Shown: in pieces, positions 1 through 64,000 of the stretch | Layout of the letters: every line of letters starts with the position of its first letter | Position numbering within the stretch: position 1 is the stretch's first letter | DNA from: an uncultured delta proteobacterium | Lineage (GTDB): Bacteria; Desulfobacterota; Binatia; Binatales; Binataceae | Length of the DNA stretch: 64,000 nt | Reading direction: 5' to 3' | Assembly (NCBI GenBank): GCA_963724765.1 | Contig: CAVRVY010000001.1 | Span: forward strand, 1,216,001-1,280,000 | Program-made: the position numbers and the translations under genes | The notes under the pieces: generated by a model | Told to the model about the DNA's origin: nothing | Databases searched by the model: none | The model's input: only the letters and a program-made list of their open reading frames with translations

Positions 1-80
1 TTAGGTAATACGAATTAGAAGGTAATGCGCTTTTCGGACCCGGGCGCTCGGCGTGATATTATTCGATTAAACAGCGACCT

Positions 81-1037
81 TCATTGTCTCACTGCGGGCG
101 CGCTGCGCACGCGCAGATAGAGCGACGACGGAAAGTGATCTTCGGCGTCATCGAAGAGGGCGCTGCCCGCGCTTCGTAATCCGTTCTCGGCGGGTTGCGC
201 CCGATACTCGGGGAACACCTCGCGCAGAACGCCGGGCCGAGCGTAATGAAGCTGCGAGAGGCAGAACATAATCTCAACATTACGATTGCCGATCAGGAAT
301 GCATGTAGCAATGCCGTCTCCTGCCATTGGAAGCAGAATCGCAGCACATCGCGTGGATAGTCGTAAGGCAGAAAGATATCGTGAACATGAACCACGACCC
401 CGGGGTTCAGCCGCGGCAGAGCTTCCAAAACCAGAAAGTTGACATCGCTCCCAGTCTTTACCGTGTGAGACGAGTCGATGAACAGGAAGTCCCCGTCGCC
501 CAGTGATTCGAACAATTCGAGGGGCACCGCCTGCACCGGCTTCTCGACCAGTGTCACGTCCGCGTTCCTAAGCCATTGGCGCGGATAGGGCTCGACGCAG
601 GTAATCGCGCATCGGGTTTCATTGCGCGCCGCCGCTTGCAGTATGCAATAGGTCGAGACTCCCGATCCCACCTCGACGATGCGCTTTGGTTTGAGACTGC
701 GGACCACGCAATGCAGCGCTTCGGCCTCGATATATCCATAGCCTGGCCCGCAGTCGGTTGAAACAGCGGTCTGGTAATGCGGGTTGCCGCGGACCTCATT
801 GGCGAATGGGCCACAAATCGCGCGCAGGCAGGCGGCCTGCTGGTCCAGGTCGATTTCGATCCCGGCGAGCTGCGAAGGCTTGGCCCACAGATCCGCGGTC
901 TTCGCGAGCTGATTAACATCCGGGAAATCGATGTAGTAGTGATTCGGAAGGACAACGACTCCGCATCGCAGCCCGAGCTTATGGACGGAGAATAGCAACT
1001 CCTTCGCCCGGTTCTTGAGTTTTCTCCGAATCGGCAT
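81..1037 (-). CDS. Class I SAM-dependent methyltransferase (Methyltransf_24-like)
   Basis: IVEVGSGVST SAM motif, FLFIDSSH and VHVHDIFLPYDYP motifs; start taken at ATG 1037 (MPIRRK) rather than the ORF-track start at 1151. Confidence 0.85.
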   Translation of the reverse strand: MPIRRKLKNRAKELLFSVHKLGLRCGVVVLPNHYYIDFPDVNQLAKTADLWAKPSQLAGIEIDLDQQAACLRAICGPFANEVRGNPHYQTAVSTDCGPGYGYIEAEALHCVVRSLKPKRIVEVGSGVSTYCILQAAARNETRCAITCVEPYPRQWLRNADVTLVEKPVQAVPLELFESLGDGDFLFIDSSHTVKTGSDVNFLVLEALPRLNPGVVVHVHDIFLPYDYPRDVLRFCFQWQETALLHAFLIGNRNVEIMFCLSQLHYARPGVLREVFPEYRAQPAENGLRSAGSALFDDAEDHFPSSLYLRVRSAPAVRQ

Positions 1038-1224
1038 GTCCAAGGAGCTTCTCGGCGACCACGGCGAGACTCGACGAGGTGTTTCTCCTGCGCTAGCACC
1101 TCCATCTCGAACCAGTGCAAGCGCAGAGTCAAGTCCGCCCCGCGCTCCCAAATCTTACTGAAGCCGATCAGGCAAAAGGTCGGCTCCTCGGGAATGCGCT
1201 CGGCGTTGTTGATGGGGATGGACC

Positions 1225-1310
1225 GCTCCCGCCAGCCTTCGCGCCGCAGTATCACGGTCAGGCGTCGATAGCCAAACCGCAACCCGACTCGTCAGGATCT
1301 TCCAGATCAG
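1225..1310 (-). mobile_element. IS3-family transposase OrfB remnant
   Basis: Translates as RFGYRRLTVILRREGW, the typical IS3 OrfB N-terminal motif; no DDE domain follows; limits approximate. Confidence 0.65.
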
Positions 1311-1826
1311 CGCTCGGCATTGGCATGTTTCTTGTAACGCCTGGCGGCGTCGGTTCGCAGCGGTCTTAGGTCAGTAAAGTTCGCCCCGTTAGCAGGTGCA
1401 GCCTACGCCACCAGCCATTCCCTTGATCCTATGGCAGAACAACGGATTAACAGCCAGGCGCTAAGAGGCCGCGCGCATCGCTTGGTTAAAGAAACCAAGC
1501 GGCTGGCCAACGCGGTGCAACAAGCTCCGGCCCCGGATCCAGCGCCTGACTGGTTTTCGACCACCCTCAAAGAGTGAACAGCTGCCGAAAAAAACCCTTA
1601 TACGAAACGGTGCTACTGCGGCAAAGTCAAAGCGCACCAACAACCGACAAGACTTACTTGCGACTGGGATACATAATGGGTATGGGTAAGGACAACCACC
1701 GCGAGTGCTCCTCTTCTGGGCATGGCGATGAACGGGAGGCCGCCCGCAGACGCTCGAAACCACCGATGATGCCACGGACAACATTTTGGCGAGCCGGAGC
1801 CAATCAATCTCCTTTGCCGAGGCCCA

Positions 1827-2189
1827 TCAATCTCCTTTGATCAGACGGTAAGAGTCGCTCTCGAAATGTTGAGTTGAAAACTCCAACAGTTCAGCGTCCT
1901 CGATCGCCTCCATTTGATGCACGAGGCCGGGTGGAACGTCCAAACAGTCGCCTGTCACCATCTCGAATTCCTCTAGTCCGTCCTTGTCAGAAGATTCTTT
2001 TATCCGAACCTTGAGCCTTCCCCGACTTAAATAGAACGATTCTGTTTTGATCTTATGATAATGGAGCGAGCAGCGTTTGCCCTTTCGTATTTCTAGGATC
2101 TTTCCGCAGTAAAGCGGTGTGTTAGCAATCCATACTTCTCTGCCCCAACCTTTTGTTTCAATGTGTATAGGTGTGCGCCGTCGAACCAT
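1827..2189 (-). CDS. Cupin-domain protein (sugar isomerase-like)
   Basis: KGWGREVWI...SLHYHKIKTESFY...PPGLVHQM cupin motifs; start uncertain (2189, 2204 or 2261). Confidence 0.8.
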   Translation of the reverse strand: MVRRRTPIHIETKGWGREVWIANTPLYCGKILEIRKGKRCSLHYHKIKTESFYLSRGRLKVRIKESSDKDGLEEFEMVTGDCLDVPPGLVHQMEAIEDAELLEFSTQHFESDSYRLIKGD

Positions 2190-2342
2190 ATTTGGCTCCA
2201 TTTCATGGTGTGCGTGCTGATAGGTCCGATTTAATTGCAATGAGCTTATCTGACTGATCAAGGCGGCTAATGCGAAAGACTATCGATGTGCACGATCGCT
2301 AGAGACGACTCCGCCGCTGCTTCCCTTTCAGGCTCGTGCTGT

Positions 2343-2510
2343 TCAGAAAAGCGATGGAGAGGGGTAGACCAACTTACTCGTGGGCTGTGCGGGCGAAAAG
2401 AAGAGGTCGCCACGGCTGCGATCAGCGAACTGAGGGTCCCTGACGATCGAGTCCTGGTTGAAGTGCTGTTCGCTGCGAAAGGCATCGATGGAATCGTATG
2501 CCTCCTGAAC
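2343..2510 (-). pseudogene. C-terminal remnant of a beta-helix/pectate-lyase-like protein
   Basis: YDSIDAFRSEQHFNQDSIVRDPQFADRSRGDL resembles the DPxF..GDF tail of beta-helix proteins; no N-terminus. Confidence 0.4.
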
Positions 2511-2581
2511 GCCAGGCGGTTTGGGCAGCAGGCAAGCCTCGAGCGGTGTACTGACTTGGAGCTTCACCTGTTTCCTCCGCT

Positions 2582-3850
2582 CTAGCATGGCGGTAGCGAC
2601 CTCTGCGTCGAATAGGGTGAAATCACGACACAGTTCTTCGGTAGCGGTGGAATTAGAGGTGGCGTGGTGACCGCTGGATCCGCGAGCAACATGTCCTGCG
2701 CCGTCCTTCGGGCAGCGTAATCGAAAATGTTGCAGGAATCTATCTTGGTGTTGGTGCCGTCGCAAGTGACGGGAGTGCACCCACCGCCGTTCCAATAACC
2801 GGAGCCGTAACCTCCAGGCTTGACCTCGGCTCCAATGTTGCCACTAAGCAACACCGGACCACACGCCGGGGTATATTGCTTCCAGAGATAAATTGCGGTG
2901 TTGCCACCCTTATTTGGGTTCAAGTTTATAACCTTGTTACCCGTCACAGTCTGATTAGTACCGGTACCAATACCAATTCCACATTGACCCGTGTTTACTA
3001 CAATGTTGTCTTTAATAATTTCATTATTGGCACCGGTGACATTATCACTATCCGCTCCCAATATCCCGCAGCCTGATGGAGACTGAGCACCACCAGAGCC
3101 TGGAGTGGTAGCGTCAAGACCGCCGGTTACATAATTGTGTCCGACGGTGGCGTATTGAGTTGTGTAAATATTTATACTGTCTTCTGGAGGATTACTCGTG
3201 CTACCCTGAGACATTAGAATTGACGCACTACTGCGAGTTCCGATCGCTGGCCCCAATGTTGCGTCGCGTGTGCTAACGAGAAAGTTATTCGTAATCGTGA
3301 CTGTAGTTCCGGCCCCGGTTTGAATCTGCTGGCCGCGCGGAAAGACACCCTGCGGATTTAGAAGAAAATTGCCCCTGATCATAATGCTGTTGGCGTTGAA
3401 TGTCTGGATATTGGTCTCGCTGTAGGCGACGACATTGCCCTGAATCGTGGCGTAATTGCTACCATTAAAAAAGATTCCATCGCGCGTATCGCAGCAGCCC
3501 ATTGAGGCGTGCTCGACGTGAATATAGCTGTCGTAGATGTTGTTGCCAGTGCCGCCATTTATGTAAATTCCACGCCCAGCGCACGGTCCGATGTCTGAGT
3601 TTTCAAATGTTACATTGCTTGCCCCGTTAATATCCACGCAATCGCCGCTCGTCGTGCTGATGCGATAGTTGTTGAAGGTTTGACCATTGTTGGCGTCGGT
3701 AATTGTCAGAGTGGATGTCAAGACGGTCTGTGTTAGAGTCGGGGTGGAACTAGCACTGCGATTCAGAAGGGCGTTGGTCAGGAATAACGCCAGGGCACAA
3801 ACGATCATCACTCTCATCGCAGATTGTAACCCACAACTCACGCGCAACAC
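2582..3850 (-). CDS. Secreted right-handed parallel beta-helix protein (polysaccharide lyase/modifier-like)
   Basis: Hydrophobic N-terminus, Asn/Thr/Gly-rich repeated IxxN turns, multiple Cys. Confidence 0.75.
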   Translation of the reverse strand: MLRVSCGLQSAMRVMIVCALALFLTNALLNRSASSTPTLTQTVLTSTLTITDANNGQTFNNYRISTTSGDCVDINGASNVTFENSDIGPCAGRGIYINGGTGNNIYDSYIHVEHASMGCCDTRDGIFFNGSNYATIQGNVVAYSETNIQTFNANSIMIRGNFLLNPQGVFPRGQQIQTGAGTTVTITNNFLVSTRDATLGPAIGTRSSASILMSQGSTSNPPEDSINIYTTQYATVGHNYVTGGLDATTPGSGGAQSPSGCGILGADSDNVTGANNEIIKDNIVVNTGQCGIGIGTGTNQTVTGNKVINLNPNKGGNTAIYLWKQYTPACGPVLLSGNIGAEVKPGGYGSGYWNGGGCTPVTCDGTNTKIDSCNIFDYAARRTAQDMLLADPAVTTPPLIPPLPKNCVVISPYSTQRSLPPC

Positions 3851-3961
3851 TCGCCGATGATGAACTGTATATTGTCGCTGGCGGAGCGAGCTACGAACGT
3901 GATGTTCTCGTGAGGATGCACTTGTTAGAGGAGGCGGACTTCAGCCTCATTCAGGGCTCCA

Positions 3962-4303
3962 CTATCGACGCCAAGATGCCGTCAGCAAATTCGGCAGTTC
4001 ATCGGTGGCGTGTGGTGCCAACGGAGACGCGAAGCATGGTAAACTCGCATACAGACCGAAGTTCGCGGCGCCCAGAAGGCGCGCCGTAAGGGCGTGGGCG
4101 ACCATGTTCAGGCTGCGCGCCGCCACGCCGCCTATCAGGCCGACGCTGACCCCTTTGGCGAGGATTTCGGCATCGCCGGGCATCCTAACTTGTCCGGCAA
4201 CGCCGCGAATCAGCCACTCGATTTGTTGGTCTTCGATATGAAGACTACGCCCTGCGTCCCGAATGGGCGCGTCGGCGTCGTCAGCTGTGGGATGTGAAGT
4301 CAT
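3962..4303 (-). pseudogene. Truncated Wzx flippase N-terminus
   Basis: LAKGVSVGLIGGVAARSLNMVAHALTARLLGAANFGLYA matches the first helices of flippases, then ends. Confidence 0.6.
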
Positions 4304-4562
4304 ATTGTGCGTTCCCGGACAAATGAACTCGATACCTCAAATGGCGATAGAAACGCTTTGCTGCTTGTAACATCTCTTCGCATGCCGAGTCACCTACTCG
4401 ACATTGGCGCGGCGCTGGCTGCGCTGGCAGGAGTACTTGAGGCGGGCGTCACGTAGCGCGACTTCTCGTACGACCTGCGCCGTCTAGTCGCCGATCGCGA
4501 AGAGCGTTCGGTCTGTGTATGGCGGAATAACGGTTGTTACGATCGGCATCGCGAGCTTCGCG

Positions 4563-5450
4563 TTATGTTTGTTTGGCGACGACCGGCGTGCTCGGCGCAA
4601 TACGCGGCGGCGCGAGCCATCCTTCGAGCCTGCCGAGAAACGATACCCAATGATATTGCGCCCCGATCAGATCCAATTTCATAGTTGACGCCAGCACGAG
4701 TGCCAGCGAACCCGCGGACCAGTATGCAACGTACCAAAGTGGAAAGTTGTGAATACGCAGGAGCCGGCCGGTTGCGCACGAGGCGCCGTGCGCGCGTTGC
4801 ACCTGGCGTCGGTCGGGAGGCGGAGGATCATCGTGGAAAACGTCCAGGCCGGGGCGATAGTACACCGGCAGACCCGACGAAACCGCGCGCGTGATGTAGT
4901 CGATATCCTCGCCGCCCTTCCAAGGCGTCGCGGCGCCGAGCCCGAGCGTCTCGTCAAAGCCACCCAGGACTTCAATTGCCGAGCGCCGCATAAACATTGA
5001 CGCTGAGCCAGCGCGCTTGAACACGTTCATTTTGGTCACCGGTCCGGCGCCCGAATCCCACCATCCACGCGGTCGTCCCCAATCGTTTAGGTAGCGACCG
5101 CTGAATCCTGCTTGCTCGGGATGCAAGTCGAAGAAGCGTGCGATGCCTTCCAGGTACTCCGCTGGATACCAGCAGTCGTCGTCGGGAAATCCGACGATTT
5201 CGCCCGTGGCGTGCGGGAGGGCGACATTACGCGCGCGAGAAAGCCCCCGCTCGCTGCGCAAATGCCTGATGGTAAAGCGCGCGCCATACGGTGCGAGAAT
5301 CGATACGAGCCGATCGTCGGTATTCTGGTCGACGACAAAGAGTTCGAGATCGCTGAACGTCTGACGATCCAAACTATCCAAAAACCGCTCGAGTTCGGTT
5401 ACACGGTCAACGGTAGCGAGTATCAGTGAAAATTTTATGGACACTGCCAT
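4563..5450 (-). CDS. Glycosyltransferase family 2 (WcaA-like)
   Basis: FSLILAT, VVDQN, GLSRARN, FPDDDCWY, GGED motifs; ATG 5450 preceded by GGAGG. Confidence 0.9.
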   Translation of the reverse strand: MAVSIKFSLILATVDRVTELERFLDSLDRQTFSDLELFVVDQNTDDRLVSILAPYGARFTIRHLRSERGLSRARNVALPHATGEIVGFPDDDCWYPAEYLEGIARFFDLHPEQAGFSGRYLNDWGRPRGWWDSGAGPVTKMNVFKRAGSASMFMRRSAIEVLGGFDETLGLGAATPWKGGEDIDYITRAVSSGLPVYYRPGLDVFHDDPPPPDRRQVQRAHGASCATGRLLRIHNFPLWYVAYWSAGSLALVLASTMKLDLIGAQYHWVSFLGRLEGWLAPPRIAPSTPVVAKQT

Positions 5451-6128
5451 TTCGTCCCCTCCGGCGGCTGATTGCAGCAACAGTGATGGCGCGATCCGCC
5501 GCTCCGTACTAACGCTGGCGCCGCGTGCGCTCCCCGTTAGGAACCGGTGTGATTCCCGATACCGCGGATTCGATGTCGTCGCGACCTCATAAGTTCCGCG
5601 AAGGAAAGTCAAATTCGACCTAATAAGATATGCACGATCAGCGCCCCTCAAGAGGTCCGTTTATTTGGCAAAATAGCGCTCTGGCGCCGCAGCTCCGGCC
5701 GCACGCCTCAAGTTCGTGCGAACGCGGACATTGACAACTGTCGCTACTTGAGCTGGATCTTACAGTGACTACCCGCGGACCCGTCAGACGCGCACTCATC
5801 ATTCAATCCGAGCGATAGCAAGTTATGAAAGGAGACTGCGATAACCACTGTGCGTTTCGTTCATCCCGTTAGGCATGGTGTTCTGGCGCTCGAATCGCGA
5901 AAGATGAACCACGAACCCGCGGGCGTGTCAATCGACACATAATGTTCGGCGAGGGCCCGAAAGGATCGCGGATACGACGTTTCCCTCTTCCGATACTTGT
6001 GAAAGTCAGGCCGGAAGCCGGTTGCGCCGTTCGCCGGACCGAGCTGAATCAGCGCGTTGGTCAGGCGATTACTGTCCTCAAGCCGTGGCGAACCTGCGTA
6101 TACCACATATCGGCACATTGTTCGCCAT

Positions 6129-7115
6129 TCAGGTACTACTTTCCTTAATCAACCCGAGCTCAAGTAACTGCCGGGATCCCGCAAAGCGCATCGAGATGTC
6201 ACACATAAAGTTAATCGGGACTTGAGTCCGGATGCGTTCGAAATACCTCCGGTACTCTTGTCCGTCATCAAAGTAGGCCTTCCGGTCCAACTCTTCCTTC
6301 ACTTGGCCACTAAAGTCGCCCAGGAATTTGAAGTGCAGCAGAGCGCCGTGGCCTTTCGCTGGATGTCCAAATGACAGCTCGTGCGCGCCTGGGCCGAAGG
6401 ACATTGTTTCATTCCACTTAACCAACGGAACCTTGCTAAGGCGCGGTGGAGATGCTGGTTTCAACTTCGGAAACAGCTGTCCGCAGTACGCGCGGAACCT
6501 TCGCTGAATACGCTTGTACATACTACGGTCGAGGAATTCCGGATAAAACATCCTAAGCCTAGGCCCTCCAAAGATGGCTGGGCCTTTTTTGCGAATTGCA
6601 AGCCATCGGTATCCAGTCCTATCGAAATAAGGGCAAGCGTCAATGAAGGACTGTTCCGCTTTGTATTGAACGTCCTCGATGTTGCCGTCTGAGTACATAT
6701 CCAGCATGATGCAAACAAAAGCGTCCGCCTTTACCAGTTCGAGTGTCCGGCAGAACTCCCGCAAGGGCACCACTTCCGAGTCGGGGTAAACGAGAAGCTC
6801 ATCCGCGTCAACAACGACGCACCAACGATTGTGACCATATCGATGCAGAAGAGGCTGTATCCAATGCATTCCGGCGTTGGTCTTAGACATTGTCTCGGTC
6901 GTAAAGAAAGTATGACAGTCCGGGCTTTCCCTTAAGCGTTCAAGAGTACCATCCGTCGAGCCATTGTCGACGATAAAAAATCTATTCACGCCGAGTCTTC
7001 TATAGTAAGATAAGAAAAACGGAAGCCTCCTAGCTTCATTCCTAACTTTGGCGAACAGTCTTGTTTCATCTGAATCCGGAATAACGTTCCGGTCCAAACG
7101 TAAGATGCTACTCAT
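6129..7115 (-). CDS. Glycosyltransferase family 2-like protein (Glyco_tranf_2_4 type)
   Basis: VRNE, IVDNGSTDGT, VDADELL, LLHFKF motifs. Confidence 0.85.
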   Translation of the reverse strand: MSSILRLDRNVIPDSDETRLFAKVRNEARRLPFFLSYYRRLGVNRFFIVDNGSTDGTLERLRESPDCHTFFTTETMSKTNAGMHWIQPLLHRYGHNRWCVVVDADELLVYPDSEVVPLREFCRTLELVKADAFVCIMLDMYSDGNIEDVQYKAEQSFIDACPYFDRTGYRWLAIRKKGPAIFGGPRLRMFYPEFLDRSMYKRIQRRFRAYCGQLFPKLKPASPPRLSKVPLVKWNETMSFGPGAHELSFGHPAKGHGALLHFKFLGDFSGQVKEELDRKAYFDDGQEYRRYFERIRTQVPINFMCDISMRFAGSRQLLELGLIKESST

Positions 7116-7207
7116 GCGGCTGCTCGTCCTTTTGTTACCTCAGCGCGAAAAAAGACCGCGGTCGATCGCTCGCGCAATCATCCCTGCGCCATTGCGTAGC
7201 GGAATAA

Positions 7208-8215
7208 TCACGGACACGCTGACTTCCCTCGTGCGCGCTGCCAGTGCTTCTTCAGTGTCAGCCATCGGCCTGTCTCTACTATCTCACGGTCGACGCGCGT
7301 GCTGTCTCGCACGCACCTCACGAATACGCCTATGCGCGGAACTGTCGCCGGGATCAGTCGCTCATATACGTAATTCTGCCAGAACAAATACTTCTTTCGA
7401 TCACGGCAAATGCAGCTGAAAAGTCCGAAAAGACCATGCACCAAAGCTTTGCCCAGTTCGCCGAACATCTTCCGGGCGCTGATCGTGCGAGGTCGCGACA
7501 ATCCCCCTTGAAACGCGCGCTTCGCGGCATACGACAACCGCAGTTTGGCCGGCAAAATGAAGTGGTATACAATAAGAGCCGGTTCGTAGAATACCCTTTG
7601 CGTCGGCCGGGTACTCAAATACCGCTCCTGTAGATCCGTTTCTTCGCCCAGCTTAAGCTGGGCACCCACTGGCCCCATTTCAACGTCGAAGCGCACCGCA
7701 TCGAACACATCACGCCGCACAAACATGTTTCCACTCGATGCTCGGAAGGTATTCTGAAACCCTCTCTCATAGTGGTGGTTCAAGAAGTACGCGTTTCCGT
7801 ATTCTACCTTATACCATTCGGGCCTCTTTCCGGGGAGGAATGCTCCGAAATAAGGACCTCCCATAACGCACGGATGGACCTCATTTATCGTTGAAAGTGC
7901 GACGATAAGCCAGTCGGGGTTCACAACACACTCGTCGTCCAGAAAGGCTAAATAGTCGCCGGCTGCCTCGTCTATCGCCCGATTGCGCGCCGCTGAAACG
8001 CCCTGCTCGATTTCAAAGACGTACCGCATTCTGAACGGACAAGACGCCATAGCCTCACCGACTACCAGCGGCGTTCGATCCCGAGAATTGTTATCCACGA
8101 CAATGATTTCTATATCATGTTCGTGGCCCGGTATGATGAGCTGCCTGAGCGATTGCAAGCAATGCGTAAGAATCTCGCTGCGATTGTACGTGCAAATGCA
8201 GATCGATATCAGCAT
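7208..8215 (-). CDS. Glycosyltransferase family 2
   Basis: ICTYNR, VVDNNS, GVSAARN, FLDDE, GEET motifs. Confidence 0.9.
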   Translation of the reverse strand: MLISICICTYNRSEILTHCLQSLRQLIIPGHEHDIEIIVVDNNSRDRTPLVVGEAMASCPFRMRYVFEIEQGVSAARNRAIDEAAGDYLAFLDDECVVNPDWLIVALSTINEVHPCVMGGPYFGAFLPGKRPEWYKVEYGNAYFLNHHYERGFQNTFRASSGNMFVRRDVFDAVRFDVEMGPVGAQLKLGEETDLQERYLSTRPTQRVFYEPALIVYHFILPAKLRLSYAAKRAFQGGLSRPRTISARKMFGELGKALVHGLFGLFSCICRDRKKYLFWQNYVYERLIPATVPRIGVFVRCVRDSTRVDREIVETGRWLTLKKHWQRARGKSACP

Positions 8216-8283
8216 GGTCGCCTATTCGGATCACTGTGCGCTACGGCCGATGCACTCGCCGGATTCGACAGATCAGCAGTGAC

Positions 8284-9027
8284 TCAACCACAGATCGCGG
8301 TAAATCCCTCCCGCACAGGCAGGACCACGGCTCCAGAGCGGCGCGCGAGGTTCACCGCATATTCAAGCAGCTTAGGTGTGCATCCGAATCGAGAGGGCGC
8401 TTTGTCAACGTCATGCGTATAGAAAATGAGCCATGCATTCTCCCCGTTGGCCTTGTGAATCAGCTCTGACACTTGACTCATGTTAATCACGTCGTCATAC
8501 AAGCGAACGGCGCGCAGCCTTGCGGGATTGAGAACGCCTTCGTTCAGGCCGAACTCGGAGCTGCGGCACGCAACAAATCGTCGCTGCAACCTGCGCGTCG
8601 AAAGGACTGACAGATCTCCGTACGGATATGCGAAGGTTTCCATAGCGAGCCCCGGAAGGTAGCTCGCAATGAACGCAGCATTACGATTGATTTCTTCGTC
8701 GAGTGCAAGCCCGGTCAGGGCGGAGACGCGTTGATGATGAAATGTGTGAGATCCGATTTCGTGTCTAGCCTCCGCAAGTGTAAGAAGGTCCGCAGCGCGG
8801 TATTGGGGTATTCCGTCAATGGTTTGGTCGCAATACGAACCAGCCGCATAGAATGTACCGCGCGTATCATGCTCTTGCAAAATGCTTGCTCCATTAAATA
8901 CCGCGGAGCGCGGGAAGTCGTCGAATGTGAAGGAGACAATTGCCCATTGGTTACGCATCCGGACAGATTTGCGGATCAACACCTTGCTAGCGAGACGACG
9001 GAGCAATTCGGGACTCGCTACCTTCAA
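8284..9027 (-). CDS. Polysaccharide deacetylase (CE4)
   Basis: SFTFDD, HEIGSHTFHH, FAYPYG, FYTHDV motifs. Confidence 0.9.
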   Translation of the reverse strand: MKVASPELLRRLASKVLIRKSVRMRNQWAIVSFTFDDFPRSAVFNGASILQEHDTRGTFYAAGSYCDQTIDGIPQYRAADLLTLAEARHEIGSHTFHHQRVSALTGLALDEEINRNAAFIASYLPGLAMETFAYPYGDLSVLSTRRLQRRFVACRSSEFGLNEGVLNPARLRAVRLYDDVINMSQVSELIHKANGENAWLIFYTHDVDKAPSRFGCTPKLLEYAVNLARRSGAVVLPVREGFTAICG

Positions 9028-9141
9028 TGCCGCCTCCTTCTGGCCTTCTCCTTACGGGGCCGGACTTTTACTCTTGCGCTATCCTGAATAAGCGTCGCTA
9101 CGTCGTGGATTGGGGGCCGCCTGTAATTCACCCTGCGTAAA

Positions 9142-10299
9142 TTAAAGTCTTCGCCTTGCCTGCCGGATCCGATCGATAGTCCTGCGCCAAAGCAGGGCCA
9201 CTAATCCCTTGGCGCTCGACGGAATCACCGCGTCGCGCAATAAAATGTCGGCATTGCAATAAAGATTCTTGTATGTTTCGTTTCCAATTCCGAAGTCGTA
9301 AAAAGTGATCCCATTGCCAAAGCACCACTCAAAGACTTTTTCGATCAAAATGCGGCCCGGTGAGTAATCATGCCAATGCGGATCGAAACTACAGATCTGG
9401 CCAATGAGCCGAGGCCCGGCGACGCAACACAACTGAGCAGCGATAATGCTATCGTCCAGCTTCAGGGCGAACATACATACAGGTCCCGCTGGATAAAGAA
9501 GATCTCTTGCCTTGCTCAAATAGGCGCGATAGCCGGGATGGTCGAAAGAGTTGTACCCAACCGTCTCGAAACAGCGTAGCAGCTTGTGCCGGATCAATGC
9601 CTCAACCGAGCGGTCGTATTGTTCCGGAGTGTCCGCAACTTCGAATCTCAAAGTTCCGGTCTCGCTGAGACGGCGGCTCAGCCGGCGAAGGTTGCGGCGG
9701 CTCGGAAGCTTGGTCGCGAAGTCCTGCCACGTTCCTGACAGGGTCGCCCCATGGCCGGAGCCTTCACGCGCCGACGTCCTTAGCAAGTTCAAAGGGTTCG
9801 GCAAATCGCCTACGCGCTCGGGCATCTTTTCCAAAATCGCGATATCGAAGGCTGGGATATGTCTTCGCAGCGCATTCCAAAGCGTGCGAACAGTTTCTGT
9901 GTTCCAATCCGCGACCGGTGGAAACACGACGGGTGCATTATAGTCGCTCAGACCCCCGTCCAGAAACTTCAAGACGCGGGTTTGCTTGAAGACGCGAGTG
10001 AACCTGGAATCAGTTTCGATACTTAACGGGAGCAGTGCGAGTGGCTCGTCATTGTGTCCAATGATCGCGACGAACAGAGGTGTAGCGTGTCGAGCGATGG
10101 CAATTGTCTCGCAGTGCAGTTCGAGTATATCGGAGCATTGAAAGACGTGGCAGCGCGCTGTGGCGAGTCTGTCGCTGCGCGGCCACAAGCCCGCGAAATC
10201 CCGGATGTCATTCGTTATACATATCCGCGCAGGTACAGAGCGGGGCGCAAGGCGCCGGAATGCGTTATGAAATGTAACGAGTGGAAAGTCGTGAATCAT
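9142..10299 (-). CDS. GNAT acetyltransferase, CelD/BcsL-like
   Basis: SDYNAP, YSPGRIL, YDFGIGNETYK motifs. Confidence 0.85.
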   Translation of the reverse strand: MIHDFPLVTFHNAFRRLAPRSVPARICITNDIRDFAGLWPRSDRLATARCHVFQCSDILELHCETIAIARHATPLFVAIIGHNDEPLALLPLSIETDSRFTRVFKQTRVLKFLDGGLSDYNAPVVFPPVADWNTETVRTLWNALRRHIPAFDIAILEKMPERVGDLPNPLNLLRTSAREGSGHGATLSGTWQDFATKLPSRRNLRRLSRRLSETGTLRFEVADTPEQYDRSVEALIRHKLLRCFETVGYNSFDHPGYRAYLSKARDLLYPAGPVCMFALKLDDSIIAAQLCCVAGPRLIGQICSFDPHWHDYSPGRILIEKVFEWCFGNGITFYDFGIGNETYKNLYCNADILLRDAVIPSSAKGLVALLWRRTIDRIRQARRRL

Positions 10300-10413
10300 A
10301 TGTCGATATAGTGGGACGAACTGGGAGTCTGTCGACCTGAAGGCTCTGAGTGATGGACAGGTGATATGCTATCTCAATCTCGCTTCGCGACGATATAAAC
10401 TTAGTTGCCGTCG

Positions 10414-10612
10414 GCTCGCAATGAACGCAGCATTACGATTGATTGTCTGTCTTCGCCGAGTGCAAGCCCGGTGAGGGCGGCGACGCGTTGATGATGAAAT
10501 GTGTGACATCCGATTTCGTGTCTAGCCTCCGCAAGTGCAAGAAGGTCCGCAACGCGGTATTGGGGTATTCCGTCGATGATGTGGGCGCAATACGAACGAG
10601 CCGCATAGAATG
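10414..10612 (-). repeat. Diverged duplicate of an internal deacetylase fragment (copy of 8662-8855)
   Basis: About 195-bp near-identical direct repeat with scattered substitutions and a 5-nt insertion (GTCTG). Confidence 0.9.
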
Positions 10613-10640
10613 AAGCGTCTGTGAGTGGCTGTGCAATGCT

Positions 10641-11549
10641 TTAGGCTGTTCTCCGGAAGACAATTTGGCATTCGTCAAACTCTTGGCGTGGCACGGGAAG
10701 CAATTCGCTCACCTCTGTGCCAAAATAGAAGTCCGGAGAGTAGCTATTCGGGATTTGGAATGGAAGGAACCCATAGTCTGCGAATATCGCCACAAATTGC
10801 TTTAGTGAAACTCCAAAATCGCAGAATGTGGAGGAAGTGACCTCAACAATGATGTCAACATTTCGAGCCAGAATCGGCAGGACATCGCGCATCCCCTTAA
10901 TAACCAACCATTCGGCGCCTTCGACGTCAATTTTGATAAGGCGGGCAGCACAAATATCTGCGATCGGAACAATCTCTGACAGTGGACGGCCATCCACGAT
11001 AGCCTCTTCAGTGTATCCCTGCTTCAGCCCCTCGCTCGACTTAACTGTTGTTTTGCCTAAATTCCAGCCATCGTGCAAAAACACTTGGACCCTCTGAGAG
11101 CGGTCTAAGACTGCGAAATTATAGGCGAAGACATTATGTGCATGGTTTGCATCCAAATTGCGCCGTAGCCGCTGGAAGATGGTAGGCGATGCCTCCACTG
11201 CATGCACTCGACCGGTAGCTCCGACAAGCTGTGCAGCGAGCAACGCATGCGCACCCACGTTGGCTCCGATGTCGATAGCAACGTCTCCCCTGCGGAGTGT
11301 GTTCTTGTAATAGGCAGTGACACTTGGCTCCCACACGCCGAAAAAATACACATAACGGTGAATTGTATCTTGCAAATATCCATAAAGAACTGCGCCGTTC
11401 TTAAGCCGCGCGAGCATCTCAACCTTGTGATACGATAGGAGACGAGTCACAATTATTGTCCATGTTTTGTATTTTCCTTTACGTATTGGGCAGAAGCGAT
11501 AATACAATCGGAGTAACTTACACATAAGTTGTAGCGCATGATCTGTCAT
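10641..11549 (-). CDS. FkbM family methyltransferase
   Basis: IDIGANVG, VEASP, IKIDVEGAE motifs. Confidence 0.9.
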   Translation of the reverse strand: MTDHALQLMCKLLRLYYRFCPIRKGKYKTWTIIVTRLLSYHKVEMLARLKNGAVLYGYLQDTIHRYVYFFGVWEPSVTAYYKNTLRRGDVAIDIGANVGAHALLAAQLVGATGRVHAVEASPTIFQRLRRNLDANHAHNVFAYNFAVLDRSQRVQVFLHDGWNLGKTTVKSSEGLKQGYTEEAIVDGRPLSEIVPIADICAARLIKIDVEGAEWLVIKGMRDVLPILARNVDIIVEVTSSTFCDFGVSLKQFVAIFADYGFLPFQIPNSYSPDFYFGTEVSELLPVPRQEFDECQIVFRRTA

Positions 11550-11563
11550 GAGAGTAACGGATA

Positions 11564-11752
11564 TTAGAGAGTTGCGGAATAAATGTAACAGCCGCCGGAC
11601 AAAACGTGGTATCTGACCTGATTCAAGACCGATTGCGGATCTTCATAGGGAATGCAGCCTATTCCGTTGAACGAAAACATGGCGGAGTCGGCCGAGTGTG
11701 CCAACCGCAGATCCGTAAGTGTCCAATTATTCGCTCTCTGGCAGGCGTCCAC
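11564..11752 (-). pseudogene. Degenerate SAM-methyltransferase fragment
   Basis: FSFNGI...ED...VLNQV...LSGGCYIYS resembles Methyltransf_11 C-terminal motifs. Confidence 0.45.
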
Positions 11753-11892
11753 AAACTGAGAGTCACGACAGATGGCTAGGTGTGCGTTTATATATTTCCT
11801 GAGCTCGAAAGGAGCGCGGAAAATATTTTCTGAGCTTTAAGAGAGCGCGAAGGTTCCAAAAGCCCTTCACCGGACAGTTGTTTCGGCGCAGC

Positions 11893-13428
11893 TTATGCCG
11901 TCGGCGAAGTGGAGTTCAATTTGAAAATAGTAAGCACCTTAGCGCGGTCGTCCGCGCCGAGTAGTACGATCCAGGCCGCCGCAACCGTCACCACCACCAC
12001 TGCAGAGGTCAGCGCTACCTTCGCCTCGAACGTACCCGGCACTACGGCCATCGCCAGTCCGGCGCTGAGGGCCAGCATGAACCACGCGAGCCGGCGCCCT
12101 CCATGTGCGATTTCGGGGAGCAGGATGCGCGCCGCGATCCAGTTCGCTGCCGCGTCGGCGCCTGCGCGAACCAGACGCGCGATGGCCGCTCCCTCGGCTC
12201 CGCGCCAGTAAACCATCGTGCCCATGAAGCCGAGGTACAGCGGAAGCTCAACCGCCTGGATTTTGGTGATGACGTCCGGACGATGCGCGGCTCCATTGAG
12301 GGCAGTGGCGATGTTCCCCACTCCTTCGAGTAGGGCGGAAATCGCGAGCAACTGGACAAGCAGCGCGCTATGCGCAGCGAACTTCGCGCCAATCCACAGC
12401 GTCATCAACTCGCGCGCGAACACCACTACTATCAGCACGATCGGAAACATGAACAGGACCGTTGCCTTCGCGCCACGATCGAACAGCATCCGGGTCCGCG
12501 CCCGATCCGAGGTCAGACTGTGAGCGAACGCCGGATAAAGAACCCGGTTAATGAGCCACGGGATGACGCTGAGCTTGTGCAAAATTCGCGCGGGCACGAT
12601 GTAATACGATACCGCGTCGATCGAAGCCAGGGCGGCGATCGTGAAGCGGTCGAAGCTGCTCATAATCATGCCGACCAGGTTCGAAGATGCGACCCAGAAG
12701 CCGAAGCCAACCAGCCCCGGAACCATCGCCGCCCGAAAACGCATTCGCCGCAGCAGCGCGGGAACCGCGTGCATGCACATCGCGAAGTACACCAGCCAGG
12801 TGATCGCATGTAGCAGGAAAAGCACGGCGACGATCGGCACGATACTGTGCGAGAACGGCAGCACGCACAGCGGTCCGAGCGACGCGAGGATCGCGTTGGG
12901 GCTGCTCACGAGATTGATCAGACCGAAACGCTGATGAGCCGCCAGAATTCCGGTCAGAACGTAGATCGTCACGCAGATTGGGATCCCAAGCGCGAGCACG
13001 TACATTGCTCGCAGTGTCTCGCTTTGCAGGCTTGGCGAAACCTTGAACAGATGGTTGACCACCGGATGCGCGAACGCGCTTAAAAGCATGGTGCCGATCA
13101 GACCGAAGGTCGCGGTCGCCGCGAGTGCCGTGCCGAAGAGTGACGGAATCTCATCCTCGCGTCCGGTCGCCAATCGATCGGAAGCCAGTTTGGTAAGTGC
13201 CGACGAGACCCCGAGATCGAGCAGGCTGAAGTAGCCGAATACTGTCCATACCAGCGCGAGAATTCCGAAGCGTTCGACGCCGAGCGCGTGAATCAGGATC
13301 GGCATCGCGATGAACGCCGCGATGAGCGGGCCGACCTCGCCGGCGCCGTTCCAGACAACGTTGCGAATCAGGCGCCGGCCGCTGGTCAGCGAGGTGTCGC
13401 TATGTATACCCATGTCTTCGATCATCAC
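11893..13428 (-). CDS. wzx: Wzx polysaccharide flippase
   Basis: About 14 hydrophobic segments; LGVERFG, LLDLG, DRF...YY motifs. Confidence 0.9.
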   Translation of the reverse strand: MMIEDMGIHSDTSLTSGRRLIRNVVWNGAGEVGPLIAAFIAMPILIHALGVERFGILALVWTVFGYFSLLDLGVSSALTKLASDRLATGREDEIPSLFGTALAATATFGLIGTMLLSAFAHPVVNHLFKVSPSLQSETLRAMYVLALGIPICVTIYVLTGILAAHQRFGLINLVSSPNAILASLGPLCVLPFSHSIVPIVAVLFLLHAITWLVYFAMCMHAVPALLRRMRFRAAMVPGLVGFGFWVASSNLVGMIMSSFDRFTIAALASIDAVSYYIVPARILHKLSVIPWLINRVLYPAFAHSLTSDRARTRMLFDRGAKATVLFMFPIVLIVVVFARELMTLWIGAKFAAHSALLVQLLAISALLEGVGNIATALNGAAHRPDVITKIQAVELPLYLGFMGTMVYWRGAEGAAIARLVRAGADAAANWIAARILLPEIAHGGRRLAWFMLALSAGLAMAVVPGTFEAKVALTSAVVVVTVAAAWIVLLGADDRAKVLTIFKLNSTSPTA

Positions 13429-13477
13429 TCAGATACTTCTTGATTCACGCGCGGTCTTCGCCTGTATTGCGTGCGTA

Positions 13478-13669
13478 TTTTCCAGAGCCCGCCTAGCGGT
13501 TAAACTCTTTGGGGCGAAAGTGGTAGTGGCCTCCCCCGGGGCGTCATTGTAGTTTTCCGAAAAAAAGGCGGTCGCCGGTGTCGAAGAAGTCAGCCCGGAC
13601 AAAGTCCAAGTCCCGGCCTAGCGTTTTTGCGGCGGTGATCATGCCCGCGAGGTCCGTGGGCCGTGACAT
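13478..13669 (-). pseudogene. C-terminal fragment of a TupA-like ATP-grasp protein
   Basis: Hand translation gives RPTDLAGMITAAKTLGRDLDFVRADFFDTGDRLFFG, then frameshifted MTP..HFRPKEF..LW, matching the TupA FVRVDLY..FGElTfxP motif. Confidence 0.6.
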
Positions 13670-13688
13670 GTGGCGAAACCTTTTTCAG

Positions 13689-14768
13689 CTAACAGCGAGC
13701 GATTGCGTTGATTTCTTCGCCAGCGCTCGCGTCTCGCAGAAGCTTCACGGACTCTGCAAGCGTCATTCGGAGACTGTGAATGCGTGACGCCGCCCTTGCA
13801 ATGCTGGGGTTGTTGCCATCGGCACGCTCCGGCCGGCCTTTCGCAAACACACGGTAAGCACCGCGAATCGAAGTGTGAATCGAGACATTGGCAAAGCCCG
13901 CATCAGCGCATACGCGGCGCATCGACGGAACTGAAAAAATGCTGAGATGGCGCGGCGGGTCCAAAAAGTCCCAGCTCGCGCCCATCATCCGATGCCCCCA
14001 GCTCGAACCGTTGGGAGTGGCGCAAAAGAGGTGGCCGCCCGGAACCATCAAACGGCGGATCTCGCGGAGCAGCGCAAGAGGATCATGCACATGCTCGATA
14101 ACGTGGCTCAACAGCACGACATGAAAATGGCCGTTAGGATAGTGCTGCGCTTCCAGCGTGCCGAGCTGTACCGGAAGCTCTCGTTCGCGGGCGAACTGTA
14201 CCGCGACGGGATCGAAATCAACTCCCTCCGCATCCCAGCCTGTCGCTCGCGCAAACGACAGCATCTCACCCGCGCCGCATCCCATATCGAGCAGGCGGCC
14301 GCGTGGAAGTTCGGTCAGATATCGAGCGGGGAACTCGACAACGCGGCGGGTCGCAGGGTAGATCTTTGCTGCAAGCCCGAGAATTTTATCCACCACGCCG
14401 CCGCGATCGGCGTAATTCAGCTTTGCTGCCAGGTACCCATGCTTTATGCGCCTTTCGAGCCCCGCCTCCGGTTCGTGATGAGTGTAATACTCGCCTTTGT
14501 ACGCCTTTCCGATATCATTCTCAGTCGGAACCGGGTCGAGCCACAGCAGGCGGCATTCACTGTTGTCGCAAGCGCGGATATTCCATTCGCCGAAGTTGGA
14601 GTCAGTCAGCGCGTGATAAATCTCGCCTCCCGAACTACCGCATATGCGGCATTGAGGATTCGGACGCGTCGTGATCGAAGCAACTGGATTCATACGGCTA
14701 ATGTCGTAATCAACAAGCGCCCTACCGGGCTTCTGCATCAGCGTCAAATTGCAAACCTCTACGGCCAT
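13689..14768 (-). CDS. Class I SAM-dependent methyltransferase with N-terminal Cys motif
   Basis: CxxC...CxxxxC, LLDMGCGAG, HVIEHVHDP, TPN, PPRHL motifs. Confidence 0.85.
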   Translation of the reverse strand: MAVEVCNLTLMQKPGRALVDYDISRMNPVASITTRPNPQCRICGSSGGEIYHALTDSNFGEWNIRACDNSECRLLWLDPVPTENDIGKAYKGEYYTHHEPEAGLERRIKHGYLAAKLNYADRGGVVDKILGLAAKIYPATRRVVEFPARYLTELPRGRLLDMGCGAGEMLSFARATGWDAEGVDFDPVAVQFARERELPVQLGTLEAQHYPNGHFHVVLLSHVIEHVHDPLALLREIRRLMVPGGHLFCATPNGSSWGHRMMGASWDFLDPPRHLSIFSVPSMRRVCADAGFANVSIHTSIRGAYRVFAKGRPERADGNNPSIARAASRIHSLRMTLAESVKLLRDASAGEEINAIARC

Positions 14769-15936
14769 TCAGCTCATTTGTTATCAGCGTCAGCGTCTTA
14801 TTCCAGACCTCCTCAACCGTTATGTTGGTCAGGCACGGTGCGCAGGCGCCGGACGCGGGTTTGTACCGGCACGACCAACCGCACCCGAAGCATTCCATCG
14901 GATAGGCCGCAACGGCGGGGAAAGGCCTTACGTCCCCATCGTATGTTTCGTAAGGCAGAAACCTGCCGAAGTGGCCCCCGCCGACGACCGACACACATGG
15001 GATGCCGAGAGCTGCGGCAAGATGGATCGGGCCTGACTCGTTGCCGATTAGCAGACGGGCGCGAGAGATTATTGAGACTAGCCCGGTCAGCGTGGTCTTT
15101 CCGGCATAGTTTTCCAGGCGAGCGGAAGCCGCGCCGACCAGCCGCGTGGCGATGCCGGTCTCGGCGCCTGCGCCGCATACTATACCCCTCCATCCGGTAC
15201 GACGAGAGATCAGCTCGGCAATACGCACGAAATTTCCTATCGGCCATTGCCTGATAGCATGACTGGCTCCCGGACAAAGGATGTAAAACGGCTCTGCTCC
15301 AATATCGGCCGGAGGTGGCGCCGTCGGCTCCAGCCAAGGCGTCTGTAAGGAGAAGTCCGTCACGCCAAGCCCTCGGACGAATTCGGCGTTGCGTCGCAAT
15401 TGGTTTGTGGATTCGCTCGGCGATCCGTAAATCAGCCGGGTGTACCATCGATCACTGACCCACCGCTCGGCAGGTGTCAGCAGTTCCATGCAACCCGCGA
15501 ATCCGATTCGCTCGGGCGCGCCGCTCGCGCGAACCACCGCATCACCCCAGAGAAAATCCCGGCAGAAGGTGGGATGGATTGTCACCGAAAAACCGCCAGT
15601 GGCGACGCGCCTAAGAATCTGAAACCGATAGAACGGATTCAGGACGAAACGCCTGCGGTCTAGCTGCCATACTTCGTCGAAGCAGCCGATTTCGCGGGCG
15701 AGGGTGGCCCACGCGCGATTGCCCAGCAGCGTCAGATGGTAGCGGCCGGGCGGATAAAGCCTGCGCAGCGCCCTTGCCGCGTCGAGCCACAGAATAAAGT
15801 CACCGATCGCGTCCAGGCGAACGGCCAGAATCCTGTCGGCCACTGGCTTTCGCCGGAAGCTTCGTGCGGCGAGGTCGAACGCGCTCAGCGAGGCAATCCA
15901 CCACGCCAGCCGACATCTTAGCTGTGATTTCGTCAT
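14722..15936 (-). CDS. Glycosyltransferase family 9 (heptosyltransferase-like)
   Basis: RLDAIGDF, CPGAS..RQWP, GNESGPIHLAAA motifs. Confidence 0.9.
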   Translation of the reverse strand: MTKSQLRCRLAWWIASLSAFDLAARSFRRKPVADRILAVRLDAIGDFILWLDAARALRRLYPPGRYHLTLLGNRAWATLAREIGCFDEVWQLDRRRFVLNPFYRFQILRRVATGGFSVTIHPTFCRDFLWGDAVVRASGAPERIGFAGCMELLTPAERWVSDRWYTRLIYGSPSESTNQLRRNAEFVRGLGVTDFSLQTPWLEPTAPPPADIGAEPFYILCPGASHAIRQWPIGNFVRIAELISRRTGWRGIVCGAGAETGIATRLVGAASARLENYAGKTTLTGLVSIISRARLLIGNESGPIHLAAALGIPCVSVVGGGHFGRFLPYETYDGDVRPFPAVAAYPMECFGCGWSCRYKPASGACAPCLTNITVEEVWNKTLTLITNELNGRRGLQFDADAEAR

Positions 15937-16086
15937 CTTTCTGGCATTCTCAGCGGCCGAACATATTCGAGATCGGGATAGCAGCCGGCCCTCGACCCCG
16001 CTGGCTCTGCTCTTCTACCTGTCTGAGCGTATATTTTCGGGTCAGGTCGGCTAGCAGCCGTCGCGACGCTTCAAGGTGAGCATTTT

Positions 16087-16297
16087 CACTCGTCCAGATA
16101 GTACTGATGTGACCAAATGATTTCTGCGCTCAGTATAGCTCGTTCGGCGAATGACAAGTCGGCAATATCATCACTGCTCCGGACATACTTAACACTGTAT
16201 GGCCTTTGTCACGGAGCAGTTCCGCCTCCGCCTCGAAGAATACGTTTTCGCCGCTCGGGGCTGGATAGTAGTTATGCGCGAGAAAGATTGAGAGCAT
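16087..16297 (-). pseudogene. Frameshifted, truncated GT4 glycosyltransferase N-terminus
   Basis: MLSIFLAHNYYPAPSGENVFFEAEAELLRDKGHTV, then a frameshift into KYVRSSDDI...IWS; matches the HNYYQQxGGE..E..LL..GH.V GT4 start. Confidence 0.7.
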
Positions 16298-17732
16298 ACT
16301 GGGCATTTGGCCGCCTCCATGCCGACGCGACCTCTTGACATTCTATCAAGCGCTGACCGATCGCCATGACGATCCAAAACACAGCATTTAACATAGGTCG
16401 CTCGAAGAACAGCACGAACATCGCGAAGCCGAACATCATGGCGAGAATATTCGTAACCGCGAGCTCGTCGGCTCTGCGTGTGTGTCTCGACACGACAAAC
16501 AGACGTCCCAGAATAAGGAGCCAGCAGAAAAGAACACACATCAGACCGAGCATACCCATTCGGGCTGCGAGGAAAAGAAACGTATTGTGAGGCATCCCCA
16601 TGTTGAAGCTGCCCTGCCGCTCCGTCCCCTGTATAGAAGGGAGGGTGGAAGGAAGAAGCATACGGCCAAAGCCCACTCCGAACACAGGATGTTTCAGCCA
16701 TAGCGCGAAAGTAATCCTCCATCGTATCAGCCGAAAATAGGACGTAGGATCTGGTGGACCGCCTGATGCGCCACCGGTCGCACTGAGCACAGAGAGCCGA
16801 AGTCCCTGCAGGAGCCCGGCACCCGGAATGGCCAATGGTATCAATGGCGACAAAAAAACCAGCAAGGCAAGAAACCCAGCGAATAGTGCGTAACGGATGC
16901 GATATCTCGGCGATGCGCACAGGAAAGTCACACCCGAAGCGATAGCCACCCCTACCACCCCTGACCGGCTGGTGGTTGCGGCAAGAGCAAAAAAGCATGC
17001 GATGGCGCACAGGATGTGGAAACGGCGCAGTTTACGCTCGAAGGTGACGTAGGCAAACAGAGCCCCCAAGGAAAATACGCTGAACGCGCCTGCGTCTCCG
17101 CTGCCCATCTCGGGAACTGCTTGGCCGAGAATAAGACGCGTGCCCTCACCGAACAGGCCGAGGTTAACGCCGCTGGCTATCTGGAACAGCAACATGAGTG
17201 CAAGTACCACCCCGGCGTAAGTAAGGTACCGTAGCAGCCTTACCGCATCGCGACGGTCGCGGATCGCGAAGCACGTGAGAGGAAAGAACAAGCTGTAGCC
17301 GAAGATCGCCAGGTCGCGCACCGCGTAGAGACCATATTCGGAGAAGGCGAGCACGAAATAGACGGTCGCCAAGATGCAGAGGATCCAGACAACGCGGCCG
17401 ACCGGGCCGGCCCCGACGCCCTCCGATAGCCAGTAAACGATCCGTGATGGCCATCGGACTAACGATACGCCGAAAAGTAGCAGAAGCGTGATATCCGTCA
17501 GAAAGATTGGAGCCGGGCCGATGTATATGCCGAGTTTCGCGGCACGTAGGTCCCCAACACCCATTACAATGATGTAGGCCAGGATGAGCCACAGTTCCAG
17601 TGTCATCCCCCGAAGCCCAAGCACTCCAGCCATGGAATCGCGCGAAGGCGCCGGTACCACCGGCGTCGCGTACGGTGCCCCGGGCACGCGTGCCGCCGAG
17701 ATCTGCTGCCGTGAAAAAGCGTGTGTCGTCAT
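16272..17732 (-). CDS. Wzy polymerase / O-antigen ligase family protein
   Basis: Polytopic membrane protein; SRSG, R...W, FGVGFG, PHNTFL motifs. Confidence 0.85.
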   Translation of the reverse strand: MTTHAFSRQQISAARVPGAPYATPVVPAPSRDSMAGVLGLRGMTLELWLILAYIIVMGVGDLRAAKLGIYIGPAPIFLTDITLLLLFGVSLVRWPSRIVYWLSEGVGAGPVGRVVWILCILATVYFVLAFSEYGLYAVRDLAIFGYSLFFPLTCFAIRDRRDAVRLLRYLTYAGVVLALMLLFQIASGVNLGLFGEGTRLILGQAVPEMGSGDAGAFSVFSLGALFAYVTFERKLRRFHILCAIACFFALAATTSRSGVVGVAIASGVTFLCASPRYRIRYALFAGFLALLVFLSPLIPLAIPGAGLLQGLRLSVLSATGGASGGPPDPTSYFRLIRWRITFALWLKHPVFGVGFGRMLLPSTLPSIQGTERQGSFNMGMPHNTFLFLAARMGMLGLMCVLFCWLLILGRLFVVSRHTRRADELAVTNILAMMFGFAMFVLFFERPMLNAVFWIVMAIGQRLIECQEVASAWRRPNAQYALNLSRA

Positions 17733-18020
17733 TTCGCAATTACCCGCCTCGCCTCCGCGGCGCCATGGGCATCGCAGCGACGCTGTGCGCAGGTATGCAT
17801 CTCGTCACAACCAGTAGTCGTGCGGGTCGTCACGCGTGGGAGCCCGATTCAGGCACATGCTGACGCCAGCAATCACTTGCGCTCGTACCGCTAATAGCCG
17901 ACGCTCTATCGCAGATTCTTCCGCCAGACGCGAACGCCGCCGCACCAATATTCCAATACTCTTTCGGTGAGACTCTTGCGCTGGAAATACTTCGGCTGAC
18001 CCGCTTGCGCTGCGCGAGAG

Positions 18021-19571
18021 TCAATATGCGCCTCGAGCTATCAGTACGACAGTCACGGTTCGCGCCAAGATGTAGAGGTCAAGCCAGAGCGACCAGTTCC
18101 TGATGTAATATGTATCGAAACGCTCCTGCTCCTCGATTCTCCCGTTGCTTCGCACCATTATTTGCCACAAGCCCGTGAGGCCGGGCCGGACCGCAGTACG
18201 GAGCCTCTTAAAATCGGGCGAGAGCATTGCAAGGTGGTAGTCGGGAAACGGTCGAGGCCCGACCAGACTCATGTCCCCAACGATGACATTCCAGAGCTGT
18301 GGCAACTCGTCGAGGCTTAGCCGCCGAAGCAGGGTTCCGACCATCGGTATCAGACGCGGGTCCCGGGGTAGTTTGGCGCTTCGCTGCCATTGCCGTCGAA
18401 GTTCCGGATCTCCCTTAAGAAGCTCGGCCAATCGGGCCTCCGCGTCTGCATACATCGTACGCAGTTTCCAAACTTTGAACTTTCGTCCACCCAATCCCTC
18501 TCGCTGTTGTCGAAAGAAGACCGGCCCGGGGCTTAGCAGTTTTATCAACGATGCGCAGAGCGCAACTATAGGCAACGCAATCGCCAGCCCAGCGGTGGCT
18601 AGGATAAGGTCGAGGGATCGCTTCATGAGTTGATTGGGGCGGCGGAGGAGCTCATTACTGAACTCAATTCCCAACACTCCACCTAAATTGCGGACTTTAA
18701 CTCGTTCAACAGGAAACAGACGGTCCTCGCGGATGAAAACCATGTGTCGAAGTAGCGTTTGCGTCTGAGCCAGCTGAGCCATAACCGACGAATCGTCCCA
18801 GGCAAGCAGTGTGGCCACACCCTGTTGCGCGAGCTCAGGGACGAGTTCCAGGCCACCCAGGATTGGGACCTCTTCGATCGTCTGACCCACTCGTTGACCG
18901 TCGGAGCAGAGCACGCCTACTACGGCGTATCCGAGCGAGAAGGCCCGCTTGAGTGAGAGTATGGTCAGTCTTGCCTGGGACGGAGTTCCGAAAATTACTG
19001 TAGGCTCGCTCCACCAGCGGAACGGCTTTACTATCGAGAGCGTCAAAAGGCGACACACTGGTACTATGACCAGCGCGCCCGCCCACGCGATAGTGAATGA
19101 CATACGGGAGAAGGTTGGATCGGCTTTGAGCGCGAAGCTTGCGGCGGCCACAGCTAGAAAGGAAATGCTTGTGCAGTAGAACAGACGCCGTAAGATCTCG
19201 ACCGCTCCCAAACCGAATCCTGGGTAAAGGCCAGCAGCAGCATAGGCGAAAGGGAATAGGCAAAGCAACGGCAATAATGACAAATACTCAGAGACTGGTT
19301 GATGCAGGATGGCTTCGGCCCAGGCAACGTAACCAAGCATCGACGCTATCAGCAGGGCGGACAGATCACAAAAGAGCAACACGCTGTTACGCGCCAGTAC
19401 GGAAATGAGATACATCCAGCGCCCGCGCCATGGGTCGTCGCGAATAAGAGGCGTGCCCGAGTCAGAATCCGCCGTCTCGAAAGCCGTTTGTGCAAGTAAG
19501 GGTTGGTACCTAAACATACCATTACCGATCGCGCCCGCCTTGAGCGCGCCCACGTAGGCCGCCTGCCACAC
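18021..19571 (-). CDS. Polyprenyl-phosphate glycosylphosphotransferase (WbaP-like priming enzyme)
   Basis: KRSLDL, KLRTM, DPR, LDELPQLWNV..GDMSLVGPRP, RPGLTGLWQ motifs; start uncertain. Confidence 0.92.
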   Translation of the reverse strand: MWQAAYVGALKAGAIGNGMFRYQPLLAQTAFETADSDSGTPLIRDDPWRGRWMYLISVLARNSVLLFCDLSALLIASMLGYVAWAEAILHQPVSEYLSLLPLLCLFPFAYAAAGLYPGFGLGAVEILRRLFYCTSISFLAVAAASFALKADPTFSRMSFTIAWAGALVIVPVCRLLTLSIVKPFRWWSEPTVIFGTPSQARLTILSLKRAFSLGYAVVGVLCSDGQRVGQTIEEVPILGGLELVPELAQQGVATLLAWDDSSVMAQLAQTQTLLRHMVFIREDRLFPVERVKVRNLGGVLGIEFSNELLRRPNQLMKRSLDLILATAGLAIALPIVALCASLIKLLSPGPVFFRQQREGLGGRKFKVWKLRTMYADAEARLAELLKGDPELRRQWQRSAKLPRDPRLIPMVGTLLRRLSLDELPQLWNVIVGDMSLVGPRPFPDYHLAMLSPDFKRLRTAVRPGLTGLWQIMVRSNGRIEEQERFDTYYIRNWSLWLDLYILARTVTVVLIARGAY

Positions 19572-19650
19572 CGAGTGACCGGCGGAGGTGCGATGTTAGC
19601 CGCGAGGGTTAGCGCTCTGGACGAACTCGCCGTGGCCTAAACAAGGAGGG

Positions 19651-20493
19651 TCACTTTGACGCCCTTGCCTGCTCTGCGCCGATGCCCGCATGGCCGCCAC
19701 CTCGAGGGAGCGCCAGGGAGCCGAGCTCGGCGGGCCGCCGGCCGAGCAGTTGACGAATTACAAGTCCGACGAAAAGTGGATTGTTAATTAGATAGCGAGG
19801 CCCTAAGCGCCTGGGCTCCTGGATCATGCGAAACATCCACTCCAGCCCAGCTCGCATCACCCATCTCGGCGCTTGGCGCTTGACACCGGCGTGGAAGTCA
19901 AAAGCGGCGCCAACACCGATGAGGACCGAGGCGTTCAACCGGTCGACGTGCTTGGCCATCCAGACTTCCTGCTTTGGAGTGCCGACACCCACCCATACAA
20001 TATGCGGGCGGACGCTATTAATTGTGTTTACAACCTGCTCATCTTCAGCAGGCTCGAGTGCGCGAAATGGCGGCGAGTAAACGCCTGCTACGTTTAACCC
20101 TGGGAGTCGCGACTGGAGACGAGTGGCGAGCCGTTCGGCAATTCCTTGAGCCCCTCCGTATAAGAAGTGGCGATACCCACGTCCTATAGATCGTTCACAA
20201 AGCGCCAGCATCAGGTCAGGCCCATACACACGACTTACGTGATGAAAGCCCTTAAGTCGGCTCAACCAGACCAATGGCATACCATCCGGAACAACCAGCC
20301 CCGCGGCGTTATGGATACAACGAACAGCTTCTTTGCGATAGCTTTCCATAATGCCGTGCACGCCTGTAACGCACACGTAGTGCGGCTCGTCGCGCAAGAT
20401 CCATTCGTCCACGGAATCCAGCGCCATCGACGTGTTTATGGCGCTCACTCCAACTCCAAGGATGTTTATTCGCTCAATCATTGAGTCACTCAT
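19651..20493 (-). CDS. WecB/TagA/CpsF family glycosyltransferase
   Basis: PDGMPLVW, GPDL, GVGTPKQE, GVGAAFDF, GLEW motifs. Confidence 0.92.
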   Translation of the reverse strand: MSDSMIERINILGVGVSAINTSMALDSVDEWILRDEPHYVCVTGVHGIMESYRKEAVRCIHNAAGLVVPDGMPLVWLSRLKGFHHVSRVYGPDLMLALCERSIGRGYRHFLYGGAQGIAERLATRLQSRLPGLNVAGVYSPPFRALEPAEDEQVVNTINSVRPHIVWVGVGTPKQEVWMAKHVDRLNASVLIGVGAAFDFHAGVKRQAPRWVMRAGLEWMFRMIQEPRRLGPRYLINNPLFVGLVIRQLLGRRPAELGSLALPRGGGHAGIGAEQARASK

Positions 20494-21493
20494 CCGTAGC
20501 TATCTGCTTGTCGCGCGCCTCTGTTTGCACCGAGCGAGAGGTGATGAGTTGCCCCTCGATCCATCTGTAAGTTCGGGCAAGGCCCTCCTCAAGGCTAATC
20601 TTGGGCGTCCAACCTAAGACCTCTTGAAGTCGTGTATTGTCGGAATTCCTGCCGCGAACGCCCTGTGGGCCAGCAATATGCCTTTTTGTGACCTCGACTC
20701 CGGCGATGTTGGCCACGATATCGGCGAGTCCGTCGATCGTAATCAGACGGTCTTGGCCCAGGTTCAAGGGGTTGCGGTATTCGGAGCGCATGAGTTTGCA
20801 AATGCCTGTCACGCAATCGTCGATATAGCAGAATGACCGTGTCTGCTGGCCGTCTCCCCAAAGCTCAATTTCGTGATCGCCGGTCAGCTTCGCAATTGCC
20901 ATCTTCCGGCACAGAGCGGCAGGGGCCTTCTCCCGGCCCCCGGTCCATGTGCCCAGAGGTCCAAAAATATTGTGGAATCGGACAATGCGTGTCTCCATTC
21001 CATATTCTTCGCAGTAGTGAATACATAGTCGCTCGGCAACGAGCTTCTCCCAGCCATAAGCGTCTTGCGGTTGCGCCGGATATGCGTCTTCCTCTTTAAG
21101 CGGAACTACATCCTCGTCGTTCTGCCGGTACTCTGGGTAAACGCAGGCCGAAGAACTATACAGATACCTCTTCACCCCGTTGCGTCGGGCGGCCTCTAGT
21201 GTATGAATATTAATGAGGGCGTTGTTGTGAAGAATGCGCGCGTGGTTGGCAGAAATGAAACCCATTCCGCCCATGTCTGCCGCTAGAGCGTATACTTCCT
21301 CCACGTTGGCAGTGACTTCGAGGCAATTCTCCCAGCGACGGAGATCGGTCTCCACAAATTCGTCGGCGAGGCTTGGCTCGTACTCGGGAGGTGTTAGATC
21401 AGCGCCCCTTACCCAATGCCCATCGTGTTTCAGCCTAGCAACCAAGTGATGGCCAATGAAGCCGCCTGCGCCAGTTACCAAGATCCTAGTCAT
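20486..21493 (-). CDS. NAD-dependent epimerase, GDP-mannose 3,5-epimerase-like
   Basis: GAGGFIG, LAADMGGMGFI, PQDAYGWEK, RFHNIFGP.GTW.GGREKAPAA.CRK motifs. Confidence 0.88.
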   Translation of the reverse strand: MTRILVTGAGGFIGHHLVARLKHDGHWVRGADLTPPEYEPSLADEFVETDLRRWENCLEVTANVEEVYALAADMGGMGFISANHARILHNNALINIHTLEAARRNGVKRYLYSSSACVYPEYRQNDEDVVPLKEEDAYPAQPQDAYGWEKLVAERLCIHYCEEYGMETRIVRFHNIFGPLGTWTGGREKAPAALCRKMAIAKLTGDHEIELWGDGQQTRSFCYIDDCVTGICKLMRSEYRNPLNLGQDRLITIDGLADIVANIAGVEVTKRHIAGPQGVRGRNSDNTRLQEVLGWTPKISLEEGLARTYRWIEGQLITSRSVQTEARDKQIATDE

Positions 21494-21869
21494 TGCTCTT
21501 TTACCTCTATGTTCAACTATCGAACCGGGTATGCTGTGGCCAGTGGCGAAGAACGCCAGGCCTGCCGAACGAGATATGTCAGGTCACATGCGATTAAGAA
21601 GGTGTCCGCGAAATATGACGCAAGCCGCTATGGCAGCAGCGGGGCGATGCCGGTTTCGCGGGTCAACGCGAGAGAGGCTTCAAGCGCCCCGCTCACGCCG
21701 CATCAAGTCGCTTCGTGCGCAGAAGAATGGACGGCGTCGCAGATATTCGTCACATGTACCGAGCCGACACGCGGGACAGATGATGTAGTCAGCAGTTGTA
21801 ATCACACCGACAGTAAAGGCAGAGTGCGCACCTCCCGCCCGACAGCCCGCTGCCACAGCCGGAAGAGGC

Positions 21870-24287
21870 TCAACTCTTCATCTGATTGTCCGTCTGGTCC
21901 ATATCCTGCGACTTGTGAGACTGCGGGTAATAGTAGTCGCCAGCGTTTCTTTGCAAGCTAATATTGACCTGATTCCGAACAATGCCGAGGAGCGGTGCAT
22001 GGATCTGATTTAAACGTGCGCACACGTGTTTGACCCGTCGCTTAGGGACACGCGGACCGACTACCAGCACTACACCGTCCACCATGGCCATCAGATGCAG
22101 CGTGTCTGTGACAGGCATTACGGGAGCGGAGTCAATCAGAATACAGTCGTAGGTCTCCTTCAGACGCACAAGTAGATCGGTCATTGTGCTAGAGCCCAAA
22201 AGCATACCAGGATTCTGGGGGCTTGAACCGGAAGTAACGCACGCCAGGCCGTCGATACTGGTCGGGCGAATGACTTCGTCTAAACGCAGTCGGCCCATTA
22301 GAAATTCCGAGAGGCCCTCATGGTTGGACATCCCTAACAACTTATGACATCGCGAGCTTCGAAGGTCTGCATCAATCAAGAGCACTCTGCCATTCATCTG
22401 AGCGAACGCAATAGCGGTGTTTATCGTGGTCACCGTCTTGCCTTCATGTGGATCTCCGCTAGTGATAAGTATAATTTTGGGCGGTTCTCCACGCCGGGAT
22501 AGCAACAGACTGAGTCGAAATGCTCGATAGGCTTCGGTGGCCACCGAGAAGCTATTGTCGTGATTCGCGACAATAACCGTGTCGCTGGCTGCGGTTCGGG
22601 CTGAGACGAAACGACTCAAGAGATGCTTATTCGTTCCGTATATGGATGGGATTAATGTTCGGAAATCCGGCACTACAGCCAAGCTCGGAACTCCGACATA
22701 GCGCTCGACCTCATCCGGATCTTTGAATGTATCGTCGAAACGCTCAAGGAAGCAGGCAGAGCTTATCCCGATCAGCAGTGCGAGTACTCCGCAGGATGCC
22801 AGAGTCAGCAACATTTTCGGACTCGAGGGTGCGAGAGGAGGAGCAGCGCTGTCGAGTACCGAAACATTAGAGGCCGACACGCCTGCAGCCATACCCATCT
22901 GGGTCATGCGCTCAAGTACGTTCTTATAAAGCTTTCGGTTGGTGTCGACCGCTCGGGACAGAATGGCATCTTGCAGTGAAGCGTCGTTCAATGCGAGTGC
23001 CCGATTCGTCTCCTGGTCAATCTTGTCGCTCAGTTCTTTCTCGCGTTCTATAGCCGCTTCATCGCTCAATCCTACACCGGTGGCAACTCGATGCACTTCC
23101 TGGTTCAAGCGAGCTTGTGTCTCCTTCAGCTTAGCAGCGAGTTCGGCCAGTGGCGGATAGTTAGGCTTATACTGATCTGCCAAGCTAGCGTACTCAGCTT
23201 GGATTCGTGCCTGCTGCTGCCGGAGACTTTGAATTAGCGCGTCATTAGTTACTGCGGGCAGAGCCTCGTAGTTTCGAGTGCTGATGAGATGAGCCTCGGC
23301 ATCGAGAGTGATGCGCTGGGTTTCCACTTCGGTCAGTGCTTTGTTTAAATCGATGAGACGGCCCATCACGATCTTGTTGTTGTCATCGGATGAATCGGCC
23401 ACGATTCCGCGCATGCGCCTGGAGGCGTTCAATACGGCTTCCGACTTTTCAACCCGCGCTTTCAGTTCGGTGAGTTTTGTCTGCAGGTACTTTACCGCGC
23501 TCTCGCTAGCCTCGGCGTGAAGGGCCGTCCCGCGAGCGATATAGGCCTGGACATGCGCGTTAACGATGCGAGCTGAGAGAACTGGATCCGGCGTACTGAA
23601 GGCGACCGTGACAAGGCGTGTCCCTGGCTCGGGTCGGATTGTCAAGTGTTTCAGATATGCGTCAATGACACGGAATTTGACCCCCAGCGTGCCTGCCTCC
23701 GGGTCCTCGTCATGGACCATGGGATCCCTAGAATCCTTCGAGAAAGGTTCTTGGGCGAGAAATCTGGCCTCCGAGGCTTCAGTCTCTCCCACATGGAGAA
23801 ATAGCTCATTCTGGAGATTAAGCTCACGGATTACCCGAGCGGCGAGACTTCGACTCTGCAATATCTTGTACTCGGTACCGTAGTAGGTGTCTTGGGCAAC
23901 TTCCCCGGATTCTTGCGTCTCCTCCAATTCCCTCATGTCCATGACTTGAGGCGCTCGGGGTTCGATCAGCACAGTACTCGTGGCAGTATAAGTTGGGGTC
24001 ATGAAAAAAACGACCAGGCCCGTAAGCGCGAGCGTGCAAATTACTAGCGTGACAATGAACCGCCAGCGCCTGACAATTACACGCCAATACTCACGAAAGC
24101 TGGGCCCGTCTTGAGCAAATACCTTGGCCGGGGTGACCTCAGGAGCGGTGCGGTTGATGAAATATGGACTTAATTCCTGCATTGCTTTTTGAATGCGTTT
24201 AAAAACCGATAACGTGAAAAGGGTGAGGGGCGGTACGGGCGGAGTCTGTTCTAAAGCTTGACTGCGCTCGTGAGCTGAAACTTCCAA
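21870..24287 (-). CDS. wzc: Wzc polysaccharide co-polymerase / tyrosine autokinase
   Basis: Two TM segments, coiled coil, Walker A HEGKT, LIDADLR, IDSAP, C-terminal YYY. Confidence 0.92.
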   Translation of the reverse strand: MEVSAHERSQALEQTPPVPPLTLFTLSVFKRIQKAMQELSPYFINRTAPEVTPAKVFAQDGPSFREYWRVIVRRWRFIVTLVICTLALTGLVVFFMTPTYTATSTVLIEPRAPQVMDMRELEETQESGEVAQDTYYGTEYKILQSRSLAARVIRELNLQNELFLHVGETEASEARFLAQEPFSKDSRDPMVHDEDPEAGTLGVKFRVIDAYLKHLTIRPEPGTRLVTVAFSTPDPVLSARIVNAHVQAYIARGTALHAEASESAVKYLQTKLTELKARVEKSEAVLNASRRMRGIVADSSDDNNKIVMGRLIDLNKALTEVETQRITLDAEAHLISTRNYEALPAVTNDALIQSLRQQQARIQAEYASLADQYKPNYPPLAELAAKLKETQARLNQEVHRVATGVGLSDEAAIEREKELSDKIDQETNRALALNDASLQDAILSRAVDTNRKLYKNVLERMTQMGMAAGVSASNVSVLDSAAPPLAPSSPKMLLTLASCGVLALLIGISSACFLERFDDTFKDPDEVERYVGVPSLAVVPDFRTLIPSIYGTNKHLLSRFVSARTAASDTVIVANHDNSFSVATEAYRAFRLSLLLSRRGEPPKIILITSGDPHEGKTVTTINTAIAFAQMNGRVLLIDADLRSSRCHKLLGMSNHEGLSEFLMGRLRLDEVIRPTSIDGLACVTSGSSPQNPGMLLGSSTMTDLLVRLKETYDCILIDSAPVMPVTDTLHLMAMVDGVVLVVGPRVPKRRVKHVCARLNQIHAPLLGIVRNQVNISLQRNAGDYYYPQSHKSQDMDQTDNQMKS

Positions 24288-24303
24288 CGAGACGCGACAG
24301 GCT

Positions 24304-25461
24304 CTAAAAGGCCGTTAATCCCATCCCAATCCCCATGTGGCTGACAAGGAAATACAAAGAGTAAGGCACCGCACCCACGACGGACCGTTCAACAACCACT
24401 ACATCTCCGCCCTCCAGCGGCACGTCACGTTCGGTGCCGTTCTTGATCTTGGAAAGATCAAGAGGCAGGTCCAATTTACCGCCACTCCCTTGCTCGCGCA
24501 CAAGTGTGGCCGACAAGGTGAACTGGGCGCCGCCAGCGGCCGCGATGGCGCTTAGTGCCGTCATTCCTGGAGTGATCTTAAACTTCCCGGGGTTTGATAC
24601 CCAACCTTCCACGGTCACCTCTCCGGCTGCTGGCACAATGATTACGTCACTGGGTCTGGCCGGAAGCTCGAGATAACGTTGATTGTCCGCCCGAGACAGA
24701 TTGATAACCACTTGTTCGTCTAGTGTCTGCTGCGTAGGAGATGAACCATCCCCAGGAGCGCCTTGTGCGAGCGTCGTAGCTACCAACCGAGCCTTTGCGC
24801 GGGCCATCGCACGCGGCGCCGGGACAAGAATAATTCGTGAGGCTGCTTCCTCGGTCATCCCGCCCGCTCGGCTTATCATGGTCATTATCGTGTCGGAACG
24901 ACTGGCCAACATATAACGCCCGGGGTTCTTAACTGAACCTAACACTGCGACGTCCCGGCTTTCTGTGCGTTCGATAAATACTCCGACCTGTGGCTTATAA
25001 ACGTAGTTCCCTACGCGCCGGGTCAACTCACCTCGGAGATCCGCCTCGGTCATCCCGGAAATATTGATCACGCCCAGCAGCGGCAGGGCGATCGTGTCCT
25101 CCTCCGACACTCGAACCGTCCGATCTCTCTGGTTATCGAGCTGAGGCAAAGAGATCCGCAGAACGTCGCCCGGACCTAGAGAGAAGTTTGAAGACTTGTC
25201 GTCCGCAGCTGCCTCGGTCCGGCTCCTCCAGAGATTTTCCAGGACCTCGGCGTCGTCCTCCCCGAGTGCGACGTCCTTAACCCCCGGTGCCGCCTGCCTA
25301 ACTTCTCGATCGCCGTTCAAACTTGCAGTCACTTGAGGCGCCGAGGAAGACACCCGCCCTGCCTGCTCTGAAGGCACAGAGGTCGCGCACCCGGACAGGA
25401 ACAGCAGACCAAGAGAAACCACCCGGAACGTGTTACGAGATGTTCCAGGAATATAGCCCAT
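24304..25461 (-). CDS. wza: Wza polysaccharide export lipoprotein
   Basis: Lipobox LSGC, LGPGDVL, LPLLG, SLBB repeats (GSVKNPG, GWVSNPG). Confidence 0.9.
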   Translation of the reverse strand: MGYIPGTSRNTFRVVSLGLLFLSGCATSVPSEQAGRVSSSAPQVTASLNGDREVRQAAPGVKDVALGEDDAEVLENLWRSRTEAAADDKSSNFSLGPGDVLRISLPQLDNQRDRTVRVSEEDTIALPLLGVINISGMTEADLRGELTRRVGNYVYKPQVGVFIERTESRDVAVLGSVKNPGRYMLASRSDTIMTMISRAGGMTEEAASRIILVPAPRAMARAKARLVATTLAQGAPGDGSSPTQQTLDEQVVINLSRADNQRYLELPARPSDVIIVPAAGEVTVEGWVSNPGKFKITPGMTALSAIAAAGGAQFTLSATLVREQGSGGKLDLPLDLSKIKNGTERDVPLEGGDVVVVERSVVGAVPYSLYFLVSHMGIGMGLTAF

Positions 25462-26091
25462 AGTTAGGCCCCCTTGGCCTTACCGCTTTAGTATCCCATT
25501 CGTTAGGTTAGTAGTTGTGAACCGCACCCGTACGTCATGCTCGTAGGTTCACTGGTCGAGAGCCACTTGCCGACCCGCTATGCGATGAAGGTAGAGCCTA
25601 TGCGGATCGCTTGGAGCGTGCTGGCGCGAAGGCGCGGCGACCTTCGCTGCTAGACGAAGTCCGGGTCCCCAAGGTTGCACCGGCCTGCCGCGCCATATCC
25701 TTCGATGTCTCCCACCACATCCGCTACGGTAAAAGGTTGCGGAAAACTCGGCGAAAGACGATTTCGGCGAAGGGTAATCAGTACGACGGCCACGAGAGTG
25801 CGTCTTGGATCAAGGTTGTCAAAGGTCAAAAACCTTTTTCCGCAACCTGCTGCCAGTGCCGTGCGAAGCTGTTACGGCGTCCAAACAAACGAGATCAGCG
25901 GAAGCGTCCGCCCTCCCGTGTACAGGGCGTCCTCATCTGCGAAACCCCTCTGCGAAACCCTTTGACAGACTAAATCCAGCAGCGCGTTATACATACCTGC
26001 AGAGCCATCTTTCACGCGGCTCATTTTTCACTCATCGCACCTATTCATGTGTATGTTCTTCGCGTGTGATGCGCTCTGTTTGGCTCCGCGT

Positions 26092-26372
26092 TTACCTAGC
26101 CGGTGGCGGCCCTCCTTGTTCATCACGGCGGCGGTCACCGACACGCGGCGCCTTAAGCTCCACGGTCCCGGCTCCCAGGGTAAGCTTGCGCGACTGGGCC
26201 CGGCCGTTGCGCATCACCAGCGCGCATCCGTGCTCGTCACGCTCGCCGCGATGGCGCTCGACGTAATCGTCGGCCTCGGCCCCGAGCGCTTCGATCAGCA
26301 TCCGCCGTGCGCCCTCGCGCGCGATCTCGTCCAGCATCAAAAGCTCCTCACCCGCTTCCCGCGCATCCTGCC
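26092..26372 (-). mobile_element. IS256-family transposase 5' remnant
   Basis: LDEIAREGARRML..AL.AE...RNG...GAGTVELKAPRV.DRR is the IS256 N-terminus; truncated. Confidence 0.8.
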
Positions 26373-26589
26373 TGAGGAGAGGAAGATGCGGCGCGAGCGC
26401 ATGGAAGAGTTTGGGCGCAGCAACGACGCGGTAGCGGACACGGAAGCGATTTGACGCAGGTCTTATGCGATCGTTTATTCCAGCCGATCGAGCTGCTTGT
26501 TACCTTTAGCAGTCCGAACTCTACTGCAATGACCCACTGCATAACGACATGCTGCAGGCTTCCAGAATCACACTTACTGAGTTTTTGGT

Positions 26590-26666
26590 TGGTCGGGGCG
26601 GCCGGATTTGAACCGGCGACCACACGCACCCCAAGCGTGTGCGCTACCAGTCTGCGCCACGCCCCG
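26590..26666 (-). tRNA. tRNA-Pro(GGG)
   Basis: Minus strand reads CGGGGCGTGGCGCAGACTGGTAGCGCACACGCTTGGGGTGCGTGTGGTCGCCGGTTCAAATCCGGCCGCCCCGACCA; cloverleaf with encoded CCA. Confidence 0.97.
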
Positions 26667-26899
26667 ACCGGGGGAGTCTCGCTTACACGGCTGAGGCCGC
26701 CGCAATACTTTCGGCCGCCCGCGACGCCGCCTCTTAAGCGCCACGTCAGTATAGTTGCGCGCGGGTCGAAATGCAGCCTCGCGCGCCGCGCGCGTAAGGC
26801 GCTCGCGTGCCTACGGCTGAGCGCACGAGGCGCGCGACATCCACAGCGGCGCGCGTCGAGTAAGCGCAGGCAGCGCGCGAGGAGTACGCGCCTGGCGCG

Positions 26900-27643
26900 C
26901 TAGGCCTTTTTCTTCGCCGCCACGCGCGGCCGCCACTGTACGAACGAGCGCATGTCGATCGAAAACGTCCACGCCCCGCGCGGCTGGTTGATCAGATGCA
27001 CGATCTCGTCGCAAATCGCCGAGGGCGGCACGAAATGCGACGGGTCGGCCTCGGGTGCTGCCTCGCGCACGCGCGGGCTGTCAACGGCGCCGTCGACATC
27101 CAGCGTTGCCGAATGGATGCCCAGGTGCATGTACTCGTAGGCGAGCGACTCCGCGATCGCGCGCTGCGCCACCTTGGAAGCGGTATAGGCCGAGTACATC
27201 GCCGGCCCGCCACGCGTTTCCGATCCCAGCACGAAGATAACGGTCCCGCCGCCGCGCGCCGTCATCTTGCCCACCACCGCTTGGGTGCAGAAGAACGGGC
27301 CATAGGTGTTGACCTTAAGCTGAAAGTCGAAGTCCTCCTCGGTGATCTCCTCGAAGCGCTTGCGCAGGTAGGCGCCGGCGTTGTTGATGAGCACGGAGAT
27401 CGGCCCCAACTCGCGTTCCACCGCTTCGACCGACGCCAGCACCTGATCGCGCTTGGAGACGTCCGTCGGTGTCACCAGCGCCTTGCCGCCGGCCTTGACG
27501 ATAAGTTCGGCGGTCTCTTCGAGCTGCGACTTGGTGCGCGCGATGAGTCCACAGGCATAGCCCTCGCGGGCCAAGCGCTGTGCGATGTCGCGGCCGATTC
27601 CCCGTCCTGCTCCGGTAACCAATGCTACTTTGGGTTCTGACAT
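26900..27643 (-). CDS. SDR family oxidoreductase
   Basis: TGAGRGIG, NNAG, YTASK motifs; start at MSEPK. Confidence 0.9.
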   Translation of the reverse strand: MSEPKVALVTGAGRGIGRDIAQRLAREGYACGLIARTKSQLEETAELIVKAGGKALVTPTDVSKRDQVLASVEAVERELGPISVLINNAGAYLRKRFEEITEEDFDFQLKVNTYGPFFCTQAVVGKMTARGGGTVIFVLGSETRGGPAMYSAYTASKVAQRAIAESLAYEYMHLGIHSATLDVDGAVDSPRVREAAPEADPSHFVPPSAICDEIVHLINQPRGAWTFSIDMRSFVQWRPRVAAKKKA

Positions 27644-27902
27644 GGCGCGCATCTTAGCCGAGCCAGCCATCACCTGAAAACCCGCGCGAGAACAAATTGC
27701 GCGCGGGAACCATCCCTCCTCCCGCGGGGATGGGGTTGGCAGTATCGAGAGGCGCCCGCGCTGAACGGCACGCCGGCTCCTCATAAATGAATCGGAGACG
27801 TGGCGCGCGGATGATTGCCTGATGGCTTGTCGGTTTACTGGAGTGAGTGATAGCCTTGGCGGCGTGATCCTCGCGTGATCCTGGAGAGAACCAGGTGACA
27901 CT

Positions 27903-28697
27903 ATGAAATTTTACATCGCAATCAGCCGGCGTATCGCGCTCGCGGTCAGGCGGCGAGGCACGGTCGCGATCACAATCTTCGCACTGATGCTGGCGGTCGT
28001 CATGGCAGACACGTCGCAAGCCCAGGACGCAAGCAAGGGCGAGTCCTCCTGGGACAAGGCCGATAGCGTCCTGGTCCTTCCGCCCGTGTATCAAGGGGAT
28101 GAGAAGTCCGAGCCGGCAGACGCGTGCGCTGAAGATTGTCCGGATTCGAGCAACTCCGGTATTGCCGAGGACCCAGCCGCCGTGGCCGGCACCGCGGACG
28201 ATCCCGCGGATGCGAGCGCGGGAACTGCCGACGACCCGACTGCTGCCAGCGCGGCAGAGGACGGTTCCACGCCCGACGGATCCGGCTTGCAGGAACAGCA
28301 GGCCGCCGCCGTTGGCGGTGACCAGCAGAGCGCCGACGGCCTCGACGGTTCAGTCGGCACCGCGCAGGACTACCAGGAGCAACAGGAGGCGGCGCAGGAG
28401 CTTGGCAACTACGGAATCGTGCAGGTGCCGGCGGTGATTGTCGGAGCGCCGGGCGGACTCTACTATTTGCCGGGGACTTCTGTTCCAGCAGCGTCGGGAT
28501 TCGCTACCGCAGGAACGCTACCGTCGTCGCCGGCCTGGATGCCGCAACCGATGGCCAAAGTGGCTCCTCTCCCTTCGATTGTTCCGCGCGGGTTTCCGCC
28601 AACGATGAGAGGTTTTACGGGGGGAGGCTTTCGCGGGGGTTTCTCCGGAGGCTTTTCACACATGTCAGGATTCCACGGCGGATTCGGGCACAGGTAG
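27903..28697 (+). CDS. Hypothetical exported low-complexity protein
   Basis: Signal-like N-terminus, acidic Ala/Asp region with AGTADDP twice, Gly/Phe-rich tail. Confidence 0.65.
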   Translation: MKFYIAISRRIALAVRRRGTVAITIFALMLAVVMADTSQAQDASKGESSWDKADSVLVLPPVYQGDEKSEPADACAEDCPDSSNSGIAEDPAAVAGTADDPADASAGTADDPTAASAAEDGSTPDGSGLQEQQAAAVGGDQQSADGLDGSVGTAQDYQEQQEAAQELGNYGIVQVPAVIVGAPGGLYYLPGTSVPAASGFATAGTLPSSPAWMPQPMAKVAPLPSIVPRGFPPTMRGFTGGGFRGGFSGGFSHMSGFHGGFGHR

Positions 28698-28777
28698 GCG
28701 CTCGCGAATTCTACTGTCGTGGAACCCCACCACTCATGCAGGACCATTCATGATGGTAGGTGCATGCTGGTAGCCCG

Positions 28778-29587
28778 ATGCTTGTAGCGATAGACGTCGG
28801 CAATACCGACACCGTGATCGGAATCTACGAGGGCGACCGCCTGCTCCATCACTGGCGGCTGTCGACCAAGGCCGAACGCACCACCGATGAGCATGGGGTG
28901 ATGATCGGCGCGCTCCTGCAAAGTGTCGGGCTGGAGCCGCCGCTGCGCCCCGAGGGCGTGGTAATCGCGTGCGTGGTGCCTCCGCTCAACCGCACGATGG
29001 AAGATTTGACCCGGCGCTACTTTCAGCGCGAGCCGCTGATCGTCGGTCCCGGGATCAAGACCGGGATGCCCATCCTGTACGAAAATCCCAAGGAGGTTGG
29101 CGCGGACCGGATCGTGAACGCAGTGGCGGCTTACGATCGCTACACCAGCGCATCAATCGTGGTCGACTTCGGCACGGCGACCACTTTTGACTACGTGACC
29201 GGGCGCGGCGAGTACGTGGGCGGCGCGATCGCGCCGGGACTGGGAATCTCGATGGACGCGCTGGTCAAGCATGCCGCCAAGCTCTACGAGGTCGAACTGG
29301 TGCGCCCGCGCGAGGCCGTTGGCCGCACGACTATCGGCGCGATCCAGTCGGGCCTCATCTTCGGCTATACGGCGCTGGTCGACGGACTGGTCGACCGGAT
29401 CGAGCAGGAACGGGGCGAGCATGCCCATGTGATCGCGACCGGCGGCCTGGCTGACCTGATCGCGCCCGAGTCGAAGACGATCGAGGTGGTCGACGAGTTT
29501 CTAACGCTCAAAGGATTGCGCCTGATCTTCGAACGCAACCGGCGCGCGCCCGCAGCCTTTACGCCGGGCGGCGCGAGGGACGCCTGA
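28778..29587 (+). CDS. coaX: Type III pantothenate kinase
   Basis: IDVGNT, EVGADR, VDFGTATT, GGAIAPG, IATGG motifs. Confidence 0.95.
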   Translation: MLVAIDVGNTDTVIGIYEGDRLLHHWRLSTKAERTTDEHGVMIGALLQSVGLEPPLRPEGVVIACVVPPLNRTMEDLTRRYFQREPLIVGPGIKTGMPILYENPKEVGADRIVNAVAAYDRYTSASIVVDFGTATTFDYVTGRGEYVGGAIAPGLGISMDALVKHAAKLYEVELVRPREAVGRTTIGAIQSGLIFGYTALVDGLVDRIEQERGEHAHVIATGGLADLIAPESKTIEVVDEFLTLKGLRLIFERNRRAPAAFTPGGARDA

Positions 29588-30465
29588 TGGCAAAGCCGCA
29601 GCGCGTCGTCACCGACTCGATGATCGGGCTGAAACTGCCCGACTTTGCGCGCCATTCCGATCGCGTCGCAACCGTGCTTGGGCACAACCCCGGTCCGTTC
29701 ACCGGCCCGGGCACCAACACGTATATCGTCGGCGTCGGGCGCCGGCCTCTGCTGCTCGACACCGGCGCCGGGGTGCCGGTGTACGAGGAGTTACTGCCGC
29801 ACGCGCTCAAGCAGGTCAGCTCCACTGGCGAACTGGAGCGCGTGGTTTGTACTCACGCGCACGCCGACCATATCGGTGGCATCCCGCAGGTGCATCGGCG
29901 CTTCGGCGGGATCGAAGTGCTGAAGAAGCCGTGGCCGGGCAAGGACGAAGCCGCTGGCGCGCCGATTCGCGCGATCGAGGACGGCGCGATAGTCCGGACC
30001 GAGGGCGCGACGCTCCGCGCGATCCATACTCCCGGCCACGCGCCCGACCATCTTTGCTACTATCTCGAAGAGGAGAGGGCGCTGTTCACCGGCGACGTGG
30101 TGTTGGGCGCCGGCACCACGGTGATTCCCGATGACACCGGCGATCTCGGGCAGTACATGGCCTCACTTCGCCGCCTGTTGGAACTCGACTTGGCGCTGAT
30201 CTATCCGGCGCACGGCCCGGTGATTCGCAATCCGCGGCAGAAGATCGAGGAGTACATCGCGCATCGCGAACTGCGTGAGCGTCAGGTGCTCGAGGCCCTG
30301 GCCGGTGACGAGCCGCTCGAGCCGATGCAGATTGTCAAGAAGATTTACGTCGATGTGCCCGAATATCTGCACACCGCCGCCGCCAATTCAGTGCGCTCGC
30401 ATTTGAAAAAGCTCCGCAACGAGGGACGCGTGGTCGAGCATGAGAGCCGCTGGAGTCTCAACTAG
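29587..30465 (+). CDS. MBL-fold metallo-hydrolase (LACTB2-like)
   Basis: NPGPFTGPGTNTY, THAHADH, TPGH, GD, PAHG motifs. Confidence 0.9.
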   Translation: MAKPQRVVTDSMIGLKLPDFARHSDRVATVLGHNPGPFTGPGTNTYIVGVGRRPLLLDTGAGVPVYEELLPHALKQVSSTGELERVVCTHAHADHIGGIPQVHRRFGGIEVLKKPWPGKDEAAGAPIRAIEDGAIVRTEGATLRAIHTPGHAPDHLCYYLEEERALFTGDVVLGAGTTVIPDDTGDLGQYMASLRRLLELDLALIYPAHGPVIRNPRQKIEEYIAHRELRERQVLEALAGDEPLEPMQIVKKIYVDVPEYLHTAAANSVRSHLKKLRNEGRVVEHESRWSLN

Positions 30466-31711
30466 ACGGGCGCGCTCGGGGCGCCGCGCCGCGATCTTAT
30501 CGGCCTTGGCGCCGGCGTTGGCGGCCGGACTTATCGCGCTCGGCGCGATAAGCCCGGCGCTCGCCCAGGACGAGGCGCCCATCGGTCCTTCCGCCACGAT
30601 CGGCGCCCTCGGCGCCGCCCGGGATGCGTCTGAGGCGTCCGCGGCGGCGCCGTCCGCCGCCGCGCCAACCGAAAAGGAAGTTACGCTGCTGCCCGCGGCG
30701 CCGGCCGCGACGGCCACGCCGTCGGGCGCGACGCCGAGCGGCGGCGCAGCCGCGAGCGCCGCCGCGGACGCTCCCGCAGCACTCGCGGCCGCGCCTGGCG
30801 CGGCCGCGCCGGTCGGCGGGGTCGCCGCCTCAGGTGCGGTCGGCGAGCCGCCCGCATCGGCGGCGGCTGCCGCCACCGCGACTCCGGCCGCCGCAGCACC
30901 GGTTGGCGGCCCGAAAACTTTCCTCATAGATGACGCCGCTCCGGCTTCGGAAACTGCCGGATCGTCTTCGGTTGCGCCGGACCCGTCCGCTTCGGGCACG
31001 CCTGGGGAATCCTCTGCCGCAGTGCCGGCCGTCGCGCCGGCTGCAGCCGTGAATGCCCCGGCGGCTGACGGGCAGGGGAACGGAAACCCCGATGACGCTC
31101 CGGTGGGAACCGTGGTCATTCCTTCGACTCTGCCCTCGACCCTGCCTTCGACCGCGCAGCAGCAGACGGTTCAGCCCGAGCCTGGTGCTGCAACCCAGGG
31201 CTCGCAGGTCGTCAATTACGAAGAGAATCAGCAGATGCCGCTCAATGAGCCGCCGTTGCACAGCCTTCAGGAGTTCATGAACGAGGGCTCTAATACCTCG
31301 CCCCTCGGGGTTGAACTGCAGGAGGGCGCGCGGCGGACGAAGAGCGGCCGCGAAGTCGAGGGCCTGCTGGTCGTCGCGTTGCAGCCCGGCAGTCCGGCCG
31401 AGCGCGCGGGAGTGCATGCAGGCCATCGCGAGGCTCACGACGTGCTCGAGGGCGCGGCGGTGGCGGCTTCGCTGGTGTTTCCGCCCGCGGTGCTCGCCGT
31501 GCCGGTAATCGAAACCATCCAGCTTGGCGAGAACTACGATTTGATCATCGGAGTCGACGGCAACCGGGTCACCAACTTCATTGATTTTCAGGACCAGTTG
31601 CGCGACGCACAGCCGGGCGAAACCGTTTACCTCAACATCTTGCGCAGCGGCAAACGTGTCCAGGTGCCGGTGGAGATGCCGGAGCCGAGCGCGACGAAAC
31701 TCGAACCATAG
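30440..31711 (+). CDS. Exported PDZ-domain protein with long Ala/Pro-rich linker
   Basis: Signal peptide; GLLVV..PGSPAERAGV and DLIIGVDG PDZ motifs; no protease domain. Confidence 0.75.
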   Translation: MRAAGVSTRRARSGRRAAILSALAPALAAGLIALGAISPALAQDEAPIGPSATIGALGAARDASEASAAAPSAAAPTEKEVTLLPAAPAATATPSGATPSGGAAASAAADAPAALAAAPGAAAPVGGVAASGAVGEPPASAAAAATATPAAAAPVGGPKTFLIDDAAPASETAGSSSVAPDPSASGTPGESSAAVPAVAPAAAVNAPAADGQGNGNPDDAPVGTVVIPSTLPSTLPSTAQQQTVQPEPGAATQGSQVVNYEENQQMPLNEPPLHSLQEFMNEGSNTSPLGVELQEGARRTKSGREVEGLLVVALQPGSPAERAGVHAGHREAHDVLEGAAVAASLVFPPAVLAVPVIETIQLGENYDLIIGVDGNRVTNFIDFQDQLRDAQPGETVYLNILRSGKRVQVPVEMPEPSATKLEP

Positions 31712-31809
31712 GATTCGGGCGACAGTTCTTTACTTTACCCAGGCACCGATAGATTCTTTATCCAGGGCTCGATTGGTCTTTACTCGGGAACGACATCGTA
31801 ATAATAGAT

Positions 31810-32012
31810 TGCACTCCGTCGAGGCTTAGGCCCGGCGAGACACAAGGACGAGGAAGCGAAGACTCCGGCAACGGAGCAATGCGGACATAGGCTTGGGCTA
31901 GCGCCTGGATCCTGTCGGAACGCTGAAGCAGGACCGGGACCCCGAACGGCTTGAGCGCTCCTGGAGAGCACGTTTGATGCGGGGTGCCGGTATGCGGTGG
32001 CCCCGCATTTTT
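31810..32012 (+). ncRNA. Candidate structured leader RNA upstream of panC, ending in an intrinsic terminator
   Basis: CTCCG-GCAA-CGGAG GNRA hairpin (31863-31876); bulged hairpin 31904-31938; ATGCGGGG...CCCCGCAT followed by a T-run. Confidence 0.5.
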
Positions 32013-32059
32013 GTCCGCGGCGAAATTGGCCGGTATCTCGACCAAAGAGGAAGCCGAAC

Positions 32060-32914
32060 GTGAAAATCATTACGACGCCTGCGCAAATGCACTGCCGCTC
32101 CGACGCGATACGCCGCGCGGGCAAGCGAATCGCCTTCATACCCACGATGGGCTTCCTGCATGAGGGGCATCTCAGCCTGATGCGCGAGGGCAGACGGCGG
32201 GCCGAGGTCGTGGTGGCTTCGATTTTCGTCAATCCCACCCAGTTCGCGCCCAACGAGGACTTCGGCCGTTATCCGCGCGCCTTCGAGCGCGACTGCGAGA
32301 TGATGAAGGACGTGCCGGTCGACCTGGTCTTTGCCCCGGAGCCGGATGCGATGTATCCGCCGGGCACGCAGACCTGGGTCGAGGCGTTCGAGATCACCAA
32401 GGGGCTGTGCGGAGCGCATCGTCCGGGCCATTTCCGCGGCGTTACCACAGTGGTCGCCAAGCTGTTCAATATCGTCAAGCCGCACTACGCGATGTTCGGG
32501 GAGAAGGACTTTCAGCAGTTGCGCGCGATCCAGCGGATGGTCAAGGACCTGAACTTCGACCTTGAGATCGTGCCGATGCCGACGGTGCGCGAGTCCGACG
32601 GGCTTGCGATGAGCTCGCGCAACGCCTATCTCTCCGCCGAAGAACGCCAGCGCGCGCTCAGCCTGAGCGCGGCGCTGGAAGCCGCGCGCAGCGAGTTTGC
32701 CGCCGGCGCTCGCGACCCGCGCGCGCTGGTGCGCGCCGCATGCGCGATACTCAGCGCGACGCCCGAACTCAGGATCGAGTACATCGAGGCGGTCGATTCG
32801 GAATCGCTCGCCTCGATCGCGCGGATCGAACGGCCGGTGGTGGTCGCGATCGCAGCGCGCGTCGGCAAGACGCGGCTCATCGACAACGCGATCTTCTCAC
32901 CGCCGCCCGAGTGA
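32060..32914 (+). CDS. panC: Pantoate--beta-alanine ligase
   Basis: PTMGFLHEGH, SIFVNPTQF, RPGHF, FGEKDFQQ, GLAMSSRN, RLIDN motifs; GTG start after AGAGG. Confidence 0.97.
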   Translation: MKIITTPAQMHCRSDAIRRAGKRIAFIPTMGFLHEGHLSLMREGRRRAEVVVASIFVNPTQFAPNEDFGRYPRAFERDCEMMKDVPVDLVFAPEPDAMYPPGTQTWVEAFEITKGLCGAHRPGHFRGVTTVVAKLFNIVKPHYAMFGEKDFQQLRAIQRMVKDLNFDLEIVPMPTVRESDGLAMSSRNAYLSAEERQRALSLSAALEAARSEFAAGARDPRALVRAACAILSATPELRIEYIEAVDSESLASIARIERPVVVAIAARVGKTRLIDNAIFSPPPE

Positions 32915-32936
32915 GTTTCAGAGAGGTAACTATCCC

Positions 32937-32965
32937 TTGACTGTATAAGTTCCATTTGCTAGAAT
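32937..32965 (+). promoter_or_regulatory. Sigma70-type promoter for the transposase, overlapping the left TIR
   Basis: TTGACT-17 bp-TAGAAT with extended TG; ATG lies 7 nt downstream, suggesting a leaderless mRNA. Confidence 0.7.
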
Positions 32966-32972
32966 TCCTCTC

Positions 32973-33914
32973 ATGCAGATGAGAGACCGCAAATCCCCTT
33001 CGCGGCGTGCATCTTCTGAATCACGCTACTCGCTCATGGAGTTCATGGCCGAGTTTCCTGATGACGAAGCTTGCCTGCAACGGCTCTGGCGCGACCGCTA
33101 TTCGTCGGACGGCACGAACGCCGAGTGCTCGAAGTGCGACGCCGTGCGTCCGTTTCATCGGTATGGAATGAAGCAGCAAAGGCAGTCGTGGACGTGTACC
33201 GCGTGCGGTCATCACCTGCATCCGACGGCGGGAACGATCTATCACAAGTCGTCCACGTCGCTGCATCTCTGGTTCTATGCGATGTACCTGATGACGAGCA
33301 CCCGCTGCGGTATCTCCGCGAAGCAGCTTGAGCGGGAACTTGGCGTTACCTACAAAACCGCTTGGCGTATCTTCAATAAAATTCGGTCGCTGCTTGATGA
33401 AGAAATCCGCGACTTGGCGGGAACTGTCGAAACTGATGAAACCTTTATCGGCGGCAAAGAAAAGAATAAGCACATCGATAAGCGCCTCGATTCCGGTCGC
33501 GGTACTCTCGGCAAACAGCCCGTGTGGGGAGCGATGGAGCGCGGCGGACGTGTCATTGCGGTAGTCGTACCCGATACCAAAAAGACGACATTGCTCCCGC
33601 ACGTAATCGAGCGCGTGATGCCTCGTTCGACTGTCTATTCGGACGAAGCCTACGTCTACGATCCGCTTAAGGGGATGGGCTTTCAGCATAAGCGCGTCCA
33701 TCACGCGGCCAAGATTTACGTCGAAGGCAACGTACATGTGAACTCGCTTGAAGGATTCTGGTCGCTACTCAAACGCGGAATCGGCGGAGTGTACCATTCT
33801 GTTTCTGCTAAACACTTGCAGTCCTACGTGAGCGAGTATGCTTGGCGTTATAACCATCGCAATGACCGTCGTGCGCAATTCGATACGCTACTTGTTCGGG
33901 CCGCGAGGTCGTGA
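32973..33914 (+). CDS. IS1595-family DDE transposase
   Basis: Zn ribbon CSKC/CTAC, HTH (ISAKQLERELGVTYKTAW), VETDET, YSDE, HVNSLEGFW, YVSEYAWRYN motifs. Confidence 0.95.
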   Translation: MQMRDRKSPSRRASSESRYSLMEFMAEFPDDEACLQRLWRDRYSSDGTNAECSKCDAVRPFHRYGMKQQRQSWTCTACGHHLHPTAGTIYHKSSTSLHLWFYAMYLMTSTRCGISAKQLERELGVTYKTAWRIFNKIRSLLDEEIRDLAGTVETDETFIGGKEKNKHIDKRLDSGRGTLGKQPVWGAMERGGRVIAVVVPDTKKTTLLPHVIERVMPRSTVYSDEAYVYDPLKGMGFQHKRVHHAAKIYVEGNVHVNSLEGFWSLLKRGIGGVYHSVSAKHLQSYVSEYAWRYNHRNDRRAQFDTLLVRAARS

Positions 33915-34028
33915 CGGATGCGGCTGTGGCTTTGCCGCTTTTTTAAGGTTGCGCAAAAAGTCGCTACGCTTAGGAACGGGAATCTCATAGCCCTTTGGCG
34001 TTTTTTGAGTCGGCGGCTTGTCGCTCAT
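33888..34028 (-). CDS. Small basic protein (46 aa) convergent with the transposase; absent from the ORF track
   Basis: MSDKPPTQKTPKGYEIPVPKRSDFLRNLKKAAKPQPHPSRPRGPNK; AGAGGG SD upstream. Confidence 0.55.
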   Translation of the reverse strand: MSDKPPTQKTPKGYEIPVPKRSDFLRNLKKAAKPQPHPSRPRGPNK

Positions 34029-34725
34029 GGGAAATAGCCCTCTGGACATATTCGATGACATCAAAGCCTTGCTCTATCGGGCAGACGAACACCTGACGTG
34101 GATAAAAGAGATCAGTGGCGGTCGTCATGAAATCAATAACATTACCAATGATTCTGACCTTCAAACCGGACGCGTGATTCTTAAGAAATCCTTCGACCTT
34201 ATCGCGATCCAGGTCAGAATCCGCGTCGGTGAGTGTGCGAACAGCCTCCGCAGCGCCATGAATTATTTCACCTGCGCTCTGGCCGAGCAAAGCTCTAACA
34301 GAGTTGGCAAATACGTCCAGTTTCCGATTGAAGATTACCCAGATGTCTTCAAGAGTCGGCGGCATACCCATCTCGAAGGAATTTCGGAGGAATATATCGC
34401 ACTCTTCGAGAAGTTTCAGCCGTACAAGGGATGCGACTGGATGGCTTCGCTCCGCGACTTGTCCAATTTCCACAAGCACCGACGCTTGATTCACGTAAAG
34501 AAGGATGTTCGTCAACTCACTTGGTTCAAGCCGGTAATTCAAACAATAGGCGGTACGCCCAGTAATGCCATGAAGATGGAGCACAATCTGCTCTTTAAGG
34601 TAACGCTCGAAGATGGGCGCCCCATCGTACAGTCGCTTGAGATAATTCATCTGCGCGTTACCGAGATGCTTGATGAACTCCAAGCGCTTCTCAAGAAACC
34701 TGATTGAGCTATTGTTCACGGCCAC
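33985..34725 (-). CDS. Antisense ORF (246 aa) overlapping the HEPN-like gene; coding status uncertain
   Basis: Open over 741 bp; GTG at 34719 overlaps the TGA of the upstream minus-strand ORF; codon-aligned with the plus gene, so it could be a shadow ORF. Confidence 0.3.
   Translation of the reverse strand: MAVNNSSIRFLEKRLEFIKHLGNAQMNYLKRLYDGAPIFERYLKEQIVLHLHGITGRTAYCLNYRLEPSELTNILLYVNQASVLVEIGQVAERSHPVASLVRLKLLEECDIFLRNSFEMGMPPTLEDIWVIFNRKLDVFANSVRALLGQSAGEIIHGAAEAVRTLTDADSDLDRDKVEGFLKNHASGLKVRIIGNVIDFMTTATDLFYPRQVFVCPIEQGFDVIEYVQRAISHERQAADSKNAKGL
34027..34707 (+). CDS. Passenger hypothetical protein, HEPN-like
   Basis: RADEHL...GECANSLRSAMNY...FP...QPY...LRDLSNFHKHR with an Rx5H/NxxKH motif. 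Confidence 0.7.
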   Translation: MGNSPLDIFDDIKALLYRADEHLTWIKEISGGRHEINNITNDSDLQTGRVILKKSFDLIAIQVRIRVGECANSLRSAMNYFTCALAEQSSNRVGKYVQFPIEDYPDVFKSRRHTHLEGISEEYIALFEKFQPYKGCDWMASLRDLSNFHKHRRLIHVKKDVRQLTWFKPVIQTIGGTPSNAMKMEHNLLFKVTLEDGRPIVQSLEIIHLRVTEMLDELQALLKKPD

Positions 34726-34828
34726 GTTGGATCGAGTTGTTTAAGAACGGATATTTGCTTAATCAAAATTCCCCTATGAAACCCAACTGGCCTGGTCAGT
34801 GGTGCACCAGCTGCTTCTTCAAACTTTT

Positions 34829-35188
34829 TCAGTTGTCGCGCTTGGGACTCCATATTTTAGCAATTTGCTCGCGTGTTTGTTGTTGCCAGACATGCAGGTG
34901 TTGTAATTCTAAATTCGGATCGGATAGCAGTGCCAAGCCATTGACGATTTGATCTTCGATCTCTTGCGGGAGAAAGGGCCAATGCCAACGAAAAAAGTCC
35001 CACCCGATAGCAAGCGCAAAGCATGCTAGAGCAATGAGCAGAAGTAGAATGCCCATTCCGTGCGATAGAAGCATCACAGCCGCGCCTATCGCCGTCACGG
35101 CAGTCCCGATCCACCAGCGACTTTTTGTGAGGCCGAGCGCGATCCAGCGGCTATTGCCCTGAGAGTCGTGTTGCCATGTGTTGCACAT
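34829..35188 (-). CDS. Passenger membrane protein (2 TM), possibly frameshifted into 34716-34853
   Basis: Two hydrophobic helices; TAGGCT -10-like hexamer 7 nt upstream of the ATG. Confidence 0.55.
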   Translation of the reverse strand: MCNTWQHDSQGNSRWIALGLTKSRWWIGTAVTAIGAAVMLLSHGMGILLLLIALACFALAIGWDFFRWHWPFLPQEIEDQIVNGLALLSDPNLELQHLHVWQQQTREQIAKIWSPKRDN

Positions 35189-35310
35189 GGCTCGTAGCCT
35201 AGCGCAAACGACGGGCGCACTTCTACAGTGACGGGATAGTTACCTTCAGAGAACTCCGAGCTGTTGCAATTCCCTCCTCAGTTGTTGGGGGAGGAGGTCA
35301 GAAGCGCTGT

Positions 35311-35362
35311 AAAAAAGGCACGGGGCGGAAGCGGGCCATCGGCCCGGTCCCGCCCCGGTGTG
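35311..35362 (-). terminator. Probable intrinsic terminator of the radical SAM operon
   Basis: CGGGGCGG/CCGCCCCG stem followed by T6 on the minus strand. Confidence 0.6.
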
Positions 35363-35386
35363 TAAGTGACTATAGCGGCGCGCGGT

Positions 35387-36712
35387 CTAGTAGTAATCGA
35401 CCGGGTCGATCTGACGCTTGGCGCCGTACCAGAACAGCATATTCTCGGTCAGCCCCTGCCAGGTGAACTTGCCCGGCGGCATCAGCAGCCGCTTGAACAT
35501 CGACTTGAACGAGTAGAACTCCTTGGTACAGCGCCACACGCCTTCTTCGACCTGCTGCGGCGAGAGCTTGTTGGGCACGAACATGCAGCGGAAGTTGTTG
35601 GTATACATGTCGGCGTCGGGGATGATGACGCGGCCTTCCTGCTCGAGTTTGGTGCGCATCGGCGTGCCCTTGCGCGGCGTGACCGTGTTGAAGAACGCCT
35701 CGGGGGCCTTGACCTCGTGAAGGAAGGCGAGGGTATCGTCGAAGATCTGCGGATGGTCTTCCTCCAGGCCGAAGAGAAAATTGAGCGAGTAGTAAATTCC
35801 GTAGTGCTCCAGCCGCTTCAGTAATTTCTTGTAGTCCTTGGTGTGATTCTGGATCTTGCTCATCGATAGCAGGCTGTCCTGGCTAATCGATTCCACTCCG
35901 ATATTGACGTGGAACACGCCGGCCTGGGCCGCCAAATCGAGCAGGTCCTCGTCATGGTTGGAATTGATGGTCCATAGACAGGAGAAACGGATGTTGAGCG
36001 GAATCAGCGCGCGGAACAGTTCGCGCGCGAACTTGTGTTTGCCGGTTATCTGGTCGTCGATGAACTGGAAGCGGCGAAAACCGGTGACCGCGATGACCTG
36101 TTTGATTTCCTCGACGATGTCCTCGATTGGGCGCGTGCGATAGCTGCCATCATAAAAGACCGGGATTTCGCAGAACGAGCAGCGGTACGGACATCCGCGG
36201 CTCGCCTGCACGGGCACCGCTTTGAACAGATAGCGGTTGAGCTTGAGCAGCTCGTGACGCGGCCGCGGCAGATTCTTGAGGTCGTGCAGTTTGTCGGCCT
36301 TGTAGGTGCGCTTGAGTTTGCCGTCCTGCCAGTCGCGCAAAAGCGGCTCCCATACCAGGTCGGCCTCGCCCTGGACCACCGCGTCGGCGTGCTTGAGCGC
36401 CTCCTCGGTCTGCAGCGTGGCATGAAACCCGCCCATCACGACCGGGATGCCGCGTTTGCGAAACTCGTCGCCGAGCTGGTAGGCGCGCAGCGAGGCGCCG
36501 ATGGTGGTGGTCATGCCGACTAGGTCCCAGCCGCCGTCGAAGTCGAGTTCTTCCAGCCGCTCATCGCACAGCGTCACGTCGAAGTCGTCCGGCGTCAGTC
36601 CCGCCAACAGCGGGATCATCAAACCCATGATCAGGCGCCAGCGCGTTTTATGCGGCGTACCGTCCAGATGGATCGTCGTTGGCTGTATCAGCAGGATCCG
36701 CGGTTTTTTCAC
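35387..36712 (-). CDS. B12-binding radical SAM protein
   Basis: N-terminal cobalamin domain (GGFHAT, GEAD), [19 protein letters not shown] motifs. Confidence 0.9.
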
Positions 36713-37899
36713 ACTGCCTCCTGGCGGTGCCGCGCTTGGGCGCCCCGCCGTTCAAGCTCGCTCTGCCCGTTGCGACGCGTGGTTATCCACCACATCACGA
36801 AGGCAAAGATGTAAGTGCCAAATGCCGTACCCCAGGCGAAATAGTTAATCCTGTCGAGCAGCGCCAGTACGACCAGCAGATAGGCGAAGTCGCGGCCGCT
36901 CACCCGTTCAACTTGCGCGATGAACTGCTCGGCCCGTTCGCCGTTGACGCGGGTCGCGCGCCAGGTCGTGAGCGCGCACAGTCCGAAGCCGACCAGCACG
37001 ATGGCGAGCAGGTAGATGTAAGTCCGGCTGCCGCTCGCCCGATAGCATCCGGCCATGATACCGGCGAAGAGCGCGACATGCACCAGGTTGTCAGTCGTAA
37101 CGTCAAGCCGTGCGCCCCATCGCGACTCGGTCATCTTGAGCCGCGCCAGCTCTCCATCAACGCCATCGAAAGTCACCGAGACCAGGAACATCAGCGCCGC
37201 AATCAGGCGCGGCCAGTAGCTCGGCAGGCTGAACAGCCACGCGCTCAGCAATCCCAGCGCCGTGTTGGCGAGCGTCACCTGGTTAGCCGTAATCGCGGTG
37301 CGCGCAAGGCGAAGGCTGATGCGCCAGGACAGCCGCCGGTCGACCCATCGCGCCATCAGCGCGTCCTTGTCGGCGCTCTCGCGGCGCAACTCGCGCGCGA
37401 GGCGAAGTTCTGCCTCCTCGACATCCGTCGGCCGCCCGTCGAGCGCGAAGGGCAACTGCCCGCTCGGCCTGAGTCGGGCAGCCACCGCACCCGAGCCATC
37501 GATTAACTGGCCCAAAGGCCCAGCCGTGAGACTCCCGCCGCGCGCGACATCGGTGCTTTCGACACTGACGACTTCGCCGGGCCGCGCTGCCTGGCCGGCG
37601 AGCAGCCCGCGTAACTGCGAGGCCGCCAGGACCATGTTGCCTCTCAGAGCTATGCAGGGCGCGTCGGCTGGCAGTTGCTCCAGGACCTGTGCAAATGAGC
37701 CGACAAAATTAACCTCGGGATGGTCGCGAAAGGAGCCCAAAGCAACGCGCAGGCCGCCATCGTCGAGGTCGCCGACTTCGATAAAGAACCGCTTCACTCC
37801 CGCGCGTTGACACATAAGCATCAGGCGCTCCAGCAGCGATCGCCCGAAGATCATGTTGCCCGCGCGGGCAGGAACGTTGATTAGCGCTGTATCAATCAA
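36709..37899 (-). CDS. CDP-alcohol phosphatidyltransferase with degenerate N-terminal nucleotidyltransferase-like domain
   Basis: TANQVT and [26 protein letters not shown] signature; start uncertain. Confidence 0.85.
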
Positions 37900-38098
37900 A
37901 GAAAGCCTTGTTGAACAACGGCTTTTAGACTAATTGGAGGTCAGAGTCAATGCACTGACCGTGCGGTCTGTCCACCCGGTCTGCCCCTCATCCGTCAGTC
38001 GCCTGTTCAAAACTTTAACTTTTCCGTAACTCCGCTCATTCCAGTTCTTAACGGTCTCATTTGTAGAGGCTCAATGCGAGGGCTGCTAAGCTGGGGCC

Positions 38099-38848
38099 GT
38101 GGCCAGTCCGACCCGGGCGATTTTATTTGACTTCGGTGGCACACTCGACCATCCACACCATTGGCTGGACCGTTTTGTGCGCCATTACCATGCGGCAGGC
38201 ATGCGGCTTAGCCGCGCCGAGCTGGATGTCGCGTATTCGCATGCCACGCGCACGGCTTACCAGGCCGGGGACGAGATCCATCGCCACAGCTTGCGCGCGC
38301 TGGTGAAGTTGCTCGTCGATCATCAGTTCGCCCATCTCTATCGCCACGGACCCGACAGCGTTCGCGAGCATCTCTTGGGCCTAGGCGAGGATCGTCATGA
38401 CCTCGCCGAGCGTATCGCGTCAGGCTTCGCCGAGGAGTCGGCCGACGGCCTCGCGCGTAGCCGCGGCTTGCTCAAGGAGCTATCGCGCGACTTCAAGCTC
38501 GGTGTGGTTTCCAATTTCTACGGCAACCTGCAGGTAGTCCTGTTCGAGGCCGGCATCCGCGAGCTTATCCAGGTCGCGATTGACTCCAAGCACATGCGCG
38601 TCTTCAAGCCTGACGAGCGCATCTTCCTCGCCGCGCTCAAAGTGCTCGACCTGCCGCATAACCAGGTCGCAATGGTGGGGGACTCGCTGCATAAGGATTG
38701 TGCACCTGCGCGCAAGCTCGGCATGCGCTCAATCTGGTTGCGCGGACATCACGCGGGCCCGGGCGAGCATCCGCAGGCGCGCGAGGCCGCATCGCTGGCC
38801 GACGATACGATCGATGCGCTTGATGAGTTGAAGAATCTCAAATGGTAG
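38099..38848 (+). CDS. HAD-family hydrolase
   Basis: FDFGGTLD, VSNFYGN, KPD, VGDS..KD motifs. Confidence 0.88.
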   Translation: MASPTRAILFDFGGTLDHPHHWLDRFVRHYHAAGMRLSRAELDVAYSHATRTAYQAGDEIHRHSLRALVKLLVDHQFAHLYRHGPDSVREHLLGLGEDRHDLAERIASGFAEESADGLARSRGLLKELSRDFKLGVVSNFYGNLQVVLFEAGIRELIQVAIDSKHMRVFKPDERIFLAALKVLDLPHNQVAMVGDSLHKDCAPARKLGMRSIWLRGHHAGPGEHPQAREAASLADDTIDALDELKNLKW

Positions 38849-39591
38849 ACCGCCTTAGGGGCGCGATTATTGCCGCCGGCCGGGGCGAGCGACTGCGCGG
38901 TGCGGTGGACGATCTTCCCAAGCCATTGGTCGAGCTTGGGGGCGAGACGATGCTCGTGCGGCAGGCGCGAATGTTGCGTCACGCAGGGGCCGAGACCGTT
39001 GTGGCGCTGGTCAATTACGAGACCGCCGGGCTTATCGCAGCCCGTGCCGTCCGGATACCGCCATGGATGAAACTCCAGGTTCGCGATACGCCGAGTTCGA
39101 TGGAATCACTGTTTACGCTGGGCGAGCGCCTGCGCGATACCCCGCATTTTCTGCTTGCCACGGTCGACGCGGTGGCAGATGCGGCCGAGCTACGCCGCTT
39201 CGCCGCGCGCGCGCTGGAGCTGACCGGCGGGGCGGCGCGCGTCGACGGTGCGCTCGGCGTGGTGCGATGGCGCGGCGACAAACGGCCGTTGTTCGCCGAG
39301 GTCGCGCCGGATGGCACGATCGCGGCGCTCGGCGAGCGGGAGAGCGCGATGGTCACGGCCGGCTTCTATTACTTGCCCGCGTCGATTTTCGATTTTGCGG
39401 AGCGTGCGCGCACCCAGCGGCTGGACGCGATGCGTAAGCTGCTCGCGATGGTGGTCGCGGGCGGGATGCGCCTGGCCGCGATCGAGCTCGAGACCACGAT
39501 CGACGTCGACGAGTCGGCCGACCTTGCCGCCGCGCGTGCGATGGTTGCTGGCGCGCCGATGCGCGGTGAGTCAGGCGGGAGCCGTGACTGA
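38842..39591 (+). CDS. NTP transferase (nucleotidyltransferase)
   Basis: IIAAGRGERL, PKPLV, TPSSMESL, IDVD..D motifs. Confidence 0.88.
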   Translation: MVDRLRGAIIAAGRGERLRGAVDDLPKPLVELGGETMLVRQARMLRHAGAETVVALVNYETAGLIAARAVRIPPWMKLQVRDTPSSMESLFTLGERLRDTPHFLLATVDAVADAAELRRFAARALELTGGAARVDGALGVVRWRGDKRPLFAEVAPDGTIAALGERESAMVTAGFYYLPASIFDFAERARTQRLDAMRKLLAMVVAGGMRLAAIELETTIDVDESADLAAARAMVAGAPMRGESGGSRD

Positions 39592-39593
39592 CG

Positions 39594-40439
39594 ATGCGCG
39601 CGTTGGGGGTTTATCGCGAGACCGAGTTCTCGCCGGGCAAGGTCGAGCACGACGCCGCAATTCTCGACGCGGTGATGGGGGAGCTCAAACGCCACGGTGT
39701 TGAGATCTCGGTCATTACCGCCGCGAGCTTTGTCGAGGGTCCCGCGGCAGGCGCCGACCTGGTGCTCGCGATGTGTCAGGGCGAGCGCGCGCTCGGAAGG
39801 CTGGTGGCGCTCGAGCAGCAGGGCGCGATCGCGGTCAATTCGGCGCTCGCGATTCGCAACTGCTACCGCGATCTCCTGTGCGCCGGCCTAGTCCACGCCA
39901 GGGTGCCCGTGCCGACCGGCGCGCTGGTCAGGACCGGGGCGCGCCCGCCGGATCTGTCGCCGCTAGGCGTGCTGGACCTCGATTCCCCGATGTTCGTCAA
40001 ACGCGGCGACCTGCATGCACTTGCGCCCGACGACGTGCAGCGGGTAGAAAGCCGAGGCGCCCTGCGTTCAGCATTGGCCGGGATGGCGCAGCGCGGAGTG
40101 CCGGTCGCGTACGTGCAGCAGGCGGTCGAGGGCAGGGTGGTAAAATTTTACGGCGTCAGCGGCGGCGAGTACTTCGCGGCGCTGGACGAAGAAAGCGCAA
40201 GCGGCGATAGGGAATCGATATCCGAGCAGGTGCGGCTCGAACTGGCCAGGAGCGCGGCGGCCGCTGCGGCCACGCTGGGGCTGGAGGCGTGGGGCGGCGA
40301 TGCGGTAATCGACGGCGATCGCTTTATGATGATCGACTTCAACGACTGGCCGAGCTTCAGCCGGGTGCGCGAGGCCGCTGCCCGCGCGATTGCGCGACGC
40401 TGCCTGATGCTTGCGCGCCGGCCGCGCCCGGGCGTCTGA
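39594..40439 (+). CDS. ATP-grasp-like protein
   Basis: FSP..DAAIL, VKRGD, QQAVEG.VKFYGV, GGD, IDFNDWPSF motifs. Confidence 0.75.
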   Translation: MRALGVYRETEFSPGKVEHDAAILDAVMGELKRHGVEISVITAASFVEGPAAGADLVLAMCQGERALGRLVALEQQGAIAVNSALAIRNCYRDLLCAGLVHARVPVPTGALVRTGARPPDLSPLGVLDLDSPMFVKRGDLHALAPDDVQRVESRGALRSALAGMAQRGVPVAYVQQAVEGRVVKFYGVSGGEYFAALDEESASGDRESISEQVRLELARSAAAAAATLGLEAWGGDAVIDGDRFMMIDFNDWPSFSRVREAAARAIARRCLMLARRPRPGV

Positions 40440-40476
40440 GCCATACTTTTCCAGGAGATCCCTCGCAGGCCCCAGC

Positions 40477-41979
40477 ATGAGCAAACCGCAAACGCCAACG
40501 CCGCCGATATCCGGCGGATCGAAAGTTACAGACGGACTCCAAGGCGCCAACGGATCCGAGACCGTCAATGAGGTCACGGCCGCCAATGGCTCCGCGATCG
40601 CCACTGGATCGCCGGCCGCCCGCGGGCCCGGTCTCCAGCCGAAAATCACCACCGCGGTTCCCGGACCAAATTCGCGCGCGTTGTTCGCCGACGAGCAGAG
40701 CCATATCGCACCCGGCCGCCAGCGTATCTCGCTCCTTACCGGCCTCGCGTTCGATCATGGCGAGGGGGCGACGCTCACCGACGTCGACGGCAACGTGTTC
40801 GTCGATTTTTTCGCCGGGGTCGCGGTCGCGAGCCTCGGCCATGGTCATCCGGCACTGGCGCAGGCGCTCTCGCGCCAGGCCTCGCGGCTCATCGTCGGCA
40901 CCTTCGCCACGCCCGAGCGCGCGGAGGCCTTCAGGATGCTCGGTGAGGCCGCGCCCGCCGGACTCAATCGCGCCCATCTGTATAGCGGAGGTGCCGAGGC
41001 AGTTGAGGCAGCGCTCAGGCTCGCGCGCTCGAAGACCAAACGACACGAGGTGTTGAGCTTCTGGGGCGGCTTTCACGGCAAGACCGGCGGCGTGATCGGG
41101 CTTATCGGCGACGAGTCCAAGCAGGGCTACGGCCCGCTCCCCGGCGGCCAGTACATCGTGCCGTATGCCGACTGTTATCGATGCCCATTCAAGCTGGAAT
41201 ATCCCGAGTGCGGGATGTACTGCGTGGACTTCGCCCGCCAGCAGCTCAAGCACAGCTCGGCGGGGGCGCTGGCGGCCGTCATAGTCGAGCCGATGCAGGG
41301 AACGGCGGGCAACGTGATTCCGCCCGACGACTACCTGCCGGCGGTAAAACAACTCGCGCACGACCACGGCGCGATGCTCGTCGCGGATGAAATGATCACC
41401 GGCTTCGGCCGCACCGGACGGATGTGGGGAATCGAGCACAGCGGCGTCGCGCCCGACATCATGACCATCGGCAAGGGGATGGGCTCGGGCTTCCCGGTCT
41501 CCGGCGTGCTGCTCAGCGATGAGCTCGGACGAAGCGAGCCGTTTGGCAAGCCGAGCGCGTCGTCGTCGAGCTACGGCGGCAATCCCCTGGCTGCGGTGGC
41601 GGTCGCCGAAACGCTGCGCACGATCAAGCGCGAGGGCCTGATTGAAAATTCCGCCGTCGTCGGCGCGTTCATGCTCGAGCGCCTGATGCGGCTAAAAGAG
41701 AAATACGAATTCGTCGGCGACGTGCGCGGCAAGGGCCTGCTGATCGGGCTTGATTTGGTGCGCGATCGCAAGTCCAAGGAGATGCTCGGCCGTTCGGTAA
41801 CCGAGACCATCTTCACGGAGGCGCTGAGGCGCGGCCTCCTGGTGATGGGCTATTTCCCGCGCATGCGGATCAATCCGCCGCTGGTCATCACGCGCGAGCA
41901 GGCCGAAGCGGGGGTGGAAATCCTCGATGAGGTTTTCGCCCACGTCCGCGATCATCTTGACTGGCGCGCCGCTCCCTAG
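40477..41979 (+). CDS. Class III PLP aminotransferase
   Basis: DVDGN, SGGAEAVE, FHGKT, EPMQG, DEMITGFGRTG, PDIMTIGKG motifs. Confidence 0.92.
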   Translation: MSKPQTPTPPISGGSKVTDGLQGANGSETVNEVTAANGSAIATGSPAARGPGLQPKITTAVPGPNSRALFADEQSHIAPGRQRISLLTGLAFDHGEGATLTDVDGNVFVDFFAGVAVASLGHGHPALAQALSRQASRLIVGTFATPERAEAFRMLGEAAPAGLNRAHLYSGGAEAVEAALRLARSKTKRHEVLSFWGGFHGKTGGVIGLIGDESKQGYGPLPGGQYIVPYADCYRCPFKLEYPECGMYCVDFARQQLKHSSAGALAAVIVEPMQGTAGNVIPPDDYLPAVKQLAHDHGAMLVADEMITGFGRTGRMWGIEHSGVAPDIMTIGKGMGSGFPVSGVLLSDELGRSEPFGKPSASSSSYGGNPLAAVAVAETLRTIKREGLIENSAVVGAFMLERLMRLKEKYEFVGDVRGKGLLIGLDLVRDRKSKEMLGRSVTETIFTEALRRGLLVMGYFPRMRINPPLVITREQAEAGVEILDEVFAHVRDHLDWRAAP

Positions 41980-42000
41980 GTCACACGGAAAGAGTCGGCA

Positions 42001-42477
42001 ATGGCTGAAGACGCCGGAAATCGTGGACTGTTCTGCGACTTGGCAGGGACGCTGGTGAAGATGGATGACACCCGCCAGCTTCCGCTGGGCGCCGACGGAA
42101 AAATCGTGGTCGAGCTGCTGCCCGGCGTGGCCGCCAAGCTCAGCCCGATACGCGATCATCTGATCTTTGTCGTCACCAACCAGGCTGGAATCGCGCGCGG
42201 GCGGCTCAGCCTCGAGCAGGTCGAAGCCGCAATCGGCGAGTTCGATCGCCAGCTCGGCGACATCCTGACCGGATGGCAGATCTGTCCTCACGACGACGCC
42301 GACCGATGCGCGTGCCGCAAGCCCAAGGGCGGGATGCTGACCGAGTTGGGCGCGATCTATGGCGTGGATATGGCGGGCTCGACGATGGTCGGTGACCAGG
42401 AAGTCGACGCCGCGGCGGCGCGCGCGGCGGGCGTCGGCCAATTCGTCTGGGCGCATGATTTCTTCGGCTGGAAATAG
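42001..42477 (+). CDS. HAD-IIIA hydrolase (GmhB/histidinol phosphatase-like)
   Basis: VTNQAG, CPH...CACRKP, MVGD motifs; motif I reads DLAGT. Confidence 0.85.
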   Translation: MAEDAGNRGLFCDLAGTLVKMDDTRQLPLGADGKIVVELLPGVAAKLSPIRDHLIFVVTNQAGIARGRLSLEQVEAAIGEFDRQLGDILTGWQICPHDDADRCACRKPKGGMLTELGAIYGVDMAGSTMVGDQEVDAAAARAAGVGQFVWAHDFFGWK

Positions 42478-42640
42478 CCGGCGTCAGCCGCCTCGCGGGA
42501 CTTTTCGGACCGCTTGCACGTCGCTCGGCAAGCTGAACTTGACCGCCGCGATGAAAGCCGACACATTAATCTACGTGAATTGACGGTGCGCAGCCGGGGC
42601 CGGCGATGATTCGATGCAGCCCCTATCCAGATCAGATCCA

Positions 42641-42973
42641 ATGAATCGTGGGCGAACGCATCGTCGAAGCTGGATACGGACGATAGCCGGTATCGGCGCG
42701 GTTATACTGCTCGTCGCGCAGACCGTCGGCATTGCGCATTTCCATCCGCTCCCCTCCCAGCAAAAATACGTCGCGAGTGCTGCCGTCAGCGTTGACGACG
42801 GCCTTTGCGCGCTCTGTCTAGTCCGTTTCCACAGCCCGGCCGCCGTCATCGTGGCGCGTCATCCGACGGCGCTGATGCTGGCGGAACTGACCGCTCATAG
42901 CGCGGCTAGTACGGAGCCGCATTCTTCGTATCGATCGCATTGCTTCGGCCGGGCTCCGCCCGCGTCAGTCTGA
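42641..42973 (+). CDS. DUF2946/CruR-like leader protein
   Basis: TM segment, HxH, CALC (CxxC) and C-terminal RAPP; lies directly upstream of the TonB-dependent receptor. Confidence 0.75.
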   Translation: MNRGRTHRRSWIRTIAGIGAVILLVAQTVGIAHFHPLPSQQKYVASAAVSVDDGLCALCLVRFHSPAAVIVARHPTALMLAELTAHSAASTEPHSSYRSHCFGRAPPASV

Positions 42974-43179
42974 ACTCCCCCCGTTTCGCAAAGTCGAAGA
43001 GTCGATGCGCGTGGGTTTTTTGGCCACGCGCGGCGCCGCGCGGCGAGATTATGGCGGCGCAGTGCTTTGCATTGGAGAAGTACGCGATGCGATCAATTCC
43101 ATCGACGCATGGCTTGGCCGTGCGGATGTCACGTGGCCATGGGGCCGCGCGGGATGAGATTTATACGGAGGAGTTCAAG

Positions 43180-45591
43180 ATGCGGAGCAGAATGCGAAGG
43201 TTAGTAGGAACGGCAATCGCGCTGCTGGCAATAACTTTTATCTTCATGCCGCTGGCCCAAGCAGCGGGCATGGGTGGGCGGCAAAATGTCACCGGTACAG
43301 TCAAAGATGCGCTGGGTCGGCCGCTGGCCGATACGAAATTGGTTTTAGAGGCCGCGGATGGTCATATTCTAGCGCGAACGCGGAGCGGTCAGGACGGCAA
43401 CTTCGAGTTCCGCGACGTGCCCAATGGCACGTATGCGATAGCGGCGAACAAGGATGGTTTCACGACCGGCACCTCGATTGTGGCGGTGAAGTCCCAGGGG
43501 GTCGCTAATCTCGACATCGCTCTTCAGTCTAAAACCGCGCTGAGTCTCCGGGTGGCGACTACCAGGATCAATCCCCAGCCCAACGCCATCTCGGAAACGG
43601 GCAACAGCCAGTATACGCTGACCGAGCATAACATCGAATCCCTTCCGCAAGGTGTTAACACCCCGATTAACGAAGTGCTTCTTCAGATGCCTGGAGTAGT
43701 TCAGGACGACGAAGCACAGGTTCATGTCGACGGTGAGCATGAAGACCTTCAGTGGCGCGTCAACGGGGTCATGATGCCGATGGATAGCTTCACGGGATTC
43801 GGCCAGATCTTCAACAGCTTTTTCGTGAAGAGCGTGAGCTTGGTCGATGGAATCCTACCGGTCACCTACGGCTTCCGGGACGCCGGCGTGCTCGACATGG
43901 TGACTAAAGACGGCTGCTCCAACCCTGGAGGGAACGTGGGATTCTATGGCGGGCAGCGGGAATGGGTGCAACCGAGCTTCGAGTATGGTGGATGTGACGG
44001 ACCGCTAAGCTACTACGTCACCGGGACATGGCTTCACAACAATTTGGCTTTCAGTTCGGCCACGCCTGGCCCGACCCCAATCCACAACATTACGAACCAA
44101 GGTCAGTTTTTCGGTAACTACACCTACGAGATCAGCCCGCTCACCAAGTTGAGCTTGATTACCGGCGTTTCGGTCAACAACAGTCAGTATCCTACTTCGC
44201 CTGGGCTTCCGCCACTCTTCCAGCTCGCCGGAGTAAATCCCGCCAGCTTCCCCTCAACCGATATCGCCGAGAATCTCGACCAGGACTACTACTTCGGAGT
44301 GCTCGCGCTGACCGGCGTAATCGGCCCAGACATCAACTATCAGGTCGCTTACACGGGCGCCTACAGCATGATCCAGTTCAGTCCGGATCCGATCGGCGAC
44401 TTGATCTATGAAGGCGGCGCCTCGAACTCCTTCCGCAGCGAATTCGACAACTCACTCCAGGCGGACCTGTCCCGCCAGTTTGACTGGCCCCACTTCGGCT
44501 CGCACAACATCGGTACCGGCTTCTATCTCGGATATTATGGGGTTGAGGCGGACGACACCACGCTGGCATTTCCGGTAAACTCGCAGGGACAGCAGACCAG
44601 CAATGTTCCAATCAGCATCACTGATAACCTGAACAACATAAACATGCTCTATGGCGTGTATCTACAGGACATCTGGTCAATCAACGAGAAATTGACCCTG
44701 ACCACCGGTGTCCGCTGGGACGGCGTAAGCGGGATCATCAACAACAATATGGTTAGCCCGCGGATCAACTTACTATACAAGATCAATCCGGATACGGCGT
44801 TACACGCCGGGTTTGCGCGCTACTTTCAGACGCCTGATTTTGCGACGATCTCGCAACAGAGCTTCGCGCTCTTCCAGAATACCACGGCCGCGGTCGGACA
44901 GGGCGGACTGCAGCCGTATCCCGAGAAGGACTATTACTGGGATGCGGGCGTGCTGCATCACTTTGGGTCTCATCTGACCGTGACGGAGAACGCCTACTTC
45001 CGTCTCTCGCAGGACCTGATCGATTTAGGGCAATTCGGCTTTGTGCCGATTTTCGAACCCTTCAACTATGAACATGGACGGATTTGGGGGTCAGAATTCA
45101 GCGCTACTTACAATTGGGGAGACCTGAGTTTCCGCGGGAACTTCACCTACTCGGTGGCGCAGGGTAATAACGTTGTGAGCGGCCAGTTCAACTTCACGCC
45201 CGCGGAAGTTGCGTATATCAAAAATCACTACATTTTCCTCGATCATACCCAGCAGTACACCGCCTCTGGAGGAATTACTTACCATTGGAAGAGCTACCTT
45301 TTCAGCATGGATGGCGTCTTTGGAAGTGGCCTGCGTTCTGGCTTCGCCAATACCGACGAACTCGGGGAGAACTTTCAAATTAACCTGGCGGCGGAGAAGG
45401 CCTGGCAGGTGCCGAAGGTCGGTGAAGTCAAGACCCGCGTGGTGCTCATCAACGCCACTGATAATATCAACGAGCTCCGCAATGGCACCGGTATCGGAAT
45501 ATTCGAACCCGGCTATGGCCCACGCCGAGCGGTTTACGGTGGGATCACAGTGCCGCTGCCGCCGATCGGGGGATCGAGGGGAACTCCATGA
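43180..45591 (+). CDS. TonB-dependent receptor with N-terminal carboxypeptidase-regulatory-like domain
   Basis: GGAGGAG SD, signal peptide, plug domain (QMPGV, VNG, YG), SPR and PE barrel motifs. Confidence 0.9.
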   Translation: MRSRMRRLVGTAIALLAITFIFMPLAQAAGMGGRQNVTGTVKDALGRPLADTKLVLEAADGHILARTRSGQDGNFEFRDVPNGTYAIAANKDGFTTGTSIVAVKSQGVANLDIALQSKTALSLRVATTRINPQPNAISETGNSQYTLTEHNIESLPQGVNTPINEVLLQMPGVVQDDEAQVHVDGEHEDLQWRVNGVMMPMDSFTGFGQIFNSFFVKSVSLVDGILPVTYGFRDAGVLDMVTKDGCSNPGGNVGFYGGQREWVQPSFEYGGCDGPLSYYVTGTWLHNNLAFSSATPGPTPIHNITNQGQFFGNYTYEISPLTKLSLITGVSVNNSQYPTSPGLPPLFQLAGVNPASFPSTDIAENLDQDYYFGVLALTGVIGPDINYQVAYTGAYSMIQFSPDPIGDLIYEGGASNSFRSEFDNSLQADLSRQFDWPHFGSHNIGTGFYLGYYGVEADDTTLAFPVNSQGQQTSNVPISITDNLNNINMLYGVYLQDIWSINEKLTLTTGVRWDGVSGIINNNMVSPRINLLYKINPDTALHAGFARYFQTPDFATISQQSFALFQNTTAAVGQGGLQPYPEKDYYWDAGVLHHFGSHLTVTENAYFRLSQDLIDLGQFGFVPIFEPFNYEHGRIWGSEFSATYNWGDLSFRGNFTYSVAQGNNVVSGQFNFTPAEVAYIKNHYIFLDHTQQYTASGGITYHWKSYLFSMDGVFGSGLRSGFANTDELGENFQINLAAEKAWQVPKVGEVKTRVVLINATDNINELRNGTGIGIFEPGYGPRRAVYGGITVPLPPIGGSRGTP

Positions 45592-45741
45592 GCTCTGCTG
45601 ACGCTGTTGATGGGATGAGCCGGACATTTATTTGAGCAGGCCCTGATAATTGCCCAAGATGGTATTTTGGATTCAAGCGGACGGCCGAGCCGGAAATATC
45701 CATTTGCGCCGATCAAAGGGCGCCTTTGCTAGGAGCTGACG

Positions 45742-46434
45742 ATGAGTGAACTCAGGAGTGCCCTGAATGAACTGCAATACGGCGGCGCGATGGTATATCC
45801 GCTGCTGTTTCTCGGAATTGTCGCCGTGCTGATCATTCTCGACCGCGCGGTGGCTTACTACCGATCCCTGCGATTGCCGCGCCCGTTGGCGGAGCTGGTA
45901 GAGACCTATGGCTTTTCCTGGGATGAATTGGATCGGCAACTTGCGGCGCTCGCGCCAGTGAATGTTTACCGGCGCTTCTTCGAAGTGATTAGCGACAATC
46001 GCAACAAGCCTGCATGGTGGGTCGAATCGCGCGCCGGTGACGAAGCGGGCGATATCGAGAAGAGCCTCAGCCGCGGCCTGTGGATACTGGAGACCGTGGT
46101 TACCGCCGCGCCATTGCTGGGCTTGCTCGGCACCATCACCGGCATGATGCAGGCCTTCAAGGTGATCGGAGGATCGGGGCTGGTCGCGCCGACGCAGGTG
46201 ACCTCGGGCGTGGCGCAGGCGCTGATCTCGACGGCGCTAGGCCTTCTGATCGCACTCTTCGCGCTGTTCGGGTTTAACTTTTTCGCACGCACGCAGTCGC
46301 AGACGCTCGATCATCTGGAGCGCCTGGGGTCGAAGCTGATTGACCATATCCGCCTGGATGAGGAAACCGGGGAAAAGGAAGCCGCTGCCAACGTGACCCC
46401 GCTCACGCCGCGAGAGGGAAGGGGCATCCGATGA
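45742..46434 (+). CDS. exbB: MotA/TolQ/ExbB proton channel
   Basis: APLLGLLGTITGMM, AL..TA.GL motifs. Confidence 0.9.
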   Translation: MSELRSALNELQYGGAMVYPLLFLGIVAVLIILDRAVAYYRSLRLPRPLAELVETYGFSWDELDRQLAALAPVNVYRRFFEVISDNRNKPAWWVESRAGDEAGDIEKSLSRGLWILETVVTAAPLLGLLGTITGMMQAFKVIGGSGLVAPTQVTSGVAQALISTALGLLIALFALFGFNFFARTQSQTLDHLERLGSKLIDHIRLDEETGEKEAAANVTPLTPREGRGIR

Positions 46435-46832
46435 AGCTGCGCAAGGGCCGAGGCTATCGGCGGGGCCGAATCGAGATCATCCCGATGATCGACGTGATGT
46501 TTTTTTTGCTGGTGACCTTCATGCTGGCGTCGCTGTCGATGCAGAGTCTGAACTCGATCACGGTCAATCTTCCGCAGGGCGACGCGCCCAACCTGCAGCA
46601 CAAGGAGCCGGTCGCACTGACTATTACGAAGGATAGTAAGATATTTCTCGACAAGACTCCGACCACGCTTACTACGATGGCATTCACTCTGAAGAGCATG
46701 CTGCAAGGACAGGATCAGGGAGTGGTGGTCAACGCGGACGGCGCCGCGCCCGAAGGTATCGTGGTGGAGGCAATGCTCCAGGCGCGCCGGGCTGGAGTGG
46801 AGCACTTTCTGATCGCGGTCAAGCGCGAATGA
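46431..46832 (+). CDS. exbD: Biopolymer transporter ExbD
   Basis: IIPMIDVMFFLLVTFM, VNLP, NAD motifs. Confidence 0.92.
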   Translation: MKLRKGRGYRRGRIEIIPMIDVMFFLLVTFMLASLSMQSLNSITVNLPQGDAPNLQHKEPVALTITKDSKIFLDKTPTTLTTMAFTLKSMLQGQDQGVVVNADGAAPEGIVVEAMLQARRAGVEHFLIAVKRE

Positions 46833-47569
46833 ACGGTACGGTTCAAACAGCTTCGCCGTTCCTGGACGAACCCTGGCGGCGGCTGGCCTGGATCGCGCCG
46901 CTATCGATCGCCATCTGGGCCGCGATATTGCTGGCTTTCGCGCTTGTACTCAAGCAAACGGCGCCGCCCTTGCCCGAACTCAAGCCGATCGAGGCACGGA
47001 TCGTCGAGTTGCCGCCTGCGGTCGGTTTGCAAGGCGGCCCGGCCGCCGCCCCGCATCCGGTTGCGCCTGCGCCACCCAAACCCAAGCCTAAGCTCGAAGT
47101 CCGGCGCAAAGTGATTGTGCCGGTGCATCCGCATAAGGAGAGAATCATCCCGGAAGCTCCGCCGTCGGTCGCCGGGACGCGAAAGGAAGCGCCCGCGGAA
47201 TCGAGCGCCAGCACCAGGAGCGCGGCGACCGGCGCGAGTACCGAAAGTGGCAGCGTGCAGGGGAAAGAAGGCAGCGGCAGCGGATCGGGGCTTGGCAGCG
47301 ACAGTCTCGGTGCGCGGGCGATCTATTCGCCCGTGCCGAAGATTCCGGATGAGTTGCGCGAGACCGCATTCCAGGCGGTGGCGGTGGCGCACTTCGAGGT
47401 CTCTTACGACGGAAATGTGAAAGTGACGCTGGCCAAGCCGACCGCGGATCCGCGGCTCAACCAGATTCTGATCAGCACGCTTGAGCAGTGGCGTTTCTTT
47501 CCCGCGATGAAGGGTGGAGTGGCGATCGATTCAGCCTTCGACGTGCGAATTCCGATAAGCGTTCAGTGA
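46829..47569 (+). CDS. tonB: Energy transducer TonB
   Basis: TM anchor, Pro/Lys-rich linker, WRFFPA C-terminal domain. Confidence 0.85.
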   Translation: MNGTVQTASPFLDEPWRRLAWIAPLSIAIWAAILLAFALVLKQTAPPLPELKPIEARIVELPPAVGLQGGPAAAPHPVAPAPPKPKPKLEVRRKVIVPVHPHKERIIPEAPPSVAGTRKEAPAESSASTRSAATGASTESGSVQGKEGSGSGSGLGSDSLGARAIYSPVPKIPDELRETAFQAVAVAHFEVSYDGNVKVTLAKPTADPRLNQILISTLEQWRFFPAMKGGVAIDSAFDVRIPISVQ

Positions 47570-47621
47570 TCCCAAGCCTCTTCCACTTCAGGGTCTTGAT
47601 AAAGCTCCCATATGCAGTACG

Positions 47622-48356
47622 GTGACCGACCGTATGCGATTCATGCCGATAGTCATGGCTTCGGTAACGCTAATCTCGACCGGGCTTGGCGGAATGGCCG
47701 CCCTGCGGTTTCGCGATCGTCTTCATCTTCTGCTCGGATTCAGTGCGGGGGCGGTAATGGCGGTGGCCCTCTTCGATATATTGCCGGAGGTCTTTGCGCT
47801 CGACGGTGGCTCCTCGTACATGCCATTCGCCGCGGCAGGATTTCTGGCCTTCTTCGGGTTGGAGCGCTACACGGCGCTCCACCGCTCGCGTGAGCACGTA
47901 CACACCGCGATCGTTCACGAGCAGGAACTTGGCGCGCTGTCCGCGGCCGGATTGACGTTTCACAGCTTCCTCGACGGCGTCGCTATCGGAGTGGGCTTTC
48001 AGACCAGCACGAGAATCGGACTGCTGATCGCGCTCGGAATAATCGTGCATGATCTCAGCGACGGCCTGAACACGGTGACCGTCGTTTTGGCCCATGGTAA
48101 TCCGCGCAGGCGCGCGATGTTCTGGCTCGCGGCGGACATGATCGCGCCGGTTCTGGGCGCCGCTACCGCGCTCCTCATAAATCTGCACGGACTGCTGCCG
48201 TGGATCCTTGCGTTCTTCGCGGGGTCGTTTCTTTACATCGGAGCCTCGGATCTCCTGCCGGAAGCGAAAGAGCACGATTCGCCATGGGTCGGCGTGGCCA
48301 CGGCCATCGGCATGCTGGTAATTTATCTGGCTACCCGAATGCTCCGAAGACTATGA
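47622..48356 (+). CDS. ZIP family metal transporter
   Basis: HSFLDG, HDLSDG, GSFLYI..DLLPE motifs and a His-containing loop. Confidence 0.9.
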   Translation: MTDRMRFMPIVMASVTLISTGLGGMAALRFRDRLHLLLGFSAGAVMAVALFDILPEVFALDGGSSYMPFAAAGFLAFFGLERYTALHRSREHVHTAIVHEQELGALSAAGLTFHSFLDGVAIGVGFQTSTRIGLLIALGIIVHDLSDGLNTVTVVLAHGNPRRRAMFWLAADMIAPVLGAATALLINLHGLLPWILAFFAGSFLYIGASDLLPEAKEHDSPWVGVATAIGMLVIYLATRMLRRL

Positions 48357-48430
48357 TCTAGTTGTTTGACCAGAGCCTGCTTCGATCTTCACGTGCCGAA
48401 TTCCGATAAACGTTCGGTGAGCGAATTCTC

Positions 48431-48455
48431 CGGCTGGCATTCGCAGCCGCTTTTT
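48431..48455 (+). terminator. Probable intrinsic terminator
   Basis: CGGCTG-loop-CAGCCG followed by CTTTTT. Confidence 0.55.
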
Positions 48456-48522
48456 GACAGAAATCGGCCTGGGGCGAGGCGCCCCTTCGCGTCTCTCATC
48501 TGACAACGCAGGAGGTGACAGC

Positions 48523-49380
48523 ATGAAGATTGGATTGCTGATGCCGTTTACCGAGGATACCGCTAATCCGGCAGACTTTTGCCGAGCCGCCGAGGCGTTG
48601 GGTTTCGAATCGATGTGGGTGCCCGAGCATCCGATTCTCCCTGCCAATCCCAAGACTCCGTTCCCGCAGGGCGGGCCGATTCCGCCCGTCTACTCGCACA
48701 TGGGCGATCAGTTCGTCGCGCTCAGCATGGCCGCCGCCGCGACCAGGAAACTGAAGCTCGCCACCGGCATCTGTCTGGTGCCCGAGCACAACCCGATGAT
48801 CCTTGCCAAGCAGATCGGCAGCCTCGACAACTTCTCGGGCGGCCGCTTCATCTTCGGCATCGGGGCCGGCTGGCTGCGCGAAGAAACCGAACTGCTCGGC
48901 GGCGACTTTCCGCACCGCTGGACGCAGACCGCCGAATACGTTGCCGCGATGCGCGCGCTCTGGACCAAGGGCGAAGCGTCGTTCGAGGGAAAGTACGTCA
49001 AGTTTCCCGCCATCCGATCCTATCCGCGCCCCGCGCAGCCGGCCGGCCCGCCGGTGTTGCTTGGCAGCCGCGACAAGAATGCGCTCAAGCGCGTCGCCAA
49101 GTGGGGCGACGGATGGTGCCCGATTCGCATCAGTGTCGACGAGATGAAACAGGCGACTGCGGAATTACGCGAGGAGTGCCATAAGGCGGCCCGCGAATAT
49201 GGCCGGCTCGATCTCACTGTGATGGGCTCGGTGGGCGACGAGCGCGCCAAGGTCCAGGACGAACTCGGCAGGTACGGGGCGCTCGGCGTCGGCCGCTTCG
49301 TGATCGCGCTGGTCGCCGGCGCGCTCGGTCCGGATAAGTACGCGCCGGAACTCGAGCGGCTGGCGAAAGCCTACCTCTAA
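48523..49380 (+). CDS. LLM-class (probably F420-dependent) oxidoreductase
   Basis: GFESMWVPEH, LDNFSGGR..FGIGAGW, GDGW motifs; GGAGGTG SD. Confidence 0.88.
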   Translation: MKIGLLMPFTEDTANPADFCRAAEALGFESMWVPEHPILPANPKTPFPQGGPIPPVYSHMGDQFVALSMAAAATRKLKLATGICLVPEHNPMILAKQIGSLDNFSGGRFIFGIGAGWLREETELLGGDFPHRWTQTAEYVAAMRALWTKGEASFEGKYVKFPAIRSYPRPAQPAGPPVLLGSRDKNALKRVAKWGDGWCPIRISVDEMKQATAELREECHKAAREYGRLDLTVMGSVGDERAKVQDELGRYGALGVGRFVIALVAGALGPDKYAPELERLAKAYL

Positions 49381-49425
49381 CGGATCGGCGGGATCTGCGT
49401 GATCTGAAGGATTGCCTGGCTGAGG

Positions 49426-50478
49426 ATGATGCTGCGCGGAGCGATTTCAGGTTTCGGCGAGGTTGCCGCGCGGGCGCATCTTGCCGGATGGCGTACGCGG
49501 CCCGAGGTCAATATCGTCGCGATTCACGACCCGGTCTCCGAGCGGCGCCATCAGGCGATGCGGCTCATCCCGAACATCCGCGTGTACGACGACCTCGAAT
49601 TGATGCTCGACGGTGAACGCCTGGACTTCGTCGACGTCGCAAGCCCGCCCGCGTGGCATGCGGCGACGGTGCGGATGGCGCTTGCCGCCGGCGCTCACGT
49701 GCTGGTCGAAAAGCCGTTGTGCCTGGAGGCCGGGGAATTCGACTCGCTCCGCGCCGCCGCCTCAAGCCGCGGACGCGCGCTGATGTGCGTTCACAACTGG
49801 AAGTACGCCGCGACCTACCGGGTCGCTCACGACCTCGTCATGGCCGGGCGGCTAGGCGAGATTCGCTACGTCGCGCTCGATCGGTTGCGCACATCGCCGG
49901 CCGGTATCGGCGTCGGTGCGAGCGGCCGATGGCGGTTGGGTGCGATGAGTGGGGGTGGAATCCTGGTCGATCACGGATGGCATGTTTTTTACCTGATGCG
50001 ATGGCTGATGGGCGGTCTCGATCCGGTCGCAATCGCCGCGTTCATGAGCGTCAGCCAGGCAGCGGCGGTCCAACAGGAGAGTCCGGTCGAAGAGGTAGCC
50101 GACCTGAGGGTGATTTTTCCCGGCGATAGAATTTCCTCGGCCCATCTGAGCTGGCGCTCGCCGGTACGGCGCACGCGTGCGATGCTCTACGGCAGCGAAG
50201 CGGCGCTCGAAATCGACGGCGACCGCGTGATGCTGACCGCGCGGTCCGGAAGCTCTGAAGATCTCTCCCCCACGCCTGATGCCGACGATTCCTACCATTC
50301 GGCCTGGTTCGCGGGGATCGCCGCCGACTTCGAGCGCGCGGTCAATCAGATCATCGAGGACGGCGTCGAGTCCGCAACGGCCGCGGAGAACCTCGCCGAA
50401 GCGCGTGCCGCTCTGGCCCTGACACTTGGCGCGCAGGAATCGAGCCGACGAGGGGGTGCTCAGGTTAAACTTGTGTGA
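49426..50478 (+). CDS. Gfo/Idh/MocA oxidoreductase
   Basis: GFGEVA, VLVEKP, GGGILVDHGWH motifs. Confidence 0.9.
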   Translation: MMLRGAISGFGEVAARAHLAGWRTRPEVNIVAIHDPVSERRHQAMRLIPNIRVYDDLELMLDGERLDFVDVASPPAWHAATVRMALAAGAHVLVEKPLCLEAGEFDSLRAAASSRGRALMCVHNWKYAATYRVAHDLVMAGRLGEIRYVALDRLRTSPAGIGVGASGRWRLGAMSGGGILVDHGWHVFYLMRWLMGGLDPVAIAAFMSVSQAAAVQQESPVEEVADLRVIFPGDRISSAHLSWRSPVRRTRAMLYGSEAALEIDGDRVMLTARSGSSEDLSPTPDADDSYHSAWFAGIAADFERAVNQIIEDGVESATAAENLAEARAALALTLGAQESSRRGGAQVKLV

Positions 50479-50509
50479 ACGGCCTGTTACTTCCAGTCGC
50501 CGACACCTA

Positions 50510-50558
50510 TTGACTTTAGGTTATCGGACTATAAAGTGCTCATTGACCGGTAGGTTAG
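50510..50558 (+). promoter_or_regulatory. Putative promoter and TetR-type operator
   Basis: TTGACT-16 bp-TAAAGT followed by the imperfect palindrome TTGACC-GGTA-GGTTAG. Confidence 0.45.
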
Positions 50559-50671
50559 CGAGTGGCTGAGGGCCATATTCGAGGCTCTCCGAGGGCTCTT
50601 CCGTTTTATCCAGGCTGAGAACTGGCCATGGTCAGAGGAGCCAGCCAGCCAGCGCGTATCCGCCGGGCTAT

Positions 50672-51319
50672 ATGGCGCCCGATTCGCGTTCGATTTCGCC
50701 GGAAAAACCTCAGGATTCGCGGGATGAAATCCTCAAGGCGGGTATCCGTCTGTTCGCCCGCCGCGGTTTTCATGAGACCTCGATGTCCGAGGTGGCGCGC
50801 GATGCGAGGGTCAGTAAGGCGCTGATTTTCTGGCATTTCAAGACCAAAGAGGAGCTGTTCCTCGCGGTCCTCAACCGGTTGCTGGAGCCGTATTTCATTG
50901 ACTTTGCCGAGGAGGTGGGAGCGTTGGACGAGCGCGCGCAGTTGCGCAAGCTGGTGCAGTCGTACCTGCTTTTCATTCGCGACAACGCTCCCTCCGTGCG
51001 TTTTTTCCTCGGCCAACTGCTGCATGGCGAAAAGGTTCCCGAGGAACTGGCCACGCAGGTGATGAAACTGTATGACGGCTATCGCGAATTGATGATAGAC
51101 ATTGTCCGCCGTGCCCAGGAAAAGAATCTGTGCTCGCGCGACATCGCGCCCGAGGCGGCCGCCGGCTTCATGGTGTCGGCGCTAAACGGCTCGCTCATCG
51201 GCTTTTTGTTCGCCGGCGGCACGGCCGACGATCTGGGCGGTGCGGTCAGGATGCTCGAGGAATGGCTGTTCCGCGATCCCGCACAACGCTCGACTGAGGG
51301 CGGCAAAGCCGTCGCTTAA
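50672..51319 (+). CDS. TetR/AcrR family regulator
   Basis: LF..RGFHETSMSEVA..ARVSKALIFWHFKTKEELF HTH. Confidence 0.92.
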   Translation: MAPDSRSISPEKPQDSRDEILKAGIRLFARRGFHETSMSEVARDARVSKALIFWHFKTKEELFLAVLNRLLEPYFIDFAEEVGALDERAQLRKLVQSYLLFIRDNAPSVRFFLGQLLHGEKVPEELATQVMKLYDGYRELMIDIVRRAQEKNLCSRDIAPEAAAGFMVSALNGSLIGFLFAGGTADDLGGAVRMLEEWLFRDPAQRSTEGGKAVA

Positions 51320-51358
51320 CCCTGCTTTTCAGAACCCGATTGGGGGGTAACCATCGAG

Positions 51359-52360
51359 ATGCGAGTACCGCTAAAGCTGATGCTGGATCTTGGCCGCTAC
51401 ATGCGACGCAAGCGCCGCGCGGGGGAGAAATACTTTCCCCTGGTGCTGATGTTGGAGCCGCTGCACGCGTGCAACCTCGCCTGTATCGGGTGCGGACGGA
51501 TCGTGGAATACAAGGACACGATCCGCGACCAGATGCCGCTGGAGGAGGCGCTTGGCGCCGCCGAGGAAGCCGGCGCGCCGATCGTCTCGATCTGCGGCGG
51601 CGAACCGCTGATGTACAAGCACATCGTCCCGCTCACCAAGGGGCTGCTCGAGCGCAAGCGCCACGTGCAGATTTGCACCAACGCGATCCTGCTCGAACGG
51701 TTTATCCGCCACGTCGAGCCCAGCCCCTACCTAAGCTTCAATGTTCATATCGACGGCATGCGCGAGACTCACGACCGCGTGGTTGACCGCAACGGCGTGT
51801 TCGACACCTGCGTGCGCATGATCAAGCTGCTCAAAGAGAAGGGCTATCGAGTGCAGACCAACTCGACCATCTTCCGCGAAACCGGCGCGGAGGAGATCGA
51901 GGATCTGGTCAAGATGCTCGGCGCGCTCGGCGTCGACGGGATGCTGCTCACGCCGGGCTACCACTATCAGGTGCTGACCAACGACGACATCTACCTTAAG
52001 CGTGAGGAGATGCCGCTCAAGTTTAAACGCGTGCGCAAGCTCGCCGAGGACTACAAGATTATCAACACGCCGATTTATCTCGACTACCTGGTGGGCGAGC
52101 GCGACCTGCTATGCAGCCCATGGACCACCGTCACGCGCAACCCGCAAGGCTGGAAGGGCCCCTGCTATCTGATCACCAACGGCCACTACAAGACCTTCGG
52201 CCAGATGCACGCGGCGACCGACTGGGAATACTACCGTACCAAGCAGGACGTCCGATGCCGCGATTGCAAGCTGCACTCCGGCTTCGAGGGCACTGCGGCG
52301 CTGCAGTTTGGTGAGAATCTGAAGGACTCGTGGAGGATGGTGCGTCACTACATGTCCTGA
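51359..52360 (+). CDS. hpnH: Adenosyl-hopene transferase (radical SAM)
   Basis: FPLVLMLEPL.ACNL.C.GCG, GGEPL, CTNA, PW..TRN..GW..PCYL motifs. Confidence 0.92.
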   Translation: MRVPLKLMLDLGRYMRRKRRAGEKYFPLVLMLEPLHACNLACIGCGRIVEYKDTIRDQMPLEEALGAAEEAGAPIVSICGGEPLMYKHIVPLTKGLLERKRHVQICTNAILLERFIRHVEPSPYLSFNVHIDGMRETHDRVVDRNGVFDTCVRMIKLLKEKGYRVQTNSTIFRETGAEEIEDLVKMLGALGVDGMLLTPGYHYQVLTNDDIYLKREEMPLKFKRVRKLAEDYKIINTPIYLDYLVGERDLLCSPWTTVTRNPQGWKGPCYLITNGHYKTFGQMHAATDWEYYRTKQDVRCRDCKLHSGFEGTAALQFGENLKDSWRMVRHYMS

Positions 52361-52458
52361 CCGGACTGGTGCCCGGCGCGCGCGCGACGCACGCCGGCGA
52401 CCCGCTGCGCGGCCGCTGCTGTGCGCGCTAGCTTTGATGGTGAGACGGCGATACCTCG

Positions 52459-53487
52459 ATGGCAGAAGCCAAATCCGACCAGCCCGATCGTGCGCACGCG
52501 CGAAAAGGCGCGGGCGCAGCGCGCGCCAATCCGCGCACCGCGTCGGTCGACGGACAAACGCGCGCGGGTGGCAGCGCGCCGCTGGAAATTGAGCGCTACC
52601 TGCGCGAACGCGCGGCGATCGTCGAGCGGGCGCTCATTGATGCGGTCGCGCAGACCGGCGCTCCGGCCGGGCGGCTGTTCGAGGCGATGCGCTACAGCCT
52701 GCTTGCGGGCGGCAAGCGGCTACGCCCCGTACTAGCGCTGGCGGCGTGCGAAGCGGTGGGCGGCAAGCTTGCTGCCGCGATGGGGTTCGCGTGCGCGATC
52801 GAGATGATTCATACCTACTCACTTATCCACGACGACCTGCCTTGTATGGACGACGATGATCTGCGCCGCGGCCGTCCGACCAATCACAAGATTTACGGCG
52901 AGGCGATCGCGACACTGGCCGGCGACGCGCTTCTGACCGACGCGTTCTGGATGCTCGCCAAATCCCACATCAAGTCCAGCGCGACCTCCGCCAGCGTGCC
53001 CCCCGCGGCCCTGCTCGCGACGATCGCCGAACTGGCCGAGGCGGCGGGCTCAGCCGGGATGGTGGCGGGGCAGGCGATCGATCTGCTCGGTGAAGGCCGC
53101 ACCATGACGGTCGAAGAACTGGAATACCTGCATCGCAGGAAAACCGGCGCGCTTTTTATCGCCGCGGTGCGCGGCGGCGCGCGCCTGGGAGGCGCCGGCG
53201 AGGCCCAGCTCGAGGCCTTGGAGGCTTACGCGCGCGCGCTCGGACTCGCTTTCCAGGTGATCGACGACATCCTCGACGTCGAGGCCTCGACCGAACAGAT
53301 GGGCAAGCGCACCGGCAAGGACGTCGCGCACGGCAAGAACACGTATCCCGGCCTTCTCGGACTGGACAAGTCATGGCAGCTCGCGCGCGACCTGGAGCGG
53401 CGTGCGCATCGCGCGCTCGACGGTTTCGACCATCGCGCCGAACCGCTGCGGGCGCTGGCGAGTTTCGCCGTGGAGCGCAGACTGTGA
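52459..53487 (+). CDS. ispA: Short-chain polyprenyl (farnesyl) diphosphate synthase
   Basis: GGKRLRP, YSLIHDDLPCMDDDDLRRG, GQ..D, KTG, FQVIDDILD motifs. Confidence 0.9.
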   Translation: MAEAKSDQPDRAHARKGAGAARANPRTASVDGQTRAGGSAPLEIERYLRERAAIVERALIDAVAQTGAPAGRLFEAMRYSLLAGGKRLRPVLALAACEAVGGKLAAAMGFACAIEMIHTYSLIHDDLPCMDDDDLRRGRPTNHKIYGEAIATLAGDALLTDAFWMLAKSHIKSSATSASVPPAALLATIAELAEAAGSAGMVAGQAIDLLGEGRTMTVEELEYLHRRKTGALFIAAVRGGARLGGAGEAQLEALEAYARALGLAFQVIDDILDVEASTEQMGKRTGKDVAHGKNTYPGLLGLDKSWQLARDLERRAHRALDGFDHRAEPLRALASFAVERRL

Positions 53488-54578
53488 AGCCAACTGCGGC
53501 TGAAAATTTTTCTGCGCCGGTCGCGCCGGCGTCGGAGGTGCGCCGGACCGTGGCGCGCCAGGCCGTGCTGTTCGCGCCGGGCGATCTGCGGCTTTGCGAT
53601 TTTACCCCGCCGCATCCGGGGCCTGGCGAGCTTTTGCTGCGCGTCAAATGCGCGCTTAGTTGCGGCACCGATCTCAAGACCTATCGCCGCGGTCACCCAA
53701 TGTGGCATCTACCCACGCCGTTCGGACACGAGTTCGCGGGCGTGGTGGTCGAGGCTGGCGAGGGCGTGACCGGATTCAAGGCTGGCGACGAGCTGATGGC
53801 GGCGCCGACCGCGCCATGCGGGACCTGCTTCTATTGCCGCCACGGACAGGAAAATCTCTGCCCGCAGGCGATGGAGAAGATGGTCATGGGGGCGTATGCG
53901 GATTTTCTGTTGCTGCCGGCCCATGTGGTTGCGCGCAACGCCTTTCGCAAGCCCGCTGCGCTTTCTTTCGAAGAGGCTGCGCTGCTCGAACCGCTTTCCT
54001 GCATCGTCCATGCGCAGGCCCTTGCGCGGCCTGCTCCCGCCGAGAGCGTGATGGTAATCGGCGCGGGCGCTTTCGGCCTGCTCCACATGCTGGCGCTGCG
54101 CATGGCTGGGGTGCGCGAGGTCGCGGTTGCCGGGCGCGGCGCGGATCGCCTCCAATGGGCGGGACGGCTCGGCGCCGATCGTGTGATCGATACTACCGCG
54201 GGCGATCCCGCGGCCGAAGTCGCGCGGCTCAACGATGGCTTCGGGCCTGACCTGGTGATCGAGTGCACCGGGCAAGTCGAAGGATGGCGTGACGCGTTCG
54301 CGCGGGTGCGGCGCGGCGGCCGGGTGGTGTTCTTCGGTGGATGTGCCGCCGGCACCGCGCTCCAGATCGACACGCGCCGCATGCACTACGATAATCTCAC
54401 GCTGATTGCCCCGTTTCATTTTCGTCCGCGCGACGTGCGCCGCGCCTACGAGTTGCTTGCGGACGGCCGCCTCGGCGCTGGCCGCATCATCAATGCACAT
54501 CGTCCGCTCGCGGAAATCGCCGGGGTCTTTGAAATGCTCGAGCGTGGTACGGTGTTGAAATGCGCGGTCGTTCCCTGA
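53484..54578 (+). CDS. Zinc-dependent alcohol/polyol dehydrogenase (MDR)
   Basis: CGTD, GHE, CxxCxxC...C structural Zn site, EPL, GAGAFG motifs; GTG start overlaps the ispA stop. Confidence 0.9.
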   Translation: MKPTAAENFSAPVAPASEVRRTVARQAVLFAPGDLRLCDFTPPHPGPGELLLRVKCALSCGTDLKTYRRGHPMWHLPTPFGHEFAGVVVEAGEGVTGFKAGDELMAAPTAPCGTCFYCRHGQENLCPQAMEKMVMGAYADFLLLPAHVVARNAFRKPAALSFEEAALLEPLSCIVHAQALARPAPAESVMVIGAGAFGLLHMLALRMAGVREVAVAGRGADRLQWAGRLGADRVIDTTAGDPAAEVARLNDGFGPDLVIECTGQVEGWRDAFARVRRGGRVVFFGGCAAGTALQIDTRRMHYDNLTLIAPFHFRPRDVRRAYELLADGRLGAGRIINAHRPLAEIAGVFEMLERGTVLKCAVVP

Positions 54579-54685
54579 GGGCATAGCGCCCTGAGGGATG
54601 GCGGCGCGAGGAGAGGAGGGGAGGGGTTGGGAAATCCGAATCCAGCGCTCCGACCGACCGATAACAAGCAGGAATCTTGAACCTT

Positions 54686-56665
54686 ATGAGTGAAGCTATC
54701 GAAATCGCCAACGGCAGAGCCGTGGAACACACGTTCGTTGCGCCTGCGCCGCACGACGAGTCCGCCGCGAAAGTCCAGTCCACCATCGACCGTTCCCAAC
54801 GCGCGCTGCTCGCGCTTCAGCATCCCGAGGGTTACTGGCAGGCTGCGCTTGAGGCCAACGGCGAGATGAACGCGGAGTACATCATCTTCAACCGCTTCAT
54901 GGGCGTCAGCGACCCCGAGATGGATGCCAAGCTCAAGCGCCATCTGCTCGACCTCCAGCAGCCCGACGGAAGCTGGAACCTATTTCCCGGCGGCGAGGGC
55001 GATCTCTCGACTTCAATCGAGGCCTACTTCGCCCTCAAGCTGACCGGGCTGCGCGCCGGCGACGAGCAGATGATGCAGGCGCGCCGATGGATCCTCGCGC
55101 GCGGTGGGATTGCCCGCTCGGGTACGCTCGCGCGCTTTTACCTCGCGGCGATGAACCAGGTGCCGTGGGACTGCACCACCGCGCTGCCGGTGGAATGGAT
55201 TCTCACGCCCGACTGGCTCCCGGTTAACATCTACGAGCTTTCGTCTTGGGCGCGCGGAACGCTGGTCGCGCTGATGCTGCTGCGTGCAGGGCGCCCGGTG
55301 GTCGAGATCGATTGGCGCGAAGGTGTGCTCGAGCTTTACATCCAGCCCCCTCACTTCACCAAGTTCGAGCAGCCGCGTCCGGCGCATTGGTGGTCGCCGC
55401 ACCAGTTCTTCAACCTCGCCGACCGGCTTCTGCGTCTGTACGACCGCCGTCATCTAAAAGGCCTGCGCCGCGACGCCATGGCGCGCGCCGAGCGCTGGCT
55501 GCTCGACCATCAGGACGCCAATGGATCATGGGGCGGAATCCAGCCCTGCTATTTGCTGAGCGCGATGGCGCTGAAGGGGCTCGGCTACCGCAACGACCAT
55601 CCGGTGATGAAAAAGGCGCTCGACGCGACGCACGAGCTCATCTGGGATCAGGGCGATTCGATTCTCTTTCAGCCCTGCGTTTCGCCCAACTGGGACACCG
55701 CGCTCGCCGCCAAGGCGCTGATCGATTCGGGCCTCGCGCCCGAGCATCCGGCGTTGCGCGACGCCTCGAAGTGGCTAATCGATCATCAAATCTTCAAGCG
55801 CGGCGACTGGTCGATTAAGCGGCCCGACCTGGAGCCCGGAGGATGGGCTTTCGAGTTTTTCAACGATTGGTACCCAGACGTCGACGACGCCGCGGTCATC
55901 CTGATGGTGCTCGCGGATTCCGCCACCGATGATGCCGCTGCGCGCGAGCACGCAATCACCAGCGGTGCGAACTGGGTGATGGGCATGCAATCGAAAGACG
56001 GCGGCTTCGCCGCTTTCGACGTCGACAACAAGGCGACCTGGTTCAACTACGCGACCTTCGCCGCCGACACCGAGTCGGCCACTGACCCGGCCTGTCCCGA
56101 CCTGACCGGCCGCGTGCTCGAGATGATGTCGGTGGTTGGCTACCGCGCCGACCATGCGGTCGCGCGCCGCGCGATCGAGTGGCTCAAGCGCGAACAGGAG
56201 GACGACGGCTCCTGGTGGGGGCGCTGGGGGGTAAACTACATCTACGGCACCAGTACGGCGCTCTCGGGATTGCGCGCGATCGGCGTCAGCCCGAGCGAGC
56301 CCTGGATTCAACGCTCGGTCGCCTGGCTCAAGTCGAAGCAGAACGAAGACGGCGGATGGGGTGAGAGCTGTTTGAGCGACAAGGACCCGGCCTGGAGCGG
56401 GCGCGGCGTCAGCACGCCGTCTCAAACCGCGTGGGCGATGATCGGGCTGCTGGCCGGTGAGGACGGTATCGGTACGCATCTGATGCGCGGTCTGCAATGG
56501 CTCCTGGAGCGCCAGCGCGAAACCGGCGATTGGGAGGAGACCGAGTTCACGGGCACCGGCTTTCCCAATCATTTTTACCTGCGCTACCATCTATATGCGC
56601 ACTACTTTCCGCTGATGGCGCTCGGGCGCTTGCGCAAGCGGATGACGGAACTCGCCGCGCACTGA
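54686..56665 (+). CDS. shc: Squalene--hopene cyclase
   Basis: QW repeats, YPDVDD catalytic motif, GRWGVNYIYGT, GTGFP..FYL.Y motifs. Confidence 0.96.
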   Translation: MSEAIEIANGRAVEHTFVAPAPHDESAAKVQSTIDRSQRALLALQHPEGYWQAALEANGEMNAEYIIFNRFMGVSDPEMDAKLKRHLLDLQQPDGSWNLFPGGEGDLSTSIEAYFALKLTGLRAGDEQMMQARRWILARGGIARSGTLARFYLAAMNQVPWDCTTALPVEWILTPDWLPVNIYELSSWARGTLVALMLLRAGRPVVEIDWREGVLELYIQPPHFTKFEQPRPAHWWSPHQFFNLADRLLRLYDRRHLKGLRRDAMARAERWLLDHQDANGSWGGIQPCYLLSAMALKGLGYRNDHPVMKKALDATHELIWDQGDSILFQPCVSPNWDTALAAKALIDSGLAPEHPALRDASKWLIDHQIFKRGDWSIKRPDLEPGGWAFEFFNDWYPDVDDAAVILMVLADSATDDAAAREHAITSGANWVMGMQSKDGGFAAFDVDNKATWFNYATFAADTESATDPACPDLTGRVLEMMSVVGYRADHAVARRAIEWLKREQEDDGSWWGRWGVNYIYGTSTALSGLRAIGVSPSEPWIQRSVAWLKSKQNEDGGWGESCLSDKDPAWSGRGVSTPSQTAWAMIGLLAGEDGIGTHLMRGLQWLLERQRETGDWEETEFTGTGFPNHFYLRYHLYAHYFPLMALGRLRKRMTELAAH

Positions 56666-56681
56666 AGCTCAAGAGGCAGAC

Positions 56682-57869
56682 GTGAAGTCGATTGCAATTC
56701 TCGGCTCCACGGGCTCGGTCGGCGTTACCACGCTTGACGTGGTGGATCGCTTTCACGATCGTTTCCGCGTGGTAGCAATGGCGGCCGGGCGCAACCTCGA
56801 TCTCCTGGTCCGCCAGGTCGAACGCCATCGTCCCGAACTGGTTTCGGTCGCCACGGCCGAACTGGCGGGCGAACTCAAGCGCCGGCTGGGCTCGTCGTGC
56901 AAAACCGAAATCAAGACCGAAATTCATCATGGACTCGAGGGTGCGGTCGCCGCGGCGACGCATCCGGCGGCCGAGATCGTTGTGTCGGCCCTGGTCGGCG
57001 CGCGCGGACTCGGTCCGACTCTGGCTGCGATTGCGGCGGGCAAGGACATCGCGTTCGCCAACAAGGAAGTGCTGGTAATCGCGGGTGAGATGATGACGGC
57101 CGCGGTGCGCGAGCGCGGCGTGCGCCTGTTGCCGGTCGACAGCGAGCACAACGCGATTTTCCAGTGCCTGGAGGGTCGCGGCCGCGCCTCGCTCAAGCGC
57201 ATCATCCTGACCGCGTCGGGCGGTCCGTTTCTCCGCCTCCCATCCGATCGCTTCGCGTCGATAACCGTGGCCGAGGCGCTCAACCATCCCACTTGGCGAA
57301 TGGGCAACAAGATTACGATCGATTCCGCGACCCTGATGAACAAGGGGCTCGAAGTGATCGAGGCGCGCTGGCTGTTCGATCTTCCCGCCGAGCGCATCGC
57401 GGTCATCATCCATCCGCAAAGCGTCATCCATTCGATGGTCGAGATGATCGACGGCTCGGTGATTGCCGAGATGGCCGAGCCGGACATGGCGATCCCGGTA
57501 GCCTACGCGTTGGCTTTTCCCGACCGCCTCCGGCTCGACCATCTGAAATCGCTCTCGCTGGTCGAGCGCGGCAATCTGACTTTCGAAGAGCCCGACCCGC
57601 TGCGCTTTCCATGCCTGCGCCTTGCGTACCAGGCGCTCGAGGCGGGCGGCACGATGGCGGCCTGCCTCAACGCCGCCAACGAGGAACTGGTCGCCGCCTT
57701 CCTGGGCGGGCGGGCGCGCTTCGCCGATATCCCGCGTCATATCGAGACCGTAATGATGCGCCATAAAAACTGCCCCGCGCGCACCCTTGAGGATCTCTAC
57801 GAGGTCGACGGATGGGCCCGCGCCCAGGCGCAGGAGCTGATCGGACAGGCGCCTGCCGCGAGCCTCTGA
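56682..57869 (+). CDS. dxr: 1-deoxy-D-xylulose-5-phosphate reductoisomerase
   Basis: LGSTGS, ANKE, PVDSEH, LTASGGPF, HPTW.MG.KITIDSA motifs. Confidence 0.97.
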   Translation: MKSIAILGSTGSVGVTTLDVVDRFHDRFRVVAMAAGRNLDLLVRQVERHRPELVSVATAELAGELKRRLGSSCKTEIKTEIHHGLEGAVAAATHPAAEIVVSALVGARGLGPTLAAIAAGKDIAFANKEVLVIAGEMMTAAVRERGVRLLPVDSEHNAIFQCLEGRGRASLKRIILTASGGPFLRLPSDRFASITVAEALNHPTWRMGNKITIDSATLMNKGLEVIEARWLFDLPAERIAVIIHPQSVIHSMVEMIDGSVIAEMAEPDMAIPVAYALAFPDRLRLDHLKSLSLVERGNLTFEEPDPLRFPCLRLAYQALEAGGTMAACLNAANEELVAAFLGGRARFADIPRHIETVMMRHKNCPARTLEDLYEVDGWARAQAQELIGQAPAASL

Positions 57870-57870
57870 C

Positions 57871-58803
57871 GTGGACGCCGAGGGCGCCAAAAAACCCAGT
57901 TCCGCGTATCCGTCCGGTGCGCGCACGCCTGTCCCGTTGCCGTCGGCGTTTGAGCCCGACCCCGCGGCGCTCGCCCAGGCCTACGACTTTTGCGCGCATG
58001 TGGCGCGCTCGCACTACGAAAATTTCACCATTGCCTCGTGGCTGATGCCGCGTGCGATGCGCAAGCACATGCATGCGATCTACGCCTACGCGCGCACGGC
58101 CGACGATTTTGCCGACGAGGAGCACAACCCCGCCAAGCTCGATGAATGGGAGCGCGAACTCGACTTGGCTTACGCTGGCGTGCCGAACCATCCGGTCTTC
58201 GTCGCGCTGGCCGACACTACACGCCATTTCGATATTCCGCGCGAGCCGTTCGCCGACCTGCTGCATGCCTTTCGCTCCGACCTCGACTTTCGCGGCTTCG
58301 AAACCATCGATGATCTGCTGGGCTACGCGCGCTACTCGGCCAATCCCGTCGGCCGGCTGGTGCTCTACCTGTTCGGCTACCGCGACGCCGAGCGCCAGCG
58401 TCTGTCCGACCAGGTGTGCAGCGGACTTCAGTTCGCCAACTTCTGGCAGGACGTCGCCGTCGATCTCGAAAAGGGGCGCGTCTATCTGCCGCTTCAAGAC
58501 ATGGCGCGGTTCGGCGTGAGCCTCGAAGACCTGCGCGTGCACAATGCGAACTCGAACTTCGTTGCGCTGATGCGCCATGAGGTCGCCCGCGCGCGCGAAT
58601 TGCTGGTGTCGGGCGCGGCGCTCGCGACGATGGTGGATAGGCGGCTCTCGCGCGACATCATGATGTTCGCCGGCGGAGGCTTGGCGATCCTGCGCGCCAT
58701 CGAGCGGGCGGACTACGACGTGTTCCGCCGCCGCCCCTCGCTCGGCAAATTCGACTACCTGCGCCTGGGCTGGCGGGCGCTGCGAGGGCGGCTTGAAACC
58801 TGA
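57871..58803 (+). CDS. hpnC: Hydroxysqualene synthase HpnC
   Basis: HYENF, ARTADDFADE, YSANPVGRLVL, NFWQD motifs. Confidence 0.92.
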   Translation: MDAEGAKKPSSAYPSGARTPVPLPSAFEPDPAALAQAYDFCAHVARSHYENFTIASWLMPRAMRKHMHAIYAYARTADDFADEEHNPAKLDEWERELDLAYAGVPNHPVFVALADTTRHFDIPREPFADLLHAFRSDLDFRGFETIDDLLGYARYSANPVGRLVLYLFGYRDAERQRLSDQVCSGLQFANFWQDVAVDLEKGRVYLPLQDMARFGVSLEDLRVHNANSNFVALMRHEVARARELLVSGAALATMVDRRLSRDIMMFAGGGLAILRAIERADYDVFRRRPSLGKFDYLRLGWRALRGRLET

Positions 58804-59698
58804 GAACCTCGCGGTTGCGCCGCTGCCCCAAGCGCGTGCGGCGCTGCGCAAGGATTACGCGCGCTGCGCGTCGATCACGCGCCGTTCTTCGTCCAACTTT
58901 TATTACGCTTTCATGCTGCTGCCGGCGGAGCGCCGCCAGGCATTGTACTCGGTCTACGCGTTTTGCCGCTTCGTCGATGATATTGCGGACGACCAGTCAG
59001 TGGGCGGCCATCCCGCCGAACTGCTGACGCGCTGGCGCGAGGAACTCGAGCGCGTATACAACGGCTCGCCGACCCATCCGATATCCCGCGCGCTAGCCCA
59101 CAACGTGCGCCGCTTCGCGATCCCGCGCCGCTACTTCGAAGAGATAATCGACGGCGTCGAGATGGATCTCGGACGTACGCGCTATGCGACTTTCGACGAG
59201 CTTCGTCTCTACTGCTACCGCGTCGCCTCGGCGGTCGGCCTGGTGTGTATCGAAATTTTCGGCTATCGCAACCCGCGCGCCCGCGAGTACGCGGAGAACC
59301 TGGGCATCGCCTTCCAGCTCACCAACATCATCCGCGACTTGAGCGAAGACGCCGCCCGTGGCCGCATCTATCTGCCGCTGGAAGACCTCGCGCGCTTCGG
59401 CGTGACCGAGGACGAAATTCTGCGCAGCGTCGACACTCCCGAGCTTCGCCGCCTGCTTGAGTCCGAGGTCGAACGGGCGCGATCGTTCTACGCGCAAGCG
59501 GAACAGGCGCTTGCGGGCGAGGACCGCGCCGCGATGGTGTGTGCGGAAGCGATGCGCTCAATTTATCGCGCACTGCTCGAGCAGATCGCGAGCAAGGGCT
59601 GCGGCGTCGTCGGCCGGCGCCATCGTATTTCCACCCCGCGCAAGCTCTACCTGGTCGGCCGCACGTGGGCCGGCACGCGGCTGCGAGCGAGGAGCTAG
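58793..59698 (+). CDS. hpnD: Presqualene diphosphate synthase HpnD
   Basis: SSNFYYAF, YAFCR.VDD, YCYRVAS, QLTNIIRD motifs. Confidence 0.92.
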   Translation: MKPENLAVAPLPQARAALRKDYARCASITRRSSSNFYYAFMLLPAERRQALYSVYAFCRFVDDIADDQSVGGHPAELLTRWREELERVYNGSPTHPISRALAHNVRRFAIPRRYFEEIIDGVEMDLGRTRYATFDELRLYCYRVASAVGLVCIEIFGYRNPRAREYAENLGIAFQLTNIIRDLSEDAARGRIYLPLEDLARFGVTEDEILRSVDTPELRRLLESEVERARSFYAQAEQALAGEDRAAMVCAEAMRSIYRALLEQIASKGCGVVGRRHRISTPRKLYLVGRTWAGTRLRARS

Positions 59699-59704
59699 CC
59701 CGCG

Positions 59705-61081
59705 ATGGTTGAGCCGCGCGACGTCGTCGTGATCGGCGGCGGGTTCGCCGGGCTGAGTGCCGCCGTCGCGCTTGCCAACCGGGGCTTTCGCGTCGCCGTG
59801 CTCGAAAGCAAGCCGGCGCTGGGCGGCCGCGCTTACTCTTTCGCCGACGCCGAGACCGGTGATTTCGTCGACAACGGCCAGCACGTGCTGATGGGATGCT
59901 ACGCCGAGACGCTCAAATTTCTCGACCGTATCGGTCAAAGCGGCCAGTTGGTGTTTCATCCCAACCTCGCAATCGAGATGCTCGAGAGCGACGGGCGCGC
60001 CGGCGTCCTCAAAACTGCGCGCCTACCGGGCCCTCTGCACATGACCGCCGCGCTGATGCGCTACGAGTTGCTGACACCCCGCGAGCGGGTGAGCGCGATG
60101 GTGGCGGGGCTCAGGATGCTGCGGATGCGTCGCCACGACCGCGCACGCCTGGGCCAGGCGACCGTCAAGACGTTGATGGACTTGCTGGGGCAGGGCGAAC
60201 GGGCGCGGCAATGCCTGTGGTATCCACTGGCGATCGCGACGCTCAACGAGGATCCCGAACTCGCCTCGGCCGCGCTGCTGGCCGAAGTACTGAAGCGCGC
60301 GTTTTTCTCGCGCCGCTCTGATTCCGCCTTCGTCTACGCCAAGGTCGGGCTGAGCGACCTCTATTGCCCCGGCTCCGTGCGGGTGATCGAGGCGAGTGGC
60401 GGCCTGGCCGAGACCCGCGCCGTCGTCGAGGTGCTGGAGTTCGGCGCGGAGGGCAAAATCACGGGCGTGCGGTTGCGCGACGGACGCCGTTTGCAGGCCG
60501 CCAACTTTATCGCCGCGGTTCCGCCCGCGCAGCTTGCGCGCCTGCTGCCCGAAGGGGCGGCCGCAGATCCGTTTTTCGCGCACCTGGGTGAGATCACTTC
60601 GTCGCCGATCATCTGCGTCCATGCCTGGTTCGATCGTGAAATCACCGCCGCGCCCTTCGTTGGCTTCGTGGGCACCACCACGCAATGGCTCTTCAACAAG
60701 CGCCGCATATTTTCCGACCATGGCGAACGCGCCAACGGCTATTTGAGTTTCGTTATCAGCGGCGCGCGCAAGCTGGTTGACACCAGCAACGAAGCCCTGC
60801 TTGACCTGGTCACCGGCGATTTGAATGCGATGATTCCGGGCTCCCGCGACGCCCATCTGCTCAAGGCGTTGGTGCTCAAGGAGAAACAGGCCACGATGGC
60901 GCCGTCGCCCGAGTGCGATCGCCTGCGGCCGAGCCTGGCGACGCCGATCTCGAATTTTTTTCTCGCCGGCGACTGGATTCAGACCGGCCTGCCGGCGACG
61001 ATCGAGAGCGCCGTCGCGTCGGGGCATGCCGCGGCTGCCGCCGTTGCCGCGCGCGTTGGCGATCCGGTGCGTCCGGCCTGA
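59705..61081 (+). CDS. hpnE: Hydroxysqualene dehydroxylase HpnE
   Basis: GGGFAGL, GGRAYS, DNGQH, AGDW..TGLPATIESA motifs. Confidence 0.92.
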   Translation: MVEPRDVVVIGGGFAGLSAAVALANRGFRVAVLESKPALGGRAYSFADAETGDFVDNGQHVLMGCYAETLKFLDRIGQSGQLVFHPNLAIEMLESDGRAGVLKTARLPGPLHMTAALMRYELLTPRERVSAMVAGLRMLRMRRHDRARLGQATVKTLMDLLGQGERARQCLWYPLAIATLNEDPELASAALLAEVLKRAFFSRRSDSAFVYAKVGLSDLYCPGSVRVIEASGGLAETRAVVEVLEFGAEGKITGVRLRDGRRLQAANFIAAVPPAQLARLLPEGAAADPFFAHLGEITSSPIICVHAWFDREITAAPFVGFVGTTTQWLFNKRRIFSDHGERANGYLSFVISGARKLVDTSNEALLDLVTGDLNAMIPGSRDAHLLKALVLKEKQATMAPSPECDRLRPSLATPISNFFLAGDWIQTGLPATIESAVASGHAAAAAVAARVGDPVRPA

Positions 61082-61088
61082 GGCGCTT

Positions 61089-62120
61089 ATGGCTTCGCGA
61101 ATCGCAATGGTTACGGGCGCCAACGGCTTCGTAGGATGCTACGTGGTGCGGGCATTGCTCGCGCGTGGGACCGCGGTGCGCGCGCTGGTGCGCAAGGGCG
61201 CCGATTTGCGCGCGCTTGAAGGTTTGCCGTGCGAGTTTGCCTGGGGCGACCTGCGCGATGCCGCCGCGGTGGAGCAGGCGATGCGCGGATGCGACGAGGT
61301 GTACCACGTCGCCGCGGATTACCGGCTATGGGTGCTCGACGCCGCGCCGATGTACGCCGCCAACGTCGAGGGCACTCGCAACGTCCTGGCCGCGGCGCAT
61401 CGCGCCAACGTCCGTCGCGTGGTCCATACCAGCACGGTCGGCGCAATCGGCATCCCGCACGGCGAATCCGGGCGCGAGGACTCGCCGGTTTCGCTCGACG
61501 ACATGGTGGGACCTTACAAACGATCGAAATTTCTCGCCGAGCAGGAGGCGCTCAAGGCGGCGCGTGAGGGGGTGCCAGTCGTGATCGTCAATCCGTCCAC
61601 GCCGATCGGCCCCAACGATTACAAGCCGACGCCGACCGGACGCATAATCGTCGATTTCCTGAATCGCCGGATGCCGGCCTTTATGGACACCGGGCTCAAC
61701 CTGGTCGACGTCGAAGACGCGGCCGCCGGCCATCTGCTGGCCGCCGAGCGCGGCGTAGTCGGCGAGAAATATATCCTGGGCGGCGAAAACCTAACGCTGG
61801 AGCAGATGCTGGGCCGCCTGGCGAAGCTGTCCGGTCTGAGCGCGCCCAGGATTCGCGTGCCGTACGCGGTTGCGTGGACCTTCGCGCTCGGCGCCGAGGC
61901 GGTCGCGCGCACGATTACCCGGCGCGCGCCGCGTGCGAGCCTGACCGAGGTTCGGATGGCGCGTAAGGTGATGTTCTTCGATTCCACCAAGGCGCGCACG
62001 GCGCTGGGATATGCTCCGCGGCCGATCGACGACGCGCTTGCGCGCGCGATCGAGTTCTTCCATTCAATCGGCGCAGTGCACGAAGCTTCGCGCGGCCGTC
62101 AGCGCCGGCGTCCGGCCTGA
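61089..62120 (+). CDS. hpnA: Hopanoid-associated sugar epimerase / NAD-dependent dehydratase
   Basis: HVAADYRLW, YKRSK, NPSTPIGP.D.KPTPTG motifs. Confidence 0.9.
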   Translation: MASRIAMVTGANGFVGCYVVRALLARGTAVRALVRKGADLRALEGLPCEFAWGDLRDAAAVEQAMRGCDEVYHVAADYRLWVLDAAPMYAANVEGTRNVLAAAHRANVRRVVHTSTVGAIGIPHGESGREDSPVSLDDMVGPYKRSKFLAEQEALKAAREGVPVVIVNPSTPIGPNDYKPTPTGRIIVDFLNRRMPAFMDTGLNLVDVEDAAAGHLLAAERGVVGEKYILGGENLTLEQMLGRLAKLSGLSAPRIRVPYAVAWTFALGAEAVARTITRRAPRASLTEVRMARKVMFFDSTKARTALGYAPRPIDDALARAIEFFHSIGAVHEASRGRQRRRPA

Positions 62121-62138
62121 TTGGAACCGGAGCCGGCG

Positions 62139-63038
62139 ATGCATCTGCTGCTTTCGACCATTACCCTGCGGCCGTATGTGTTCGTGTTCCTGGGATGTTA
62201 CCTGGCGATCGCGATCGTCAACTTCGGCTTGCGCACTACGGTCCTGTTCACGGTGCTGACGTACACGGTGGCGTGGGCCTGCGAATGGAGTTCGGTGCAC
62301 AACGGGTTTCCGTTCGGGCTCTACCATTACATTCCGGCGACGCGCGGCCGTGAGATCTGGGTCGCCGGCGTGCCGTTCATGGACTCGATCTCGTTCACCT
62401 TTCTCTCCTTTGCGAGCTACACGGTCGCGCTGCTGCTGAGCGCGCCGCTTTACCGGCGCGGGGTTGACCTGCGCACGCTCGACACCTGGGAGGTCAGGCG
62501 TTCGCCGCGAGTGTGGCTGATGGCGGCGCTGTTCATGGTGATGATCGACATGGTGGCCGACCCGGTGAGCGTGCTCGGCGAACGCTGGTTTCTCGGCAGG
62601 ATTTTCTGGTACGACCCGCCGGGGCCGCATTTCGGCGTACCGATCAGCAACTACCTCGGATGGTTTTTCGTCGCGGCGGTGAGCGTGGCGATTTTCCAAT
62701 GGCTGGACCGCCGGCTCAATCACGGCGGGAGCAAACCGCTGGGCGCGGTGCCGGCGGCGCCGTCGCGCGCGCTTTGGGGACCGGGGCTGTATGCCGGAAT
62801 CGTCGGGTTCACAATCGTAATGTTGTTTCGTGTCGGCGCGCCTGAAATTGCCTGGGCCGGAATTTTTATCTTCCTCCCGATGCTGGCGCTGGGGCTCCAT
62901 ATCGTGACTCGCGCCGAGTGCTGGGGCGACGCCGGCGCCGTGGAGCGCCATCTGGCGGACTTCCCCTACGAGCGATCGCTTGCGGTGTGGAGCGCGGCCG
63001 CGCCGCGGCCTTCGGCTGGACGCCGGGGGGCTGCGTAA
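62139..63038 (+). CDS. CruF/DUF422-like membrane protein (carotenoid hydratase family)
   Basis: E.SS..NGFPFG.YHY, D...DP, GVPISNYLGWF motifs. Confidence 0.8.
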   Translation: MHLLLSTITLRPYVFVFLGCYLAIAIVNFGLRTTVLFTVLTYTVAWACEWSSVHNGFPFGLYHYIPATRGREIWVAGVPFMDSISFTFLSFASYTVALLLSAPLYRRGVDLRTLDTWEVRRSPRVWLMAALFMVMIDMVADPVSVLGERWFLGRIFWYDPPGPHFGVPISNYLGWFFVAAVSVAIFQWLDRRLNHGGSKPLGAVPAAPSRALWGPGLYAGIVGFTIVMLFRVGAPEIAWAGIFIFLPMLALGLHIVTRAECWGDAGAVERHLADFPYERSLAVWSAAAPRPSAGRRGAA

Positions 63039-63050
63039 CTCCGCAATCCC

Positions 63051-63803
63051 TCACGCGCCGGGATGGCTCAGCGCCTCGAGCGCGGCAGCCAGCGCCGCCG
63101 TCGCGCGATTGAGGCTCCGCATCATGCGCGCCAGCCCGATCACCGCCGCGGGGTTGCGCAGCACGAAGCTCGCGGCCGCCAGCGGCCGCACTTCGCCGTC
63201 GGGCCCCGCCAACTCCGCGCCCACGATTTCCTCGTCAACGGTGTCGAGCACCGCGCGCACGCAGGCGAAGCGCAATCCGCGTCGATGCGCCTCGGCGGCG
63301 ACGGCGGCGCTTTCCATGTCGACCGCGCGCGCGCCGGTTCTGCGCCGGGCGTCGCGCTTGGCGGCGCCGTCCTTGAGAATCCGCGCCGCGGTCAGGATCG
63401 TTCCGGTTGTGAACGCGAGCCGATGCGCCTCCAGCGCGGCCGTGAAGCAGGCGAGGTGGGCGGGAGGGATCGCGATCGTCGCCGGCGGGGGATCGGAACG
63501 CTCTCCGTCGAGGATCAGGCGATCGGCGAGCACCAGGTCGCCGGGTTTAAGCTCCTCGCTGAGTGCTCCCGCAAGACCGGCCGCAATTATGAGGTCCGCC
63601 GAGAGATCTTCCGACGCGAACGCGCGGCGCGCCACGTCGGCAGCCCGGTGGATTCCGAGCCCCGTGGCGATACCGATGATTTCCGTGGCGCCTAGCCGGG
63701 CGCGAAATCCTCGCAGCCCGTCGATTCCGAGCGCCGTGCGGTCCGCAAGGCGGCGCTTGAAAGCGGCCGCTTCGCGCGCGAATGCGTAAAAGATAAGAAT
63801 CAC
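63051..63803 (-). CDS. Nucleoside phosphorylase-like protein (HpnG-like)
   Basis: TGLG, GLAGAL..L.PGD, AVDMESAA, VRAVLD motifs; hopanoid context. Confidence 0.8.
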   Translation of the reverse strand: MILIFYAFAREAAAFKRRLADRTALGIDGLRGFRARLGATEIIGIATGLGIHRAADVARRAFASEDLSADLIIAAGLAGALSEELKPGDLVLADRLILDGERSDPPPATIAIPPAHLACFTAALEAHRLAFTTGTILTAARILKDGAAKRDARRRTGARAVDMESAAVAAEAHRRGLRFACVRAVLDTVDEEIVGAELAGPDGEVRPLAAASFVLRNPAAVIGLARMMRSLNRATAALAAALEALSHPGA

Positions 63804-63916
63804 CGGGGTTTCAGCTTGAGCCGCGTCGCGCTTACCAGCAAAATTGCGCCAGTGGGGGCGCGCGTCAACAGGATTGTGACACAAGCGCGGCGGGTTGTGC
63901 GCGCGCGACCGCGTCG

Positions 63917-64000
63917 ATGACGGAAGCGAAGTCCGTCATCTTCACCGCCGACGATTTTGGCGCTTCCGCCGAAGTCAACGCCGGTATCCTGCGGGCTCAT
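63917..64000 (+). CDS. ChbG/HpnK family deacetylase, 5' end (runs off the window)
   Basis: MTEAKSVIFTADDFGASAEVNAGILRAH. Confidence 0.8.
   Translation, partial: MTEAKSVIFTADDFGASAEVNAGILRAH

Follow-up and report, generated by a model that had tools for sequence, protein, structure and literature searches.

A passenger gene of an IS1595-family insertion sequence lies opposite a long, codon-aligned antisense frame. Judged by comparison of homologues, this frame is open more often than chance would yield among those members of the passenger family that are linked to an IS1595 transposase. The element occupies positions 32925-35244 of the window, i.e., the whole stretch of 64,000 nucleotides that was analysed, and it encloses all four minus-strand ORFs discussed below. 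The best reading of the data, to which we give a probability of roughly 45%, is that the minus strand carries a translated operon, which would run from the right end of the element through the antisense frame to a conserved small gene. Both strands of the cargo would then be in use.

The IS1595 element and its genes

The features of the element are as follows.

32917..32924, unstranded: left copy of the 8-bp target-site duplication, TTCAGAGA (direct repeat D16, whose copies end at 32924 and 35252)
32925..32950, plus strand: left terminal inverted repeat (IRL), which begins GGTAACTATCCCTTGACTGT (inverted repeat I1)
32937..32965, plus strand: putative sigma-70-type promoter TTGACT-17-TAGAAT (10 of 12 consensus matches, with TG preceding the -10)
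32973..33914, plus strand: IS1595-family DDE transposase, 313 aa (matches to PF12762 and NF033547)
33888..34028, minus strand: conserved small basic gene, 46 aa, or 58 aa if a TTG at 34064 is the start (sequence conservation)
33985..34725, minus strand: antisense ORF, 246 aa, GTG start, codon-aligned to the passenger gene (ORF listing)
34027..34707, plus strand: passenger gene, 226 aa, of a large unnamed family (family search and predicted structure)
34716..34853, minus strand: 3' part of a membrane gene, 45 aa, in a different frame from the 5' part (67% identity to residues 116-157 of P0004)
34829..35188, minus strand: 5' part of the same two-transmembrane-helix gene, 119 aa (74% identity to residues 1-116 of P0004)
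35219..35244, minus strand: right terminal inverted repeat (IRR), with GTCACT at the position of the TTGACT of IRL
35245..35252, unstranded: right copy of the target-site duplication, TTCAGAGA (8 bp; direct repeat D16)

An earlier note on this DNA had listed the four minus-strand ORFs, and all are present as described, including the GTGA overlap of the 246-aa ORF, where a GTG at 34719-34717, in frame with this ORF, overlaps the TGA at 34718-34716.

Target-site duplications in the IS1595 family measure 8 bp according to ISfinder. The terminal inverted repeats of the element are flanked on both sides by such a duplication, TTCAGAGA. The inverted repeat I1 spans 27 nt, with 89% complementarity between the arms 32924-32950 and 35219-35245. 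The transposase is a DDE enzyme of the ISXO2/IS1595 type and matches PF12762 (E 2.9e-42, 144.7 bits, cutoff 27) and NF033547 (E 9.6e-60, 202 bits, cutoff 75), while the N-terminal zinc-ribbon model PF12760 scored 18.1 bits, under its cutoff of 25.4. Candidate cargo-free relatives in the same genome (77% identity) proved not to be cargo-free: their right ends lie ~1.9 kb farther, and they carry a member of the passenger family and another gene. Contigs of four runs match the cargo with 0-1 differing letters; the listed differences are all located in the transposase gene (33201-33344) and, therefore, provide no usable SNPs for a synonymous/non-synonymous test of the cargo. No RNA run is listed among those that contain the stretch.

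At each end of the element, a -10 hexamer located 7 nt before an ATG had been proposed to direct transcription inward. At the left end, TAGAAT (32960-32965) indeed ends 7 nt upstream of the transposase ATG at 32973 and belongs to the full sigma-70-type match listed above, whose -35 lies within IRL; the same layout recurs at the left ends of four relatives (L033, L054, L056, and L030). At the right end, TAGGCT is found 7 nt before the minus-strand ATG at 35188, but it lacks a -35 partner, and a promoter scan of this end gave no two-hexamer sigma-70-type match. Six relatives whose right ends were examined lack TAGGCT there and have CACTGTAGAA or a close variant as their common motif. When the ends of relatives were compared, IRR commonly had ATCACT, ATTACT, GTCACT, or TTCACT at the site of the TTGACT of IRL. 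Of the two putative end promoters, these comparisons support the left one alone.

A search for the family of the passenger gene yielded 1161 representatives at E<=1e-3, of which 358 also reached E<=1e-10. A Pfam search with 54 of its members gave no match, the cargo ORFs received no family name from Pfam, NCBIfam, or PADLOC and matched no antitoxin model in PADLOC or Pfam, and a profile search of PDB sequences returned chance rows alone. The AF2 model of the passenger is a four-helix bundle (pLDDT 86, pTM 0.83), the best VIA match of which is the HEPN chain 4nqf_B (Z 8.8, rmsd 3.3, 128 residues aligned). Other HEPN chains are found among the 50 VIA rows (Z 8.8 down to 6.0), interspersed with catenin, vinculin, and designed bundles, and Z values in this range are common for helical bundles generally. 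Foldseek gave no match to the model at E<=0.001, and the ESM Atlas no usable named match to the protein. Six residues, i.e., R18, G68, R75, Q131, P132, and H151, are invariant in the 17 transposase-linked passenger genes, and an invariant histidine sits in a D-K-H-R motif. The catalytic motif of HEPN proteins is R-x(4-6)-H. This spacing is not conserved in the passenger family: R143, 7 residues before H151, is replaced by K or A in two of ten close relatives, and an R143-x5-H149 arrangement is present in the passenger of the window alone, H149 not being conserved. The label HEPN-like, under which the gene had been introduced, is plausible by predicted fold only, since the helical bundle aligns best with HEPN chains (e.g., PDB 4nqf, 2hsb, 5yep, and 7ae2), but the passenger differs from these proteins in having neither a match to a Pfam, NCBIfam, or PADLOC model nor the conserved R-x(4-6)-H spacing.

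The 119-aa and 45-aa ORFs had been counted as two genes. Their coordinates are as claimed, but comparison with homologues indicates that they are a single 157-aa two-helix membrane gene split by a frameshift: the homologues P0004-P0007 are 157-163 aa long, and the 119-aa ORF corresponds to residues 1-116 of the 157-aa homologues. The frameshift is located in the 25-nt overlap 34829-34853 and is also found in two other runs, of which gapless contigs cover the site (X3, 34688-34990; X4, 34799-35252). An intact homologue of 166 aa is present at the equivalent position in L056, 9 nt upstream of the antisense frame. A metagenome scan for the membrane-protein family yielded one distant locus (L026), with a different context.

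The 46-aa ORF is, as its homologues and their synonymous codons show, a real, widely conserved small gene that is selected as a protein. It overlaps the 3' end of the transposase gene by 27 nt and, as the earlier note had pointed out, its ATG shares one CATG palindrome (34026-34029) with the ATG of the plus-strand passenger gene. Its product has the motif G-x-E-I-P-V-P-K-R-x-D-F..N-L-K-K-A-A-K, and an alignment of 37 aa with the L002 copy shows 54% identity (E 1e-8). Twenty database proteins of 38-52 aa are 59-80% identical to it, and the gene is present in at least 11 transposase-linked loci. Within I-P-x-P-x-R, the I, both P, and the R are invariant across 17 sequences, and each of them is encoded by 3-4 synonymous codons. 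The gene also occurs in related elements in which no passenger-family match at E<=1e-5 was found in the stored flank (L067, L069, and L070), and in L074 and L075 the small protein is fused as a C-terminal tail to a protease-like passenger. Since it occurs in related elements with other passengers, the small protein probably serves a function of the element and would not be a passenger-specific partner.

Antisense stop codons in homologous passenger genes

In the window, the 246-aa ORF opens 18 nt past the passenger stop and closes 40 nt before the passenger start. The passenger gene (34027-34707) contains zero TTA, CTA, or TCA codons, which would be read as stop codons in the antisense frame, and the remaining four alternative frames contain 10-16 stops. 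By itself, this ORF is unremarkable and no more than chance would give. With the codon usage of the host, 2.31 antisense stops are expected in the gene, and the probability of finding none is 0.092. When 609 proxy genes of similar size (200-260 aa) from the same genome were inspected, 16% had a fully open codon-aligned antisense frame. The earlier note had cautioned that the codon-aligned register is the one most prone to spurious ORFs.

The test then proposed, i.e., whether the frame stays open in homologues beyond what controls predict, gave a positive answer only for genes located behind an IS1595 transposase. In 17 such linked genes, 2 antisense-stop codons were counted in 4019 codons, and 16 of these genes contained none. 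In 28 unlinked relatives, a group that includes contig-end genes with missing upstream DNA, there were 60 in 6614 (9.1 per 1000), and 8 genes contained none; the first 5 core codons were excluded from the counts. The difference between the groups gave P values of 2.8e-5 (Fisher) and 7e-5 (Mann-Whitney), which overstate the significance, as genes that share ancestry do not count as independent samples. The linked and unlinked groups are equally diverged, each with a mean pairwise sense identity of 0.26. Opposite the family gene, the antisense frame is open over 189-390 codons in all 17 linked loci, and in 16 of them the open stretch starts beyond the sense stop. In a quick ML tree, the linked genes are scattered, with 11 changes of linkage, at least six of which are forced by well-supported branches.

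The depletion concerns specific codons in a specific phase. In the linked genes, CTA accounts for 0 of 328 CTN codons, TTA for 0 of 84 TTR, and TCA for 2 of 112 TCN, whilst the share of other A-ending codons in their boxes is 12-50% and the content of leucine and serine equals that of the unlinked genes. When the trinucleotides TTA, CTA, and TCA are counted by codon phase, phase 0 has 2 of them, phase 1 has 253, and phase 2 has 127. Such codons number 15.1 per 1000 in IS1595 transposase genes (6 of 28, kept at <60% identity) and 21 per 1000 in GC-matched proxy genes of the same genome (n=306), a control based on a home-made gene call in one genome. Across all 45 family genes, TTA, TCA, and CTA are the most depleted among the synonymous codons compared, the next codon standing at 0.65. 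In the linked genes, selection thus acts against TTA, CTA, and TCA and keeps the antisense frame open from past the sense stop to the sense start.

Two replicate sets point in the same direction. In the class of G401, six linked genes contain 0 stops in 1557 codons, but this set cannot discriminate because 11 of 14 unlinked genes are stop-free as well, at a low background (GC 0.58-0.70). In the other, the linked gene (L114) has one stop, at codon 5, and the unlinked genes have 5, 6, and 1.

Operon-like order on the minus strand and competing readings

In the preferred reading, the plus strand would supply the transposase together with the passenger, whose large family is unnamed and possibly HEPN-like, and an operon-like chain on the minus strand would lead inward from the right end, from the membrane gene via the 246-aa frame to the gene for the 46-aa basic protein. 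The layout across loci is consistent with such a chain. The antisense frame has its own start codon, at a distance of -10 to +14 nt from its upstream neighbour, and the small gene starts at most 41 nt from the antisense-frame stop in 10 of 11 loci. In the window, 41 nt separate its ATG at 34028 from that stop, upstream of which it lies (77 nt if counted from the TTG start). In the small elements L033, L052, and L054, the distance between the ATG of the antisense frame and the right end is ~40-46 nt, a mirror image of the left end, where the transposase ATG is 48 nt inward. Overlaps of 4 nt with adjacent cistrons are found in L033, between the small-ORF ATG and the antisense-frame stop, and in L009, between the stop of a protease gene and the antisense-frame ATG.

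From this arrangement, we infer that ribosomes must traverse the antisense frame if transcription and translation from the right end are to reach the small gene. Their passage would prevent premature (Rho-type) termination before the small gene, and the amino-acid sequence of the 246-aa product would then matter little. As the first cistron is frameshifted in the copy of the window, any coupling may already be broken there.

The earlier note had proposed, as a conjecture, that convergent transcripts exert antisense control on toxin and transposase and that an antitoxin may be encoded opposite its toxin. Somewhat less likely than the preferred reading is that the product of the 246-aa ORF is itself functional, e.g., by regulating transposition or by acting as partner or antidote to the toxin-like passenger, in which case one stretch of DNA would encode two functional proteins over its whole length. 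The stop-codon depletion and the operon-like layout are predicted equally by this possibility, and at the equivalent minus-strand position, related elements have a real, protease-like passenger gene. When codons were shuffled synonymously, the excess of antisense similarity amounted to 0.30 in linked genes, 0.15-0.19 in unlinked genes, and 0.10 in the transposase control, and AF2 modelled the antisense product with a pLDDT of 72 and a pTM of 0.69 from 16 sequences. Both results would be more in keeping with a functional protein than with a spacer frame, although the antisense alignment may have picked up co-variation of the sense protein, which would raise the confidence of the model. At three conserved prolines, the codons CCG/CCT are used in 14/16, 17/17, and 8/10 linked genes and in 15/26, 23/27, and 10/18 unlinked genes. 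Nevertheless, these data point weakly to a constraint on the antisense amino acids. The extra antisense identity of linked over unlinked genes is +0.039 over 42 conserved sense columns, which is not significant (Wilcoxon P 0.08). The antisense products of the window and L002 match each other with a non-significant E of 0.08, whereas the sense products do so with an E of 1e-10. None of 16 antisense products matched Pfam below E 0.0099, Foldseek found no match to the model at E<=0.001, and the top match in the ESM Atlas (0.86, an 'Upx-like' cluster) is under the 0.9 level required for more than a lead. A language-model recognition score of 1103, as against 2234 for the sense protein, falls in the range of shuffled sequences, but such a score cannot tell real genes from spurious ones.

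Even less probable is that the frame is an ordinary shadow ORF, functionless and open merely through the rarity of TTA, CTA, and TCA in GC-rich bacteria. The window copy taken by itself would agree with this explanation, and so would the stop-free state of 8 of the 28 unlinked homologues. Furthermore, the transposase gene (238 aa), panC (195 aa), and the radical-SAM gene (162 and 152 aa) of the window likewise have long antisense ORFs in codon register, and a count over the whole element gave 9 observed vs. ~7.2 expected. However, codon rarity does not account for 16 of 17 linked genes being stop-free at 26% mean identity when unlinked genes have 9 and transposase genes 15 such codons per 1000, nor for the absence of CTA among 328 codons in genes in which other A-ending codons are common. 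It also leaves unexplained the start codons beyond the sense stop and the 4-nt overlaps with adjacent cistrons. An avoidance of these codons on the sense strand, e.g., because expression of the passenger from a mobile element depends on particular tRNAs, with the open antisense frame as a by-product, would equally predict a depletion confined to the reading frame but is very unlikely, since the avoided set consists of exactly the reverse complements of the stop codons with no other codon comparably depleted, the codons are not shunned by the accompanying transposase genes, and the antisense frame, which has a start codon of its own, is open past both ends of the sense gene.

Relation to known systems

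IS1595-family insertion sequences with passenger genes are known and are classified in ISfinder. The element in the window resembles them in its DDE_Tnp_IS1595 transposase, short inverted repeats, 8-bp duplication, and the location of genes between the transposase gene and the right end. The portions of the literature that were consulted contain no description of a conserved small opposite-strand gene that overlaps the 3' end of an IS1595 transposase gene or of an IS1595 passenger that is kept open on both strands. To our knowledge, long antisense ORFs are normally dismissed as shadows, and those few that have gained acceptance in bacteria are of recent origin and confined to single lineages. 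A simple codon count splits the homologues of one family into stop-free and interrupted groups, and the split tracks linkage to a mobile element. Tentatively, a stretch of ~700 nt might encode, in an IS1595 clade found in several phyla, two full-length proteins on opposite strands in codon register, i.e., a HEPN-like effector and its own partner, with a tiny third protein overlapping the end of the transposase gene. If so, no other long antisense gene pair known in bacteria would be as deeply conserved, and this one would have persisted while passengers were swapped again and again. The minimal elements of ~1.85-2 kb offer a testable system to distinguish whether antisense translation is selected for its product or for the delivery of ribosomes downstream. 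IS1595 elements are, moreover, shown to have a conserved small protein and a toxin-like passenger that recurs among them, both relevant to the self-regulation of insertion sequences and their carriage of defence-type cargo.

Shadow ORFs, i.e., spurious ORFs on the opposite strand (PMC8850804; AntiFam, PMC3308159), share several properties with the 246-aa frame, which is codon-aligned antisense, has no family of its own, and has open counterparts in 16% of the proxy genes. However, a shadow ORF should be interrupted in diverged homologues, and the frame in the linked homologues is not. Tn3-family transposons carry toxin-antitoxin pairs and are similar in that a toxin-like gene, in some cases a HEPN gene, is an integral passenger near the transposition genes (PMC7157771). 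Their pairs are described there as two adjacent genes of known families, whereas the cargo of the present element has no member of a known antitoxin family, and the frames that might encode a partner are antisense to the toxin-like gene or lie farther along that strand. Further precedents are olg1 and olg2 of Pseudomonas aeruginosa, long antisense overlapping genes embedded in annotated genes, for which the same argument was used, i.e., depletion of stop codons given the amino acids of the mother gene, together with taxonomic spread (PMC8850804). Those genes are young, confined to one genus, and supported by ribosome profiling, whereas the type of frame present in the window recurs at ~26% identity in several phyla and follows the linkage to a mobile element.

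The insertion sequence and its minus-strand genes

The IS1595-family insertion sequence (32925-35244) is delimited by a 27-nt inverted repeat (arms 32924-32950 and 35219-35245, 89% complementary) and flanked by the 8-bp direct repeat TTCAGAGA at 32917-32924 and 35245-35252. It begins 3 nt past a panC-like ORF (31997-32914), and a radical-SAM-like ORF (35387-36712, minus strand) is the neighbor on its other side. The GC content is ~0.62-0.69 in the flanks vs. 0.46-0.52 in the cargo. The element is present as a single copy in the window genome, and relatives of its transposase were found in 175 of the 401 genomes of the window's class (a tally including five genomes flagged as unpublished, none of whose loci were used). 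It contains the following reading frames:

32973-33914, plus strand, first gene of the element, IS1595-family transposase (PF12762, E 2.9e-42; NF033547, E 9.6e-60)
34027-34707, plus strand, passenger gene, 226 aa
34829-35188, minus strand, ORF of 119 aa
34716-34853, minus strand, ORF of 45 aa
33985-34725, minus strand, ORF of 246 aa, codon-aligned with the passenger gene (the antisense frame)
33888-34028, minus strand, ORF of 46 aa

The four minus-strand ORFs had been described in an earlier note and were all retrieved, as were the GTGA overlap at the junction preceding the antisense frame and the CATG common to the starts of the passenger gene and the 46-aa ORF. Of the inward promoters that had been proposed at both ends, the left one stood: TTGACT-17-TAGAAT precedes the transposase gene, with the -35 within the left repeat and the -10 ending 7 nt before the ATG. 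For TAGGCT at the right end, no -35 partner was found in a promoter scan. The right ends of relatives have CACTGTAGAA or a near variant in common, and at the position of TTGACT in the left end they show ATCACT, ATTACT, GTCACT, or TTCACT. Two hairpins were also seen. A short, terminator-like one with a T-run (33926-33947, plus strand) lies 12 nt past the transposase stop, inside the coding region of the 46-aa ORF on the opposite strand. A GC-rich one with 17-nt arms that are 88% complementary (35310-35357, minus strand) lies just past the radical-SAM-like gene and has a T-run after it; it looks like the terminator of that gene and would keep host read-through out of the element's right end.

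On comparative grounds, the 46-aa ORF, which overlaps the 3' end of the transposase gene, is a real small gene. On contigs C2 and C4 of the window genome, a related element is present in two copies that have the small ORF at the equivalent position (54% identity over 37 aa, E 1e-8), and the ORF is found between transposase and passenger in at least 11 loci where the passenger lies behind an IS1595 transposase, in the window's class and in Actinomycetota assemblies. Its product is 59-80% identical to 20 proteins of 38-52 aa in the database. In the motif E-I-P-V-P-K-R, the I, both P, and the R are invariant in 17 sequences and are each encoded by 3-4 different codons, so that selection acts on the protein and not on the DNA. 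The small gene is also present in the related elements L067, L069, and L070, in whose stored flanks no family match was found at E<=1e-5, and in L074 and L075 a long protease-like passenger encoded on the minus strand has this motif as its C-terminal tail.

The 119-aa and 45-aa ORFs, listed earlier as separate, are, as judged from their homologues, the halves of one gene, which encodes a protein with two transmembrane helices. Homologues of the 119-aa ORF in the database measure 157-163 aa, and one of them, P0004, matches both ORFs in succession (residues 1-116 at 74% and 116-157 at 67% identity), which identifies them as one broken gene. Thus, the first minus-strand cistron of the window copy is frameshifted, with the shift falling in the 25-nt overlap of the halves (34829-34853). 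Since contigs from two other sequencing runs of two studies (X3 record 23, X4 record 32) span the site without gaps, the frameshift is real in the population DNA and no assembly slip. The related element L056 has an intact 166-aa homologue in the same position.

Antisense stop codons in the passenger family

Because the 246-aa ORF is codon-aligned with the passenger gene, its stops would correspond to the sense codons TTA, CTA, and TCA. The passenger gene of the window has none of these, where host codon usage predicts 2.31 (probability of none 0.092). Among 609 genes of 200-260 aa from a home-made gene set of the window genome, 16% have no antisense-stop codon, and similar shadows lie opposite the transposase, panC, and radical-SAM genes. 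Over the whole element, nine antisense stops were observed vs. ~7.2 expected. By itself, the 246-aa antisense ORF is not remarkable.

What is remarkable, by codon comparison, is that the frame is open across homologues. Family genes with DNA were taken from 17 loci in one-genome-per-species contigs and 29 in the 401 genomes of the window's class; after removal of two exact duplicates and of fragments under 150 codons, 45 distinct genes were kept, with only one pair above 60% identity. The whole family has 7.3 antisense-stop codons per 1000 vs. 21 in GC-matched proxy genes from our own rough gene call on the window genome. TTA (0.31), TCA (0.34), and CTA (0.43) are the three most depleted of all compared synonymous codons (the next is at 0.65), and the depletion is restricted to codon phase 0.

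Genes were called linked when an IS1595 transposase gene on the same strand ended -150 to +600 nt upstream, a criterion independent of the stop count, and the counts leave out the first five core codons. The 17 linked genes have two antisense stops in 4019 codons (16 genes with none), whereas the 28 unlinked genes, a group that takes in genes at contig ends, have 60 in 6614 (8 genes with none; Fisher 2.8e-5, Mann-Whitney 7e-5, with relatives not being independent samples). Hence, in a test of the kind that the earlier note had proposed, the frame stays open in homologues far more often than the controls predict, but only in the linked copies. Mean pairwise identity is 0.26 in both groups, and Leu content, Ser content, and GC3 are equal. 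In the linked genes, CTA accounts for 0 of 328 CTN, TTA for 0 of 84, and TCA for 2 of 112 codons, while the share of ACA, GCA, GGA, CGA, AAA, GAA, and CAA in their boxes is 20-50%. In the other two phases, the counts of the same three trinucleotides are 253 and 127. The transposase genes of elements of this kind (6 of 28, kept at <60% identity) have 15.1 antisense stops per 1000. In a quick tree, the linked genes are scattered (11 changes, at least 6 forced). The class of genome G401 has six linked genes without a stop in 1557 codons, but 11 of its 14 unlinked genes (GC 0.58-0.70) are also stop-free, which leaves this set without discriminating power. The one linked gene in the class of G403 has a single stop, at codon 5, and the unlinked genes there have 5, 6, and 1.

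An uninterrupted frame or a functional product

In a survey of 17 linked loci (L068 included, L009 absent), the antisense frame opposite the family gene is open over 189-390 codons in every locus. The open stretch starts 21-435 nt past the sense stop in 16 loci, has a start codon, mostly ATG, within its first 0-25 codons in 16 (at codon 61 in L025), and ends at -84 to +18 nt relative to the sense start. In several family genes, TTA, CTA, or TCA are confined to the first five codons, precisely opposite the end of the antisense frame. The passenger stop lies 67-73 nt from the right end in the small elements L033 (1854 bp), L052 (1988 bp), and L054 (1961 bp), and the antisense ATG, preceded by a purine-rich stretch, lies ~40-46 nt from it, mirroring the transposase ATG at 48 nt from the left end. 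Junctions are tight: the ATG of the small ORF overlaps the stop of the long frame by 4 nt in L033, the stop of a protease-like gene overlaps the ATG of the frame by 4 nt in L009, the membrane-gene homologue ends 9 nt ahead of the frame in L056, and the gaps in L030 are 14 and 24 nt. Judged from sequence, the minus-strand layout looks like an operon. In related elements without a detected family gene, one long minus-strand passenger takes that position (a Trypsin_2-like protein below the Pfam cutoff, or an SDH_protease that passes it), and the plus strand is closed there.

We favor the reading that the selected trait is an uninterrupted, translated antisense frame, through which transcription and translation starting from the right end would be able to arrive at the small gene without polarity. 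That the antisense product itself is functional is clearly alive as an alternative. Its observed similarity exceeds that of within-gene synonymous shuffles in every set, with the largest excess in linked genes (0.30; unlinked 0.15-0.19, transposase control 0.10), and opposite 42 conserved sense columns its residues are only 0.039 more alike in linked than in unlinked genes (Wilcoxon P 0.08). AF2 gave pLDDT 72 and pTM 0.69 (16 sequences), a confidence that sense co-variation could inflate. Searches with the product gave no fold match and no Pfam match, its language-model recognition score is low (1103 vs. 2234 for the sense protein), and between the window and L002 the sense proteins are similar (E 1e-10), whereas the antisense translations are not (E 0.08). 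A pure shadow, compatible with the window gene by itself, seems unlikely in view of the linked genes.

The plus-strand passenger and its relatives

The plus-strand gene is real. Its protein has 1161 representative relatives at E<=1e-3, R75 and H151 are the invariant residues, and the invariance of catalytic-looking residues in all 17 linked genes indicates that the sense protein is also under selection. Pfam, NCBIfam, and PADLOC models gave it no name. Its structural model is confident (pLDDT 86, pTM 0.83); Foldseek returned no match at E<=0.001, and a wide structural search placed the HEPN chain 4nqf_B first (Z 8.8, rmsd 3.3, 128 aligned), a Z range common for helical bundles, with other HEPN chains mixed with unrelated bundles. 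The family does not show a conserved R-x(4-6)-H motif. The earlier label HEPN-like thus keeps its place as a reasonable lead from modeling, and does not denote membership. The antisense translation (33988-34725, minus strand) lies nearest to language-model clusters named 'Anti-phage protein Upx-like' (score 0.86, below the 0.9 level); as a frame opposite a real gene may score for that gene's own family, the passenger family could be a distant relative of Upx-like proteins.

Passengers appear, from these comparisons, either to be exchanged or to diverge much more quickly than the element backbone. In a comparison with 32973-34707 of the window, the transposases of L037/L062, L054/L063, and L052/L064 are 92, 89, and 82% identical to that of the window, and their passengers just 30, 19, and 19%. 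The two copies of the related 2.9-kb element in the window genome, L030 (C2:2581-5518) and L031 (C4:631961-634818), have a transposase 83% identical to the window's and, besides the small ORF, a family member just 23% identical. They also have a further region in which codon-aligned frames are open on both strands, of 231 aa on the strand of the transposase and 227 aa on the other. In L031, the transposase gene has lost 80 nt by deletion, and the target duplication is CAAAGAAA; L030 is without a matching one. Minus-strand protease-like passengers, read inward from the right end, are found in L074, L075, L080, L082, L083, L085, L009, and L069; Trypsin_2-like matches reach E 1.6e-4 and 4.6e-3, that of L069 is a ClpP-like SDH_protease, and L009 has protease and family genes together. 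In three Actinomycetota loci, the family gene and an IS1595 transposase gene are on opposite strands: in L023 and L024 the transposase gene is convergent with the family gene and overlaps its 3' end, and in L111 it is upstream and divergent.

Unlinked family genes (L012, L032, L044, L047, L050, L053, L057) adjoin restriction-modification and toxin-type genes and a resolvase, with Methylase_S, MmeI domains, DpnII-MboI-like, Nmad3, HipA_C, Fic, and MazE among the neighbors, a neighborhood typical of defense islands. At the level of listings and abstracts, a full-text literature search (IS1595 passenger/antisense, ISNwi1, insertion-sequence passengers with HEPN) returned no description of the arrangement; the reasoning from stop-codon depletion to antisense genes is that of PMC8850804.
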